DNA of 64,000 bases, from IMG/VR virus record IMGVR_UViG_3300006141_000001, one strand, 5' to 3'. This stretch comes from a virus. Shown piece after piece: positions 1 through 64,000 of this stretch. Numbering within the stretch: the stretch's first letter is position 1; each line of letters opens with the position of its first letter. The notes beneath the pieces are model-generated. The model was not told the origin of the DNA, did not search any database, and saw only the letters and a list, made by a program, of their open reading frames with translations. The position numbers were made by a program, and so were the translations under genes.

Positions 1-55
1 TTTTCTACTTTATATTTTGAAATAAAAAAGCACTTACATTTTATAGTAAATGCTT

Positions 56-265
56 TTAGTATTCTTTTCCATCGGAAAATCTGAAAAAAGAAATATATTC
101 ACATCCTATAATAGTAGCTATCTTTTCCAGTTCTTCCCTTGTAAATTTTCCTGTTTTCATGCGTTGAGAAAATCCAGATTGACTAATCCCAAATTGTTTT
201 GCAAGTTCTGTAATGCTTATATTTGCATGAATACAGGCTGTTTTGATCTGTTCCTGTATTGTAAT
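56..265 (-). CDS. XRE/Cro-C1 HTH transcriptional regulator (ATT start; missed by ORF track)
   Basis: GGAGG SD 8 nt before ATT; 69-aa open frame (M)TIQEQIKTACIHANISITELAKQFGISQSGFSQRMKTGKFTREELEKIATIIGCEY... with HTH pattern. Confidence 0.8.
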   Translation of the reverse strand: MTIQEQIKTACIHANISITELAKQFGISQSGFSQRMKTGKFTREELEKIATIIGCEYISFFRFSDGKEY

Positions 266-346
266 AACTATCGCCTCCTATCTAAAACCACTACACTATT
301 GAAAAAATGTGATTCTGGTATAGAACTCCCTACATTCCACATTTCT

Positions 347-375
347 ATTATATCAGATTCCACAATTTCAAGCAA
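347..375 (-). promoter_or_regulatory. Sigma-A promoter for the XRE gene
   Basis: TTGCTT-17 nt-TATAAT with TG extension on minus strand. Confidence 0.6.
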
Positions 376-514
376 GAAAAATTAAATTTCATCTTCTATC
401 TGTTCCCAATACTCCTTTGGAACATCTTCTCTTAATTTTATTTTTCCCCTTTCTTATTCTTTTTATATTTAGGGCATACAATTTTAATTTAAGCCATATG
501 TCTTATTTTCAGGA

Positions 515-1372
515 TTATTCAGTTTCACATTCCCCCAAGATAAATTTCACGGATTTTTCTGCCCGACTGGCAGCCAACACGATAAATTTTGTGTCATTTT
601 TTAATACTTTCAACCAGTTTTGGATATATGCAACATTATTTTTGAACGTTTTGTTCGTTTCTATGCCGCATATATTCAGCAAATTTGAAGCCCCTATTTC
701 TGCCACCAGCTCTTCTTTTGAATATGTTTCGCTTTCAAACTTTGCATTTTTATCGTTCTCCCCGAATCTTTTAAGTCTGGTTGCATGCCCAGTACTATGT
801 ACGGACTCATGGAATGCAGTTGAATAATACTCTTCGGAATTACCAAACTGCTCAATTAGAGGCAGATGGATCAAATCTAACTTAGGCGAATAATACGCCC
901 TGTTACTCGCCATATTCTCAAAAGAAATGCCTTCTCTGCCTATGTAATCTGCGATTATCTTTTCAGCATGAGTAATAGGCTCAATTTGGTTTAGTTCTGG
1001 TTTTTCCATTGGTTCTACGCCTTCCACCTGGGAAATATGAAATACATTGTAATACCTTAGAATGGGGATGTTTTTTACAATTTTATTCCCCTCCTTATCT
1101 GTATCCTGAAATGGCTGGATTTTCCAAAATACTACCATTTCAGATTTTTCTCCTTTTCGTACATGTCCGCCAAACTGTTGCCATTGCTTAAATGTGGCGT
1201 ATTCACCATCGTTCTGGAGTAGCATCTGATTTAAAAAAGAATAGGGCTTTCTAGTAATACGATTAAAAGCCCCAGAGCAAAGCCCAGTCCATGGTTTTTG
1301 CCATGGGATTATGCCAGCCTCAAGCTGAGAAATAATCTTTTCCGTTACTAATTCGTATACATTTTTTCCCAT
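515..1372 (-). CDS. ardC: ArdC-family ssDNA-binding anti-restriction protein with zincin-like C-terminal domain
   Basis: PWQKPW, YSFLNQMLL, TFKQW..GG.VRKGEKS; HESVHSTGH (HExxH) and EELVAEIGA. Confidence 0.88.
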   Translation of the reverse strand: MGKNVYELVTEKIISQLEAGIIPWQKPWTGLCSGAFNRITRKPYSFLNQMLLQNDGEYATFKQWQQFGGHVRKGEKSEMVVFWKIQPFQDTDKEGNKIVKNIPILRYYNVFHISQVEGVEPMEKPELNQIEPITHAEKIIADYIGREGISFENMASNRAYYSPKLDLIHLPLIEQFGNSEEYYSTAFHESVHSTGHATRLKRFGENDKNAKFESETYSKEELVAEIGASNLLNICGIETNKTFKNNVAYIQNWLKVLKNDTKFIVLAASRAEKSVKFILGECETE

Positions 1373-1408
1373 AATTTTTTCTCCTTTTATGTTAAGAAGC
1401 GCTAGGTG

Positions 1409-1675
1409 TTATCCTGCCGCCTGTTTCATTACTATATCTCCTGCATTCTTCTTAATGTACCACTTGATGTATTTCTTTCGTTCTTTTGTCTTTGGACTTT
1501 TTATAGGTGATATGTTTTTTAAGTATTCTGCCTTAATCCACAGTTTGTTGCCGTCCTTATCCTTACACCCGGCAATCAACTCTGTACCATATCCGGTGTA
1601 TGTTGGTCTTTCCCCTACCCTGGTATGTACAGACGGTATGCAACTACCCAAGCGCACTTTTTCGGTATACGCCAT
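1409..1675 (-). CDS. Hypothetical protein
   Basis: 88-aa basic ORF co-oriented with and directly upstream of ardC. Confidence 0.5.
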   Translation of the reverse strand: MAYTEKVRLGSCIPSVHTRVGERPTYTGYGTELIAGCKDKDGNKLWIKAEYLKNISPIKSPKTKERKKYIKWYIKKNAGDIVMKQAAG

Positions 1676-1742
1676 GAATCATACTCAGAAGCCCGTCCCA
1701 TATGGATCATTTTAGGCTTCTTTTCAGACAACCTTTTATATT

Positions 1743-2875
1743 AGGAAGGGAAATATAAGGCCTTGCTGCCTTTTTTTGTTTCCCTTCCTTGAATTTTTCA
1801 AGGAACTATTTCATAAGAACGCCCGTATTAGCACTATTCGGGGAAAGAATGTCCCCTATCTTATGAAATTTTGTGAAATTAGTTTCGGGAAATCCCCTAC
1901 TTACGGCACCGCCACGGGAAGGCTTTCACATGGTGCCATCTTTGCCAGCAGGGGCTTTAGTCTTACGTGGCGTAGTGCTTTGCCACTGCCTTGCCCCTAT
2001 GCGAATCCGCATTCTGGCATATATCTTGACTGCCCTTGCCTAGTGTTTTTCAAAGCCTGAGTGCTTCATCCATCCGCTTCCTAGTCTGATAGTGGCTTTT
2101 ATGTCCCGGTGGTGCCCGGTGGTTATTATGCCACGTACTAGGAAGTTTCTGCTTCCTCAGTGTTTGCCACTTCTGGAAAGTGCCTCCTATGGTTCAATCC
2201 CAGCTTTTCTTGCCGTGCCCTTACTGGGCTAGGATTTCACTGCCATAGAAGGCTGGCAGCCCGATATACGCCTTATGCGGCGGGTCTCTATCGCTATAGA
2301 CCATTTGCGCCCTTATTTACGGCCAGCAGTGACCGTCACTGTATTTATAGGTTTACTGTCCCTTTTTTTACCAGGTGGGCAAGACGCTTATCCTGGTTGC
2401 TTTGGTCTACGGGTTCCCGGCCTTCCCATTTACGGCTGGAAAGGTACTTATGTACCGTCCTCTTGAGTGCTTTGCTCTATGGATACTCACCAGGCACATG
2501 CACGGATGCACCTGGCTTTCGCCATATCCTCTACACTCTTGAGGATATATACCCCATAACTTTTTGGGGGAGTGGCAGGGTTTGATGCCCTGTCAGTATT
2601 TAAGAGATTCGCTCTCTTTTCGCGCCCACCTTCTGTTGATAAGGGATTGTGGGGAATCCCGGTGCAGGCACAATTTTTTACAGAGGCGTTGCCCGTCTTG
2701 AGCCTCTTTTGGGATGATTACGCTGTCCCCCTTGCGCCAACCAGGTTATTATTTTTTCGTCCCCTATCCTGGTTTGGTATATGGGACTAGATAGATATAT
2801 CCACTTATTACCCTAAAGAACGATGTATGCACTCATTGCCACGTGGGCAGCCCTCACGTCCTTAACTGGTAGGCC
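1743..2875 (-). ncRNA. Putative long structured non-coding RNA / leader of the ardC operon
   Basis: GC-rich relative to flanks, no minus-strand ORF of 60 aa or more, many consecutive short stem-loops with A-rich linkers on minus strand, downstream of a consensus promoter. Confidence 0.5.
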
Positions 2876-2878
2876 TCA

Positions 2879-3004
2879 CTACCTTTTTTTATTCACTACC
2901 AGATTTATCAAAGCTATAATAAACAAGGCAAATGAATACTTATTTCTAATCATTACCATGCAAATTATGGAAATGATTAGTAAGGAGATGTTGATTTTTT
3001 TCAT
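2879..3004 (-). CDS. Small membrane peptide (41 aa)
   Basis: MKKINISLLIISIICMVMIRNKYSFALFIIALINLVVNKKR; two hydrophobic stretches, basic ends. Confidence 0.55.
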   Translation of the reverse strand: MKKINISLLIISIICMVMIRNKYSFALFIIALINLVVNKKR

Positions 3005-3019
3005 ATTGTTTGGTATAAT
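2991..3019 (+). promoter_or_regulatory. Sigma-A promoter antisense to the 44-aa peptide gene
   Basis: TTGATT-17 nt-TATAAT with TG extension (tggtataat). Confidence 0.6.
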
Positions 3020-3063
3020 GGGCTTGTGTTGTCGGGCGGGTTTCCCCGCCCCAACACTTCTAG

Positions 3064-3198
3064 CTACCCAACAAGAGCCTTTAACAGACCCGCAATAGCG
3101 TCTATTAAAACTGAAATTGCTGTTATGACAGCGGCGACTGCCAATAGCATTTCAGAAGGCTTTTGATTGGGCTTTTTCTTTTTAGGTTTCTTGCCCAA
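3064..3198 (-). CDS. Small hydrophobic peptide, type I toxin-like (44 aa)
   Basis: AAGGAGG SD, TTG start, MGKKPKKKKPNQKPSEMLLAVAAVITAISVLIDAIAGLLKALVG; followed by a GC hairpin at about 3033-3051. Confidence 0.7.
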   Translation of the reverse strand: MGKKPKKKKPNQKPSEMLLAVAAVITAISVLIDAIAGLLKALVG

Positions 3199-3288
3199 AA
3201 CCTATCGCCTCCTTTCTTTAATTTTTAAGGTACGGCGGCGTGGGACTGCCTAGTCAAGAGGTTGTTTCTTATCTCTTAACTTGTATAT

Positions 3289-3317
3289 ATTATAGCATAC
3301 AAGTTTTGATATGTCAA
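3289..3317 (-). promoter_or_regulatory. Consensus sigma-A promoter driving the leftward early operon
   Basis: Perfect TTGACA-17 nt-TATAAT on minus strand. Confidence 0.85.
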
Positions 3318-3390
3318 TACTTTTTTTCAAAAAAATTTATTGTTTTTTCTACTTTTTTTTGATATACTTACACTACAGAAGAAAGGGAGG

Positions 3391-3627
3391 ATGATGCAGT
3401 TGGTATACGATGGTGACACTAAAAAGATTATAGACGAAATCAGGCATAAAATGATTGATACAAACACAAGACAGAAAGACATAGTTGACAAATTAGGTTT
3501 GAGCAAGTCTACGGTATCTAACTTTTTAAGTTGTAAAAGTAAAAACCCAACATTAGATACACTTAAAATGTTTTGTGATGCAATGGACTGCGACCTAATT
3601 ATCAAAATACAAGAACGCGAAAATTAA
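3391..3627 (+). CDS. XRE-family HTH regulator, divergent from the early operon
   Basis: GGGAGG SD before ATG 3391; QKDIVDKLGLSKSTVSNFL...NPTLDTLKMFCDAMDC. Confidence 0.85.
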   Translation: MMQLVYDGDTKKIIDEIRHKMIDTNTRQKDIVDKLGLSKSTVSNFLSCKSKNPTLDTLKMFCDAMDCDLIIKIQEREN

Positions 3628-3854
3628 AATTTGCACTTAAATTTAATAGGATTAAACAAGAATGACAATATTTTTTAATACTTTAATCCTTGCGTAACTG
3701 GAAAGAAATGACTGCTCGAAAAGGACTAGAGATATTAGTCTTTATATTGCTTGGTGTATCTAGGTGTGTTGTATGCAGTATTTTAGGTTTAGTTTAGGCT
3801 TGTTTTTATGAAGTTTGTGTGTATTGCTTAATATAGTACTAAAATGTAAAAATC

Positions 3855-3868
3855 GAAACACACGTTCG
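3855..3868. promoter_or_regulatory. Possible LexA (SOS) box
   Basis: AAAC-ACAC-GTTC, one mismatch from the Firmicute GAAC-N4-GTTC consensus. Confidence 0.3.
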
Positions 3869-4081
3869 AAACGGCAATTTCGAACTATATCATATCATTT
3901 TGCTATGAAATACTTTTATAAATTGTGTACATTTTTTTGTTTTTAGCATAAATTTTCAGATATTTTTATGCTCATTTTTGTATTTGTATAGAAGACATAT
4001 GTACGCGCACAAAGGACTTTATGCCCCCTGGTGCTGTGTATGCTCATAGCATATATAGATTTTAAGACCTAAGATTTAAAA

Positions 4082-4115
4082 AACATACAGGAATACTATA
4101 CTATTCCTGTATGTT
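4082..4115. repeat. 14-bp perfect inverted repeat with 6-bp spacer
   Basis: AACATACAGGAATA-CTATAC-TATTCCTGTATGTT. Confidence 0.85.
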
Positions 4116-4251
4116 CTGTACCGGGCGGGGGTTGGTTTACATAATTTTTTAAACCTATAATTTATTAGGTCGCCCTATCATATCTGCTCAGACGCAACTT
4201 ACAAAAAATTCGCTTCTCTTTTAAAATTATCTGACAATTTAAAAGCAACAC

Positions 4252-4841
4252 CCATAAACATCTCGAAAAAAGGCTCGGAAAATGCTCGGGACACAAAAAT
4301 AAATCTCTTAAAAATAAGTGAACACTAAATTGTCTGACAATTATAAAGAGACCAATTATCTGCCCAACAACCATAAAGCACCAACTAAATGACCAATAAA
4401 TCAAATAAAAATCCATCAATTTCCCGAACCCAATACCCGAACCAAACTCCTACAGAAAATTTCCCATAAAAATACCGATAAATTAGCCAAGAAAATCCAA
4501 TCAACATATCCCATAAAAATAGGCATTTTCAGAAAGAAAAAATCAATCCAAAAATACCTCAATTTTATCTAATTTCCCGAACTCCCTCTCATTGCGTTAA
4601 CTCACCAGACACATCAATATCATAATTACATAGCCAAAAAATGCATATGACATTATAGAGCCTCCATAAAATAAAGGAAAAACATTATACGATATCCTAT
4701 GAAAATCAAGAAGAAACTAAAAAAGAAAATAACAAGAAATTTAAGACCCCCACATAGACCATCATTTAAAGTTCCTAAAATTATATAGCCAGATATCAGA
4801 AAATCAAAAGCATGTTATGCATTTCCGTAAAAATTCCATAA
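4252..4841 (+). repeat. Dispersed direct repeats CCATAAA (x6) and CCCGAAC (x3)
   Basis: CCATAAA at 4252, 4371, 4464, 4511, 4664, 4835; CCCGAAC at 4423, 4436, 4576; all on the same strand. Confidence 0.6.
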
Positions 4842-5573
4842 ACGCAGCACATGCCATACCATCAAGACAGCCCGTATTATCATTATTATTGCCTAACTAC
4901 TCTCCCACTATTCCAAAAATTCTCTCCTGGTAATCGTCTATCAGAAATTCCGTATAATTTCGGCGTGAAATCTGCATCCTATACAATCCACACCTCCAGA
5001 AATCCCTTAATAAATATGAGATAAAATTTTTATATGTTTAAATTACAGAAAAACACACCTAAAATCAATTTTAACTCATTATGGCACAACTTTACCCTTA
5101 CGATATTAAAATTGAAATTTGCCGTCTAAAGTGAAATTCAATCAACAGATCTTACCAAGCAAATATTCTGTCATATAAGTCATTTATAGAGATATTCATA
5201 TCATACTCAGTTTACAGGCTCAAACATATTATAGCAAACCATATAACATAAAACCCATAAGAGGGGTGTATTTAACATTTTTCACAATACACATTGCACA
5301 GAAGAGTAGTATTGAAAATATAGATGAAGATAATTGCCAGATATAATTTGAAATTTGATTGATTTAATATTTTCTTTTCATCCAGAAATAAAAACCACAA
5401 TAAATATTTATTTACATATCTATTGATTGTCAGATATCATCTTTTGCTTAGAAAAATATAATATCAATATTTGTAATAGATATCATATCATTTAATTATA
5501 ACTCTATTTCTGTAATTTTAAATCACTACTGCTATCCATATTTTTCTATTTTATATAGTTATAGAAAATGAAA

Positions 5574-6221
5574 GAACTGAACCACTACCGGCTAAAGCCG
5601 GTAGGTTCGGTGTGCTGCTGAAGCAGCCTAAAGCTGTTTCCCCCGTAAAGTTTTCATTTACCCCGATACGTTTATCCTATCTCAAAGTTATCGAATTTTG
5701 TTTTCTCCTGCAAATCCTGATTTTTGATATACTCCTTGATAATTTCATCCGTCACATTCCCGCTGCTTGCCACAAAGTATCCCCTTGCCCATAAATGCTG
5801 TCCCCAAAACTGTTTATTTAATTCCTTATATTCCATCTGCAGTTTCCGGGATGTATTTCCTTTTATATATTGCACCAGCTTACTTGCTGAAAGATGTGGC
5901 GGAACAGAAACCAACAGATGTATATGGTCACTTCCCACATGTCCTGCCAGTATCTCCACTTCATTACTCTGGCATACCATGCGGATCAGCTCCCTTGTCC
6001 TTATAGCTATCTTCCCAACTATTACGGGTTTGCGGTATTTCGTGATCCATACCAGATGGTATTTAATATCATACGTGCAATGTGACGATTTCCTGTAATT
6101 TTCCATATCTTCACCTCAGGTTTAGTATTCCTATTTTTGCTTTATCTAAACCTGAAGCTATGGGGTTTACCTAAAGGTTTCGCCTAAAGGCGAGGGTTTT
6201 AACCCCATTATACAGACAATA
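5574..6221 (-). mobile_element. IS200-like insertion sequence (tnpA only); ends approximate
   Basis: Y1 transposase flanked by subterminal hairpins CTACCGGCT-AA-AGCCGGTAG (5585-5604) and GGGGTT...TCGCCTAAAGGCGA...AACCCC (6162-6206). Confidence 0.85.
5672..6106 (-). CDS. tnpA: IS200/IS605-family Y1 transposase
   Basis: YHLVWITKYRK, DHIHLL (HUH), LWARGYF, EYIKNQ (catalytic Tyr). Confidence 0.95.
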   Translation of the reverse strand: MENYRKSSHCTYDIKYHLVWITKYRKPVIVGKIAIRTRELIRMVCQSNEVEILAGHVGSDHIHLLVSVPPHLSASKLVQYIKGNTSRKLQMEYKELNKQFWGQHLWARGYFVASSGNVTDEIIKEYIKNQDLQEKTKFDNFEIG

Positions 6222-6760
6222 AATTATTCTTTCAGATTCTATATTTTTTTGCAATACGGAAATTTCTGTAAAGCCGTACAAAACATATCTCTGTAAATCG
6301 GAAGACTACATAATGTAGACTTGCAAAAAAATCACTACATGGTGTAGAAGTATTGAAAGATGACCGTTTTCCTGCAATACATAAATAAAAAATGTGAATT
6401 GATATGGTAGAGATTTTTATATTGCAGAATATATGCCTAATAAAAATACTATCCAAAGTGATTGCCACAAGTTCTGAGGAGGAAAAATCAAAAACATGAA
6501 AAATCTACAGATACAAATATGTGATATAAGAAATATGAAGAAGATGGTTTTGATAAGAAAAATTTGGATGTGTTTCAATAGATATAATTTTTACAAATGT
6601 TCCAGGAGAAAAATAAGAACATATTATATTCTGTCATTAAAGATATCCTAAAAATATGAAAACCTTATAGCAAACAGATATTTCATAAAAAATCATATGG
6701 CTTATTATAAAAATTATGTATTTATCCTAAAAAGAAAAAATTTGTATTGTGGCCGGGGGT

Positions 6761-6807
6761 TTGGGGGCGGGCAAAGTCGTATTCGCAAGAATACGACTAG
6801 CCCCCAA
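6761..6807. other. GC-rich stem-loop with GCAA loop
   Basis: TTGGGGGC..AGTCGTATTC-GCAA-GAATACGACT..GCCCCCAA. Confidence 0.7.
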
Positions 6808-7099
6808 TATATAGGAGTAACAGATCACATCGCTATATAAAATACATAAATATATCTGATTACTAGTATAGAAAGATTTAGAAAAATACAGAAGAAAAAT
6901 ATTATACAAAGATATATAAAGGGATAGGCTCGTCTTGCCTTCTGCAAGCCAAGCCTATGTTCGCAATCTGGAGATTGCTCACCTTTGTCAAAAAAATGGA
7001 AATAAAATAACTGCACCTTGAAAAATAGTAATTATTTGAATTACTTATATAGATAGATGTACAAATCATATATAAATCACAAAAATATATGGGGAAAAT

Positions 7100-7311
7100 A
7101 AAAAATCATTCAAACCCTCCCTATATATATTAATACTTAAGGGAGGGTTCGAATGATTTTTTCAGAAAATTTATTATATTATCGTTTAATTATAGCATTT
7201 ATCAATAAATTATCAGAATATTTATGTTTATTTATTGAATTATGCAAAACTTCCTTCAAACCCTCCCTATATATATTAATACTTAAGGGAGGGTACGAAG
7301 GAAGTTTTTGC
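7100..7311. repeat. Two copies of a palindromic element sharing an identical 40-bp core (candidate origin)
   Basis: TTCAAACCCTCCCTATATATATTAATACTTAAGGGAGGGT at 7109-7148 and 7255-7294, each with different self-complementary outer arms. Confidence 0.9.
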
Positions 7312-7565
7312 AACCCATATTTTCCCCTTATGACATATTACGAATTATGAATGTATATCAACATGCATTGTTTTGTAATCTGTTTTTTTATATTTTTAAT
7401 CCAAGATTTACTCTCGCATTGACAAACACAAATTACGGATAAGATGAATTATTAAATGGCAACCAACGACATCTTATTTTTATCACTTCAAAAGTAGTAA
7501 GTATTAATGTGGCAATCAAAACCATCACAATTATAACACAAAATCAAAAAAGGAGAAACAAAAAA

Positions 7566-8660
7566 ATGGAAAAAGAAAATATTAAATTAGGAGAAATTAG
7601 TGAGGAAGAATTAGTCAAAGCATTCGGATCAGACGCACAAAAGAAATCTTATGAAGAAAATGGAAGATTTATTGGCAATTATAAAAACGCATTATTAAAG
7701 AAGATGTCAAGGTATTGCAACATCAAAGAATCAAAGAAACGCACATATGAAATATCTGAAGTGTATGAATATCCATTGCCATCAAATTTCAATAAAATGA
7801 ACAAATCGCTGTATAAGTACATAGTCCCATTGCTGCTCAATAGTCTGATAAATGGGCATGACAAAAATAACAAAATTGACATCACCATTGGAAGATGGGC
7901 AAGAGAAATCAATATGGTAAATAAAAATTACAGTCTAGTAAAATCACAGAAAGAGGCGACAAGCAAGGAAATCCAGTATCCCCTTGAGACAATAAATGAA
8001 TTTTACAACAAAGCGGATGACATGATTGACTGGTATATCACAAACGCATTAGATTACCTAAAATCTGCCGGTTTAATTATCTGGCGGGATGTATACCGCA
8101 TCAATAAGGAGGTATCGGATGAGAAAATTACAATTGATGAAAATGGCACTGTATATGCAGATATATCTATTGAAAGCCACCAGGCATCCAAGGACGAAAT
8201 GGATTTTTACTCAAAATGCATTGACATTGCAGATAAGGAAGCAAACATAAGCAACGAGTCTGAACGGTATTACAGCAAAAAATCAAGACGCTTCAACGAA
8301 GTGTTAAAAAGGGAACTCTACAAAGAGAAGATAAAATGCGTATATATGACTTATGAGGCATACTACATCAACCTTGACAAATGCAACTACCTGCTCTCCA
8401 AATTTGGCAGCTTAAATATAGAAGATGTAATAAAGGACTTCAACCAGGAGTTTACGGACATGCTCATTGAGAATGCCGGAAAGAGGTTTGACAAACAGCC
8501 GGGCAAGTACATTTACCATCACGACAAAGACGATTATAAACTATGCTTCCAAGGACTGTGTGAGATGACAATTGATAAGGATACAGAATTTCTTGGATAT
8601 AGGATAAAGAAGAAGACGATTGAAGATGACTATAAATTACAGATACAGGAAGGACAGTAA
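7566..8660 (+). CDS. Hypothetical protein, candidate replication initiator
   Basis: AGGAG SD before ATG 7566; lies between the duplicated palindromes and the helicase; function inferred from position only. Confidence 0.6.
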   Translation: MEKENIKLGEISEEELVKAFGSDAQKKSYEENGRFIGNYKNALLKKMSRYCNIKESKKRTYEISEVYEYPLPSNFNKMNKSLYKYIVPLLLNSLINGHDKNNKIDITIGRWAREINMVNKNYSLVKSQKEATSKEIQYPLETINEFYNKADDMIDWYITNALDYLKSAGLIIWRDVYRINKEVSDEKITIDENGTVYADISIESHQASKDEMDFYSKCIDIADKEANISNESERYYSKKSRRFNEVLKRELYKEKIKCVYMTYEAYYINLDKCNYLLSKFGSLNIEDVIKDFNQEFTDMLIENAGKRFDKQPGKYIYHHDKDDYKLCFQGLCEMTIDKDTEFLGYRIKKKTIEDDYKLQIQEGQ

Positions 8661-8663
8661 AAA

Positions 8664-10517
8664 ATGAATTTTAACAGACAACAGGAAGAGATAATCAACT
8701 CTATTAATGGGAATATCGCCGTTATAGCATCGGCAGGTTCCGGGAAAACCACCGCCCTTACCAATAGGATAAAGAATATGGTAGAAAACCACGACTGCAC
8801 GCCATCCACAATCCTTGCCGTCACATTCAGCAAAAAAGCACGCGATGCAATTTCAGAAAAATTAGAAGGGTTAAATGTCTATGGTGTAAATGTCGAGACA
8901 TTCCACTCACTGGCATTGAAAATAATCGTGTCAGTGCATGGACAGAAATACAAAGTATGGAACCTCCAGTGGGAAAAGGAAAAATTTATACAGGAAATAT
9001 GCAAGTCAAAATGCAACTTATGCGGATCAGAAATTCCATTCAATGAGATCTGTTCCTTTATATCATTGCAGAAAGTAAATATGCTAAAGCCAACAGATGA
9101 GGCGATCCCGCAAAGTGATATGCCATTCCGTTTTGGAAAAATGAAAGAAATTTACTCTACATACGAAGATATGAAAAAAGATAAGGGATATATTGAGTTT
9201 GATGATTTCCTCAACATGGCAAATGACATTTTCGCCTCCCGGCCAGATATCCTTAACTCATACAAAAAATCTTTTAAGTACATTTTAGTGGATGAGTTCC
9301 AGGATGTTTCCTTATCCCAATATATGCTGCTAAAGAATCTTGGGACGGGAAATACCATGATTGTAGGAGACCCATTACAGGCAATCTATTCATTTAGGGG
9401 CGGCGATGACAAATATATCTTAAACTTTGACACGGAATATCCGGACACTAAAGTAATCAACTTAAACACTAACTACAGGTGCAGTTCCGATATTGTCAAT
9501 ACTGCAAATATGCTATCACACAGCGTATCGTATTCCAAACACAGGAATTATGTAGAAAGCATTGCGCATAATGGGAAAAATAAGATCCCGGAACTGAAGA
9601 GATTCCCAGACAATGAGCATGAAAGCACATGGATTGCAGAAAAAATCAAAAATTTAATTGGCGAAGGATATAAATATGAGGATATTTCCATCCTTTCAAG
9701 GACAAATGCCCAACTGCAGGCAACAGAGAATGTGTTCCATAAAGAGAAAATCCCATTTGAAGTTGTCAATGGGCGGCTTTTCACAGAGCTTCCTGAAATA
9801 AAACTCATCATATCTTACTTGAAACTTGCCATAGATCAGGATGACGATTCTTCATTTCGGTATCTGTACAACAAGCCAAACAGATGGTTGGACAAGAAAT
9901 TCTTGAAGGAAGTGGAGGACAACAGCTCTTACCGTAAAAATTCCTTGTATGAGTCAATGCTCACAATCCGTAGGAGGAACTGGAGGTTTAAAAACGGGAT
10001 CGATGAAATTGTGGAAGTGGTTAAATATTTAAAGAAAAAGAAAGATTCTCCTGTATCCGATTTAGTCCATTACCTCCGGGAAAGGTTGGAAATCGACTAT
10101 TTTGTATCAAAAGGAAAACAATCTGATGATGGAAGTTATATAGAACAGGTTGAGAACCTTGATACTTTCGAGGATATGTGCGAAAAATACGAGTCAATTG
10201 AAGACCTGATTTATTACTTAGATGATATGGACAAAGAGATCAGAAGCAATACGGGAGACAAAGTGAAGCTACTGACAATCCATAAGTCAAAAGGCATGGA
10301 GTATCCAGTCGTATTCATTATTGGATGTAGTGATGGGTTATTGCCACATTATAAAAGCAATAATGACGAAGATGAGAGGAGGCTGTTGTATGTCGCTATT
10401 ACAAGGGCTGAGAAGGAACTGTATATGTCATATGTTGACTTCTCCAATGGCAAGTCAATGGGGATAAGCCCGTTTATGAAAGATATTATGGAGACTGTAA
10501 ATTTTGTAAAAGAATAA
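8664..10517 (+). CDS. UvrD/PcrA-family SF1 DNA helicase
   Basis: ASAGSGKT, VDEFQD, VGDPLQAIYSFRG, NYRCS, TIHKSKGMEY, ERRLLYVAITRA. Confidence 0.95.
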   Translation: MNFNRQQEEIINSINGNIAVIASAGSGKTTALTNRIKNMVENHDCTPSTILAVTFSKKARDAISEKLEGLNVYGVNVETFHSLALKIIVSVHGQKYKVWNLQWEKEKFIQEICKSKCNLCGSEIPFNEICSFISLQKVNMLKPTDEAIPQSDMPFRFGKMKEIYSTYEDMKKDKGYIEFDDFLNMANDIFASRPDILNSYKKSFKYILVDEFQDVSLSQYMLLKNLGTGNTMIVGDPLQAIYSFRGGDDKYILNFDTEYPDTKVINLNTNYRCSSDIVNTANMLSHSVSYSKHRNYVESIAHNGKNKIPELKRFPDNEHESTWIAEKIKNLIGEGYKYEDISILSRTNAQLQATENVFHKEKIPFEVVNGRLFTELPEIKLIISYLKLAIDQDDDSSFRYLYNKPNRWLDKKFLKEVEDNSSYRKNSLYESMLTIRRRNWRFKNGIDEIVEVVKYLKKKKDSPVSDLVHYLRERLEIDYFVSKGKQSDDGSYIEQVENLDTFEDMCEKYESIEDLIYYLDDMDKEIRSNTGDKVKLLTIHKSKGMEYPVVFIIGCSDGLLPHYKSNNDEDERRLLYVAITRAEKELYMSYVDFSNGKSMGISPFMKDIMETVNFVKE

Positions 10518-10532
10518 TGGGGCTATCATTAT

Positions 10533-11288
10533 ATGGGAATAAGGAAGGTAATTACAGATAATTATTCATTGTTTTTGGGTGATTGTATAGATGTAATGTC
10601 AATATTAGATGATAATTCCGTAGATATGATATTATGCGACTTACCATACGGGACAACAAAATGTCCTTGGGATATTATCATACCATTCCACAAACTATGG
10701 GGACAGTATAGGAGAATAGCAAAGGATAATGCTGCCATTCTCCTATTCGGGCAGGAACCATTTGCATCCTTATTGAGGACAAGCAATATTGACAATTACA
10801 AATATGACATCTATTGGGAGAAAGAACGCCTCACGAATATTAACCAAGTCAAAAGAAGGGTTGGCAAGACGGTCGAAACGATTTCTGTGTTTTATAAAAA
10901 GCAATGTACATACAATCCTCAGATGGTCAAATATGAAGGGAAACCCAGAAGCAATAAAGTAAAAAACGGAAAACTTGGAATGCTTACGGATGAGAAGGAA
11001 CATAAAGCTGTTGAGTACCATGACACAGGTTGGAGATATCCAACACAGGTATGGAAGTATAAAAGGGATTGCTTAAAATCTAATTTACATCCCACACAGA
11101 AGCCATTGGCATTGTGTGAAGATCTAATAAAAACTTTTAGCAATGAAGGCGATTTAGTGCTTGATAACTGTATGGGAAGCAATACTACAGGGTTGGCATG
11201 TGTGAATACCGGAAGGAAATTCATAGGGATTGAAAAAGAAGAGAAATTTTTTGATATCTCAGTAGATAGGATAAAGGGCAATATTTAA
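10533..11288 (+). CDS. Orphan N6-adenine/N4-cytosine DNA methyltransferase (beta class)
   Basis: DLPYG motif IV, HPTQKP, VLDNCMGSNTTG motif I. Confidence 0.92.
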   Translation: MGIRKVITDNYSLFLGDCIDVMSILDDNSVDMILCDLPYGTTKCPWDIIIPFHKLWGQYRRIAKDNAAILLFGQEPFASLLRTSNIDNYKYDIYWEKERLTNINQVKRRVGKTVETISVFYKKQCTYNPQMVKYEGKPRSNKVKNGKLGMLTDEKEHKAVEYHDTGWRYPTQVWKYKRDCLKSNLHPTQKPLALCEDLIKTFSNEGDLVLDNCMGSNTTGLACVNTGRKFIGIEKEEKFFDISVDRIKGNI

Positions 11289-11334
11289 TATTTAATTTTT
11301 AAAATAAGAGAAAAAAGATAGGAGACAAAAAGGA

Positions 11335-11487
11335 ATGAATAATAATGAAAAGAAAGAACCAATAAATGCAAAAAATAATGAGGGAAATTTTATTACACCA
11401 GAAAATTATCCATCTATACTGAGGTTATTAGCCGATGAATATGAGAAACGGCAATTATCAGAAAAAGAGAGTAAAGAACGTAATTAG
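11335..11487 (+). CDS. Hypothetical protein (50 aa)
   Basis: Open frame MNNNEKKEPIN... after GGAG/AGGA, filling the operon gap. Confidence 0.45.
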   Translation: MNNNEKKEPINAKNNEGNFITPENYPSILRLLADEYEKRQLSEKESKERN

Positions 11488-11507
11488 GAAAAAAAGAGAG
11501 GCTTACT

Positions 11508-12302
11508 ATGAGGAAAAAAGATATCCAAATTGAGAACATAAGCGGCGTTGACTGTTACGAAAAGGATGGGACAGTATACCTGAAATTGGAAACGGTAGCA
11601 AGGGGATTAGGATTTACAAGGATTGCAAAAAGCGGAAATGAGGTTGTTATGTGGAGTAGAGTTGAGGGGTATTTGGAAAATTTAGGCGTGCACACAAGTG
11701 CGCACGACGATTTCATCCCAGAAAACATCTTTTATCGTCTTGCGATGAAAGCAAAAAACGAGACAGCCGAGAAATTCCAGGCGAAGGTTGCCGATGAGAT
11801 CATACCGACTATCCGTAAGACGGGAGGGTATGTGAATGACGATGAAGTATTCATCAATACTTATCTTCCCTTTGCAGATGATGCAACAAGATTATTATTC
11901 AAAAGCACTTTATCCACTGTAAGAAAATTGAATGACGTTATTGAAAAACAGAAAAAAGATATTGTACATAAACAAAATGTAATTACCGGATTTACTGATG
12001 ACATAACCCTTGCAGAGAAGAGGCAGATCCTCAATCGGGTTGTCAGGTATAAGAATGCGAATTATAGGGATAGATGGGGTGTCCTCTACAGGGAATTTGA
12101 GAATAAGTTCCATATTAATCTCCAATATAGGTATGACGCATATAACAAAAGACACAAACCAAAATGTACGAGCAAACTAGATTATGTAGATAAAGTTATG
12201 GGCAAAGTTCCTGAATTATATGAGATTGCAGCAAAATTGTATGAGAACGATGTGAATGCATTGGTGAAAGAAATGTATGGGGTGGTAGGCAGTAACGGAT
12301 GA
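11508..12302 (+). CDS. BRO-N-like phage antirepressor
   Basis: ETVARGLGF, FIPENIFYRL, AEKFQAKVADEIIPTIRKTGGY. Confidence 0.82.
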   Translation: MRKKDIQIENISGVDCYEKDGTVYLKLETVARGLGFTRIAKSGNEVVMWSRVEGYLENLGVHTSAHDDFIPENIFYRLAMKAKNETAEKFQAKVADEIIPTIRKTGGYVNDDEVFINTYLPFADDATRLLFKSTLSTVRKLNDVIEKQKKDIVHKQNVITGFTDDITLAEKRQILNRVVRYKNANYRDRWGVLYREFENKFHINLQYRYDAYNKRHKPKCTSKLDYVDKVMGKVPELYEIAAKLYENDVNALVKEMYGVVGSNG

Positions 12303-12405
12303 TTGGTATTATCCAATCATCTGCTTATCCATATAAGCCACAATATAGACCAGTATAAGAAAATTGCGGGATATTAAATGAAATGAATAAATATAAGGAG
12401 GATTT

Positions 12406-13446
12406 ATGCAACAGATTGATATTAATGAATTAACACCACATCCACGCAACAACGAATTCTTCGATGACATGAGTGGAGAAAAGTGGAATGAATTTTTAGA
12501 ATCTATAAAATCAAGAGGAGTTATTGAACCAATAGTAATCACACCTGATAAAGTTATTGTATCTGGTCATCAACGGGTAAGGGCTTGTAAGGAACTTGGA
12601 ATTGACAGTGTTATGTGTGACGTGCATACATATAACAATGAAGATGAAATCCTGCAAGACCTATTGGAAACAAATATTCGGCAACGCGGGAGTATTGGTG
12701 GATCAGACAAAAAAATCAGCTTGAGGATTAAAGAATTGGAAAGGATTTATGGAATTGAGCATGGTGGAGACAGAACGCAACACGAAAAAAATTCGTCTTG
12801 CAAAACTCAAACCGATTTAGCTTCTTATATGAACATGGATGTCCGTACCCTCCAAAATTATAAACGCCTAGCAGATATGATACCAGAATTGGAAGAACTG
12901 GTTGACACTGGCATTGTAACTAAGACTACTGCGCTTGCGATGATAAAGAACTTATCTGAAGAAGAACAACTGAACCTAATTTCTTCATTAGACACGACAA
13001 AGAAAATTACAAAGAAAGAAATACAACGATACATTGACAAGATAAAAAGACTTGAAGAGGATAATGAAAAGATCATTTCCTTAGAGAATCAAATTTCAGA
13101 TTTAAAAGCAGAAAAGAGCATTCTTGAAAGGAAAGTCAGATTAACACAAGAAGACTCTGATAGATTTAATAAATTAAAATCTGATATTGAATTTCTAACA
13201 AAAAGGAAATCAGATATTGGAAGGCAAATTGATTCCGCAACTGAATTGGCTGGATTAACAGTAAAATTGCAAAAATTATTAGAAGATGAACTTGCCCCTA
13301 TAAAATTCAAAAGATGTATGGAACGGTTGGATTCCAGTGATGTATGCGTTTCAAATTTAGTAGAAATTATTGAAAATATTGACAATTGGTCTTCAGAAAT
13401 GAAAAAAATATTAGGCGACAAATACGAAGATATTATTGATATTTAA
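12406..13446 (+). CDS. ParB/Srx N-terminal domain protein with HTH and coiled coil
   Basis: LTPHPRN, SIKSRGVIEPIVI, VSGHQRVRA, TQTDLASYM. Confidence 0.85.
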   Translation: MQQIDINELTPHPRNNEFFDDMSGEKWNEFLESIKSRGVIEPIVITPDKVIVSGHQRVRACKELGIDSVMCDVHTYNNEDEILQDLLETNIRQRGSIGGSDKKISLRIKELERIYGIEHGGDRTQHEKNSSCKTQTDLASYMNMDVRTLQNYKRLADMIPELEELVDTGIVTKTTALAMIKNLSEEEQLNLISSLDTTKKITKKEIQRYIDKIKRLEEDNEKIISLENQISDLKAEKSILERKVRLTQEDSDRFNKLKSDIEFLTKRKSDIGRQIDSATELAGLTVKLQKLLEDELAPIKFKRCMERLDSSDVCVSNLVEIIENIDNWSSEMKKILGDKYEDIIDI

Positions 13447-13460
13447 AGGAGAAAATATAT

Positions 13461-14075
13461 ATGAAAAATTTAACAACAAAACCTATAAATGAAATGACAA
13501 AAAATGAGCGGGAATATATTAGAAATGAACTGAATGAGATTGATAAAGACAATATTAGAAAAGAACTTGAAGAAATACAAGAAGAACAGAAGAAAAACAA
13601 CGAAAGAATTGATGGACTTGAAGATGATGTTAAAAAAACAAAAGATGACGTTGAAAAATTACAAAAAAATACAAATGTACTTGGTTCACCTTTTCATTCC
13701 AAAAGGAAAAGGAACTTTAATAATCTATGCAAAAAAAGAGTATGGAAATTATTCAATAACGACAAAAACACATGTGAATATGTATTATTTTCTCCGTTTT
13801 TATTTAAGAAGATTTATAGTTCTGTTGCAATCAATTTTGATTTGGATACTTGGCATGATATTAGTATGGAAAACTACGAAGAAGAATATAGTATGTATTC
13901 ACAGGCAAAAGAGTTTGCTACATATTGGACTCCATCAGATTGGTATATTTCCCAATGCATTGATGGAATGATTATTAAACGGGATAGTGGAATCTTAAGT
14001 CCTGAAAGATGTCGTGCATTAACAGAATATTTGAAGATAACAAATGGCGGAGAAATAAATCCGTTCTCTAACTAA
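13461..14075 (+). CDS. Hypothetical protein with N-terminal coiled coil
   Basis: 204-aa ORF with AGGAG SD. Confidence 0.7.
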   Translation: MKNLTTKPINEMTKNEREYIRNELNEIDKDNIRKELEEIQEEQKKNNERIDGLEDDVKKTKDDVEKLQKNTNVLGSPFHSKRKRNFNNLCKKRVWKLFNNDKNTCEYVLFSPFLFKKIYSSVAINFDLDTWHDISMENYEEEYSMYSQAKEFATYWTPSDWYISQCIDGMIIKRDSGILSPERCRALTEYLKITNGGEINPFSN

Positions 14076-14400
14076 CTTAGCCAACAAAGCGATGATTGCA
14101 ACTGGCACTCGTTAACTCAGCACAAGAAAGAAGGCATCAAATGAGACACCTTCTTTCAAAAGAGCATGTACATGCACCCTCAGTAGGGGTTCCTACTGGC
14201 GACAAAACTTTAGTTCCCTTTAAACTGGCCACATATAAAGAATTTACGTTCCGTTATGTGTGGCACAATTTAAAACTTGATTAGATTTTTCGCAAACTTC
14301 GACACAATTTCTGTCATATGGTGCATTTCTCCTTCCGTACCTATATTTTTTAATAGTTGAGAATATGTTTACAAGTTCCTTTGGTACGCACCATATAACT

Positions 14401-14429
14401 ATTATAACAGCAATTGCCGCTTTCGTTAA
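14401..14429 (-). promoter_or_regulatory. Sigma-A promoter of a small counter-oriented unit
   Basis: TTAACG-17 nt-TATAAT with TG extension. Confidence 0.55.
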
Positions 14430-14561
14430 TAGATATTTAGAATTAATTTCAAGATTTAAGAATTAAAGAAACCATAAATAACGATTTTGTAAGGAGTCAT
14501 ATTATGGAAAATTATTTAAAAAAGAAAATATTAAATGTAAAAAGGAGAATTTTAGAAACAT

Positions 14562-14810
14562 ATGGATGGAACTTGCAACGTAGGAAATTATGAAGTAGAT
14601 TACACAAAATTCGGGGGCGTTATTTATCCTTCAGATTTTTATCCTGGATTTAATAGTGGTGATATCGCTAGAAGAATTATAAGTGACTGGAATTTTGACA
14701 AACAATGCAGAAAAAATATTGAAGAGCGTAAAAGAACAGATGTCTGGAGGTTTGAAAATGGACAGAAAAAAGAAGATAAAAAAGAAGGTAAAATTGAAAC
14801 TAATGGATGA
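14562..14810 (+). CDS. Hypothetical protein
   Basis: 82-aa ORF with AGGAG upstream. Confidence 0.55.
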   Translation: MDGTCNVGNYEVDYTKFGGVIYPSDFYPGFNSGDIARRIISDWNFDKQCRKNIEERKRTDVWRFENGQKKEDKKEGKIETNG

Positions 14811-15136
14811 AGGAAGATGCCTAAGTGTCAAGCTACCAGAAGAATGCGGAGGCCTTGGATATTCTGTCAGGTGCATTTACAGGTATGATGAAAAAGAGCA
14901 GAAAAATATTTTTATCCATGTGGTTATTGAAAGACGGTATTGACGATGAGTTTAGGATCAATTCACAGGAAATAGATACACAGTATTTTCATGGAGCGTC
15001 TATCTGTCCTGAACGGTATATAAAAAACATTATTGAACATGGAAGCATGAGCGGGTATTTTTCAGAATATATCGAAAGGCTTGAATATACATATAAGTGT
15101 TTTGACAAAGGCAATGAATTTTATTCTCAGATTTAG
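14758..15136 (+). pseudogene. Apparently frameshifted hypothetical gene
   Basis: Frame MDRKKK...YRYDEKEQK continues plausibly as IFLSMWLLKDGIDDEFRINSQ... only after a shift in the GAAAAATATTTTTA run near 14900. Confidence 0.5.
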
Positions 15137-15571
15137 GTGTACAAAATGACAAAGAACGATTATAAGTATTTTAATAAAGCCAGGCAGGTTGCTTTGGTAT
15201 CTGATTATAAGAACATACATGTTGGGTGTGTCGCCGTATATCAGAAAACCGTTATAGGGATTGGATGTAACTGCAATAAGACGCATCCTATCCAGAAACA
15301 TTATAATAGATACCGTGAAAAATCTGATCTGCTTCCAAAACTACATGCTGAGATAAGCTGTATAAATTCAATAAAGAATCTGTGTATTAATTTTTCGAAG
15401 GTAAGGCTATATATTTACCGAATAAGGAATGACACGCCATTTGGGATATCACGTCCTTGTCCATCATGTATGGCAGCAATCAGGGATTTGGGCATCAAAG
15501 ATATCTATTATACGACAAATGATGGATATGCCCATGAGACAGTTAAAAATATGGAAGGAGGTGTTGCGTAA
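15137..15571 (+). CDS. Cytidine/dCMP deaminase-like zinc-binding protein
   Basis: HVGCVAV, GIGCN, LHAEISC (HxE), SRPCPSCM (PCxxC). Confidence 0.85.
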   Translation: MYKMTKNDYKYFNKARQVALVSDYKNIHVGCVAVYQKTVIGIGCNCNKTHPIQKHYNRYREKSDLLPKLHAEISCINSIKNLCINFSKVRLYIYRIRNDTPFGISRPCPSCMAAIRDLGIKDIYYTTNDGYAHETVKNMEGGVA

Positions 15572-15807
15572 TTTGTAGCGTATGTAAGAAAAACCCATGC
15601 GATTCAAGGTGTCCTAATTATTCACCGAAAAAATATAGGCACTACTGCTCTTTTTGTGGCGATGGGATACATGAGGGCGAAGAATATATTGAAAACGGGA
15701 ACGGAGAATACCGTCACTATGAATGTTTTTATGGCTTGAGGGAACTTCTCGGATGGCTAGGATATGATGTTAAAACTATGGAGGATTTTGAGGATGAAGA
15801 TTATTGA
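15571..15807 (+). CDS. Small Cys-rich (Zn-finger) protein with ATT start
   Basis: AGGAGGTG SD, TAATT stop/start overlap, (M)CSVCKKNPCDSRCPNY...CSFCGDGI...HYEC, 78 aa. Confidence 0.75.
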   Translation: MCSVCKKNPCDSRCPNYSPKKYRHYCSFCGDGIHEGEEYIENGNGEYRHYECFYGLRELLGWLGYDVKTMEDFEDEDY

Positions 15808-16072
15808 AAAAATGAAGAGAATGCTTAAACGAAGAAAACCTAAAACTGAATACTGGATTAATATAAACCAGATACACGTCAATCCCGCGTGGAGACAGAC
15901 AAAGATTGGTTCAAAGAAGTTTAGGCGCAAGATGAAATACTGGTATCGCACTGGCGAATTTGAGTCAAAGATTATCCTGGACAAGGATTTCAATCTGATT
16001 GATGGATATAGTTCCGTGAGGATTGCGGAGATTAAGGGGATTATTAAGCTTCCAGTTTATTTTGTGGATTAG
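15794..16072 (+). CDS. Hypothetical protein, possibly degenerate ParB/Srx-like
   Basis: IILDKDFNLIDGYSSVRIA; overlaps the upstream stop. Confidence 0.65.
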   Translation: MKIIEKMKRMLKRRKPKTEYWININQIHVNPAWRQTKIGSKKFRRKMKYWYRTGEFESKIILDKDFNLIDGYSSVRIAEIKGIIKLPVYFVD

Positions 16073-16099
16073 GAAATTATACATAGAGGAGGTTACTGG

Positions 16100-17950
16100 A
16101 TGGATGTTTTTGAATATTTGCCGCAACTGATTGTTGCTTACGATGGCAACGATAAATTTGCGAATCTTATTCATGTGAGTAAATCAAATAAAGATAACGA
16201 CTACTACTGCCCTTGTTGTGGGGGAATTGTCAAACCAAGGGCATTGCATAGTAAAAAAGAGCAGTCTCATTATTACCATAAAACAGGGAAATGCAGCAAA
16301 GAAAGCCAGTTGCATTTTTTCTGTAAAAATTGGTTATTTGAAAAGGGAAGTAAATTTTGTATAAATGGGGATATATTCAAAGTTGATTCTATTGACATAG
16401 AAAAATCATGGCCTACCAAATTTGGAGACTATAAGCCGGATATCACTGTCTATACGACATCTGGTAAAATAATTTATTTTGAAATGTTTTTCTCTAACAG
16501 AAAAAATGGTGATGATTATTTTTGTAAGTGGGACGCACTTGGGAATGATGTTGTTGAGGTCAATATAAAAGAATATATGTTTAAAACGGATGAGGATGTT
16601 ATCCCATCATTCGCGTACTTATACCATGACAGTATCTGCTATTCCAAATCATATGTGAAGAAGGATTTGTACGCGAATACAATTGCCAGAATAAAAGATA
16701 ATTTAACCAGGCAGAAAATGCTTAACTATAAATCCCGAAATGAGCAGTTGGACTGGTTTTGGCAGAAAGTCAGGTTAAACGAAAGCAAGGACTCTATATT
16801 AGATTCGGTTAAATGCATGGATTATGAAGACATGGTGTCCTGCTATTCTATTATCAAAAGAAAGCAGTGTGTTTCGTATTTAAAGGACGAAATTTTAGAG
16901 ATTATAAACAAAAAGGTTGTGTCTGAAGTTAGAGAATCTTTAAACTTGCCATATGATGAAAATGTGTATTTTGACTTAATCCATATCCATGGGAGAACAT
17001 ATGAAGCTGGGATAAGGTTGGACATAAAGACAACGCATATTTCATACAATAAATTCCGCTATAAATGTCTATATTATGATAAGCGCAAGTATAGTTTTGA
17101 ACATACAACAATTGTTTTTAGCAAAAATGTGCATGACGCAAAAGAAGTAATAATATTAGGCGAACAGCTAAATGAATTTAATAATATATTCAGAAAGACG
17201 TTAAAATTTAAAGATATGCTTTTAAATTTTGAGGACAAATTATCTGAATTTGAGGGAGATAAATACAAGATAAGAATTAATAACGATTATTGCACTGTCC
17301 TATCAAAGACGCAGGACGGCAGATTTGAAGTGGTATTGGATAAATTTCAATTGAATAATTATGAGATAAATAGTTTGTCTGATGCTATCCAGAATGGAAT
17401 CCAGGAGAGAAAAAACGAAGAATTTTTAAAAACAATCTTATCTAATGAAAAATATCAGTCAGAGATAAGAAGCTTAAAAAATTATAAAGATTTTGAATAT
17501 CAGGTTTCTGTAACACATAAAAAAAGTACATGGAATCATGAAAAAGATGGCATTTATCTCAAACTTTATGTAAATAAAAATTGCGAATATAATGAAATGA
17601 TACAGCCAAATTTTTACGGTTTTATTGCGGGAATAAATAAATGTAAAGTTCTTCTGGATAATTTTGTAAAAGAATATGATATCTTAATCAAAATCGTAGG
17701 ACAAATAAATGCTTGTAAAAATGGTTTTTGGAAGGCAAAATTATCGTTTGATTTTTGGGGCAATCCTGAAATAAAAATTAATCAGACATATATTGAATCT
17801 ATATGGACGGAAAGTCATGTCTTATTACATGATTTTTATTCGCTAACCAAACAGGATATCATATCCAAATTAGAAAACGCAATGCATTCTGTATTAAAAA
17901 ATATGGAAAAGTACGGATGCTATATAATGGAGGTGAAAGATAATGGGTAA
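16100..17950 (+). CDS. Large protein with CoiA-like N-terminus (Zn ribbon plus PD-(D/E)xK nuclease-like)
   Basis: YYCPCCG...HYYH...C..ESQLH; KPDITV...IYFEM. Confidence 0.7.
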   Translation: MDVFEYLPQLIVAYDGNDKFANLIHVSKSNKDNDYYCPCCGGIVKPRALHSKKEQSHYYHKTGKCSKESQLHFFCKNWLFEKGSKFCINGDIFKVDSIDIEKSWPTKFGDYKPDITVYTTSGKIIYFEMFFSNRKNGDDYFCKWDALGNDVVEVNIKEYMFKTDEDVIPSFAYLYHDSICYSKSYVKKDLYANTIARIKDNLTRQKMLNYKSRNEQLDWFWQKVRLNESKDSILDSVKCMDYEDMVSCYSIIKRKQCVSYLKDEILEIINKKVVSEVRESLNLPYDENVYFDLIHIHGRTYEAGIRLDIKTTHISYNKFRYKCLYYDKRKYSFEHTTIVFSKNVHDAKEVIILGEQLNEFNNIFRKTLKFKDMLLNFEDKLSEFEGDKYKIRINNDYCTVLSKTQDGRFEVVLDKFQLNNYEINSLSDAIQNGIQERKNEEFLKTILSNEKYQSEIRSLKNYKDFEYQVSVTHKKSTWNHEKDGIYLKLYVNKNCEYNEMIQPNFYGFIAGINKCKVLLDNFVKEYDILIKIVGQINACKNGFWKAKLSFDFWGNPEIKINQTYIESIWTESHVLLHDFYSLTKQDIISKLENAMHSVLKNMEKYGCYIMEVKDNG

Positions 17951-20765
17951 AAATTTATATATCCCATCCATTGATTGTAAAGATTTGTATTTATCGAATA
18001 ATTATTTTAAGAATGTCCCATATGGTTACAAACTCACAAAGAAAGATGGGACAGATAATTTCAACAAATATATCAATAGTTTTGATTATAGTTTGGATTT
18101 AATTGAACTCCGTGAAGTGGCAGATAGAATATATGGGAAAAAAGATTCCTTGTCATTTACAAGCAAAGGAAAAGAATACTCATCAAAAATAATAAACATA
18201 ACGTTTAAATATGCCGTGAAAGAATTTAATAAGGTAGCTCAGAATACATACGTTAGAAACGGCTATAATTTAAGGGATTATTCTTTGGATAACGGTTATG
18301 CCACAGATTTTGACGGTGATGGCTCTGAAATTTTAGTGGCATTAAAAATAAATGAGCCATATTGTAATCATATGGATACAAACTTGCTCCCCCATTTCTT
18401 TTCCTGCAATTATGATGACGAAACAATGTTATATACATATAACCTATGTGGGACAATCAAGACCGTAAAATCAGCAAAAGAACTGAGGAGATGGTGCTAT
18501 AAAAAAGGATTCATCTGTAATGGAATAAATTATTGCAGGTTTAAAAGATCCAGCGGGTCATCAAGGGTAGGGAAATGTCTGTTTATAGACAAAAGATTGT
18601 ATTCAGATATGCATAGGTCAGAACAATGCGGTCTGGATGTGAAGAATGGGGACGAGTTGGACATCGCAGCATTTGAGGCGTATATTTCGCTTCCAACAAG
18701 CAGTATTATTGGAACTGTAGATATAAAACCAGAAAATTTCTTAGTAATAAAAGACTGGGAAAGCGTATTCCATGAAGATGCGATATGCACTGATTTAGGT
18801 GAAGACGGATGGCTAAAAACAGAAGAAAAAAATATGAAAATAACCAATTCCATTTGGGACGGGCAGTCATTGATTGATATTTCCTTAATGGGAGAATACC
18901 GCACAAAAGGCATGATATTGTTAAGGAATAAATTTTTCAAATCATGCTGTTTCAACACTAATATCCAGAAATTTTTCATGGATAATGATATCACAGATAT
19001 TTCTCAGCTTAATGGAGAAACAATCGCCACAGATATAAGAGATATCAAGATAATAACCACGCCATCAAGCATCAAATTCTATAAATTTGGTGATTTAAGC
19101 ACATGGTTTAAGAATATTTATCCGTATTTTGGTGTAGTGAAGTATGATAAAGACACTTATTATTTTGATGGCCGCATGGTACAGGCACATTATCAGCTAT
19201 TAAACACTGTGCAATTGTCAAAAGAGGAAATGAAAGAATTAGTAAAAGATGGTATTGAATATATAAACCTGCTTAATACTGATGTCGATGTTATGCGATA
19301 TCATCTTAAATTTAAAGCAAGTGATAATTATGAATTAGATAATGTAATGAAAGATAAGAGTGAGATTGTGTACAAGCTTTTAAATTACGACTGCAAATTT
19401 GATGAAACCAAGACTTATTATGACTTCAAGAAAAAATTATGTCATGCATACTTAAAGAATATAAAAAAAGGACACATACTTTTAGATGGTACATACGCCA
19501 CACTTTTTGGAAATCCTTACGAAATGCTTTTACAATCAATAGGAAAATTTAATGGGGAATCTATTTTACAGATAGGGACAGTACATAATACAAGATATGA
19601 ATACAATACAACGATTCTTGGAAGCCGTAGCCCACATGTGACAATGGGAAATTTATTGCTTGCGAAAAATGTTGCGTGTGAAAAGATTGATAAGTATTTC
19701 AATCTTACACCAACTATCATATGCATAAATAGCATCAATGAAAATATTTTAGAAAGATTATCTGGGAGTGACTTTGACAGCGATACTTTGCTTATCACAA
19801 ATAATAAAATACTGATAAATGCCGCAAAAAAGAATTATCATATTTTTAAAGTTCCAACACGAAATATCAATCCTCCAAAATCTAAACGCCATTATACCTC
19901 TGAGGATCTTGCAGACTTAGACCATAAAACGAGTAATAATAAAATTGGAGAAATTGTAAATCTCTCTCAGGAATTGAATTCTTTGTTGTGGGATATGGCG
20001 GCAAAATCTGGACAAGATGTCGAAAGCCAATATGAATATGTAAAAGAAATTTATTATGACGTGTGCCAGTTGGATGTTTTAAGTAACATTGAAATAGACA
20101 AAGCGAAAAAAGAATTCCCTGTTGACACGACAAAAGAATTAAAGAAAATGCGTAAGAAGTATGAACAATTGCTGGTAATGTCAGATGGAAGGAAAAGGAT
20201 GCCATTTTTCTTAGGTTTTATCGCCGAAACTAAAAATTATAAAAATGTTGACAAAAAAGATTATCAGAAATATGAAACGAGCATGGATTACTTGCATAGC
20301 TGTGTTAGTAAAAAACGTTCATCTAAATCAAAAGGAAGCGACTTCCTTCCTTTATATGAAATATTTAAACCAGATGATTATGATAAAAATAAAGTACGAA
20401 AACCACAAATAAATAAAATTATTGAATTAGCAAACACTACACTCTCTTATATTCAAATAATTATACAGAATCCATGTTTAACTGGTGATGAGAAGCGGTT
20501 TTATTCTATAAACGCAAAAGAAGAATTACTATATGAAATTAATCGTATGAAGATAAATGAGCATACAATCTATCGTCTCTTATATCGCCTGGAAACACAA
20601 GAATCTATATCAGTGAAAAATATTTTATTTTATATTTTATTTAATTACAAAAATAATGTATTAACAAATTTGTTGAATAATTATAATCGAATTAATACTT
20701 ATTTAACTGAAGATAAACACGGTGAGATTATTGTATATGGTCGTAAATTTACAAAATCCACCTAA
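17943..20765 (+). CDS. yonO: YonO-like single-subunit DNA-dependent RNA polymerase (two-barrel/RdRP-like fold)
   Basis: KRSSGSSRVGKCLF, IWDGQSL, LRNKFFKSC, GSRSPH, RLSGSDFDSD (metal motif at 19770-19784), IGEIVNLSQ, IEIDKAKK; upstream of late genes as in SPbeta. Confidence 0.88.
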   Translation: MGKNLYIPSIDCKDLYLSNNYFKNVPYGYKLTKKDGTDNFNKYINSFDYSLDLIELREVADRIYGKKDSLSFTSKGKEYSSKIINITFKYAVKEFNKVAQNTYVRNGYNLRDYSLDNGYATDFDGDGSEILVALKINEPYCNHMDTNLLPHFFSCNYDDETMLYTYNLCGTIKTVKSAKELRRWCYKKGFICNGINYCRFKRSSGSSRVGKCLFIDKRLYSDMHRSEQCGLDVKNGDELDIAAFEAYISLPTSSIIGTVDIKPENFLVIKDWESVFHEDAICTDLGEDGWLKTEEKNMKITNSIWDGQSLIDISLMGEYRTKGMILLRNKFFKSCCFNTNIQKFFMDNDITDISQLNGETIATDIRDIKIITTPSSIKFYKFGDLSTWFKNIYPYFGVVKYDKDTYYFDGRMVQAHYQLLNTVQLSKEEMKELVKDGIEYINLLNTDVDVMRYHLKFKASDNYELDNVMKDKSEIVYKLLNYDCKFDETKTYYDFKKKLCHAYLKNIKKGHILLDGTYATLFGNPYEMLLQSIGKFNGESILQIGTVHNTRYEYNTTILGSRSPHVTMGNLLLAKNVACEKIDKYFNLTPTIICINSINENILERLSGSDFDSDTLLITNNKILINAAKKNYHIFKVPTRNINPPKSKRHYTSEDLADLDHKTSNNKIGEIVNLSQELNSLLWDMAAKSGQDVESQYEYVKEIYYDVCQLDVLSNIEIDKAKKEFPVDTTKELKKMRKKYEQLLVMSDGRKRMPFFLGFIAETKNYKNVDKKDYQKYETSMDYLHSCVSKKRSSKSKGSDFLPLYEIFKPDDYDKNKVRKPQINKIIELANTTLSYIQIIIQNPCLTGDEKRFYSINAKEELLYEINRMKINEHTIYRLLYRLETQESISVKNILFYILFNYKNNVLTNLLNNYNRINTYLTEDKHGEIIVYGRKFTKST

Positions 20766-20973
20766 TATTAATTATATGAGCAAAAACTTTATTAGTTTAA
20801 ATTTTAACCATCTAGCAAGTTTTACTCAAGGGATTTTTACCCAAAAAAGACCCCCTGACCAAAAAAAATGGGAAGAAAACCCTAGATTTTTAAGGAAAAT
20901 CTCAAGCCTCCATAAGTACGTATTAGGAGAGACAAAAAACGAAATAAAAATTAGCTAATAAGGAGACCAATAT

Positions 20974-21606
20974 ATGAGAAAAATTAGTATCACAGAAGCA
21001 CTCAATGAATTGAAATTATACGACTCAAAAATCACAAAGGCAATCAATTCCGCCAAGTTCTGTGGAGCAGCTAAAAAGTCTTCAAGCAAAATTGGAGCAA
21101 TTACAAAAGAAGATTTCAATGAACGCGCAAAAGCATCTTACCAGTCTATCACAGATTTGATTTCAAACAGGAACACATTAAAATCTGCAATCGTAAAATC
21201 AAATGCGACAACTGAGGTTATCATCAATAACAAAACAATGACAGTTGCGGAGGCTATTGAGCGTAAGAACTCCATTGCATATGACGAGATGCTATTGTCA
21301 ACAATGGTTGCCCAGTATAATGCCACAAATCTAACTGTAGAAAGAGAAAATAAGCGTGTAGACAATAAAGTCGATGAACTCCTCGCCACGTTAATTGGCA
21401 AAGATGGCGATAAGAAGATTGACAAGGCAACCCAGGAGGCAGTAGAAATCCCATACAGGGAAAAGAACGAGTTCGAATTGCTGGATATTATTGGACTTTA
21501 TAACAAAATCACGGCACTTGAGTCAGAAATTGATGGATTTAAGTCAGAAGTCGATACAAAGCTAAGTATCTCAAATTCTATAACATATATTGAAGTTGAT
21601 TTTTAA
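20974..21606 (+). CDS. Alpha-helical protein with internal two-fold repeat (DIP1984-like by recollection)
   Basis: ISITEALNELK / MTVAEAIERK and AIVKSNATTEV / KLSISNSITYI paired motifs; AAGGAG SD. Confidence 0.75.
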   Translation: MRKISITEALNELKLYDSKITKAINSAKFCGAAKKSSSKIGAITKEDFNERAKASYQSITDLISNRNTLKSAIVKSNATTEVIINNKTMTVAEAIERKNSIAYDEMLLSTMVAQYNATNLTVERENKRVDNKVDELLATLIGKDGDKKIDKATQEAVEIPYREKNEFELLDIIGLYNKITALESEIDGFKSEVDTKLSISNSITYIEVDF

Positions 21607-21624
21607 GGTTTTTGTATAATGTTT

Positions 21625-21980
21625 TGCAGTTATCACGTAAATCTTAAACTTACGCCCTGTGCCTATGCAGGAAATCATAGGCAAATTAAATCTTGAATGG
21701 TATGTTAAGAGAACAAGCAGAATTAAATGTTTAGGAGATATTTATGTTTGATTGAATTGAATACTAATTCGCAATTTATACATAATTTAATGCGAAATTC
21801 AAACAAAACACATACTAAAAGTTCAACGTTTATTTCTTAACTTTTAAAATTCATTCATCAAAATTCTTTTTACATAACGTTTAAAGCATAAATAATAAAG
21901 ATCGATAAAATCCGCTTATTAAGGTTTATATGGGATGCGTAATTGCCATGAAGATTTCACCAGTGGCTGTGATGGCTGCA
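21625..21980 (+). ncRNA. Putative ~356-nt structured ncRNA with a 7-nt periodic segment
   Basis: 13-bp closing helix 21625-21637/21968-21980 with three G-U pairs, nested helices, 11 heptamers at 21818-21903. Confidence 0.7.
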
Positions 21981-22048
21981 TAGATAGATATGATTTACTG
22001 TTTCGTAGGTGGCAATGCTGTTTATCGGCATTGCTGCTTATCAAATAA

Positions 22049-22121
22049 GTGCCTATAACTCAATTGGTAGAGTAACCGGCTTTTAACCGGTAGGTTTTGG
22101 GTTCAAGTCCCAATGGGCGCA
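22049..22121 (+). tRNA. tRNA-Lys(UUU)
   Basis: Full cloverleaf, anticodon loop CTTTTAA, T-loop GGTTCAAGTCC; no encoded CCA. Confidence 0.93.
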
Positions 22122-22123
22122 TT

Positions 22124-22203
22124 GCTGGCGAGTAGAACGGATATATAAACCATACCAGACTCATAATCTGCGTGGTACCAGGTTCGACTCCTGGGCTTCA
22201 GCA
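22124..22203 (+). tRNA. Atypical tRNA with CAU anticodon (Met/Ile2-like, possibly pseudo)
   Basis: Anticodon arm CAGA-CTCATAA-TCTG and T arm CCAGG-TTCGACT-CCTGG intact; D arm and acceptor stem irregular. Confidence 0.6.
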
Positions 22204-22285
22204 ATTTTTCAATAGATGCATGGTAACTCTACATATTTCTATAAATAAAAATTTAGAGTTAGAAGTTCATTATGGAGGAATAAAC

Positions 22286-22465
22286 ATGAAAAATGAGAAG
22301 AATTGGTACAGATGTACTACAAGGGAAGAAATGGTGTTGTTAGTGGCTTCTGGTTTCGATTATACGAATTTCAGGCCAGATAAATATAACAATGGAAACA
22401 ATACTTATTTCTTTGAAAGAACTGAGAAATTGGAAAAATTTTTAGAACTTTGGAAACAGCAATAA
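22286..22465 (+). CDS. Small protein, DUF5659-like
   Basis: GGAGG SD; WYRCTT...LVASGFDY...TYFFERTEKL. Confidence 0.7.
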   Translation: MKNEKNWYRCTTREEMVLLVASGFDYTNFRPDKYNNGNNTYFFERTEKLEKFLELWKQQ

Positions 22466-22484
22466 GTTGAGAAAGGAAAATATT

Positions 22485-23264
22485 ATGAACAAGATTGATA
22501 TTTTTAGGAATGAAGAATTTGGAGAAATTAGGACAACAATAATTGATGGAGAACCGTGGTTTGTAGGAAAAGATGTGGCACAGTCATTAGGATATGAAAA
22601 GGCAAGGAATGCCATAGCAACACATGTTGATAAAGATGACGCCCTGAAATGGGGCGTCACCGATTCACTTGGAAGAAAGCAAGAAACAACCATTATCAAT
22701 GAATCCGGACTTTACTCACTTATCTTATCAAGCAAATTAGATTCAGCAAAACGATTCAAACATTGGATAACTTCAGAAGTATTGCCATCAATCCGCAAGC
22801 ACGATGCCTATATGACAAACGAAGCAATAGAACGTACACTGACGGATCCAGACTATCTTATCCAGTTGGCTACCGCCCTCAAAAAAGAACGTGAGGAAAA
22901 AGAACTAGAAAAGAATAAACGGAAATTAGCGGAACAAACTATTGAGAAGCAAAAACCACTTGTCGAATTTGCCAACCAGGTTTCTGATACAAAAGACTTG
23001 ATAGACATGAAAACGATGGCAAAATTACTAAAAGATGAAAATATCAATATCGGCAGAAATCGCCTGTTCACATTTTTGAGAAATCATAAAATCTTGATGG
23101 ATGATAATCAACCATACCAAAGATATATAGATGCTGGATATTTCAAAGTAAATGAGTATACATACAAAAACTCTTCTGGAGATCCGAAAATAAAAAGACA
23201 AACTTTTGTCACTGGAAAAGGACAAGTGTATATTGTAAATAAAGTGAAAAAGATTTTGAGTTAA
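22485..23264 (+). CDS. Phage antirepressor (BRO-N plus KilAC/ANT)
   Basis: FRNEEFGEIRT, EPWFVGKDVA, INESGLYSL, EVLPSIRK; IGRNRLF, TFVTGKGQ. Confidence 0.93.
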   Translation: MNKIDIFRNEEFGEIRTTIIDGEPWFVGKDVAQSLGYEKARNAIATHVDKDDALKWGVTDSLGRKQETTIINESGLYSLILSSKLDSAKRFKHWITSEVLPSIRKHDAYMTNEAIERTLTDPDYLIQLATALKKEREEKELEKNKRKLAEQTIEKQKPLVEFANQVSDTKDLIDMKTMAKLLKDENINIGRNRLFTFLRNHKILMDDNQPYQRYIDAGYFKVNEYTYKNSSGDPKIKRQTFVTGKGQVYIVNKVKKILS

Positions 23265-23301
23265 AAATAATTGGGGCGGATTACTCCTGCCCTCATAATA
23301 T

Positions 23302-23374
23302 TGGCATATAGTTCAATCGGTAGAACACTTGGCTGTTAACCAAGGGGATGTAGGTTCGAATCCTACTATGCCAG
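23302..23374 (+). tRNA. tRNA-Asn(GUU)
   Basis: Cloverleaf TGGCATA/TATGCCA, loop CTGTTAA, GGTTCGAATCC. Confidence 0.93.
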
Positions 23375-23410
23375 CTACTCCCTTGCATGGGAGAATTTTA
23401 AGGAAAGCGA

Positions 23411-23602
23411 GTGAATAATATAGTCAGAATTTCAAGGAAAGAAATGGAGTTTCTGCAAAAAAACGGTGTCAGGTTTGGCGAAGAAGGCATAGTCGCCACA
23501 ACAGGGCATCACAAGTCATGGTATTTGACGGAATCAGAGGAAAACAAATATTTAATGAGGAAATACCATGCGGAAAATTATAAAAAACGAATAGGAAAGT
23601 AG
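23411..23602 (+). CDS. Small hypothetical protein, distantly DUF5659-like
   Basis: EMEFLQKNGVRF...WYLTES. Confidence 0.6.
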   Translation: MNNIVRISRKEMEFLQKNGVRFGEEGIVATTGHHKSWYLTESEENKYLMRKYHAENYKKRIGK

Positions 23603-23611
23603 GGATTCTAT

Positions 23612-25054
23612 ATAGCTAAGAAAAAGAAAAACATAGCTTTGGAAGTTATAGGAGGGAATGCGTCTGGTATTACTGGAAGCTGCACAAAGATAGAGTTCAA
23701 TAAAAGGACTATTTTGTTTGAACTTGGGATGATACAGGACTGCCCTACAATCCTTGGCAATTATAAGGAAAACTGTGCTATCCTAAATAAGATAAAAGCA
23801 AAGAATATTGAAATGGTCATTATAGGGCATTGCCATTGCGACCATATCGCATTGATTCCAACGCTTTTTGCGCGAGGTAACAGGACAGTTAGGATTATTG
23901 CCCCAAAGGACAGTGCCTGCATTTTAAAAGAAATGTGGTCTGATTCTGCGTGTATAAACAATAGGGACTGTGAAATATTGAACAGGCGCAGTGGCAAGTC
24001 GTATACGCCTTTATACACACAGGAAGAAGTAGACATGGCGCTAAATAATGTGGAGGAGTTAGAAATCGGGGAACTAGTAGAGATAGATGAAGATATATCC
24101 ATCCGATACACTCCTGCTGGACATATTTTGAGGTCATGCCAGACAGAACTGTATATTAAGGCTGGCTCACACACAAAAAAGATATTATTCTCTTCTGATT
24201 TGGGGAACACAATGATACAGGACAGAAAGGTTTTTGTTGAGCATTTTGAGCCTGTAAACAGTGCAAACATAGCGTTTGTTGAAAGCACATATGGCAGGCG
24301 CGGATCCTCAATGACAGGAAAAAATATCCTTCTGGATAGGGAAAAGATGAAGACAGTAATACGCCAGTTCTGTATTGACAATAAAAAGCGTGTATTGATA
24401 CCTACATTTTCCCTGGATAGGATGCCTCAGATATTATGGGAACTATACCAGATATTTGGGGATGACAAGTCTTTTAAAATCCCAGTCCTTGTAGATAGTC
24501 CTTTGGCAAATAGATTATTAGACTGCTACTCTTCTATTTTAAGCGGGGCTTCTAAAGAAAAATTTGATGAAATGATGTCATGGGGGAATATAAAAAGAAT
24601 CATTTCTCCAGAAGACAGCAAATTAGCCATTGCGGATGGTTCAGCAAAAATAATTTGCGCATCATCTGGGATGCTGACTGCCGGAAGGAGTATAAAATGG
24701 GTTCAAAGTATCCTGCCAAACAAAAACGACTGTATATTGTGCGTTGGATATGCTGGCGAAGATACGTTGGCCTGGAAGATAAAAAATGGCTCCGATAAGA
24801 AAACCATCAATATAAACGGAAAACCTTATAAGAATAAAGCACAGTTGGTTGACCTGCATTCTTATAGCAGTCATATGCAAAGGAATGATCTGATTGATTA
24901 TTACAAGGGGATTAGGTGTGAAAAATTATATTTAATACACGGAGACTTGCAGGCACGTATAGAATTAAAAGAGGATTTGGGAAAAGCCATATCGGATTGC
25001 TGCAGTTCAACAAGAGTTTTAATCGTAAATAAAGGAATGAAAATCTCATTGTGA
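23612..25054 (+). CDS. Metallo-beta-lactamase/beta-CASP ribonuclease-like protein (likely ATA start at 23612)
   Basis: HCHCDH, AGHIL, FSSDLG, ESTYG, SSGM, YSSH, IHGD. Confidence 0.88.
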   Translation: MAKKKKNIALEVIGGNASGITGSCTKIEFNKRTILFELGMIQDCPTILGNYKENCAILNKIKAKNIEMVIIGHCHCDHIALIPTLFARGNRTVRIIAPKDSACILKEMWSDSACINNRDCEILNRRSGKSYTPLYTQEEVDMALNNVEELEIGELVEIDEDISIRYTPAGHILRSCQTELYIKAGSHTKKILFSSDLGNTMIQDRKVFVEHFEPVNSANIAFVESTYGRRGSSMTGKNILLDREKMKTVIRQFCIDNKKRVLIPTFSLDRMPQILWELYQIFGDDKSFKIPVLVDSPLANRLLDCYSSILSGASKEKFDEMMSWGNIKRIISPEDSKLAIADGSAKIICASSGMLTAGRSIKWVQSILPNKNDCILCVGYAGEDTLAWKIKNGSDKKTININGKPYKNKAQLVDLHSYSSHMQRNDLIDYYKGIRCEKLYLIHGDLQARIELKEDLGKAISDCCSSTRVLIVNKGMKISL

Positions 25055-25083
25055 GAAATATAAAGAAACTGGAGAAGCGTTGT

Positions 25084-25719
25084 ATGAATAAAGATTATTT
25101 AGATATGGACATAACAGAAAGCATAGGGGAATTTGCGAATTACAAACTGCCAGAGCCAACATTACTGGATTATTACAGGAGAATACAGCAGCGTGAAATC
25201 CTTCTAAATTGCGAAATTGATGACGGGATTGTTGAATGGACGCAGCAGATAATTATGTGGAATAAGGAAGATGAGGGAAAGGGTATCCAAGAAAGGAGGC
25301 CAATTAAAATTTTCATCAACTCAAATGGCGGAAGCTTGAATGCCATTATGGAATTTATTACCATATGTAACCTGAGCCGTACCCCTGTCAAAGCCATTGG
25401 GATGGGGAAATGCTATTCATCGGGAGGATTGCTGCTTATGGGCGTCCCAAAAGGGAACAGGTACATTTTATCCACCACGGAGGCCTTAGTCCATGATGGG
25501 GCGACAGGAAGTTATGGCGATACAGGGAAAGTACTGGATGATTTGGAATATACAAAAAAGGTAGAAGAATCTACTAAAAAATTCATACTCGGACATACAA
25601 AAATTACAGAAGAAGAGTATGATGCAAATTATCGGAGGAACTGGTGGCTAGATTCAGATGAGATAATCAAATACGGGTTAGCCGACCATATTGTAAATAA
25701 TATTGAAGAATTATTCTAA
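25084..25719 (+). CDS. ClpP-like protease
   Basis: IKIFINSNGGS, CYSSGG (Ser), LVHDG (His), WWLDSDEIIKYGLADHIV. Confidence 0.88.
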   Translation: MNKDYLDMDITESIGEFANYKLPEPTLLDYYRRIQQREILLNCEIDDGIVEWTQQIIMWNKEDEGKGIQERRPIKIFINSNGGSLNAIMEFITICNLSRTPVKAIGMGKCYSSGGLLLMGVPKGNRYILSTTEALVHDGATGSYGDTGKVLDDLEYTKKVEESTKKFILGHTKITEEEYDANYRRNWWLDSDEIIKYGLADHIVNNIEELF

Positions 25720-25738
25720 AAAGAAAGGAAATAAAAAA

Positions 25739-25945
25739 ATGGCAAATTTTACATACAAGGAAACAAAAACAGAAAAGGTAGTAATAAAGGGGATGTTGTC
25801 TGATGATGGCAAGACGATCACTGTGACAGAAAAGAATGATGACAGAGACGTATCTATCCAGGAGTATATTGACAAATTCGCTGGCGGGTATGTTGAGATG
25901 ACACTTGGGACAAAATCAGAAAATGATCTGTTAGATAATGGTTAA
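25739..25945 (+). CDS. Small acidic protein (YonK-like)
   Basis: 68 aa, IKGML...ITVTE; position in yon-like cluster. Confidence 0.6.
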   Translation: MANFTYKETKTEKVVIKGMLSDDGKTITVTEKNDDRDVSIQEYIDKFAGGYVEMTLGTKSENDLLDNG

Positions 25946-25950
25946 GGGCG

Positions 25951-27165
25951 GTGGAAATACTGTTTGATGTAAAACGCAAAGATTCAGAAAACGAATCTCA
26001 ATATCTGTGGAGATTAGGCCAGGCTAAAGATACTGGCCTAATTGATATTGACTGGCAGGGAATCGCGGATATCATGAATAGTGAGTTTGGCAATCCAGAT
26101 AAACCCTATTCAGAAGCTGCATGGAGAAAGCCATATCAGATGGCCAAAAAGTTTTTTAACGATGGCGTATTTACCAGCTATGGTGATGAACACCATATAC
26201 AGATACTGGAACAGCGACAGGAATTGGAAAAAGAACGTGTGAAAGTGCGGGATGAGCGCAATGAACTGAGACGTATCCTGCGTAATGAGGCACGGAAAGA
26301 AAGTTACAGGGAGCAGATATTACGGAGCATTTCTGAACATAGTCATATTCCGCTTTCTTATGATGAATCAAAGAAATTTAGAGGAGTATTGAAGTCAGAT
26401 AATGATTTGCTAATCTCATTGTTTGACATACACGCTGGGATAAAAACTGTTAATTTCTGGAATAAATTTGATGAAAAAGTTTTAAAGAACAGATTAAATG
26501 CATACTTAGACAAGATATTTGAGATATGGCTAAGGCATGGTTCAGAAAATGCATTTGTAGTATTAAGCGAACTTATTTCTGGATTTATACATCCTACCAT
26601 TAGGATTGAGAATAACCAGGATGTAATCGAGCAGTTTTTATGTGTTACAGATTATGTGGCTGAATTTCTCAGTGAACTGAGTTACCGTTTCAACACGGTT
26701 CATGTCTATATAGCCCCTGGGAATCATGGGAGGCTATCCCCTAAAAAAGAAGACAATTTATCTAATGAAAACATGGACAATTTAGTCCTTCCATTTTTGG
26801 AGGCAAAATTGCAGAATTTCAAAAACATCCATTGCCACAAGAATAATATTGAGCAGTCAATCGCAATGTTCAGCGTACGTGGTACAACTGTATTCAGCAG
26901 TCATGGGGATAAGGAATCTTTGGATAATGCAATTCAGAATCTGACAATGTTTACAGGGACACGGCCAGATATTTACTTATGTGGACACAGGCATACTAAC
27001 GCAATGAAAACGGTATACGACTCAAAAGTATTGCAGGCAGGTTCTCTGTCTGGTTCTGACTCGTATTGTATGGATAAGAGATTAAAGAATAGGCCAGAAC
27101 AATTAGCGGCAGTCATAAATAATATATCAGGACTTGACTGTATATATGATATAAAATTTCAATAG
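25951..27165 (+). CDS. Calcineurin-like metallophosphoesterase with N-terminal coiled coil
   Basis: DIHAG, PGNHG, SHGD, GHRH. Confidence 0.85.
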   Translation: MEILFDVKRKDSENESQYLWRLGQAKDTGLIDIDWQGIADIMNSEFGNPDKPYSEAAWRKPYQMAKKFFNDGVFTSYGDEHHIQILEQRQELEKERVKVRDERNELRRILRNEARKESYREQILRSISEHSHIPLSYDESKKFRGVLKSDNDLLISLFDIHAGIKTVNFWNKFDEKVLKNRLNAYLDKIFEIWLRHGSENAFVVLSELISGFIHPTIRIENNQDVIEQFLCVTDYVAEFLSELSYRFNTVHVYIAPGNHGRLSPKKEDNLSNENMDNLVLPFLEAKLQNFKNIHCHKNNIEQSIAMFSVRGTTVFSSHGDKESLDNAIQNLTMFTGTRPDIYLCGHRHTNAMKTVYDSKVLQAGSLSGSDSYCMDKRLKNRPEQLAAVINNISGLDCIYDIKFQ

Positions 27166-27178
27166 AAAGGAAATATAA

Positions 27179-27502
27179 ATGGATAAAATTTTAGAAGTAT
27201 TATTTGGAAACCCGCAGATGGTGGAACCTTTGCTCAAAGGATATATTGATAGATATAAGCCTGTTGTGTATTCTATAATGGGAGACTTATTTGGTGTATT
27301 CACCGATTTGACAGAAAACAAAAAATATTACCAAACACTTGCAAAGCATAAATGGAATATGTATAGCGCATATGTAGATGCAGGATTTACAAATGAGCAG
27401 GCTATGGCATTGATTCTGAACGACAACCTTCAGCTTGCGAAAAATATAAGTTCTGCAAATCAGTCCGCATCATCCACATTATCTGCTATTTCAAAATCAT
27501 AA
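27179..27502 (+). CDS. Hypothetical protein
   Basis: 107 aa, YVDAGFTNEQAMALI. Confidence 0.7.
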   Translation: MDKILEVLFGNPQMVEPLLKGYIDRYKPVVYSIMGDLFGVFTDLTENKKYYQTLAKHKWNMYSAYVDAGFTNEQAMALILNDNLQLAKNISSANQSASSTLSAISKS

Positions 27503-27643
27503 ACAGATAAACAATATTGACAATAATGCTGCAATAGGTATGCAGCTTTTAATTTGGCTGAAAAAGCCATCAAAACACGCTAGAGAGTAACTTAGGTTGC
27601 TCTCTTTAATATTGAAAAAATAAAATAAAAAGGAGAAAATAAA

Positions 27644-27964
27644 ATGTTAAAAGCAGAATTAGTAAAAGAAATCGTAAACAAGGTAAATGAGGAAAATAAC
27701 AGCACTGATACATCTAATAAAATCGAAGTAACGAAAAACACTGTAACGGTAGTTTTAGACGCATTGGGAGATGTAATTGAAGACGTTGTAAAGAATGATG
27801 ACAAGGTAACACTTCCTAAGATTGGTACTTTTTCTGTAAAAACAGTTCCAGAAAGAAAAGGGACTATTTATCTTGGAAGTAAGAAAGGAGAAACCTATAC
27901 TGTCCCAGAACATAAGCAGCCAAAATTTACAATGAATTCAAAATTCAAGAAAATTTTAGTTTAA
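27644..27964 (+). CDS. HU-family DNA-binding protein (phage HU/YonN-like)
   Basis: MLKAELVKEI...KVTLPKIGTFSVK...ERKG...PKF. Confidence 0.9.
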   Translation: MLKAELVKEIVNKVNEENNSTDTSNKIEVTKNTVTVVLDALGDVIEDVVKNDDKVTLPKIGTFSVKTVPERKGTIYLGSKKGETYTVPEHKQPKFTMNSKFKKILV

Positions 27965-27984
27965 AATGATTGGTGGTGGCATTA

Positions 27985-28572
27985 ATGAAAAGACTTGAAT
28001 TCTGTGTCTATGAGAATTTTGCGGCACATATTATAGATTCGCTTTTTGGTTTAGACGATGAGTATAGTGATATTTCTATTATCGCTAAATATAACGAGGC
28101 TAAAAGTATTGTCAAAGAATTAATTGCGTTTGCAGATTTTTCTATTGAATCAATTGAACTTGAGAAAGCGGAATACAATAATTATTTTGATGAATATATT
28201 GTGTCATTAACAAAGGATGGTGGGTTGTGGTGTGAGCCATTTAAACGTGACACTGGTTATTTGTTTAATGAGTCGGTTATAGCTTATGTTATGGATAACT
28301 GCTCTTCTAAAGTATTGCAGACATGTGACTGTAAGACAATTTACGAAGTTTCTGTTGGCGAAGAGGATGATGATGTTCATTCATATGACAAGATATTTTG
28401 TGATGAGGAACCTTGTAATGAAAAGACTTGTGATGAGGATGATATGCACGGATTCAGTGTAAGCGGTTCTAATGATAACGGTAATTATTCTTACAGTTTC
28501 TATACTACTGAGGATATTGATATGGAAGATATTAAAAAGTTGCTTAGTAAATTTTCACTTGCAATTAAGTAA
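27985..28572 (+). CDS. Acidic hypothetical protein
   Basis: Long co-oriented ORF in operon. Confidence 0.7.
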   Translation: MKRLEFCVYENFAAHIIDSLFGLDDEYSDISIIAKYNEAKSIVKELIAFADFSIESIELEKAEYNNYFDEYIVSLTKDGGLWCEPFKRDTGYLFNESVIAYVMDNCSSKVLQTCDCKTIYEVSVGEEDDDVHSYDKIFCDEEPCNEKTCDEDDMHGFSVSGSNDNGNYSYSFYTTEDIDMEDIKKLLSKFSLAIK

Positions 28573-28924
28573 ATGATTGTTTTTGGCAAGTGAAATTATT
28601 TTATGTCAAATAGAACGGAATATTATGATAGGGGGAGATTTGTATGTCCACTTCTCTCCTATCAAAAACAGAATTTGGTTTTGTATTGCTAAGTCCATTG
28701 TGAAAAGAAATGTGTAGGGTATGCTCCTACAGTCACAATGCAATAGGGAGACTTGCAGGATAATTATTTGTCTTTTCCCTTTAGTAAATATAAAAATAGG
28801 CCATCTTGCTTAGAGGGTAAAGAGAATTATAGGGCAACACCTATCTCTGCCTATAATTATGGTAAATTATGATTATTGCCAATGATGATATTGGTTAATT
28901 AATGGATGGAAAGGAAGTGAGATT

Positions 28925-29965
28925 ATGAATGGTAAAACTGCAAAAAGAAGCGATGAAGTGACAGATGAAATCTGGAATCAAGTAAATAAAATAAACCGTG
29001 ATATGGTGCAAGATTATCTTGATAATCAAGCGGATCTTTCACCACAAACACGTCCAGCATATGAAAGCGGACTGAAAATATTTTTTGTATGGGTAAAGGA
29101 TAACCTAAATAATAAAAACTTTGCAAACATTAAGAAAAAAGAATTTCAAAAATATCTAAATTGGCTAACAAACAGAGGGCTATCTGATTCTGCAATAAAA
29201 TTCAAAAAATCATGTGTCAGCACATTCTGTAATTACGTCATGATGATGTATGAAGAAGAAATGCCTACTTTTCGTAACTTTACACAAGGATTAAAAGTAG
29301 TTAAGACAGGATATGTACATGAAAAAATCCCATTAACGCCAGATGAATATATTATGCTATGCGAAGAACTGGAAAAACGTGAAGAATGGCAAAAACTTGC
29401 ATATTTAGTATTCTCTTATAGTACAGGGTGTAGGCGCGGAGAAGCACGGCAGCTATTAAAAGAGGTTATTAATTATGCCCCAAAGGAAAAAGAGATTACT
29501 GTTATAAATGAAGACGGAACGGAAAAGAAAGCCATATCCAAGTCATACTTAACACATACAATACGATGTAAAGGGGCTTCGGTTGTTGGGAAGCCACGTA
29601 AATTGAAATTCGGAGAAGACGCTATGACATGGCTAAAAAAATGGATTGAAGAGCGAGGAGAAGATGACTGCCCATATATGTTTATAGTCAAACAGATAGA
29701 TAAAAATACTGGAAAATACAATATCCATCAAGTAGGAAAGGATACCTTTAACGGATGGTGCAACAAATTATTTACAGAAATTGTTGGCAGACGTGTTCAT
29801 CCACACCTCTTCAGAGAATCAAGAGCCACGAACATCGTCTTGTACGAGCATAAATCTGCTGAAGTAGCGCAAAAACTGTTAGGGCATAATGATGTAAGTA
29901 CAACCAAAAATCATTATATTATAAAAAGTTTGGAGGATGATGAGTCTGATGAAGCTTTTGTTTAA
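28925..29965 (+). CDS. Tyrosine recombinase (XerC/D-like)
   Basis: TGCRRGE, CKG, HPHLFRES, LLGHNDVSTTKNHY. Confidence 0.92.
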   Translation: MNGKTAKRSDEVTDEIWNQVNKINRDMVQDYLDNQADLSPQTRPAYESGLKIFFVWVKDNLNNKNFANIKKKEFQKYLNWLTNRGLSDSAIKFKKSCVSTFCNYVMMMYEEEMPTFRNFTQGLKVVKTGYVHEKIPLTPDEYIMLCEELEKREEWQKLAYLVFSYSTGCRRGEARQLLKEVINYAPKEKEITVINEDGTEKKAISKSYLTHTIRCKGASVVGKPRKLKFGEDAMTWLKKWIEERGEDDCPYMFIVKQIDKNTGKYNIHQVGKDTFNGWCNKLFTEIVGRRVHPHLFRESRATNIVLYEHKSAEVAQKLLGHNDVSTTKNHYIIKSLEDDESDEAFV

Positions 29966-30153
29966 TTCCAATTCTCAACCTGGTTTTTACATGCAAACAA
30001 AATAAATTTTACTTAATCCTTGATGTAAATTACATTTATTATTATATTGACAACTAAAAATTTTTACATTCTTATAAATTTACTGGATTTTTGGAAAATT
30101 ATGTTATATAATATAATTGTTTTATATAATATTTTACAAGGCGGAAAAAAGAA

Positions 30154-31074
30154 ATGGAAAAATTTTTTAATAAAATACCATTATGGGTGATAAATGCGCT
30201 ATCTATAATTTCAGCAATATTGACGATTTTAACTACAATTTTTACATTATTCTTTACATTCAAAGGATGGGAAAAGAATCATAAATTTATCTTTTTAACT
30301 TTAGGTTGCTTTGTTGTTTTAACATTAGTACGAATGAGAAAATACAAGAAAATTTCTTTTGATAGGCATGAAAAAACTTCTTTTTTATATCATAAATTAA
30401 CACATGATTCAAGAGATTTATATTTTGACATAATGCGATCTCATAAGGAAAAACGCGAAGATATCAGAAACCTTACGGAAATTTATCAAAATAGGCTTTC
30501 TAGTATTTTGACATATTTGTGCGATATTATGGAAATATACTGTGGACAAAAAATGTCAGCTTGTATAAAACTAATCACTCATCCAGACGAGAAGTTCGAC
30601 AATATTACTTTGACTACATTTTGTCGCTCAAATATGTCAGATACTAACAGGGGTTCATATGAAAGGGCATCAAACAAACAAATTAAATTAAGCGATAATA
30701 CAGATTTTTTATATATACTTAATCCAAATAATGATTCTAACTTGAATTATTTTTATCAAGGGAATTTAAAAGAATATTCAAATGAACTAAAAAAACAAGG
30801 AAAACAGTATATGAACACAAATGCAAATTGGGAAAATGATTACATAGGCACAATAGTTGTTCCTATTCAGATAGAGCATAAAAGACTATACGATTCAGCT
30901 AAAGAAGACTCTTTTTATGTAATTGGATTTTTGTGCATTGATTCTAAATCGTCCTCTGCTTTTTTAAAAAGACAAGAAAAATTTAATGTCGATATGGTTA
31001 AGTCATTTGCAGACATATTTTATATGCTTCTTTCTCAATATCATCATTATTTGAAAAAATTATCAAAAAAATAG
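30154..31074 (+). CDS. Moron: 2-TM protein with GAF-like C-terminal domain
   Basis: Two N-terminal hydrophobic helices; IGTIVVPI...VIGFLCIDS; very low GC. Confidence 0.7.
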   Translation: MEKFFNKIPLWVINALSIISAILTILTTIFTLFFTFKGWEKNHKFIFLTLGCFVVLTLVRMRKYKKISFDRHEKTSFLYHKLTHDSRDLYFDIMRSHKEKREDIRNLTEIYQNRLSSILTYLCDIMEIYCGQKMSACIKLITHPDEKFDNITLTTFCRSNMSDTNRGSYERASNKQIKLSDNTDFLYILNPNNDSNLNYFYQGNLKEYSNELKKQGKQYMNTNANWENDYIGTIVVPIQIEHKRLYDSAKEDSFYVIGFLCIDSKSSSAFLKRQEKFNVDMVKSFADIFYMLLSQYHHYLKKLSKK

Positions 31075-31136
31075 TAGTTGATTTTATTATTTGTTTAGTG
31101 TATAATTATATGAAACACATGGGAGGTAAATATTAT

Positions 31137-31316
31137 ATGCAAAAATTACTTGATTATATCTATGTTGCCATTTTTGGGAAATATACTTTAAATGGTTTTG
31201 TTGAAAACGAAACAAGAAAAGAAAAATATGAATATGTTTTAGACTCTGTTTTTCCAGATGAGGAAACACTACAAGCAGCTTTATCTCCTTCTATTTCAAG
31301 TGTTGCAAAAATATAA
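31137..31316 (+). CDS. Small hypothetical protein in moron
   Basis: GGGAGG SD, 59 aa. Confidence 0.55.
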   Translation: MQKLLDYIYVAIFGKYTLNGFVENETRKEKYEYVLDSVFPDEETLQAALSPSISSVAKI

Positions 31317-31368
31317 TACTATTAAATAAAAAGAAGCCTCCGGGCTTCTTTTTATTTAATAGTATTAT
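31313..31368. terminator. 26-bp perfect hairpin, bidirectional terminator
   Basis: ATAATACTATTAAATAAAAAGAAGCC-TCCG-GGCTTCTTTTTATTTAATAGTATTAT. Confidence 0.85.
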
Positions 31369-31390
31369 TACAATATACAATTTCATTATT

Positions 31391-31466
31391 GACAGATAGA
31401 TTAATGGTGAAATCACATGTCTTTCAAACAGACATACAGGAGTTCGGTTTCGTTCCCTCTATGCTA
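31391..31466 (+). pseudogene. Degenerate tRNA-like remnant
   Basis: D-arm-like TAGATTAATGGTGAAATCA, arm TGT-CTTTCAA-ACA, GTTCG; acceptor and T stems broken. Confidence 0.35.
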
Positions 31467-31514
31467 ACTAAATAAATTAATGATAACAAAAATGAAAGTA
31501 GGTGGTGATGTTTT

Positions 31515-31799
31515 ATGGTAAAAGATTTAGATATCGTTGACAGGCAGATGAAGATTGGTCAGACAAAAGTCATAAGCAGGGATGGCGGGCGGATTGTTGA
31601 TTATGTGGAATTATTGTTTTCCCCTACTACAAAGATTCAGTTCGCGCCTTCTGATGACAGGACGCTTACAAAATTCAGTGTTAAGGATGTAGATTTATCA
31701 ATCCCGCAGCTTGAATGCAATGTGTCAAAGGAAACAATAAGGGACTTAATTTTAGGGTTAAAATCTGTCTATAAACAGATGGAAGACAGTAAAGAATAA
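31515..31799 (+). CDS. Hypothetical protein
   Basis: 94 aa, AGGTGGTG SD. Confidence 0.7.
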   Translation: MVKDLDIVDRQMKIGQTKVISRDGGRIVDYVELLFSPTTKIQFAPSDDRTLTKFSVKDVDLSIPQLECNVSKETIRDLILGLKSVYKQMEDSKE

Positions 31800-31819
31800 A
31801 AGAAAAGGGGGTGCTTATT

Positions 31820-32290
31820 ATGAATTTTATTGAAAGGATTAATATCGAAAATGGGATTGTGAAATACAATCTGAAGGCAAAATATAATGAAGAACTGACT
31901 GATGATGAAGCCATGGAAATTGAAACACTTCATGATTATATTAGGAAAATCAAATTTTCTGACATTGATTTTACTGCAAATATTAAGATGGTTTCTGATA
32001 CCCCAACGGTAACAGATGACAGCACAAGCGATACAGTCATTGAAGTTTCTCTGGGAAAGATTGCGCCAAAAGAATATATCCTGGATGAAAACCTTGACAT
32101 TGCTTTTTCTGTTGATTCAAACCGCATCGCAGAATCTGAGCTGAACAGTGTCTTGACGACAAAACCACTGGTAAGCCAGGCAAAAGTGGCCGTGTTTAAG
32201 GCGAAAATTATGGAAGCAATTTCAGAGATTTTAGAACAGGCACGGAATGAAGATAATCTGTTTGAACAGGAGACAGAGACAATATTATAA
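31820..32290 (+). CDS. Hypothetical protein
   Basis: Acidic ORF, GGGGGTG SD. Confidence 0.7.
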   Translation: MNFIERINIENGIVKYNLKAKYNEELTDDEAMEIETLHDYIRKIKFSDIDFTANIKMVSDTPTVTDDSTSDTVIEVSLGKIAPKEYILDENLDIAFSVDSNRIAESELNSVLTTKPLVSQAKVAVFKAKIMEAISEILEQARNEDNLFEQETETIL

Positions 32291-32302
32291 GGGGGTGTAA
32301 AA

Positions 32303-32611
32303 ATGTATTCTATTTTGATAAAAGATAAGGGGAATCTATATCGGTTTCTTACTGTGAAGCAGGATGTCATGAAGGAAGAAAGCAAAGAAATCACTGACCC
32401 TGATACCAAAGAAGTGAGGACTGAGACTGTATTAGTGCCAACAGGGGAGACAGAAACTGTAAGGTTTGAAGCCGAAACCAGGGATAAATTAGAAGAAAAG
32501 TGTATAGAAATTTTAGGAACATATAATAAAAATCAATTCATCCCTGTAAATACAGAACCATTCGATATGGATTTAATCTGGCATTCTGAAAATCAAGGAG
32601 AAAACAGCTAA
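32303..32611 (+). CDS. Hypothetical protein
   Basis: 102 aa, GGGGGTG SD. Confidence 0.7.
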   Translation: MYSILIKDKGNLYRFLTVKQDVMKEESKEITDPDTKEVRTETVLVPTGETETVRFEAETRDKLEEKCIEILGTYNKNQFIPVNTEPFDMDLIWHSENQGENS

Positions 32612-33098
32612 ATTATTGCATTTCTTATGTTTATTCTATTTCGTTTCATCTCATATTATGGAGGGCAGTGCTGCTATACTGCTCTCCCACTTCTATTTTG
32701 ACGTAACTATATCAGTATCTCATGAGGAAAAGAAAAAATAAAACCAGAATTTCATTTATCATGTTTTCTTATCTTCTTTCTATCTTATTATCTTATATGG
32801 GGTGGTTATTCACTCTATCTGAAATACTCTCATTTATACATCCTTTCTGAAATGGGTGGCTATTTGATAGCCGCTCCATATAAGGTAATAAACATTCACA
32901 CAAAGTAATCAAAACAACTATGGAAAGCAGAGATATTTTTATCTCTTTTTTTATGTTATTTTTTGACAGAGAAAATTTGGGAAAGTGAGAATAGTCCCTA
33001 TATCGTATGACAGCGAATGAGCCATATGGTGAGATGAATATGCGACAGGGAGGAAAGAAGCAAAGGTGAGACGCTTTGCAGAATAATTCGAGGTGTAT

Positions 33099-33872
33099 AT
33101 GGTTCAAAAATTTAGCAGGAAAGAATTAGAACGGTTAAATTGTTCAGAGGAAGAAATCAGTTTGGTGATGAAATATCAAAAATTATTACCCATGCCTACT
33201 GAAGATTTTGAAATGAACGCAAGGACTTTGCATGAATATTTAGGTATCGGTAAAAGGATTACTACTTAGATTAAAGGCAGAATTGATAAATATGGGTTTG
33301 TAGAAAATAAGGATTATAAAATTGAATATGTTTCAAGCACTCCCAATTCCGGGAACGCTGATTTTTCAATGCTTTCACAAGCCGAAGGAAGCTCTTTGGG
33401 AATAAAAACCGAGTATTTTTTAACAGTGAACATGTGTAAAGAGTTATGTACAATTGATAATAATGATTTGGGTAAGTTGGCAAGACGATATTTTATCCTC
33501 ATGGAAGATGTTCTAACCCGTAATAAAGAATGGCTTGCAATTCGTGATCCCGAAAAGGAAGAATACAAGAAAATGACCGCAGAAATTGATGCTTGGTGTT
33601 TCCGTGTCTGGCATCATCATGCAAGTCGCTCCGAATATGCTGTGGAGGCAAATATGCTGAATAATATTGTAACTGGAAAGACTTCACAGGAATTAAAATC
33701 TGAATACGGCGTATCTTCGTATGACTTAATCCGTGACTATCTGAAAAAAGAACATAATGAAGAACTGTTATTTTTAGAGCAACAGAATCAGGTGCTATTA
33801 CTTATGGATATGGGATTTAGGGAACGCGAAAAAATATTAACTAAAATGCATGAGGTAAAATTCAAACATTAA
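33099..33872 (+). pseudogene. AntA/AntB antirepressor interrupted by in-frame TAG
   Basis: GAGGTG SD, ATG 33099; NARTLHEYLGIGKRITT*IKGRIDKYGFVENKDY, TAG (33267-33269) where the family has Trp; in frame with ORF 33369-33872. Confidence 0.8.
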
Positions 33873-33875
33873 CGT

Positions 33876-33907
33876 AACCAACTTCTTTCTTTAGAGGTTG
33901 GTTTTTT
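33876..33907 (+). terminator. Rho-independent terminator
   Basis: AACCAACTTCT...AGAGGTTGGTT-TTTT. Confidence 0.65.
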
Positions 33908-33950
33908 ACTATAAAATCAGCCTAAAAACAAAAAGAAAGAGAGGATTCAT

Positions 33951-34175
33951 ATGTTTACAACAACTGGAATTGGAGGAAGAACTACAGCTAATGTACGTGA
34001 TTTTATGCTGGATACTCCAGACGATATTAATTTGTTACCAACGCAGACAGCACTCGGGAAAAGCACAAAATATACTGTGGATAATCAGGTCTGTGGTACT
34101 GGCAGCTCCGCATTTATCATCTCTACTAGCCAACTATTTATGTTAAATTCTGAAGGAATTTGGTGCGAGGTGTAG
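33951..34175 (+). CDS. Small phage protein, first gene of the fibre cluster
   Basis: 74 aa, DTPDDINLLPT...GSSAFII...FMLNSEGIW. Confidence 0.75.
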   Translation: MFTTTGIGGRTTANVRDFMLDTPDDINLLPTQTALGKSTKYTVDNQVCGTGSSAFIISTSQLFMLNSEGIWCEV

Positions 34176-34190
34176 GGAGGTGAATGATAA

Positions 34191-34910
34191 ATGACAGCGT
34201 TACAGGTCTATGCAATTTTAAACAAACGTGTAAGGGGCCTTATCAGCGGCGTGAAATCTGCCGTTGTCAGCGGGACTACAATCACATTCACCATGAATGA
34301 CGGGACAAAAGTGCCAATGACGTTCCCTACGCCAAAGGACGGGAAAGACGGCGTATCCGTCATCAATATAGAAATAAAGATGGCTACAGACAGTGATAAA
34401 AAGCATCTTATTTTCACGATGTCTGATGGAAGCACAATAGACAGCGGGGAATTAGACATGTCTGGCGGCGGGCTTGTACAGAAGGACAAAAAAAGCGATT
34501 TCCCAACGGTTGGGGGAAACGAAATACTTTATCTGGCCAAAAACAATGGGGAACTGTTTTATTGGGATGGCTCAAAATATGAGGGCATAATCTCTAATTC
34601 ACCCTCACCCGCATCGGAATTAAAAACGTTGTCGCTGGATTTTGATGGCTCTAGGAACACGTTTAACTTGCCAATAGACGGTATACCGTATAATGTATTC
34701 GTAAATGGCATGTACTACACGGAAGGTTCTGATTATGCGATTGATAGGGCAGTATCCCCAAATAGGCTAATATTTAATGACATATATGACGTATATGACA
34801 CATGTACATTAACATATTTTAAATCTATCGGCTCTGTATCCAGTCCATCTGGGGGAAATGTGAATTTAGATTTTGCAACAGAGGAAGATATTGATAAGAT
34901 GTTTACTTAA
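34191..34910 (+). CDS. Virion fibre-associated protein
   Basis: KDGKDGVSV, DFPTVGGNEILYLA..YWDG, FATEEDIDKMF motifs typical of phage fibres. Confidence 0.65.
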   Translation: MTALQVYAILNKRVRGLISGVKSAVVSGTTITFTMNDGTKVPMTFPTPKDGKDGVSVINIEIKMATDSDKKHLIFTMSDGSTIDSGELDMSGGGLVQKDKKSDFPTVGGNEILYLAKNNGELFYWDGSKYEGIISNSPSPASELKTLSLDFDGSRNTFNLPIDGIPYNVFVNGMYYTEGSDYAIDRAVSPNRLIFNDIYDVYDTCTLTYFKSIGSVSSPSGGNVNLDFATEEDIDKMFT

Positions 34911-34921
34911 AGGGGGAATGT

Positions 34922-35737
34922 ATGGCTACAAAAATTAGTTTAAAGCAATTAGGTAGTGATGTATTGGCTTTGATGAGTGGTGGCAAAAACACATCACTTG
35001 AAAAAGAAATAATCTCTAATACAGGATGCGGTGCAGCGCCTAGCGGATCAATCTTCCCCCAAGGGCAGACATTCACACAATTTGCGGAAAAAATATTAAG
35101 GAAAGATATTACACCAACTATCTCGACTGCGTTTAGTGGAACTGGCATAAAAGAAATAGGGACATCTGTTAATGGCGTAACAATGGTCTTGAAAATAACA
35201 AATTTAAACGCTGTTACAGTCCCGATAGATGAGGTTAGGTTTTATGTAAATAATGCATTAGTGGATTCGCAGGTATTTGTGGATGGAAAATCTGACTACA
35301 AATATGCGTACGGTGATCCAATTTCTGTAAATACGTCTGTAAAGGCAGAATTATTGTACCAAACTAACCAAAAGATATCTGGATCAGGGAATTTTTCCTT
35401 TGTATATGCTTCGTATTACGGTACTACTGCCCTATCTGGAATATCTGATGTAGATGCCACGTCATTGGCCACATCTTTTTCTAAGAGCATTAAGTCTACA
35501 AAATCATTGGCATGGGAAAATATTACACTTGCAGATGAGAGGTTCTGCTATATGTACCCTACATCATTTGGCACATTATCAAGCATAAAAGACGGGAACG
35601 GATTTAGCCAGATAGATGGGTATATCGTATCAACTGTCAATCTGACAAGCCCTGTCAATGGAAATATTGTCCCATATTTTGTATATTTACTGAAAGATTC
35701 AGCAACAGGCACTGGATTTAAGCAGATATATAGTTAG
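34922..35737 (+). CDS. Putative structural (beta-rich) protein
   Basis: 271 aa Ser/Thr/Gly-rich; YMYPTSFGTLSSIKDGNGF. Confidence 0.6.
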   Translation: MATKISLKQLGSDVLALMSGGKNTSLEKEIISNTGCGAAPSGSIFPQGQTFTQFAEKILRKDITPTISTAFSGTGIKEIGTSVNGVTMVLKITNLNAVTVPIDEVRFYVNNALVDSQVFVDGKSDYKYAYGDPISVNTSVKAELLYQTNQKISGSGNFSFVYASYYGTTALSGISDVDATSLATSFSKSIKSTKSLAWENITLADERFCYMYPTSFGTLSSIKDGNGFSQIDGYIVSTVNLTSPVNGNIVPYFVYLLKDSATGTGFKQIYS

Positions 35738-35751
35738 GAGGGAGTTTAAAA

Positions 35752-38700
35752 ATGGGAATATTATTAGCTGATAATTTTACTTACAAAGCAAAAAAACCAA
35801 TAGACTCCCGTATAGTCTGCGATACAGTTGCTGATATGGTAAGCTTAGCTGAATCAACAATATACGAAGGGATATTGGTATATAATAAAGAAACTGAGAA
35901 ATTTTATGTATTCAAATCAAATAATGTTGCTGCTCCTGTTCTTGGGAAATGGGAAGAATTTAATTCCAGCTCTTCTCCCACTTATGATACGCATAGTGTT
36001 GAATATAAGCATGGGACTCAATATAAAAAAGGAAATTTAGTTGTTTTAGACGGAAGGTTATATATCGCACTGGCTGATTTCATATCCGATGTATCTGGAA
36101 GTACGTTAGAAGACAGCTTGGCAGGCGATATTGGGAATGGCAACTTAACAAGCGTTTATGTGGATACAGATACGAATTGCAAAGAATATAAGCAGAATTA
36201 TGCGTATACAGAAACAGATTTAGTCCGGTATGACAATAACCTATATTTTGTTAACGCAGGTTTTATTTCTGACGCAACTGAGGCAAATTCCGATGACGCA
36301 TTTAATGCGGACATCCAAGCAGGACATTTAATTCCCGTAGATGGGGATGGCGGGAATGCACAGGTGCTGGAATATGCACAGAATACAGGGTTTAAGAAAA
36401 ACAGCCTGGTATACCTAGGAAAATCAATGGCAAGGGCAGAGAATGATTTTACTTCTGATAATACAAAACCTACTATTCAGGAGTCCTTTGACTTAGATTT
36501 AAATTCTGGGAATTTATCGTTCATCAGCACTGGGGAAACCGCCGTAGTAGCATATTCGTCAGAAACGGATTATAAAGAGAATACTTTGGTATACTTAAAT
36601 GACAAAATTGCGCGTGTCGAGCATGATTTTAAGTCAAGCGACATTTCTAATCTGGTTATGGAATGTTTTGAGGATGACATAAAAAATAACCGTATCAACT
36701 TAATTAACACAGACCATGTTGATATCATGAATGAATATTCTTATGGGAATATGTACTTTAAAGACACCCTTGTATACCATGGTAATTTAATTGCCAGGGT
36801 TCTAAAAGATTTTATTTCAGATGTCACAGTTGGGAATACATTAAATGACAGTTTTGACTCTGATATAACTTCTGGGAACATTTTAATACTGAATAAAGAG
36901 GCAGAACCAGGTATCAAGCCATATAAGCAGAATACATTTTTTGTGAAAGATAAGTTGGTATTCGCAGATGGACGGATTGCCTGTGTTTTAAATGATTATA
37001 TTTCTGATAATACTGCAACTACCATTGAGGAATCTATTAATATTGACATTGCAAATGGCAATTTGAGGGAAATGAGGGAGAATTATAAATTTAAGCTTTA
37101 TAAGACTTCCAAGGATATGGACAAAGCGATTGATGCCATAAATATTATCCCTATAAATACGATAACATTTGAAAATGGCGAAAACGCCCAGAATATGCGG
37201 ATCAATGAAGGGGTATATGGCCCTCTTGGGACGCTTGCGTTGATAAAGGAAATCGACGCAAACTTAGGGATAATTAAGGCAAAGACTGTAAACAGCAGGG
37301 AAATGGAATTTATGCCGCCAGCTCCAAATACCTATGAATATGCTGTAATTTTGCAGGGTACTGGGTATTCCGTTGGTGAAACTGTGCCAACATCCCTGCC
37401 TAATGTAAATGCTAAGGTTGTATCTGTAGACACTAGTGGCGGAATAACCGGGGTGTCATATACAGGGGATACCATTACAAATGCAAATGGCACAGGTGCT
37501 TCTGTTGATGCAGAAATAATTTTTCATGTAGGCAATGGAAAGCAATGGTATGAACTGCCACAGAATAAGAAAAACGCCGTCATTAAAGAATATGTGCAGG
37601 GTGAATCTTATGAAAAAGACAATCTGATATATTTGGATGACATATTAGCAAGGGCACTGCAGGACTTTATTTCTGACAGTTCATTGCCAAATACGGAAGA
37701 CAGTTTTAATTTTGATAAAGATAGTGGGAACATTACAAGGATGACACGCGAGGATGTCAACGTGCCTGAATGCTTGGGTTCTGTTAAGACTGATTCTGTT
37801 GCAGATTTGCCACCTATTGCTATTAAAGGAAATTGGGTTCTCATAGAAGATTGTGTAAGTTCAGCACCTGGGCAAGCTGGGATCGGGTTATATAATGGAA
37901 CAACATGGGATATTAGTCCCATCCCCCAAGGTACTTTTACATTCCCAGAGCCTAATAGTGACGGGAAGCTTTATTTTAGGAAAGTTGATATTGGGAATAC
38001 GAATGGGCAATGGGAAATGTTTTCTTCTGTTGATGGGAACGAAATTGATATTATAGTCAAAACTAAAAACGATTTGACCGACAACACTTATGTCCCAAAG
38101 AAGAATGAACTCATCTGGGATTCTAACCGTGAAATATTGGTGATTGGTGACGGTTCTACATCATTAGGAGGACTTAAGGAATTTTACGGGCAGGGCGTAA
38201 CTTCTGCTGATATACTTGCGGCAATTGGGTACGCACCAGAGGATTCTGCCAGTAAAGGGCAGGCAAATGGGTATGCGCCACTTGACGCAAATGGTAAAGT
38301 CCCAGCAGGAAACCTGCCAGACTCTTTGACTGATACATATTCAAAAACAGAGATAGACAGTAAAGACACTGCCATCACAACAGCTGTTGCAGGATTAGTT
38401 AATACTGAGGCTACAAGAGCTAAGGGGATTGAAAGCACCCTGAGATCTGACCTGGACGCACATGTTTCAGATACTGTAAAGCATGTCACGCAACCTGACC
38501 GGGACAGATGGGATGCAAAAGTGGAGGATAGCGATTTAACACTATATGATAACCATATAACAGATACTGTAATACATGTAACCCAATCTGATAAGGATAA
38601 ATGGGATGGCATGAACAAGGCATATTACGTCACAAGTATTTCTGACCTCCCTTCAACAGGAAACCAAATTGGCAATATAGGATACGTCCAAGTCAGTGCG

Positions 38701-39450
38701 CCTGGTGTCACGCCTGTAGTGTGTGACCAGTATCTATGGGATGGTACAAAATGGAACCAGTTAGACTCAAGCAAAGTGTCATTACAGTTTAATTGGGGAA
38801 GCCTGCAAGGCAAGCCTGCTTCTACCCCGCTTTCCATAGATAATGCTGTTACTGTGGCACATTCCCACACCAATAAAACTGTATTAGATAAGATTGGGCA
38901 GTCCGCATCCGGGAATTTTACATATGACGGCGTTGAGATTGGAGTAAAAGTTATATTTTTAACAAATGAGAACTTGCTTCCTACTACCGGTGAAGAAGAT
39001 ACACTATATGTAATATATGAGGATTCCAGGGTAAGGAACTACCCTTCTATTTCTGTATGGAGGGGCGGATCATATCAAATTTTAGGCCGCGGCACACAGG
39101 ATGCCCCACCAGTCGTTGGGGATATGAGTATCCTGCAGTCTGAATATTTCTCTGTGGTAAAAGGGAGTAAATATAATATTACGGTTTCACCAAATCAATA
39201 TTTTGCATTTATGCCCGTGGAAATTTTAAAGGAAATCGAAGGACTTAAAGACCAACAGAAAGAAATTATTACTGTCAGTGATCCGTCCATGTTTTCTTAT
39301 AATGAGGATTTGCTGGACATTTCTGAGTCTACCAAATTAACGATATCAATAAAAGAAAAGGAAACCATATTAGATACTGTATCGAACTTCTATTTTTCAC
39401 ATATAGACATAAATTTAGATAACTACAAAGACATAGACAATATAGGCTAG
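35752..39450 (+). CDS. Large repeat-containing fibre/adhesin-like structural protein
   Basis: About 7 repeats EY.Q...Y.K..LVY....A....DFISD; VIGDGST; KGQANGYAPLDANGKVP. Confidence 0.7.
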   Translation: MGILLADNFTYKAKKPIDSRIVCDTVADMVSLAESTIYEGILVYNKETEKFYVFKSNNVAAPVLGKWEEFNSSSSPTYDTHSVEYKHGTQYKKGNLVVLDGRLYIALADFISDVSGSTLEDSLAGDIGNGNLTSVYVDTDTNCKEYKQNYAYTETDLVRYDNNLYFVNAGFISDATEANSDDAFNADIQAGHLIPVDGDGGNAQVLEYAQNTGFKKNSLVYLGKSMARAENDFTSDNTKPTIQESFDLDLNSGNLSFISTGETAVVAYSSETDYKENTLVYLNDKIARVEHDFKSSDISNLVMECFEDDIKNNRINLINTDHVDIMNEYSYGNMYFKDTLVYHGNLIARVLKDFISDVTVGNTLNDSFDSDITSGNILILNKEAEPGIKPYKQNTFFVKDKLVFADGRIACVLNDYISDNTATTIEESINIDIANGNLREMRENYKFKLYKTSKDMDKAIDAINIIPINTITFENGENAQNMRINEGVYGPLGTLALIKEIDANLGIIKAKTVNSREMEFMPPAPNTYEYAVILQGTGYSVGETVPTSLPNVNAKVVSVDTSGGITGVSYTGDTITNANGTGASVDAEIIFHVGNGKQWYELPQNKKNAVIKEYVQGESYEKDNLIYLDDILARALQDFISDSSLPNTEDSFNFDKDSGNITRMTREDVNVPECLGSVKTDSVADLPPIAIKGNWVLIEDCVSSAPGQAGIGLYNGTTWDISPIPQGTFTFPEPNSDGKLYFRKVDIGNTNGQWEMFSSVDGNEIDIIVKTKNDLTDNTYVPKKNELIWDSNREILVIGDGSTSLGGLKEFYGQGVTSADILAAIGYAPEDSASKGQANGYAPLDANGKVPAGNLPDSLTDTYSKTEIDSKDTAITTAVAGLVNTEATRAKGIESTLRSDLDAHVSDTVKHVTQPDRDRWDAKVEDSDLTLYDNHITDTVIHVTQSDKDKWDGMNKAYYVTSISDLPSTGNQIGNIGYVQVSAPGVTPVVCDQYLWDGTKWNQLDSSKVSLQFNWGSLQGKPASTPLSIDNAVTVAHSHTNKTVLDKIGQSASGNFTYDGVEIGVKVIFLTNENLLPTTGEEDTLYVIYEDSRVRNYPSISVWRGGSYQILGRGTQDAPPVVGDMSILQSEYFSVVKGSKYNITVSPNQYFAFMPVEILKEIEGLKDQQKEIITVSDPSMFSYNEDLLDISESTKLTISIKEKETILDTVSNFYFSHIDINLDNYKDIDNIG

Positions 39451-39462
39451 GAAGGAGAAAAA

Positions 39463-41190
39463 ATGGGAAAGATTTTACAGTTTAAATCCTGTGCTGTTGG
39501 CGGGGAATTTAATGGCCTTGGTACAGTGACCCCTTCCAGCTATGGATATATAAATGTGCAGACCCCTGCAAATATAGTCAGCCATATAAGCGCCTGTTAT
39601 GCTAATGATCCTAATTTGGCTGGTAAAGTAACTGGCATAGGCTATGGATGGCAGAAATATATAGTGCCTTCTTCTGGAAAGGTAAAATTCACGGTAAGGG
39701 GGGCTGCTGGCGGATCGACTGGAAAATCAGGCTATTCAATAAACCCTATAACAGGGGCTGTGTCTGGAAGCGGAAACAGGCCTGGCCGTGGGGCAAAAAT
39801 TGTTGGAATATCAAAGCTAAATAAGAATGATATTTTATATATCCTTGTTGGTATGCGCGGCTGGTGCAACAATGGCAATGACTGGGGTTCTGGAGGCGGA
39901 GGTGCTTCTGTTGTCTTAAAAGACAATCCATCAGGAACCTATACATTGGCCCCGCTTAACAGAAAAGTGGAGGTATTGTTTGTTGCAGGCGGTGGCGGCG
40001 GATGTTTTGATTCATCTTTCGGAACTGCTTATTATGGCGGTGATGCTGTTGTGACAAATGGAACTAACACAAACGGAGGGTCTGCATCTGGCGGATCTGG
40101 TGGGGCAGGATTGACTGGGAATGGCGCAAAAGGAAATGGCCCCAGTGCAGCATATAGCCTGCTTTCTGGTTCAGCCCAGTCAAGCTCTATATATGCCATC
40201 CATTATGGGGGATGGGGCGGCGGCGGATGCTCATACGATGGGGGCGGTGGCGGCGCTGGCTATTCTGGAGGCAATGCCTGGGGCAATAACAAAGGAGGCG
40301 CAGGCGGAACTTCTTACATAAACCCAAATCTTTGCGAAGAAATTTCACGGGGATATGCTACCGTTGAAGCTGATTCAGGACGTAACTTAACCAACCCATG
40401 GGCTGCATATGGCTTCGTTGAATTAGAATTAGGCCGTGACGAAGGGAAATACATTATAGCAAAAGATGCGGAAGGATATAAATATTTTGATGGGGCTGAG
40501 TGTATTGACGGCACAATAAATACGTCATTTACAAATCAATGGCAGTTAATTGGGTCGCAATCCACTCCTGATGAGGACACATATGCAGAATATGGGAATA
40601 CAATCATCAATAACCGTACAGGACTTTTAGACGATGCACGTTTTCTTGTCATGTCAAAAAACCCAAAAGAAACCATCAATATTTCTGGGCATGTTAATGG
40701 CGCATTGGTTGAGCAGACACAGGATGTAAGCATTTCAGATATTTCCCTGATAAAAAGCATCACGTCAACGCATAATGTCGATAACTTAGACGTGAGGTTC
40801 GCCATGTCAAAAGACAATGGGAAGACATGGCAAACTTATAATTCTGGAAGCTGGGATAACATTGACATACATAACAAACAGGAATTTATGAATAATGGAT
40901 GGAGCCTCGCCCAATTCTCTACAATTCCATTGGAAGACTGGAATAGCTATAAAGCTAAAACAATACGCTTTGCGGCATGTGTTACGCAGAATGGGGCAAA
41001 CGGGAAGACTGTCCTGGATAATATAAGGGAAATAGCAGACCTTGTGGGGTCGTGGAGGCATTTTAAAGAATCTGAGGCCACATATGAATATATATCTGAT
41101 ACGGAACTTAGGGTCACATTCTTAGAGGGGGGAAATTACAAAGTAAATTATTTGGACTCATTAAATCCATCCATAACCCCTGCATCTTAA
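39463..41190 (+). CDS. Glycine-rich domain structural protein
   Basis: GAAGG, GSGGGGASVV, VAGGGGG, GGGGAGYSGG, GAGGTSY (polyGly-II bundle type). Confidence 0.75.
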   Translation: MGKILQFKSCAVGGEFNGLGTVTPSSYGYINVQTPANIVSHISACYANDPNLAGKVTGIGYGWQKYIVPSSGKVKFTVRGAAGGSTGKSGYSINPITGAVSGSGNRPGRGAKIVGISKLNKNDILYILVGMRGWCNNGNDWGSGGGGASVVLKDNPSGTYTLAPLNRKVEVLFVAGGGGGCFDSSFGTAYYGGDAVVTNGTNTNGGSASGGSGGAGLTGNGAKGNGPSAAYSLLSGSAQSSSIYAIHYGGWGGGGCSYDGGGGGAGYSGGNAWGNNKGGAGGTSYINPNLCEEISRGYATVEADSGRNLTNPWAAYGFVELELGRDEGKYIIAKDAEGYKYFDGAECIDGTINTSFTNQWQLIGSQSTPDEDTYAEYGNTIINNRTGLLDDARFLVMSKNPKETINISGHVNGALVEQTQDVSISDISLIKSITSTHNVDNLDVRFAMSKDNGKTWQTYNSGSWDNIDIHNKQEFMNNGWSLAQFSTIPLEDWNSYKAKTIRFAACVTQNGANGKTVLDNIREIADLVGSWRHFKESEATYEYISDTELRVTFLEGGNYKVNYLDSLNPSITPAS

Positions 41191-41250
41191 TTATTTTAAG
41201 CACCTTAGATAAAATCTAGGGTGCTATATTATCATATGGGGAGGAATCAG

Positions 41251-41865
41251 ATGGACGAAAATAAAAAAGCAATAGACCTGGAATTGATGAGTTATTATGA
41301 TACAAAAGTAAAATTCTGGGCATTGAATGAAATAGAAAAAAACACAGAAGAAGTTACTGAATTAGTTAAAAACTGTAACATCTGGGAACTGAATGAGGGG
41401 AATTATGTGGCAAAATCAGCATTAAAATGTTCATTAGATGTAGATAATTATATAATGCTTGGCGGCTTGAATACTAAGGCGAAAGTGACCAGGAAAGATA
41501 ATTATAATTATTACATGGTATTAGATGAAAAAGATTCTGGTTCCCTTATATTAGCGTTTGGCTTTGTGGAATGCGCTACTGGCGTAGGCCAACGTACAAT
41601 ATTTGATTTTGGGAATATCTTATCTGATATTACAATATTAAAAAATGATGTTGTGATTAAATCAGGATCCATAACATCTTATGAACTTGCGGATAATTCT
41701 ATCATTACTGAGAAAATCGATGATAAAGCTGTCACGCTAGATAAACTGGCAGATAATGTTGTAAATACATTTGATATAAAAGGCTCAGCAGATGCTGCGG
41801 CAAACACGGCATTGGTATCTGCAAAAGAGTATGCTGACGATAAGTTTTCTTGGGGAAGTTTTTAG
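41251..41865 (+). CDS. Fibre-associated protein
   Basis: SIITEKIDDKAVTLDKLA, GSADAA...SAKEYAD, C-terminal WGSF. Confidence 0.6.
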   Translation: MDENKKAIDLELMSYYDTKVKFWALNEIEKNTEEVTELVKNCNIWELNEGNYVAKSALKCSLDVDNYIMLGGLNTKAKVTRKDNYNYYMVLDEKDSGSLILAFGFVECATGVGQRTIFDFGNILSDITILKNDVVIKSGSITSYELADNSIITEKIDDKAVTLDKLADNVVNTFDIKGSADAAANTALVSAKEYADDKFSWGSF

Positions 41866-41886
41866 AGAAAGGGGGTTTAGTGAAAC

Positions 41887-44655
41887 GTGGCGTTAAATTT
41901 TTTAAAAGGGGAGCAATCCACATATAACAGTATGCCAAGTAAAAGTCCTGAAACTTTTTATTTGACAGAGACTAACTTATATTTAGGAAACATTCAATTA
42001 AATAATCAATGCCTTATTGGTGATTTAAGGGATTTGGCAACTGCTGATAAAGAAAACTTAGTGAATGCTATAAATGAAGTAATTACCGAATTGGCTACAA
42101 AAGCAGATTTAGTAAGCCCAAGTTTGACTGGTACTCCTACTGCTCCAACAGCTTTGGAATCTTCAAATGATACTACACTTGCAAACACCAAATTTGTCAA
42201 AACCGCAATTGCAAATTTAATCAATGGCGCACCAACTACATTGGACACATTGAAGGAATTAGCTGATGCTATTACTGCAAATAAAACAATTATTGAGGCA
42301 CTTCATGATGCAATTGGCAATAAAGTGGATAAAGTAGAAGGGAAAGTATTATCTTCAAATGACTATACAGATGTGGAAAAGGCAAAATTAAATGGGATCC
42401 AAAGTGGCGCAGAAGCCAATGTTCAGCCTGACTGGAATGAGACGGTTACGACTCACAATGCTTATATTAAGAATAAGCCAAATTTTCTTGTATCTGGCAC
42501 TCAGACTGTTACTGCCACTGCTGATGGCGGTGTCAATACATATACATTTACAAATAGCAACGGCACTACTTCTACTTTTAACGTGAAGAACGGATCCAAG
42601 GGTTCTAAAGGCGACCCAGGCGAAAAGGGAACAAAAGGTGATACTGGAGCAGCTGGCGTAAGGGGTTCATATATTTATCAAGGTACTGGGATTACTGGCA
42701 CTTCTACTGTTGAAACTGTATTTAGTAATTCTGGTATTACGAACGCTTTGATTAATGATGTTTACATCAATAATAAAACTTCTATGGTTTACCAATGTAC
42801 GGTTAGCGGGGATGCTTCTATGGCTAAATGGGTATATAAAGGTTGTATAAAAGGAAATAGAGGATCTTCTATTTTTGTTTCAACTGGCGATCTGAATTAT
42901 GCTGATGCAACATCTTCATTCAAATTAACTGAAAGTGAAATACCATACTTTTTAAACGGAACTTTTCCTGAAATGCTTGATTTATGTATTAGCACAAGCA
43001 CATTCAATATAGTTAGATGCGTTAGTGCTTATGGAGATCCAAGTAGTTCTTACAATTCATTTAAAAATTCTGAGTGGGAATATGTTGGATGCATAAGGGA
43101 TAATGATTCTGGTAGTTCTATTTTGGTTGGGGAAACTAGTGGAAATTTTACTAGTTTGGGTCAAAATATAAGTTATTCTGCAAATAATGGACGTGTAATA
43201 TCTAGCGTTTTAATAGGGTATGATCATAATATTGTAACACCGAATACAACTACAAATAATATTTTTATCGGTCATGGAATTACGTCTCGTACAAATCAAA
43301 GTTATTATACAAATTCAAATATAATAGCTATCGGATCTGGAATAGGAATAAATGCAACTAGTGTTGGTAGTGTTTTAATTGGACAAAATGTTAAATCAAA
43401 TTCTAAGCATACTGTTTTGATTGGCACTAATGTATGTACAGCTTATTGTAATTCTTCATTTGGCGGTAGTGGTCAAATACTTATAGGATATAATACTTCA
43501 TCAGGTAATTTTGGGTATGACGTTGTAATAGGTTCGGGTGCTTTATCAAGAGAAGGACATAGTATAGTTATTGGTTGTAGTTCAAAAGCTATCAGTTCCA
43601 GCAGTGTTGCCATAGGAGATTCTGCATATTCTTCTATTCCTTGTTCTGTAACTATTGGTTACAGAGCTTGTACTTATGGTTCAGCTACCGGCAGATCTAT
43701 GATTGCAATAGGAACTAATTCTCGTGCAAGTGGAAATTATTATAGTATAGCAATAGGCGAGAATGCATGTGCATTATTTAGTGGAAATAACACGATTAGC
43801 GGAAGTTCTGCAATAGCTATTGGGACTGCTGCTTGTGCATTGAGTTCTCAATCTATAGGTATTGGAAGTGGTGCATATGTAAGTGTTAATTCAAACTGCT
43901 CAATAACAATAGGCAGAACTACTGCCCCTACTTATGGAATATTTAGTAATTCACCTAATTCAATTGTTATTGGAACAAATTCTGTAATAAGAGGAAATTC
44001 GCCTAATTCAATTGTTATTGGAACAAAGTCTTCAATATCTATTAATTCGCTAAGTTCAATTGCAATTGGGGATAATGCCAATGTACAAGCTAGTTTTTCA
44101 ATTGCAATAGGTCACAATGCAACGACATCAAACGCAAATTCCATTCAATTAGGAGACAATGCAAATCTCAGCTCCATCACAGCAAAAGTAGAATTGACTG
44201 TCACATCAGATGAGCGAGACAAAATAGATATTAAACCTATTGATTATGGGGCAATTAAATTCCTAAATAAAATAGAACCAATTACATATCACTCAAATCA
44301 GCGCATTCTTTATATTGACAATGACGAGAATTTATCAGAAGAGGATAAAGAAAATAAGTCAAAATACGGTATATGTAATTATAACCGCAAAGAACATGCT
44401 AAAGGCACAAAAAAAGGCTCAAGGTTAAGGGTTGGCGTATCAGCGCAAGGAGTACAGAAAGCATTAGAGGAAGCGTACGGCACATCCTCATATGCAAACC
44501 TTGTAAATGATAACCTTTTCGATTTTAATAAAGATGAAATACCTGAAGGGATTGAATCACAATTAGCGGTCAACTATCCTGGATTCGTGCCATTTTTAAT
44601 AAAGGCAGTCCAGGAACTGTCTCAAAGATTAGATAAATTGGAGGGAAAAGCATAA
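41887..44655 (+). CDS. Tail fibre: collagen-like segment, YadA-head-like repeats, C-terminal intramolecular chaperone (S74-like)
   Basis: SPSLTGTPTAPT, GAPTTLDTLKELA, GxxGxx, many S.AIG repeats, TSDERDK...GVSAQ...FLIKAVQEL. Confidence 0.88.
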   Translation: MALNFLKGEQSTYNSMPSKSPETFYLTETNLYLGNIQLNNQCLIGDLRDLATADKENLVNAINEVITELATKADLVSPSLTGTPTAPTALESSNDTTLANTKFVKTAIANLINGAPTTLDTLKELADAITANKTIIEALHDAIGNKVDKVEGKVLSSNDYTDVEKAKLNGIQSGAEANVQPDWNETVTTHNAYIKNKPNFLVSGTQTVTATADGGVNTYTFTNSNGTTSTFNVKNGSKGSKGDPGEKGTKGDTGAAGVRGSYIYQGTGITGTSTVETVFSNSGITNALINDVYINNKTSMVYQCTVSGDASMAKWVYKGCIKGNRGSSIFVSTGDLNYADATSSFKLTESEIPYFLNGTFPEMLDLCISTSTFNIVRCVSAYGDPSSSYNSFKNSEWEYVGCIRDNDSGSSILVGETSGNFTSLGQNISYSANNGRVISSVLIGYDHNIVTPNTTTNNIFIGHGITSRTNQSYYTNSNIIAIGSGIGINATSVGSVLIGQNVKSNSKHTVLIGTNVCTAYCNSSFGGSGQILIGYNTSSGNFGYDVVIGSGALSREGHSIVIGCSSKAISSSSVAIGDSAYSSIPCSVTIGYRACTYGSATGRSMIAIGTNSRASGNYYSIAIGENACALFSGNNTISGSSAIAIGTAACALSSQSIGIGSGAYVSVNSNCSITIGRTTAPTYGIFSNSPNSIVIGTNSVIRGNSPNSIVIGTKSSISINSLSSIAIGDNANVQASFSIAIGHNATTSNANSIQLGDNANLSSITAKVELTVTSDERDKIDIKPIDYGAIKFLNKIEPITYHSNQRILYIDNDENLSEEDKENKSKYGICNYNRKEHAKGTKKGSRLRVGVSAQGVQKALEEAYGTSSYANLVNDNLFDFNKDEIPEGIESQLAVNYPGFVPFLIKAVQELSQRLDKLEGKA

Positions 44656-44656
44656 T

Positions 44657-45640
44657 TTGAGGAAATTTTTGAGTATCATTATACCACGATACAAGGAAAC
44701 TGAAAAAGAAATCTTCCCGCTCTTGACAAGCATCACTAACCAGACTGGGATTGACTTTTCAGATATTGAGGTCATTATAGCCACCGATGGGGAAGGCGGG
44801 AATTCTTTAGATCAAAATTTTTTAAAATTGTTTGATGTAGATATTAAGCAGATTAAAAATAATGGGAAAAACATGGGGCCAGGCGTGACACGCCAGCAAG
44901 GGCTGGATGCTGCGTCAGGGGATTATGTAATGTTCTGTGACGCAGATGATGTCCTACATAATGTCGGCGTACTTGGCGCATTGATTAAGGAAGCAGAGGA
45001 TACCGTTCCTGACATTTTATGCACGTCATGGATAGAAGAAAATTACGACCAAAATGGAAATTATGTTTATATTACACACGAGATTGAAAATACATGGATG
45101 CATGGGAAACTGTTGCGCAGGAGATTCTTGCGGCAGAACAATATCCGTTTCCATAATGAATTAAGAGTCCATGAAGACAGTTATTTTCTTTGTATAGCAG
45201 AAAGCTCATCCAAAAGCCATCGGTATCTGCCAATCACCTCATACGTATGGAAATATCACCCAGACAGTATCACGCGCAGGAATAATGCAGTCTACACATA
45301 TGACAGCATCCCAGAGTTCATCCGTGCATGTAGCCTCGCACACAAGGAAATTGAGAAAAGGCATCCAGAGCAGATGGAGGGAAAAATTGTGCAGTTCATC
45401 CTGTATAATTATTTCAGCTTCCATCTGCCAAATTGGCAGGAAGAAAGCGTCAAAGAGTATTTAAAGAAGGGCGAAGAGACTTTTGTTGAATATATCAGAC
45501 CAATGTTTCATTACTGGACGGATGCAAAGGAAGATGTCATTGCGAATATATACAACGAAGAACGCAACCGTACATTCAAAGGGGCTGTGGAAACAGAGAC
45601 AATTCAAGAATGGTTCAAAAGGTTAGGCTTAATAGAATAA
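44657..45640 (+). CDS. Glycosyltransferase family 2
   Basis: LSIIIP, ATDG, GPGVTRQQGL, YVMFCDADD, HED. Confidence 0.9.
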   Translation: MRKFLSIIIPRYKETEKEIFPLLTSITNQTGIDFSDIEVIIATDGEGGNSLDQNFLKLFDVDIKQIKNNGKNMGPGVTRQQGLDAASGDYVMFCDADDVLHNVGVLGALIKEAEDTVPDILCTSWIEENYDQNGNYVYITHEIENTWMHGKLLRRRFLRQNNIRFHNELRVHEDSYFLCIAESSSKSHRYLPITSYVWKYHPDSITRRNNAVYTYDSIPEFIRACSLAHKEIEKRHPEQMEGKIVQFILYNYFSFHLPNWQEESVKEYLKKGEETFVEYIRPMFHYWTDAKEDVIANIYNEERNRTFKGAVETETIQEWFKRLGLIE

Positions 45641-45659
45641 ATATTCTATAAAAAATCAT

Positions 45660-45688
45660 TTGACAATTATTATCATTTGTCTTATAAT
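45660..45688 (+). promoter_or_regulatory. Consensus sigma-A promoter of moron
   Basis: TTGACA-17 nt-TATAAT. Confidence 0.8.
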
Positions 45689-45735
45689 ATTAACATTAGT
45701 ACAATAAGAAAAAATATTATAAGAGGGTGATTGAT

Positions 45736-46785
45736 ATGTTTTCACAAATTATTCCAATTTTACTTTATTTCGTTAGTTTTATTTTATTGTTAGTTGCATT
45801 TATAACAATAGTTAAACAAAACGAAGGAAGTTTGAAAAAAGCTATTTTCGAATTACTTATTTCTATAATATCAGTTACTATTGGTTGTTATATTCAATTT
45901 GGTTTTGACTATATTAGCAACATTGTGTCAAATAAAACAAGTGTCGATAATAAAAGTAATGACACTTATGAAACAAATGATAATACGCAAGACAATAGGA
46001 CACAGGACAATAATAAAATGCAACATAAGCATACTGCTGATATGAAGAAAAAAGAAAATATTATTAACCCAACTTGCATTAAAACAGGTAGCTATGAATA
46101 TGTCATATATTGCAAATGCGGAGAAGAATTAAATAGAGAATTATTTACAATTGAAGCCAATGGACACAATTATATTGAAACTATAAATGAACCGAATTGT
46201 ACAGATCAAGGTTTTACAGAATACATTTGCAAAGAATGTAATGATAAATATTTCGATAATTACACCGATGCTCTTGGTCATGATTTTAATGAAGGTATTT
46301 GTACTCGATGTGGATATCAAAATCCGGACTTTATAATAAATAATAGTGAAGGAATAATGAAAATATTGTCAAATTCTGTAGTTAGTGATAGCGGAACATA
46401 TGCTTATTACATTGGATCCGAAAGTATAAGTGTTTTTGCAGAAGAATGTTACAATTGTTTTTCTATTAACACAGCTGTCAGCTATAATCTATGGGGAGGA
46501 AATGTCCAAAATGTTGTTTTTAACATTTCTAAACTTAACGAATTTAATGAATTACATTTTAACATTGGAGGAGAAACTGGTAGTAGTGGAACTATGGGAG
46601 TAGAGATATTTATAGATAAATCATTTGATGATTCTGCTGATTACATATATGAACTTGATGCTTCAGCCATACCTATTGACGCAAAAATAAATATTGCAAA
46701 TGCAACATCATTAGGAATTAAAGTAACAAATTATTCTAACAATGTAAACCGCTTAGTTTTTTACAATTTTTCAGGAAATATCTAA
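45736..46785 (+). CDS. Moron: membrane-anchored protein with Cys/His repeats and NPCBM-like C-terminus
   Basis: Two TM helices; PTCIKTG..Y.C.CG and PNCTDQGFTEYICKEC repeats; beta-rich C-terminus. Confidence 0.7.
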   Translation: MFSQIIPILLYFVSFILLLVAFITIVKQNEGSLKKAIFELLISIISVTIGCYIQFGFDYISNIVSNKTSVDNKSNDTYETNDNTQDNRTQDNNKMQHKHTADMKKKENIINPTCIKTGSYEYVIYCKCGEELNRELFTIEANGHNYIETINEPNCTDQGFTEYICKECNDKYFDNYTDALGHDFNEGICTRCGYQNPDFIINNSEGIMKILSNSVVSDSGTYAYYIGSESISVFAEECYNCFSINTAVSYNLWGGNVQNVVFNISKLNEFNELHFNIGGETGSSGTMGVEIFIDKSFDDSADYIYELDASAIPIDAKINIANATSLGIKVTNYSNNVNRLVFYNFSGNI

Positions 46786-46841
46786 CAAAATAACCAAATA
46801 CATAATTCACAATACTACTTAATTATATGTCCCAATATTTT

Positions 46842-46868
46842 GGCAGTAATAAGAATTACTGCCTTTTT
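46842..46868 (+). terminator. Rho-independent terminator
   Basis: GGCAGTAAT-AAGA-ATTACTGCC-TTTTT. Confidence 0.75.
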
Positions 46869-46894
46869 ATTATGCAAAAAGAGGAGGTGGCTAT

Positions 46895-48070
46895 TTGCCA
46901 AAAATTAAACAGCACATATCTGGCGATAGCTTAACGCCAGCAAATAAGCAGAAAGGGAACAAAAAATGCAATTTCTGCTACAAAGAAAAGAAACTGATTG
47001 ATTTTTATATCAGCAAAAGCCCATTATATTCTATTGACGGGCGCGTCCCAATATGCAAGGAATGTGTAATCAGCAATTCCTTAAATGATGACGGGACTAT
47101 TAATGAAATAAAATTAAACGAAATCTTAAAGATGATTGATAAGCCTTACTATAAAGATTCCTTAGAAGCCTCAGTAAAATCCTTTAAAAAGGAAAATTCT
47201 TATGTAATGGAAAGCGATGTGCCTTATTATGGAAAGGAAATCTTACAGAAGTATTTTAAGCAGATTGCCATGCAGCAAGACCGTTCAAAATCCTATGACG
47301 ATTCGGAAAAAGAAGGATTTATACATTTAAAGTCTAATACAAAAAAAAGAATAAAGGACGAGATAACTAAAAAATATTCTGATATAAAAACTGCCAGCAA
47401 TATTCAAGCTGATCCTCAAAAATCCCAAAACACCCAAAAATATAAAATACATGTAGACGATTTTGAAATTACTGATGAAATGGTCGGATTACTTGGTGAC
47501 GGGTTTACTAAAGAAGAATATAAAAAAATGTTTGAAAAATATAAGAAGCTGAGGATAAATTATTCCCTGCAGACAAACCTTCATCAGGAGGCACTCGTCA
47601 CTTATGTCAGGTTCAAAGTTAAGGAGGAAATAGCGACTGCCGAGGGGAATGTTGAGGAAGCAAAAAAATGGTATGACGCAGCACAGAAAGCGGCAAGCGA
47701 TGCAAAGCTTACGCCAAAACAGCTTACCCAGGCAGATTTACACGGGGGGATAAACAGTTTTTCTGAAATATTTAAGGCCGTTGAGCAGGCGGTGGACATA
47801 ATTCCAATCTTGCCACAGTTTAAATACAGGCCAAATGATGCGTGTGACTTTATAATCTGGTGCTATATAAATTACATAAGGGACTTGCAGGGACTGCCAC
47901 AATGCGAATATGAGGACGTGTATAAATTTTATGATAAGAGGAAGGGTGAATATATTGAACAATACGGAGACCCTTATGGGATTTTCGATGAAGACCCTAC
48001 TGAAGAGATGCGCCCTAATATAAAGAAGTTCATTACATTGCCAAAGGATTATCATGACATGGGGGTGTAA
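46895..48070 (+). CDS. Putative terminase small subunit (YonG-like) with N-terminal Zn finger
   Basis: CNFC...FY.S...ICKEC; directly upstream of large terminase. Confidence 0.6.
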   Translation: MPKIKQHISGDSLTPANKQKGNKKCNFCYKEKKLIDFYISKSPLYSIDGRVPICKECVISNSLNDDGTINEIKLNEILKMIDKPYYKDSLEASVKSFKKENSYVMESDVPYYGKEILQKYFKQIAMQQDRSKSYDDSEKEGFIHLKSNTKKRIKDEITKKYSDIKTASNIQADPQKSQNTQKYKIHVDDFEITDEMVGLLGDGFTKEEYKKMFEKYKKLRINYSLQTNLHQEALVTYVRFKVKEEIATAEGNVEEAKKWYDAAQKAASDAKLTPKQLTQADLHGGINSFSEIFKAVEQAVDIIPILPQFKYRPNDACDFIIWCYINYIRDLQGLPQCEYEDVYKFYDKRKGEYIEQYGDPYGIFDEDPTEEMRPNIKKFITLPKDYHDMGV

Positions 48071-48078
48071 ATTAAGGC

Positions 48079-49782
48079 TTGACAAAACAACAGATTATTG
48101 ATTTACAGGATGAATCTGTATTCGGGAAAAATCTTTATAAATATGTGCAGCTCGCAAGCTGGGTTAATTGGTATCCAGACTTATTTTTAGATATGATAAC
48201 ACCTGAGTCTGGCGGAATAAAATTGCATGTTGACCAAAGGATATACCTGCGTTCCATTATGAGGTTTGCAAGCACTTATGGTGTTTTCCCTAGGGGCTGG
48301 GGAAAAACCTTTGACGAAGTGCTTGCAATGTTTCTTGTTGGGATTCGATTCCCAGATATAGAACTTGCATTAACTGCCCAGACAAAAGAGAATGCGGCAG
48401 AGCTGCTAAAAGATAAGACACTTGAAATTTTAAAGTATTATCCTTTGCTTGAAAACGAACTTGCAGGAGGCACTAGAAAATCAGGGACAAGCTTTTCTAA
48501 AAATGATGGAGAAGTAAGGTTTAAATCTGGTGCAAGGATAGACGTGCTTGCAAACTCGCAGTCCTCAAAAGGACAGCGGAGAAAGAGGATAAACATAGAG
48601 GAAGCCGCATTGCTTAATGATGTGCTTTACCAAGATTGCTTAAAGCCAATCCCAGAAGTGCCACGCTATACCATCGGGAAACTAAGCGTAGTCAACCCAG
48701 AAGAACTGAACCAGCAAATCAACTTCTTTACTACTGCTGGCTTTAGGGGGAGCGATGAGTTCCAGAGAAGCATCCGCATGATTGACAGTATGGTTCATCT
48801 GAATGGCGAAATGGTTCTTGGCTCTTCTTGGTTCCTGGCCTGCTGGTACGGCAGGGGGAGTTCCAAAAGCCAAATATTAAAGAAAAAACAGGATATGTCA
48901 CCAATCGCTTTTGCGCAGAACTTTGAATCACGGTGGGTTGGCTCAACAGATGACGCATTGGTAGATATAAATAAGCTGATGAATTGCCGTTCCCTGACAA
49001 CGCCCATGATTAGTTTCAATAAAGAAAATGAGGAGTTTTATATGGGAGTTGACGTTGCGAGAAGCCAAAAAGCCTCTAATAACCAGTCGTCTATGGCAGT
49101 CGGCAGGGTTATCAGGAACAAAGACACAAAAAGGATTATATCTGTAGATATCCCAAATATTATGACCATATCAAATGTGCTGAATTTCTCCGCGCAGGCA
49201 TGTTTAGTGAAAAAGACAAAAGAAAGTTTCGGTGCCAAGGTTGTAATTGCTGATGGGAATGGGTTGGGCGCTGGCCTGATTGACGAATTATTGAAAGAGT
49301 CGTACGACCCAATCACAGGGGCATATCTTGGATGCTGGAATACCATCAATACTGACAATGAGCCTGAAATAAAGGGTGCGGAAAAATGCCTGTTTGACAT
49401 GAAGGCAACGCATTTACAAAGCAAAGTACTGACAGATTTTATTGATATCGTAGAAAGCAAGAAACTTAAATTGCTTGAGCATAGACAGGATTCTGATTTT
49501 TCACAAAAAGACAAGCAGAATATTGACTTGAATATCGTCCCATATCTGCAGACCAATTTACTGTTTGAGGAAATAGCCAATTTACGGTTAGTCCATAACA
49601 AGAATGGCTCCCTTTCAGTAGAAAAAGTGGTAAAAAAATTGGACAAAGACCGGTTTTCAGCATTAAGCTACCTCATATATTACATCACAGAATACTGCAG
49701 CATTATCAAAGAAAAGAACCACGATATAAACATATCGAAAATAATATCCCTTGCAAGGAAGCCAAGGCTATATTCATATTAA
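48079..49782 (+). CDS. Terminase large subunit (YonF-like)
   Basis: PRGWGKT Walker A, GQRR..INIEEA Walker B, MGVDVAR, IADGNGLG, KDRFSAL. Confidence 0.92.
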   Translation: MTKQQIIDLQDESVFGKNLYKYVQLASWVNWYPDLFLDMITPESGGIKLHVDQRIYLRSIMRFASTYGVFPRGWGKTFDEVLAMFLVGIRFPDIELALTAQTKENAAELLKDKTLEILKYYPLLENELAGGTRKSGTSFSKNDGEVRFKSGARIDVLANSQSSKGQRRKRINIEEAALLNDVLYQDCLKPIPEVPRYTIGKLSVVNPEELNQQINFFTTAGFRGSDEFQRSIRMIDSMVHLNGEMVLGSSWFLACWYGRGSSKSQILKKKQDMSPIAFAQNFESRWVGSTDDALVDINKLMNCRSLTTPMISFNKENEEFYMGVDVARSQKASNNQSSMAVGRVIRNKDTKRIISVDIPNIMTISNVLNFSAQACLVKKTKESFGAKVVIADGNGLGAGLIDELLKESYDPITGAYLGCWNTINTDNEPEIKGAEKCLFDMKATHLQSKVLTDFIDIVESKKLKLLEHRQDSDFSQKDKQNIDLNIVPYLQTNLLFEEIANLRLVHNKNGSLSVEKVVKKLDKDRFSALSYLIYYITEYCSIIKEKNHDINISKIISLARKPRLYSY

Positions 49783-49799
49783 GGAAGGCGGTGTTTTGA

Positions 49800-51344
49800 A
49801 TAGGCACAGGAAATAAAGGCGTGGAGGATGCTGTAAATGCAAATTATAAAGCAGATAAAAATAATATAGATAATTTTTTGGAGAGGAAAACGCCATCTTT
49901 CTCATTCTCCAGTTTAAGGCGCGTAGTATTGTCAGAACTTAGTTATAGGGGAGCATTTAAACATAATAGGATATGCGGATTTAGCAGGCAGAATATAATG
50001 AGCATGGCACAGTACCCAGAAAGGTATGGCGACCAGATTGTAAGGCTGTCAAAATACATGGTCACGAAAAGCGGATATTATAAAAGGCTGGTTGATTATT
50101 TTGTGAATATGGCCATAATTAACTGGACGGTTGACGTGGAAATCAAAAATGAAAAGATGTTTTCCGTAAATCAAAAAACATTCAGGAAAAACTTTGTCAA
50201 TTTCGTGGCGCAAGCCAATAAATTCAAGATTGACAATAGGATTTCAGACATAATGAGGAAGTTATTTGTGGAAGATGCCTGCTTTGGCTTTATAAATGAA
50301 GACGCTATTGACTGCCCCATATACTTTATAGATTCAAAATACTGCGAGATAAAAAAAATAGTCAATGGGAATGTCTATGAATATGCAGTGAACAGAAGCC
50401 TGATAACCAATGACTATTTTGAAACCCTCCCTTCTGACCTGCAGTCTGTCCTGACCAAATCTAAGGAAATATCTTTGAATAACTTGGTAATGATTCCTTA
50501 CGAAAATTCATTCTGCATAAAGTATAATAATGATTTCACATATCTGTACCCACCATTCCTGCCGCTTATCCTGGCAATCCTGGACATAGAGGACATAAAG
50601 GAACTGAATAAGGCAAAATCAGAGGCAGATGCATACAAGCTGATTTATTTGAAGATACCGACTAATGACGAAAGTGAAATTTCAATGGGCGATGAGCTGA
50701 TATCAAAATTCGTGAGCATGACCAGGGAAATCCTGCCAGACAGGTTCGGCGTAGTGCCGTCCCCAATGGACTTGCAGCTTGTCGAGTCAAAATCCACCAT
50801 ATCGGATGACAAGAATAAGGTTGAACAGAGCGTTGACAATTTTTATGGGGAGGCAGGCGTGTCAAAAGCACTGATATCTTCCGCATCAAGCGGGTCAGAA
50901 CTGAAGCTTTCCATGAAGGTAGACTCGTCTGATATATATAGGATATACAGGCAGATTGAAGCATGGGTAGACCTACAGATGAAAATCAGGGGATATATCT
51001 ATGATTCCTACCAGTTTGTCTATAATATAATGCCAACTACTGTATTTGACATTGATGACTTTATTGACAGGCAATTGAAACTTGCACAGGCATCTGTACC
51101 AAACAAAGGGATGCTCCTTGCAGCAAATGGGATAAATACAGCAAAAATGCTGGGAAATTCATTTATGGAACAAGTATTTAAAGAAGACATTTTTGATAAA
51201 TGGGAGGTCTTAAAGACATCTTATACTACTCCTGGCGGAACTGGAACAGAAGATGGCAGGCCTGAAAAAGAAGAGACAGAAATCAGTGATGTGACAGAAG
51301 CAACGCGGAAGAATGATGGGAATGATAAAGATAATAGGGTTTAG
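49800..51344 (+). CDS. Portal protein (YonE-like); start ATA 49800 or GTG 49821
   Basis: ~510 aa following terminase; C-terminal TSYT...GRPEK tail. Confidence 0.8.
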   Translation: MGTGNKGVEDAVNANYKADKNNIDNFLERKTPSFSFSSLRRVVLSELSYRGAFKHNRICGFSRQNIMSMAQYPERYGDQIVRLSKYMVTKSGYYKRLVDYFVNMAIINWTVDVEIKNEKMFSVNQKTFRKNFVNFVAQANKFKIDNRISDIMRKLFVEDACFGFINEDAIDCPIYFIDSKYCEIKKIVNGNVYEYAVNRSLITNDYFETLPSDLQSVLTKSKEISLNNLVMIPYENSFCIKYNNDFTYLYPPFLPLILAILDIEDIKELNKAKSEADAYKLIYLKIPTNDESEISMGDELISKFVSMTREILPDRFGVVPSPMDLQLVESKSTISDDKNKVEQSVDNFYGEAGVSKALISSASSGSELKLSMKVDSSDIYRIYRQIEAWVDLQMKIRGYIYDSYQFVYNIMPTTVFDIDDFIDRQLKLAQASVPNKGMLLAANGINTAKMLGNSFMEQVFKEDIFDKWEVLKTSYTTPGGTGTEDGRPEKEETEISDVTEATRKNDGNDKDNRV

Positions 51345-51349
51345 TATTT

Positions 51350-51562
51350 TTATAAATATTTTAAAACATTCATACACTCTTCCTTTATATATTGTTGAAC
51401 CAACCCACATTTAGGGCAGATATATGTCTCCGTATCTGGTATAGATTAATCTCCTTCACATGACAAATATGGAATTACAGGTTTATCAATTCTAATTTCC
51501 ATTCTAATTACTGATTTTTTAGATAATTTCATTTCAGTTTTGCATTGTTGACATATTTTCAT
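51350..51562 (-). pseudogene. Counter-oriented Zn-ribbon gene with in-frame TAA
   Basis: GGGAGG SD, MKICQQCKTEM...EGD*SIPDTETYICPKCGLVQQY; stop at 51446-51448 separates the two CxxC pairs. Confidence 0.65.
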
Positions 51563-51635
51563 GGTAATCCTCCCTTGCAAAAAATATATTATCATAAATA
51601 TATATATAAAACGCAATATAGATTAGAGAAAAATA

Positions 51636-51935
51636 TTGATTTGTAAAAAATGTAATCAAGTTGTAGATGGTGATTGTTTTTATACAATCCCAGTAGAACA
51701 AAGATTTTTAAGAAATGGAAATCCACTTCCAGAGATATATTCTGGGTTTAATCGGATACCTTGTTGTAAAAAATGTGGAGAAGTTATTGATTATAAAGAC
51801 TTACCATCAGAGAAATTTTGGACATGGTTCACATATTTAGATGAGTCTGTAAGTAGGGAATTAAAAGGGAAAGCACTTATTCGGTATTTTCAGCTGGATG
51901 ATCTGCTTGGAATAAAGAAAGACGTAGGTGATTAA
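51636..51935 (+). CDS. Hypothetical Zn-binding protein
   Basis: CKKC...CCKKCG. Confidence 0.55.
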   Translation: MICKKCNQVVDGDCFYTIPVEQRFLRNGNPLPEIYSGFNRIPCCKKCGEVIDYKDLPSEKFWTWFTYLDESVSRELKGKALIRYFQLDDLLGIKKDVGD

Positions 51936-52125
51936 AATCGGAGAAGTAATTATTTTAGATAAGGAAAAAGCAGATGCCCTGCAGTTGCTAGGGTTTAAAT
52001 ATGTGGTCAGAAACGTTGGAAATAAAGAAGCGTTTGTTTTTATAAAGACACATGAATTAATGAAGGAACTTAACTCAAAATTTGAGAAGGGTTCTTTTTT
52101 AATTACAAAATATCTATGTTTTTAA
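51928..52125 (+). CDS. Small protein, DUF5659-like
   Basis: ADALQLLGFKY...AFVFIKTHEL. Confidence 0.7.
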   Translation: MIKIGEVIILDKEKADALQLLGFKYVVRNVGNKEAFVFIKTHELMKELNSKFEKGSFLITKYLCF

Positions 52126-52155
52126 TTTCATAAAGAAAGGAGGATATATTATCAA

Positions 52156-53664
52156 TTGAAATTCTCAAAAAATCAGATAGTTGGATTTACTTCAAAATTA
52201 TCTAATTTTGAAATAGTAAATAGCGAGTTTACAAGATGCAAATGCTACATACTTGCGACTGGCGATAATGTCAATGGTTCTGATATTACGTATGAGGCTG
52301 TCAAAAAAGCAATGGAAAGAGGGGAATTTTATAATAAACCAGTTGTTGCGCACCTTTACCAAGATCCAGATGATAATAATAAATGGCGAGTTGGCGGGCA
52401 TGACTCAAAATGGGTTATTACAAGGGATTCTATTGAGATTATTAATGAAACAATTCCGTTCGGAACCATCCCAGAATCTTCGGACTTAAAACTGGAGGAA
52501 GTTTTAGAAGCTGATGGAGAGACAATTAATACATACCTTACGTGCCAGCTAATTCTCTGGACAGGGAGATTTAATATTATGGATGCCGCTTATAGCGATG
52601 ATATTTATTTTAACCAAAGCTGTGAAATATCTATAAATGAATATCATTATAAAAACAATGATGTTCTTGCAATAGATGATTTTACTTTTAGTGCCATCTG
52701 TTTATTAAATAAGTCGTCAGACTCTTCTAAGAACATACGTCCATGTTTTCCATCTTGCAAGGTCGAAAAAATAAAATCATTTTCTATTGACGAATCCAAT
52801 TTTAAGAAAAACTTTGAATTGATGTTAAATAAAATCAAACAGTTTGAATCAGATGGGACTGCTGTCCTACCTGTTCAAGATAATGAAAAAACAAAAAATA
52901 AGAAAGGAGCAACTAATATGGAATTAGAAAAGTTTATTTCTCTTCTTTCAGAATTTAAATGCGAAGGCACAGATTCCTTGAAATACGAACTGCTGTCAGC
53001 AGACGGAAATAATGTCTATATGTTAGACAGGGAAAATGGATATAAAATTTTCTCAGTTAAATATGTAATGTCTGATAATGATCCAGTTATCAATTGGACA
53101 ACAAAGACAGAGGGTGATATCGCATTTACTGAAAAAAATGAGGATGCGGAATCTCATCTTACTATGATTTATAATGAGATTAATGATGCATTGTCAAAGA
53201 AATATAAAGAAGACTACTCAAAAATTATTGAGGATAGGCTTCAGGAATACACAAAAGAATATGAAGGCAGGTATGATGAATTACAAGCAGAATTTGACAC
53301 ATTGAAAGATTCTTATTCTGTAGCCAAAGAACAGCTGATGAAGTATAAAGAAATTGAAATGGAAGAAGCCAAACAACGTCATATTGATGCAGTTAAAGAA
53401 ACTCTGGACAAGTTTGAGAAAAAAATGGGCAAACATCCAGAGTTTATTTATTACAAGGCGAAAATGGACAAACCTGAGAATATTGATTTGAAGAAACTCG
53501 AAGATGACTTGACTATGATGATCGGTGAAATTTCAATGAGTGATAACAACACCAAATCTAAGGCTTACTCCTATAACCCCACTTCAACAAGCGTTAAAAA
53601 ATATGGAACTGAAAATGACCTAAAAAGCAGATATGGACATCTGTTTGATGGTTTTATTAATTAA
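52156..53664 (+). CDS. Prohead protease/scaffold (YonD-like)
   Basis: NVNGS, KPVVAH, GGHD, LWTGR, NQSCEI, FSAICLL, PCF; coiled-coil C-terminus; between portal and capsid. Confidence 0.75.
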   Translation: MKFSKNQIVGFTSKLSNFEIVNSEFTRCKCYILATGDNVNGSDITYEAVKKAMERGEFYNKPVVAHLYQDPDDNNKWRVGGHDSKWVITRDSIEIINETIPFGTIPESSDLKLEEVLEADGETINTYLTCQLILWTGRFNIMDAAYSDDIYFNQSCEISINEYHYKNNDVLAIDDFTFSAICLLNKSSDSSKNIRPCFPSCKVEKIKSFSIDESNFKKNFELMLNKIKQFESDGTAVLPVQDNEKTKNKKGATNMELEKFISLLSEFKCEGTDSLKYELLSADGNNVYMLDRENGYKIFSVKYVMSDNDPVINWTTKTEGDIAFTEKNEDAESHLTMIYNEINDALSKKYKEDYSKIIEDRLQEYTKEYEGRYDELQAEFDTLKDSYSVAKEQLMKYKEIEMEEAKQRHIDAVKETLDKFEKKMGKHPEFIYYKAKMDKPENIDLKKLEDDLTMMIGEISMSDNNTKSKAYSYNPTSTSVKKYGTENDLKSRYGHLFDGFIN

Positions 53665-53681
53665 AAAGGAGGAATTTTATT

Positions 53682-54239
53682 ATGGCAAAACATGGAGTTG
53701 CTGAATCAACAAAATTACAGGGTTGCATGAACGTCAGTTTCATTGCAACTGAAGATGTGGACAATGGTTCTATTGTGGCAAATGGCGGCCTTGCTACAGG
53801 GTACAGGGATGTGTATACCGCAAAAAAACCAACTAAGACAGATAGGGTTTATATCGTAATCCATCCAGTTTACGGATATGACGAAAGACTGGAAGAGGAA
53901 AAAAATGAGGATAATTATACGAACGAGGCGGGGAAAATCTTTAGGACTTATGAAGTGAAACCTGATAGGAAATTTAAAGTTTCTAGCGATATGATTACCC
54001 CAATTGACAGTTCTACGCCAGTAGATGAAGGGCAGTATGTTGTTCCAGATGGCACTTACAAACTTTCAGCAGTTGCCACAGAACCAACTGACTCTAAATT
54101 TGTAGGCATTGTTGAATCAATTGAGGAAACAGGATTCCCATATTTTGGAAGTTCTAAAGGTGTGCAGATTTCAAGCATGGGTTATGTATTTGACACTCGA
54201 ATTGTAAAAGTAAAAATCCGTGTATTAAAAAATGATTAA
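53682..54239 (+). CDS. Head decoration/structural protein (YonC-like)
   Basis: DVDNGSIV; directly upstream of capsid gene. Confidence 0.7.
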   Translation: MAKHGVAESTKLQGCMNVSFIATEDVDNGSIVANGGLATGYRDVYTAKKPTKTDRVYIVIHPVYGYDERLEEEKNEDNYTNEAGKIFRTYEVKPDRKFKVSSDMITPIDSSTPVDEGQYVVPDGTYKLSAVATEPTDSKFVGIVESIEETGFPYFGSSKGVQISSMGYVFDTRIVKVKIRVLKND

Positions 54240-54260
54240 TGAAAGGCAGGTAGGAATATT

Positions 54261-55280
54261 ATGATGAAAGAAAACAACACTGTATCATATATGATTAACT
54301 TAATGAAGGATGCAGGTACAAATAGGGTTGTAAATTTTTCCGAGGGGGCAGCAAAGCATATTGATGATGCTTTAAGGCGCGGATATGATGAGATCTTAAA
54401 TGGAGAATTGAATTATACAAGTTTTAGGAATCACAAAAACGAGATCTTTACAATCTGGGAAGAATCTTTAAAACCATCACTTCCAGAATCCTGGAAAACA
54501 AATCCATTTTACAAAAGAGTATGTGAAACACGTAATGGCGCTATCGGTGAGAAAAACGCGTTTACAGTTAAGGATAAAAGCTACCTTGTCGCCGCAAAAT
54601 TTTCTGGTGGGACATGGGATGTGGAAAGGCAGAAAATTGGAAGGGCTAAAGATATCGCCATCGATTTGGAATGGAGTTATGTGTCATGTTATGAGGAACT
54701 GGACAGGTTCCTTAAAGGATATACAACCAGCATTGAAATGCTGAATGAAGTCAAGGAAGGATTCGCTATTGATATGGACAACCGTATTGCCACTGTATTT
54801 AATGGCATGGGCGCATATCTTCCAGCAAAATTCGTCCAGTCCGGTACATATAATAAAGATACATTAGTAGATCTTATTAGGCTCGTCCGCACAGCAAATA
54901 GGAAAAATACTATTGTTGCCGGCTCCCAAAGGTCTGTAAGTAAAATTGCAGATGGGACAAACTCAAACTGGATTTCCAATGCGGCAAAAGATGAATTGGC
55001 TACAAACGGAGTTGTTGTAAAAAATTTAGGGATTGGCTGTGATGCGATTGTTATTCCAGATTCTTTCATTCCTTATACCTATGATTTTGCAGGGGCAGAT
55101 GACACTCTTTATGTCCTTCCAGATGAAAAACTGATTAAAATCTTTTACGAAGGCAATTTAAGGGCAAGAGAAACAAACGAAAAGGATAACCATGACCAGA
55201 CTATTGATATCACGTTTGAACATCTTGTCGGCGTTGAGTTAGTTACATCTAACCTTTTTGCGAAATATACAATCGCATAA
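54261..55280 (+). CDS. Major capsid protein (YonB-like)
   Basis: 339 aa, strong SD, followed by terminator, canonical position. Confidence 0.8.
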   Translation: MMKENNTVSYMINLMKDAGTNRVVNFSEGAAKHIDDALRRGYDEILNGELNYTSFRNHKNEIFTIWEESLKPSLPESWKTNPFYKRVCETRNGAIGEKNAFTVKDKSYLVAAKFSGGTWDVERQKIGRAKDIAIDLEWSYVSCYEELDRFLKGYTTSIEMLNEVKEGFAIDMDNRIATVFNGMGAYLPAKFVQSGTYNKDTLVDLIRLVRTANRKNTIVAGSQRSVSKIADGTNSNWISNAAKDELATNGVVVKNLGIGCDAIVIPDSFIPYTYDFAGADDTLYVLPDEKLIKIFYEGNLRARETNEKDNHDQTIDITFEHLVGVELVTSNLFAKYTIA

Positions 55281-55286
55281 AATAAT

Positions 55287-55311
55287 AGGGCGGCAATTAT
55301 TGCTGCCCTTT
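55287..55311 (+). terminator. Terminator after capsid gene
   Basis: AGGGCGGCAA-TTA-TTGCTGCCCT-TT. Confidence 0.65.
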
Positions 55312-55331
55312 ACTATTTAAGGAAGTCAAAT

Positions 55332-55538
55332 ATGGTAAATAAAAAATTTTTTTACTGTTATTCCTATAAATTAATGTGTTTTCTAAAGTCATATGGGTTC
55401 AGATATATTTCAAAAGGAATAAATACAAATAGCAATTCCATTTATTTTGTTTTTAAAAAATCTAGAGATTTAGACAATGCAATAATTATCTGGAATACAA
55501 TAAAATTCAAGTTAAGGGAGAATAAAAATGGATTATAA
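55332..55538 (+). CDS. Small protein, DUF5659-like
   Basis: FYCYS..L..FLKSYGFRY...YFVFKKSRDL. Confidence 0.75.
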   Translation: MVNKKFFYCYSYKLMCFLKSYGFRYISKGINTNSNSIYFVFKKSRDLDNAIIIWNTIKFKLRENKNGL

Positions 55539-56292
55539 AAAGCTTTCTTTAGAAGATTTAAAGAAGATAGCACGGGAAAAAGGAATTACGTTTGGCAATA
55601 TTGGGAAAGAAAAATTGATCGAAAAAATTAAGAGTTTTGATTCAGAACATAGCGTGAAGTTATTGGCTGACGGAACAGGAATTGAAGAAGATATTACATG
55701 TCCAGAAAGCGATAATACTTCTGATATCCCGCCAGAAAACAGCATAGAAAGTGGCAAGAAAGAAAACGTCATTTGCGCAATCAATGATATTGTTTCAGAT
55801 TTAGAGGATTTTGAGGAAACTGACGAAAAGGATGAGACCATTGAAGAAATTGGGATGGATGAAGAAGTTCCATGCATGAGCATTACATTTGGAGGATTGG
55901 TGTATACATCACCAATTACTGGCGCTACTTATAAATGGCATAAAATCGGAGATGTCGAATACCTATCGGTAAAAGAATTAACTTCTATGAATAACTCTAA
56001 GCCTGTTTTCTTAAATAGGCCATGGATTATATTGCAGGATTTGCGGGCAATCAATAAATTTAGGCTTATGTCTAAATATGAAGAAGTTGCAAAAATCAAC
56101 CAGCTTAAGAAATTATTCGCCACTGGAGATATGGCTCTTATTGTATCAACAATTGATGGGGCGTTAAAATCTGGTATGCGGGAAGTCGTTATTTCGAAGG
56201 TTCGTACAATGTATAATAATGGAATTTTAAACAATACACATATCATCCAGATGCTGGAAGATAAACTACGGTTTGATATTGTGTCTGATTAG
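55528..56292 (+). CDS. Phage protein with N-terminal Rho-N/HeH-like motif (YonA-like)
   Basis: LSLEDLKKIAREKGI...KEKLIEKI. Confidence 0.7.
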   Translation: MDYKKLSLEDLKKIAREKGITFGNIGKEKLIEKIKSFDSEHSVKLLADGTGIEEDITCPESDNTSDIPPENSIESGKKENVICAINDIVSDLEDFEETDEKDETIEEIGMDEEVPCMSITFGGLVYTSPITGATYKWHKIGDVEYLSVKELTSMNNSKPVFLNRPWIILQDLRAINKFRLMSKYEEVAKINQLKKLFATGDMALIVSTIDGALKSGMREVVISKVRTMYNNGILNNTHIIQMLEDKLRFDIVSD

Positions 56293-56312
56293 TTTATAAG
56301 GCAGGTGTCCAT

Positions 56313-56786
56313 ATGGGAAACACAACATTTAAGGAATTAGCGGATTCTGTGTTCCTTAAAATAAAAGACATAGACCTTGCCAACCTTCCGGAGGATATTG
56401 CATACCAAATTGTAAAAGGATATGTAAGGCCTGCATGTGTCCAGTTCCAGTCATGCAATGACCAGGATTTATCTGACAGGGATGACGGATTGGAAGAATT
56501 TAATTTCCATCTGACGGATACGAATTTCGAATTGCTGTCTAATTATATGGTAGTTTCTTGGCTGGATTCCCAGATCCTAACAACAAATAATTTGCGTTCC
56601 AGGCTTACTTCAAGTGATTTCAAAAGCTTAAATTTACATAATCAGCTATCAAAATTAATTGAACTCCGTACAATGCTGAAATCTGAGAATGACCAGCTTG
56701 CCATCAATAGATCATACCTCAATTCCAGCATTTATGACATCGCAACAAAGAAGCCTAAGATGCGGAGGGAAAAATATGAGTTTTGA
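56313..56786 (+). CDS. Head-tail connector-like protein
   Basis: Size and position after capsid; FNFHLTD...YMVVSWL. Confidence 0.6.
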   Translation: MGNTTFKELADSVFLKIKDIDLANLPEDIAYQIVKGYVRPACVQFQSCNDQDLSDRDDGLEEFNFHLTDTNFELLSNYMVVSWLDSQILTTNNLRSRLTSSDFKSLNLHNQLSKLIELRTMLKSENDQLAINRSYLNSSIYDIATKKPKMRREKYEF

Positions 56787-57771
56787 GCTGATGAAGAAAC
56801 GGATTGGGCATAGCGGATCTTCCCTGTACCATGAGCAGGTCAAGGATGCCAGGGATATATTGGCATACGGCTTCCAAGATGACGTGTCGTATAACCCAAA
56901 TATATCAGATTTTACGACTGGGCATGGCATCCCCATTAAGATATATGACCAGAAATACAACGCGACATATGGCATAACGGCAAAATTTTTAGCATTGCAC
57001 GATATGCCAATTGAATTGGGGCAGCTTCTTTTTGATCCACCCAAGAATGAGTATTGGCTATGCGTGGAGTCTTATGACGTTTCTGGGATACATAACGAGG
57101 GGAAATTAGGCAAATGCATGTCCTTCCTAAAATGGCAGGATTCTAATGGGGCAATCCAGTCTACGCCTGTCATCATCACTTCTGCGTCAAAATACAATAA
57201 CGGCGAAATTGGATCGGAGGCTATAAAATTAGGCTCTGACCAGCTGATGATATTTGCGCAGCTGAATGATTCGACCGTTAAATTAGACAGGGGAATGAAG
57301 TTTTTCATAGATGAGAACAGGCAGAACCCAAGCGTATATGAATTAACCCGTATTGATACTGCCCTGTATGCATATATGGGGAAAGGCTTTGTGTCAATCA
57401 TTGTAACGGAATGCACCTATACCCCTACGGATGAGGAACTGAAACTTGGGGTATGCGATTACCATCAGACAGACAGGGACAATGGAACAGGGGAAGGGGA
57501 TAAAGACACTGTTTTTACAGCTTCCATCTCTGGGAACCCTGTTTTAAATGTTGGTTATCCTAGGACATTCCGTATATTGTCTGATGATGAGGGGTTAGAC
57601 TTTAAATGGAATATTGCCTCAGATTTTGACATCAGCATGGAACTAGAGGGCAGGAAAATCAGGCTGTCTACAGATAACAGGTCATTAAATGGGAAAACAT
57701 TTTTATTGCAGGCAGTTTCTAACGGGAATATCATTGCCCAAAAGAAGATTAACATATCGGAAGGATTTTGA
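56776..57771 (+). CDS. Head-closure/neck structural protein
   Basis: GGAGG SD before ATG 56776; neck module position. Confidence 0.6.
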   Translation: MSFELMKKRIGHSGSSLYHEQVKDARDILAYGFQDDVSYNPNISDFTTGHGIPIKIYDQKYNATYGITAKFLALHDMPIELGQLLFDPPKNEYWLCVESYDVSGIHNEGKLGKCMSFLKWQDSNGAIQSTPVIITSASKYNNGEIGSEAIKLGSDQLMIFAQLNDSTVKLDRGMKFFIDENRQNPSVYELTRIDTALYAYMGKGFVSIIVTECTYTPTDEELKLGVCDYHQTDRDNGTGEGDKDTVFTASISGNPVLNVGYPRTFRILSDDEGLDFKWNIASDFDISMELEGRKIRLSTDNRSLNGKTFLLQAVSNGNIIAQKKINISEGF

Positions 57772-57785
57772 CGGAGGTGTTTTAT

Positions 57786-58379
57786 ATAAGGAATTTTTAT
57801 TCTGCTGCAGATTATAAAAACAGGATTATAAACCTTTTAATATCAAGCAAGGATTTTGTCAGGCTGATAAACCCAAAGCCTAGCACTTATGAAGAGATTG
57901 ACACCATAGACGTATTGCTAGGCGGGGAATGGGTCATTAATGGCAAAAAGCATACCGAGCAGGGTTATATATTCGATTACAATTTTGCAGACGACACGAC
58001 TACGGAAGACAAGACTTTTGTGTTTGTTGAAACTGATATAGAATCCATCCATGACAGCATATTTACGGACTTCAATCTCTATGTGGCCATGTTTACAAAA
58101 AAATCCCTTGTGAGGATATCGGACTATACTTCTCCAACTGTCACGCAAGTTAAGGGAATGGGATGCTTCGCCAGTAAATATGCCAACCGTATTGACGCCA
58201 TGTGCGATGTGGCGGACAGGATCCTAAATAAAAATGAAGACGTTAAAGGCATCGGCTTAATAGAGCCGTCACGCATTGGTTTCTGCACTATTTATTCCCC
58301 AAACAGGAATTATTATGGAAAGTGCTTAAAATACCATATACACAATTTAAACGAAAGGGATGATGGGTGTGGTTTATAA
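57786..58379 (+). CDS. Tail completion-like protein (likely ATA start)
   Basis: GGAGGTG SD 6 nt before ATA; NRIDAMCD..DRIL. Confidence 0.6.
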   Translation: MRNFYSAADYKNRIINLLISSKDFVRLINPKPSTYEEIDTIDVLLGGEWVINGKKHTEQGYIFDYNFADDTTTEDKTFVFVETDIESIHDSIFTDFNLYVAMFTKKSLVRISDYTSPTVTQVKGMGCFASKYANRIDAMCDVADRILNKNEDVKGIGLIEPSRIGFCTIYSPNRNYYGKCLKYHIHNLNERDDGCGL

Positions 58380-59139
58380 TAAAGAAAATATGTTGCCATA
58401 CCTTATTTATAATAAGCCGTTCGAATATAACGAAAGCATTTCTGTATATCCTGTCACAATGAAGGATGTGATTACATTCCAGGTTTTATCCCAATCCATT
58501 ACGCTCCGGAAGAATAGCATTTTTAGAGAAAAAAAGATACTGAAAATGACATACCTTGATTTCCTGTTGTATTGCTTTGGCAATGAAGAGATTGAGAAGG
58601 AGTATAAAATATCTGGGCTGTCGCAGTATTTCTATTATGCCATCCAATTGCTGACATTATGCTGTAAGGATGCAGAGATTAAGCTGGATGGGCAGAATGG
58701 CGGCATCCGGATCAATGGATGCTTGGTTACGCCACAGGCCTTTGATGACCTGCGGAGGATTATAATCATTCAGAATGACATTGATTTTGACATTGACGAA
58801 TTTTTAAACTACGACACGGAGAAAAGGCTTCAGCAGGCACAGAAGGATTTGACAAAAGGGATGAAAGCAAATATTGAAGATTACATTGATTCCCTAGTCA
58901 TAGCAATCAATACGACTGAAGACAGGATAATGGATATGACCATAAGGAAATTCTGGAGGTATATCAAGAGATATCAGCTTCATGAAGGGTATACGATAGC
59001 AAAGACTGGCGAATGCAGCGGGTTTGTGTCATTTAAAGAGCCAATAAAGCATTGGATAGTTTCTTTGGATGACGAGGATGACAAGTACAAAGAACTTAAA
59101 ACAAGCCAGCATTCGCTGGCTAAGAAAATAGAAGGATAG
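58360..59139 (+). CDS. Phage protein (tail assembly region)
   Basis: 259-aa ORF upstream of the major tail gene. Confidence 0.65.
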   Translation: MMGVVYNKENMLPYLIYNKPFEYNESISVYPVTMKDVITFQVLSQSITLRKNSIFREKKILKMTYLDFLLYCFGNEEIEKEYKISGLSQYFYYAIQLLTLCCKDAEIKLDGQNGGIRINGCLVTPQAFDDLRRIIIIQNDIDFDIDEFLNYDTEKRLQQAQKDLTKGMKANIEDYIDSLVIAINTTEDRIMDMTIRKFWRYIKRYQLHEGYTIAKTGECSGFVSFKEPIKHWIVSLDDEDDKYKELKTSQHSLAKKIEG

Positions 59140-59166
59140 GGCAGGATCTGTCCCTGTTCTTTTTTT
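59138..59166 (+). terminator. Rho-independent terminator
   Basis: AGGGCAGG...CCTGTTCT followed by T-tract. Confidence 0.6.
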
Positions 59167-59195
59167 ATACAAAAAAATAGAATGGAGGAATTATT

Positions 59196-60209
59196 ATGGC
59201 AAATAAACCAAAAGACTTTTTGGTAAGCGCAGCGGATTTTGCGTATTATGTTGATGACGTATTGGCCTGCACAGGCAACACAAACCTGAACTCTTCTATC
59301 GAAGTTTCCATGGAAGAACAGGACGTGAATGCGGGCAAAGGGAACAAGACTGTATTCTCCTTTAAATATGGCCGCCAGTTAAGCTGTACGCTTGAAGCCG
59401 CTGATTGGAAACTTGAATATTTAGCTATGGCATCTGGCTCTAAGATTAAGGAAGGGATGGAAGATGTTTATAAAATCCAGGAATGCGTAATCTTGACAGA
59501 TGGGATTGGCGTATTGAACACAGCTCCCATTGGGGATGTTGCGGTAGAACTGCCAAATGGAACTATTGTGACACTGACGCCAGTAGGGACATCTATCGAC
59601 CTGACCAAATATGGGTTTACTACAGGCACGGATTCTGTCAAGGCTACATACCGCTACAATAGGGTTGCAAAATCTATCGCAATTGATGCGGAGTCCACAC
59701 CGCTTTGCGGGAAATTAGTACTTGATGCGGACAAGTATGACAACAAGACTGGGAAGATTGGGAGCATCCAGATTATCATCCCATCTTATCAGCTAAATGG
59801 TAATTTCAACATTGAGTTCACCCCAGATGGCGTGACATCTACTTCCTTGGAAGGGAAAGCCCTGGCTGTTGAAGGGGAGACCTGTAAAGAAGGCGCTGTA
59901 TATGCATACATCAAAGAGTTCGAGGCAAAGGAAAGCGACATTGAAGTAATTGAAATCGCCGCAACCCCTGCCGCAATCAATATCAGTACATCTGATACAG
60001 ATAAGACTACTATTTCTGTTATTGGCCTTAAGGGGTCTTTGTACTCTCCCATTGAACTGGACAATGCAGACTGTACTTTTGTATGCGACACCCCGGCAAC
60101 AGCAACGGTTGATACGGCTGGCGAAGTAACTGCTGTAGCCGCAGGCGCAGCAAAGATTACTGTGACATATGGCAATGTTTCGGATGAGGTTGATGTCATT
60201 GTATCTTAA
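59196..60209 (+). CDS. Major tail (tube) protein with C-terminal Ig-like domain
   Basis: Acidic 337 aa; ATVDTAGEVTAVAAGAAKITVTY (Big_2-like). Confidence 0.82.
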   Translation: MANKPKDFLVSAADFAYYVDDVLACTGNTNLNSSIEVSMEEQDVNAGKGNKTVFSFKYGRQLSCTLEAADWKLEYLAMASGSKIKEGMEDVYKIQECVILTDGIGVLNTAPIGDVAVELPNGTIVTLTPVGTSIDLTKYGFTTGTDSVKATYRYNRVAKSIAIDAESTPLCGKLVLDADKYDNKTGKIGSIQIIIPSYQLNGNFNIEFTPDGVTSTSLEGKALAVEGETCKEGAVYAYIKEFEAKESDIEVIEIAATPAAINISTSDTDKTTISVIGLKGSLYSPIELDNADCTFVCDTPATATVDTAGEVTAVAAGAAKITVTYGNVSDEVDVIVS

Positions 60210-60265
60210 CGGCATATTATGGGGGTTATGTAAAATAGCCTCCATAAACAATAGGAGGTGATTCG

Positions 60266-60556
60266 ATGGAAGACAATGCAGTTAATATCCAAGGCAGTCC
60301 TGACATGAATAACCCTATCCCTGATGATGAGAAAAAAATTGCCAAGAATGAGACGGCCAAGAAAAACAAGGGCAGTTACAAGACCATTGAATGCAGAGTG
60401 CTTTCTTATGACGGGAAAACTATGGCATTGGATATTGATTTTAATGGATATGGCATCCGCATTAAAAATGTCAAAGATTTTTATGGGGATAGCGTAACCA
60501 TAAAATACAGGGGCGAAATTGGCAAGCCAAACTTTGACTTTAAGCTGCAGGTATAG
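60266..60556 (+). CDS. Hypothetical protein
   Basis: 96 aa, AGGAGGTG SD. Confidence 0.7.
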   Translation: MEDNAVNIQGSPDMNNPIPDDEKKIAKNETAKKNKGSYKTIECRVLSYDGKTMALDIDFNGYGIRIKNVKDFYGDSVTIKYRGEIGKPNFDFKLQV

Positions 60557-60559
60557 GAT

Positions 60560-60739
60560 ATGTGTAAAAATGCTTATGAACGGGTTTCTGATAAAACTGG
60601 GAAAATGATGATTTTCTGCAAGAAAATGGGGAATGATGCTTCCTTATCGCAATTGTGCATTAGCCAGAAGTTCTGTCAGGACAAAGATAGGTATGTTGAG
60701 ATAAACCAAAAAAGAGACTGTAAATTTTATAATGAGTGA
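60560..60739 (+). CDS. Small Cys-rich protein (59 aa)
   Basis: MCKNAY...IFCK...LCISQKFCQ...DCKFY. Confidence 0.65.
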   Translation: MCKNAYERVSDKTGKMMIFCKKMGNDASLSQLCISQKFCQDKDRYVEINQKRDCKFYNE

Positions 60740-60839
60740 ATAATAGATTAGCGTAAAAAAGATGTATATGGGCAAGTTATGCGCTGATCTGTTACGATTT
60801 TGCGTATAGCTTGCCCATTTTTTTACAACTGAGGTGAAT

Positions 60840-61022
60840 ATGGCAAAGATTGATAGAGAATACCATTGCAACTGGTATGAAGAATTTTTATATTTAACGG
60901 AACATGGGATAAAGTACGAGTTTGTGAAGGAAATTAACGGCGTGCTTACATGGAAATTTAAGAAGAATGGGTTTTTATTTCGGACATTGGCGGATTTTTA
61001 CAGCAATGTATACACAAAATAA
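60840..61022 (+). CDS. Small protein, DUF5659-like
   Basis: EYHCNW.EE..YLTEHGIKY...TWKFKKN..LF. Confidence 0.7.
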   Translation: MAKIDREYHCNWYEEFLYLTEHGIKYEFVKEINGVLTWKFKKNGFLFRTLADFYSNVYTK

Positions 61023-61039
61023 TTTAAAGGAGTGGACTT

Positions 61040-61306
61040 ATGGAATTTTTAAATGAATATATGATTCCGATCGTATTCGGGATGTGCCTGTGCGTTGGGT
61101 ATGTGATTAAAAACTGGATTAAGGATTTAGACAACAAATATATCCCAACTATTGTATGTGTTTTAGGTATATTTTATGCCGTATGGGTTGAAGGGAAATT
61201 TGACGCAAATGTAGTATTTTGTGGCGCTATCAGCGGGTTATCCAGTACAGGGTTACACCAGGCATTCAAGCAGTTTATTGAAAGCGCTAAAAAATATCGG
61301 CAATAA
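61040..61306 (+). CDS. Phage holin
   Basis: Hydrophobic 88 aa, LCVGYVIK..DNKYIP, SGLSSTGLHQAF; precedes endolysin. Confidence 0.88.
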   Translation: MEFLNEYMIPIVFGMCLCVGYVIKNWIKDLDNKYIPTIVCVLGIFYAVWVEGKFDANVVFCGAISGLSSTGLHQAFKQFIESAKKYRQ

Positions 61307-61367
61307 CAGCTAGGCTTAAGCTTTTGTCTGCTTAGGCTTATTTTTAATAAAATAAGGAGGTATCATT

Positions 61368-62246
61368 ATGGCAATTACATGTGACAAAGTGATCAGTGTT
61401 GCAGCAAATGAAGTAGGATATTTAGAGAAAAAGAGCAATTCACAGCTGGACAGCAAGACAGCAAATGCAGGCTCCGCAAATTATACAAAGTATGGGAAAT
61501 GGTATGGGCTGAACCCCGATCTCTGGTGCGCAATGTTTATCTGTTGGATTTTTAATACAGCATATGGGGCTGCAATGGCTAAAAAATTGCTGTGCGGAAG
61601 TTTTTCTGCGGCATGTGAGACAATCAGGCAAAATTTCAAGGCCAAAGGGCAATATTATACTTCTAACCCACGTATTGGGGATGTGATATTCTTCCAGGGA
61701 TCAAGACATGCTGGCGCAAACCATATTGGTATTGTAGCAAACGTCTCAAATGGGACTGTCTATACTATTGAAGGCAATACATCTGGCGGAAGCACAGTCG
61801 TGGATAACGGCGGCGGTGTGGCAAGGAAAAGCTACCCTGTTTCTTATAGCAGGATTCTTGGTTATGGGAGGCCAAATTATGACGGCGCATCTGTACAGAA
61901 TAATAATCCATCTAATATGCCAGAAAACAAGTCTACATATTCTAAAAAACAGTTTATCAGAGATGTGCAGTCTGCAATCGGCGCAAAGGTTGATGGGGTT
62001 GCCGGGCCTGAAACATTGTCAAAAACAGTTACGGTTTCTAGGGATAAAAACAGGAAACATGCTGTGGTTAAGCCAATCCAGAAATATTTCAATGCTTTAG
62101 GATACAACTGCGGAGAAGCAGATGGCGTGGCTGGGCAGAAATTTGACTCTGCAACACAGGCATACCAGAAAGCAAAAAAATGCGTGGTGGACGGTGAAAT
62201 CACGGCAAAAAAAAATACATGGAAATCCCTGCTGGGATTACGTTAA
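61368..62246 (+). CDS. Endolysin: CHAP domain plus peptidoglycan-binding domain
   Basis: WCAMF, HIGIV, TIEGNT; VDGVAGPET, ADGVAG, VDGEIT. Confidence 0.92.
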   Translation: MAITCDKVISVAANEVGYLEKKSNSQLDSKTANAGSANYTKYGKWYGLNPDLWCAMFICWIFNTAYGAAMAKKLLCGSFSAACETIRQNFKAKGQYYTSNPRIGDVIFFQGSRHAGANHIGIVANVSNGTVYTIEGNTSGGSTVVDNGGGVARKSYPVSYSRILGYGRPNYDGASVQNNNPSNMPENKSTYSKKQFIRDVQSAIGAKVDGVAGPETLSKTVTVSRDKNRKHAVVKPIQKYFNALGYNCGEADGVAGQKFDSATQAYQKAKKCVVDGEITAKKNTWKSLLGLR

Positions 62247-62270
62247 AAAATAAAAAAGGTGGTTTTATAA

Positions 62271-62786
62271 ATGGATGCAATACAAGAATTGACTAAAATT
62301 GATTACACTTCGCTTTTTATTTCAGTATTTGTTGTTTTATTTGGGATTAAAGCTATTGTATCTGTTTTCGAATGGTTTATTGAGAAGCTTGGGCTTGAAA
62401 CTAAAGGCATGAGGAAACGGCGGGAAGAGCATGATTTGTTAATCCAGACATCACAGAACATTTCAGAATTACAGCGGAAGCATATGGAAGATATGGAATA
62501 TTCAAACAGCCGTGACGAAGAAATCTCCAAAGACATCCAGAATTTGAATGGTATGTTCTTAGATAAGGAAATTGACGACTGGAGATGGAAAATACTGGAC
62601 TTCTCTTCTGCTGTTTCTAATGGCAGGAAATATAGTAGGGAAGCATTTGACCATATCATAAAAATATATAAGAAATATGAAAAAGTCCTTAAAGAAAATG
62701 ATATGGAAAACGGCCTTGTTGACGAAAGCATGGCATTTATTAAGCGAAGGTATCAGGAACATTTAGATAAAGGCGAATGGAACTGA
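62271..62786 (+). CDS. Membrane-anchored phage protein
   Basis: N-terminal TM, coiled coil, RWKILDF...YEK...NG. Confidence 0.7.
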   Translation: MDAIQELTKIDYTSLFISVFVVLFGIKAIVSVFEWFIEKLGLETKGMRKRREEHDLLIQTSQNISELQRKHMEDMEYSNSRDEEISKDIQNLNGMFLDKEIDDWRWKILDFSSAVSNGRKYSREAFDHIIKIYKKYEKVLKENDMENGLVDESMAFIKRRYQEHLDKGEWN

Positions 62787-62820
62787 ATTACGTTTTTGAT
62801 ATAGAGAGGTATGGTTTAAT

Positions 62821-63006
62821 ATGGGGAATATAGATTATATAGACAGTTTAAAGCCTGGAAAACGGAAAAATGCTTTTTATATTAAAGCTGAGGCTATTGA
62901 CTATGAAAAAACAGGGATTCAATCATCTAAAAGTAATAAAGTTTATATCCATGTATGGGATCAAAAGCAAAAGAAGTGTGTCGGTAAATTAGTTGACCGA
63001 TATTAA
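62821..63006 (+). CDS. Hypothetical protein
   Basis: 61 aa, GAGGT SD. Confidence 0.55.
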   Translation: MGNIDYIDSLKPGKRKNAFYIKAEAIDYEKTGIQSSKSNKVYIHVWDQKQKKCVGKLVDRY

Positions 63007-63328
63007 CATTAAAAAACAACTTTAATATTTTACAGATAGGCACTCACTAATCATCCAGAAATGAAAAATATGAGAGTCTGATTTCTGGCTCTGGATGAAC
63101 TGATTAAAAATTACCTGGAAAGCAATCTTCTCCAACACTCACGGACAAATTCCCAGCAGTTAAATCAGAAACACCAATAAATATGGACATGTGCCATATA
63201 CGGAAATAATTTCACAAACATAAAACTTCAGCAGACATTTCCTTAGAATATGAACAGAAAGATTAGTGAGTGCATTCTAATTATAATTAATATGAAAGAA
63301 TTTGTTAAATAAAAAGGAGAGGCTTAAA

Positions 63329-63772
63329 ATCAGCAGAACAAAATTTAATGTAGGTAAAAATACAAACAACAGGACTTATAATGGAATAATTTTTGACTCT
63401 GTTTTAGAAATGAAGTATTACAAGGATGTTTTATTGCCATTAGCAAAAAGCGGAGAGGTTGTAAGCTATGAGCTACAAAAATCCTATGAATTACAGCCTA
63501 AATTTAAACATGATGGGAAAACTATTCAGCCAATCAAATATGTGGCTGATTTTTTTATGGTATATAAAGATGGGCATGAAGAAGTCATTGACACGAAGGG
63601 TTGCCCAGATTCAGTTGCTTTGCTGAAGAGGAAGCTTTTCTGGTATCACTACCCTAATATTGATTACAAATGGATCTGCTATTCGAAAATAGATGGGGGA
63701 TGGTGTGATTATGATTTTGTAAAAAAACAGCGGGCGAAGCGGAAAAAGGAAAAGAAAAATAAGGAATTATAA
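63329..63772 (+). CDS. DUF1064-family PD-(D/E)xK nuclease-like protein (likely ATC start)
   Basis: FDSVLE..YY, LQ..YELQPKF, YVADF, IDTKG; AGGAGAGG SD 6 nt before ATC. Confidence 0.85.
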   Translation: MSRTKFNVGKNTNNRTYNGIIFDSVLEMKYYKDVLLPLAKSGEVVSYELQKSYELQPKFKHDGKTIQPIKYVADFFMVYKDGHEEVIDTKGCPDSVALLKRKLFWYHYPNIDYKWICYSKIDGGWCDYDFVKKQRAKRKKEKKNKEL

Positions 63773-63791
63773 ATAGAAAGGAAATAATTTA

Positions 63792-63968
63792 ATGATAACA
63801 CTGGTACGCTGGTATATTTTAAAGGCAAAGGAAGTCAAAATGAAATTAACATTTTATAGGATTGCTGAAAAAGTTTTGAAAGAGACAGCAAAGATGGATG
63901 CCGAAGATTGGGCAGACAAATTTGTCAGTGCGTTTATTGAAGTTTTACATAAAAATGATGATAAATGA
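63792..63968 (+). CDS. Hypothetical protein (58 aa)
   Basis: GAAAGGA SD, open frame MITLVRWY... Confidence 0.5.
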   Translation: MITLVRWYILKAKEVKMKLTFYRIAEKVLKETAKMDAEDWADKFVSAFIEVLHKNDDK

Positions 63969-64000
63969 TTTAAGCATATTAAGGAAAACCTAAAATAATT

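Follow-up and report, generated by a model that had tools for sequence, protein, structure and literature searches.

The best described counterpart of the element considered here comes from conjugative plasmids. Val-Calvo et al. (2021, Microorganisms 9:2465, PMC8708921) reported an establishment gene regulatory sequence type 1 (EGeRS1) on the pLS20-family plasmids and pBS72 of Bacillus. The copies are 420-750 bp long, and each of five establishment operons, including one with ardC as its first gene, has one directly in front of it. They have 51.4% GC on a plasmid of 37.7%, are full of inverted repeats, give a very stable predicted fold as RNA or ssDNA, and contain no SigA promoter. EGeRS1 abolishes read-through from an upstream promoter, and it does so in the native orientation only. 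The mechanism was left unknown by the authors, who argue against a ssDNA promoter; work cited in the same article indicates that such promoters may precede ardC on conjugative plasmids. Other points of reference are the large structured RNAs. As described in PMC6429828 and PMC8632094, searches of GC-rich intergenic regions pick out structured ncRNAs in AT-rich genomes, and phages carry large ornate RNAs (PMC12286853).

We analysed a stretch of 64,000 nucleotides (the window, to which coordinates refer unless stated otherwise) of the virus record IMGVR_UViG_3300006141_000001. The original prediction, made from the letters of the window, held that a GC-rich non-coding segment of about 1.1 kb lies between a consensus promoter and ardC, and pointed to the structured leaders that are found ahead of establishment genes, ardC for instance. 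EGeRS1 indeed has the physical properties of such a leader, and the observation of a GC-rich, gene-free, self-folding segment in the phage is confirmed. Our tentative opinion is that the segment may be a structured RNA leader or insulator that acts in cis for an early anti-restriction operon in the manner of EGeRS1, a likeness by analogy and not by homology.

The segment in the leftward early region

The record is a 169,653-bp SPbeta-like phage from IMG/VR with 35% GC (0.353), estimated to be about 70% complete. It encodes a YonO-like single-subunit RNA polymerase, and the presence of terminase, tail fibres and tape measure identifies it as a tailed phage genome. Its closest prophage relatives are found in uncultured Eubacterium and Lachnospiraceae genomes (MAGs).

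The early region is read leftward. On the minus strand, a promoter is followed by a 44-aa ORF, a GC hairpin, a 41-aa ORF, the GC-rich segment, an 88-aa ORF, ardC and an HTH gene, in this order. The promoter (3317-3289) is of the consensus sigma-70/SigA type, TTGACA-17-TGnTATAAT, and a consensus scan found it to be the sole strong promoter, on either strand, that the segment could be reached from. The first unit of the leftward transcript is the 44-aa ORF (3064-3198), whose peptide is Lys-rich and hydrophobic; the GC hairpin (3060-3027) comes next, and the 41-aa ORF between that hairpin and the segment is also hydrophobic. Directly downstream of the segment is the 88-aa ORF (P0001, 1409-1675), which has a weak RBS, and then ardC (515-1372), which has a strong one. 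The ArdC protein combines an ArdC N-terminal domain (PF08401, ArdcN, 1.3e-27) with a zincin-like metallopeptidase domain (PF18818, MPTase-PolyVal, 2.5e-33) and matches PHROG 7245 at 5e-74. From the end of the segment it is about 65-100 nt to the 88-aa ORF and about 370 nt to the RBS of ardC, all on one strand. Thus the predicted placement between the promoter and ardC was correct. The consensus scan showed no strong promoter inside or adjoining the segment on either strand, and no intrinsic terminator was found on its sense strand. With neither a strong promoter of its own nor a sense-strand terminator, the segment would be co-transcribed with its neighbours. An IS200 copy (tnpA) lies at 5.6-6.2 kb, 2.7 kb from the segment. 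The window also holds two tRNAs, which are its sole Rfam 15 matches at gathering scores.

The GC-rich segment spans 1758-2890, with about 50% GC in a record of 35%; its body, ORF-free and strongly folding, is 1781-2870. Between 1800 and 2850 the GC content is 0.48-0.51, against 0.30-0.40 in the flanks, so that the contrast first noted is real. Among the other stretches of the record with GC of at least 0.45 that were checked for reading frames, each lies inside a long ORF. This includes a second apparent GC-rich gap, at 45.3-45.8 kb of the genome, which sits within a long ORF and was dropped as a candidate. The base composition of the minus strand of the segment is 32% A, 26% G, 23% C and 19% U. 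It had been noticed that this strand contains no ORF of 60 aa or more, and indeed the longest one, with start codons required, has 34 aa; no small ORF led by a Shine-Dalgarno sequence was found on it either. The longest ORF of the segment, 141 aa, is on the plus strand. Each of the six frames holds 8-26 stop codons of mixed types, hence no recoding rescues a frame.

Predicted fold and sense strand

The fold of the segment is far more stable than chance allows. For a minus strand of 1141 nt the minimum free energy is -399.3, against -334.7 +/- 9.5 for dinucleotide shuffles (z -6.8), and the whole plus strand gives z -5.7. Coding sequences of 276 nt, folded as controls, gave z from -2.2 to +1.9. 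Comparison with shuffled sequence on each strand was a check proposed with the original prediction, and on both strands the excess is beyond chance. It is not evenly spread, however. It lies mainly in three blocks (2005-2282, 2465-2620 and 1740-1870), whereas by itself each of 2620-2834, 2283-2435 and 1909-2004 does no better than shuffled sequence. The description of the segment as hairpin-packed therefore holds for about half of its length, and not for the remainder, which is shuffle-like when cut out.

The central block (2005-2282) is predicted to be a multi-branched domain of 278 nt on the minus strand, with a closing stem of 6+10+7 bp and four arms, most helices having a pairing probability of 0.97-1.0. 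Its minimum free energy is -109.9 kcal/mol on the minus strand (z -7.46) and -93.6 on the plus strand (z -3.25), so the strand of ardC gains 16 kcal/mol of stability. The block at 2465-2620 is a row of local hairpins (AAGAGA/TCTCTT, CAGGG/CCCTG, CCCCA/TGGGG, ATATCCTC/GAGGATAT and an 11-bp GCCAGGTGCAT stem), with z -4.2 on the minus and -5.9 on the plus strand. At the 3' end of the minus strand (1740-1870) there is a cluster of an 11-bp stem (1869-1808), a 9-bp stem (1805-1785) and another 11-bp stem (1789-1743), with z -4.8 on the minus and -4.3 on the plus strand; this cluster looks terminator-like when read on the plus strand.

The individual stems listed in advance are there. Perfect Watson-Crick helices are formed by AACCAGG/CCTGGTT (2739-2774), AGAGGC/GCCTCT (2682-2707), GGGATT/AATCCC (2643-2660), AAGAGA/TCTCTT (2602-2618), ATATCCTC/GAGGATAT (2524-2548), CCAGG/CCTGG (2490-2515), GGTAC/GTACC (2443-2456) and AGGAAG/CTTCCT (2140-2157); the ACGGTCA/TGGCCGT stem is present but with one mismatch. 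Two longer-range, mutually exclusive pairings had also been suggested. One of them, CTTCCTAGT/ACTAGGAAG (2145-2137 with 2085-2077), has a predicted probability of 0.98. The other, between about 2130 and about 1965, is disfavoured, since 2134-2130 pairs with 2096-2092 at P=1.0.

Which strand is the sense strand is a matter of several observations that do not all agree. The confidently unpaired bases of the minus strand are 65% A and 12% C, while the plus strand would carry U-rich linkers. A-rich unpaired bases of this composition are the usual look of structured RNAs. The central domain, with z -7.5 on the minus and -3.3 on the plus strand, argues for an RNA of the ardC strand over a symmetric DNA feature. 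On the contrary, the block at 2465-2620 folds better on the plus strand (z -5.9 and -4.2), and terminator-like hairpins at both ends of the segment point along the plus strand. Counts of G.U pairs versus A.C mismatches do not favour the minus strand and do not discriminate. We take the minus strand to be the sense strand with moderate confidence.

A motif CCGUAAR occurs three times on this sense strand, at 2429-2435 (GCCGUAAAUGGG) and in copies that start at 2322 and 1906, and is absent from the antisense strand; in the genome as a whole it turns up 0.088 times per kb per strand, a comparison made post hoc. Several other signatures of structured or regulatory RNA were considered and set aside. 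There is no enrichment of GNRA or UNCG tetraloops in the segment. The k-mer excess that might mean internal repeat modules is modest and no greater than in some of the coding controls. As for a CsrA-type sponge, GGA, counted by eye, occurs at the frequency expected from composition.

Relatives and described elements

No relative in which conservation or covariation could be judged, a check proposed at the outset, was found. The four closest phages (76-79% identity in the YonO-like RNA polymerase), searched whole, contain neither the segment nor ardC, and the segment was not found in three MAGs with related prophages. A blastn search of the segment gave no match in 50,697 phage and 72,556 plasmid records. 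BLAST against 800 genomes of Clostridia (401 from the host's family, 399 from its class) returned only chance matches of 31 nt. Back-translated word scans with three spurious plus-strand ORFs as bait found nothing in IMG/VR, JGI metagenomes or 185,579 species genomes, and a single-sequence covariance model of the central domain had no match in the related phages or in 151 genomes of the family. Within the 169.6-kb record the segment does not recur; it is single-copy. As far as similarity searches reach, it appears to be an orphan, known from assemblies of a single phage only. The phage itself is rare, judging from the nearest ArdC relatives being only 67% identical and from the 88-aa protein and ArdC occurring on only two contigs in a collection of 15 billion proteins. 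Homologues of the 88-aa protein sit in other contexts, without the segment. At 18 ardC loci examined in IMG/VR and in two Lachnospiraceae element contexts of the nearest ArdC relatives, no GC-rich leader precedes ardC, and such a leader is not a general companion of this gene.

Large structured RNAs of Firmicute phages had been named as a precedent. Rfam 15 covariance models run on the isolated segment gave sub-threshold noise only at E<=10, the best matches (15-25 bits) being to small, unrelated families and short of the respective gathering scores, and neither GOLLD (RF01998) nor ROOL (RF03087) matched even at E<=10. The segment resembles these RNAs, as well as OLE and HEARO, in its kilobase scale, many hairpins, A-rich linkers, GC contrast in an AT-rich genome and location in a phage. 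It differs from them in having no covariance match, no tRNA neighbours, no promoter or terminator of its own and no relatives. HEARO, OLE, group I and II introns, ribozymes and riboswitches are excluded as far as covariance models see. For group I and II introns, further, the genome contains no upstream exon of the 88-aa gene family. As to the concern that the segment might prove to be a known intron or IS fragment, it belongs to no Rfam family and, on these searches, appears to be neither.

The ends of IS200/IS605 elements and PATEs are similar in that both ends of the segment carry hairpin-capable sequences in direct orientation, and an IS200 tnpA is near. The hairpins at the two ends are in different registers, however, with no similarity to the ends of the nearby IS200, and the segment is far longer than known PATEs and single-copy. 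ssDNA promoters of the Frpo/ssi type are likewise non-coding DNA that forms hairpins, and they stand in front of anti-restriction genes that are switched on at entry. They are much shorter, need single-stranded conjugative entry and fold into -35/-10 boxes, of which the segment shows none.

The comparison with EGeRS1 deserves more detail, and we re-measured EGeRS1-B of a pLS20-like plasmid in the same way as the segment (GC 0.52-0.54; fold z -8.0 sense and -9.6 antisense). The likeness extends to several traits. GC content is 51-54% for EGeRS1 on a replicon of about 36%, and 50% on 35% for the segment. Both are packed with inverted repeats and have a very stable predicted fold (z -8.0 and -6.8), both lie upstream of an ardC-containing operon on the same strand, and neither has a recognisable SigA promoter inside. 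In both, spurious ORFs for a 'hypothetical protein' can be called on the opposite strand. CCGUAAR is sense-only in both, three times in the segment and 1-2 times per copy in 6/7 EGeRS1 sequences, a weak and post hoc resemblance.

The differences are not minor either. EGeRS1 is present in 4-5 copies per plasmid, which is a regulon signal, while the segment is single-copy and, at about 1.1 kb, about twice as long. EGeRS1 ends right at the RBS, but the segment precedes the 88-aa ORF with its weak RBS. EGeRS1-B has a sense-strand GC hairpin followed by a U-run, and the segment has none; conversely, the segment is bounded by a direct repeat. Our search for EGeRS1 returned 68 records, plasmids of Bacillus and one of Paenalkalicoccus, with no match in the phage collection, whereas the prophage relatives of this phage are in Eubacterium and Lachnospiraceae. 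In sequence, EGeRS1 copies are 62-95% similar to one another, and the segment has no such similarity. The blastn search of plasmid records returned no EGeRS1 for the segment. An nhmmer profile of 7 EGeRS1 sequences (five copies from the pLS20-like plasmid together with copies from pBS72 and a B. velezensis plasmid) had no match in the segment. A covariance model, R2, of the conserved 3' ~300 nt of EGeRS1 gave it at most 5.4 bits with filters off, which is noise level. On these searches the segment appears not to be homologous to EGeRS1, and yet it shares its distinctive physical and positional traits.

Origin and possible role

Two features of the locus are newly described here, namely a 20-nt direct repeat that bounds the segment and the 5'-shortened look of the 88-aa gene. 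The repeat, AGGCCTYRCTRCCTTTTTTT, is imperfect; its left copy (AGGCCTTGCTGCCTTTTTTT, 1758-1777, plus strand) has a hairpin AAGGC/GCCTT nested in the 11-bp stem 1743-1789, and its right copy (AGGCCTCACTACCTTTTTTT, 2871-2890, plus strand) coincides with a weak terminator-like hairpin, GGTAG/CTACC, and a T run (2868-2883). Both copies resemble weak terminator hairpins in the plus-strand direction. The copies differ by three transitions, and they coincide exactly with both GC steps. Only these two exist in the 169.6-kb genome, and 0.03 would be expected by chance in the 64-kb window; in IMG/VR the repeat pattern gave 18 single chance matches and zero pairs. Relatives of the 88-aa protein (P0003-P0005 among them) are 92-154 aa long, and homology starts only at position 1618. 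The missing N-terminal part of the gene family is absent from the whole genome, and the 88-aa ORF is probably truncated or replaced at its 5' end. Positions 1-7500 show no synteny with the four closest phages. Over 960-2080 the record agrees at 100% identity with a contig (L031) of an independent ENA assembly; since this stretch crosses the left junction, the junction is not an assembly artefact. Taken together, the bounding repeats, the probable truncation of the 88-aa gene, the absent synteny and the nearby IS200 mark the segment as a discrete module that a variable accessory region has gained through insertion or recombination. Such an origin is compatible with function as a leader.

Several other explanations have to be weighed. 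A decayed gene was named as a danger from the beginning, and a recoded one is considered along with it; two plus-strand frames do have only 8 and 10 stops versus about 16 estimated by hand from base composition, with a period-3 signal that is weak but above zero (S/N 2.6). Yet in no frame does one stop type dominate. Neither 1.84 billion representative proteins nor a word-indexed set of 5.8 billion yielded a relative for the 141-aa ORF, Pfam gave nothing at E<=1 for ten stop-to-stop frames, and a PHROG search of the frames was likewise empty; we find a gene relic scarcely credible. An element acting at the DNA level is only slightly less improbable in our opinion, be it a ssDNA promoter of the Frpo/ssi type, a replication origin, a packaging site or another site that forms a cruciform. 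The mostly perfect Watson-Crick pairing of the hairpins and the good folding of both strands are what one would expect of such a site, and the reports of ssDNA promoters in front of ardC on conjugative plasmids lend it a precedent. A tailed phage, however, presumably delivers its genome as dsDNA, neither strand of the segment offers a strong pair of -35/-10 hexamers, iterons and an AT-rich unwinding region are absent, and the central domain is clearly strand-asymmetric. The authors of EGeRS1, moreover, rejected the ssDNA promoter for their similar elements, and such a promoter does not fit a dsDNA phage.

An explanation that deserves more credit, though still an unlikely one, is that the segment is a functionless passenger, foreign DNA in a variable early region whose folding was inherited from its source. 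It could have arrived as a non-autonomous mobile element or by Campbell-type integration of a small circle, with the repeats as junctions. The genome-unique repeat placed exactly at both GC steps, the loss of homology of the adjoining 88-aa gene at 1618, the non-syntenic surroundings, the absence of the segment from the four closest phages and an IS200 copy in the vicinity, from which the region tolerates insertions, all agree with this. There is, on the other hand, no transposase, integrase, terminal inverted repeat or second genomic copy; zero copies in other genomes and collections are unusual for a mobile element, and the repeat pattern in IMG/VR yielded single chance matches only. A strand-biased domain of z -7.5 is also hard to explain as a relic, so a passenger accounts for the origin of the segment, not for its structure. 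A possibility we regard as doubtful, but somewhat better, is a free-standing large 'ornate' ncRNA on the scale of GOLLD, ROOL or OLE that acts in trans. Such an RNA would leave the early transcript, perhaps through processing where the two repeat hairpins lie, and would sit next to ardC either by accident or because the two share an anti-defence task. Size, GC-rich intergenic nature, A-rich single strands and very negative z fit the criteria by which GC-rich intergenic regions are searched, large ornate RNAs do occur in phages, and the near-identical hairpin-forming repeats could mark the RNA ends. Against this stand the lack of any Rfam family even at E<=10, the absence of an own promoter and sense-strand terminator, and the shuffle-like behaviour of about half the length when cut alone. 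Large functional RNAs, besides, are normally conserved, yet no similar sequence was found in the IMG/VR, JGI metagenome, species, Clostridia, phage and plasmid sets. Were the segment such an RNA, few phage ncRNAs would exceed it in size.

We return to the structured leader or insulator, which we favour with some reserve. The leftward early transcript from the promoter at 3317-3289 would include the segment, whose RNA would fold into a large structure of GC-rich stems and A-rich linkers and might act in cis on the 88-aa gene and ardC. By analogy with EGeRS1, read-through would be blocked or gated in one orientation only. The segment could in this way limit or time the expression of ardC from a strong early promoter, and it could separate the ardC unit from the upstream unit with its toxin-like peptide. 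What speaks for such a leader is its place downstream of the one strong promoter in the neighbourhood and ahead of ardC, all on one strand, the combination of a GC island with a fold of z -6.8, a strand-biased central domain and A-rich unpaired bases, and the precedent of EGeRS1, which shows the same set of properties before ardC. What speaks against it is the lack of homology to EGeRS1 by blastn, nhmmer and covariance model, the single copy, the length of about twice that of EGeRS1 and the intervening ORF before the RBS of ardC. The mixed strand preference (2465-2620 better on plus, end hairpins pointing along plus) also counts against it, as do the two Lachnospiraceae and 18 IMG/VR loci without a GC-rich island before ardC and the four related phages with neither ardC nor segment. 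Of the two readings first offered, a large ncRNA or a leader timing ardC, what stands is that the segment is non-coding, strongly folded and of no known family; a match to GOLLD or ROOL and a ssDNA promoter are not supported.

A further speculation is that a structured RNA of about 1.1 kb, not described before, is encoded here and is linked in function to anti-restriction by ArdC. The segment would then belong to a convergent class of GC-rich folded ardC modules on unrelated mobile elements, EGeRS1 of Bacillus plasmids being another, and would gate ardC on entry or work with the ssDNA-binding ArdC. We consider this broader proposal rather unlikely. If it were true, joining a folded non-coding module to anti-restriction genes would be a general, convergent way to time counter-defence on entry and not the quirk of one family, and a gut phage of Clostridia would offer a second, independent system for working out the EGeRS1-type mechanism. 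At present the segment is a lead, not a result. As a separate observation, the closest ardC locus in IMG/VR has other ncRNAs, a skipping-rope RNA upstream and a Pistol downstream of ardC.

Structured RNAs and gene-free gaps near ardC in other elements

At the closest IMG/VR ardC locus (L002, IMGVR_UViG_2563367166_000005; 64% identity), ardC lies between two structured RNAs, a skipping-rope RNA (3649-3730, 76.7 bits) some 1.3 kb before it and a Pistol ribozyme (5879-5947, 66.1 bits) directly downstream; thus phage ardC neighbourhoods gather structured RNAs. In the Lachnospiraceae element encoding the ArdC relative P0026 (L104-L106), ardC and a 75-aa gene are directly followed by about 1.46 kb that contain no gene (4653-6110), and the first ~500 nt of this gap have 43-48% GC versus 37% for the locus.

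Small proteins and doubtful reading frames

The ENA contigs L032/L033 encode, within 451-1184, a longer, 114-aa relative of the 88-aa protein whose gene lies between the segment and ardC. Because this relative directly precedes a DarA_C-domain gene, we suggest that the small-protein family belongs to anti-restriction islands.

On the pLS20-like plasmid NZ_CP125813.1 (L094), RefSeq annotates 'hypothetical proteins' at 1916-2065 and 2358-2648, on the strand opposite to EGeRS1-B (one copy of the GC-rich, inverted-repeat-packed regulatory region EGeRS1) and its upstream spacer. In our opinion these are probably spurious calls within a non-coding structured region, and the 141-aa ORF of the phage segment, its longest frame, is likened to them as probably spurious too.

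The accessory region to the right of the segment

The arrangement at 2879-3317 of the window resembles a type I toxin-antitoxin system: a predicted consensus leftward promoter would drive a 44-aa Lys-rich peptide with a transmembrane stretch, which is followed by a strong GC hairpin (3027-3060). A plus-strand promoter predicted by sequence match (TTGATT-17-TGnTATAAT, 2991-3019) is convergent and would give antisense reading over the peptide ORF and the hairpin. No Shine-Dalgarno sequence precedes the 41-aa ORF at 3004-2879, which ends with a stop codon inside the right direct repeat.

Further to the right, about 1.9 kb (3640-5550) contain a single 84-aa frame as the sole ORF of at least 60 aa. 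The strand bias there is strong (GC skew to -0.6 and AT skew +0.3 at 4200-5100) and the period-3 signal is very low (S/N 0.34). The accessory region in which the segment lies thus holds another long stretch that is non-coding or odd. An IS200-type insertion follows (5550-6230), with a 144-aa Y1 transposase gene on the minus strand (5672-6106; Pfam Y1_Tnp, 9e-44) flanked by IS200 end hairpins, one at 5572-5653 and the other at about 6120-6215. At 5566-5653, Rfam gives weak matches to psRNA14 and ctRNA_pGA1, which are probably nothing but these end hairpins.
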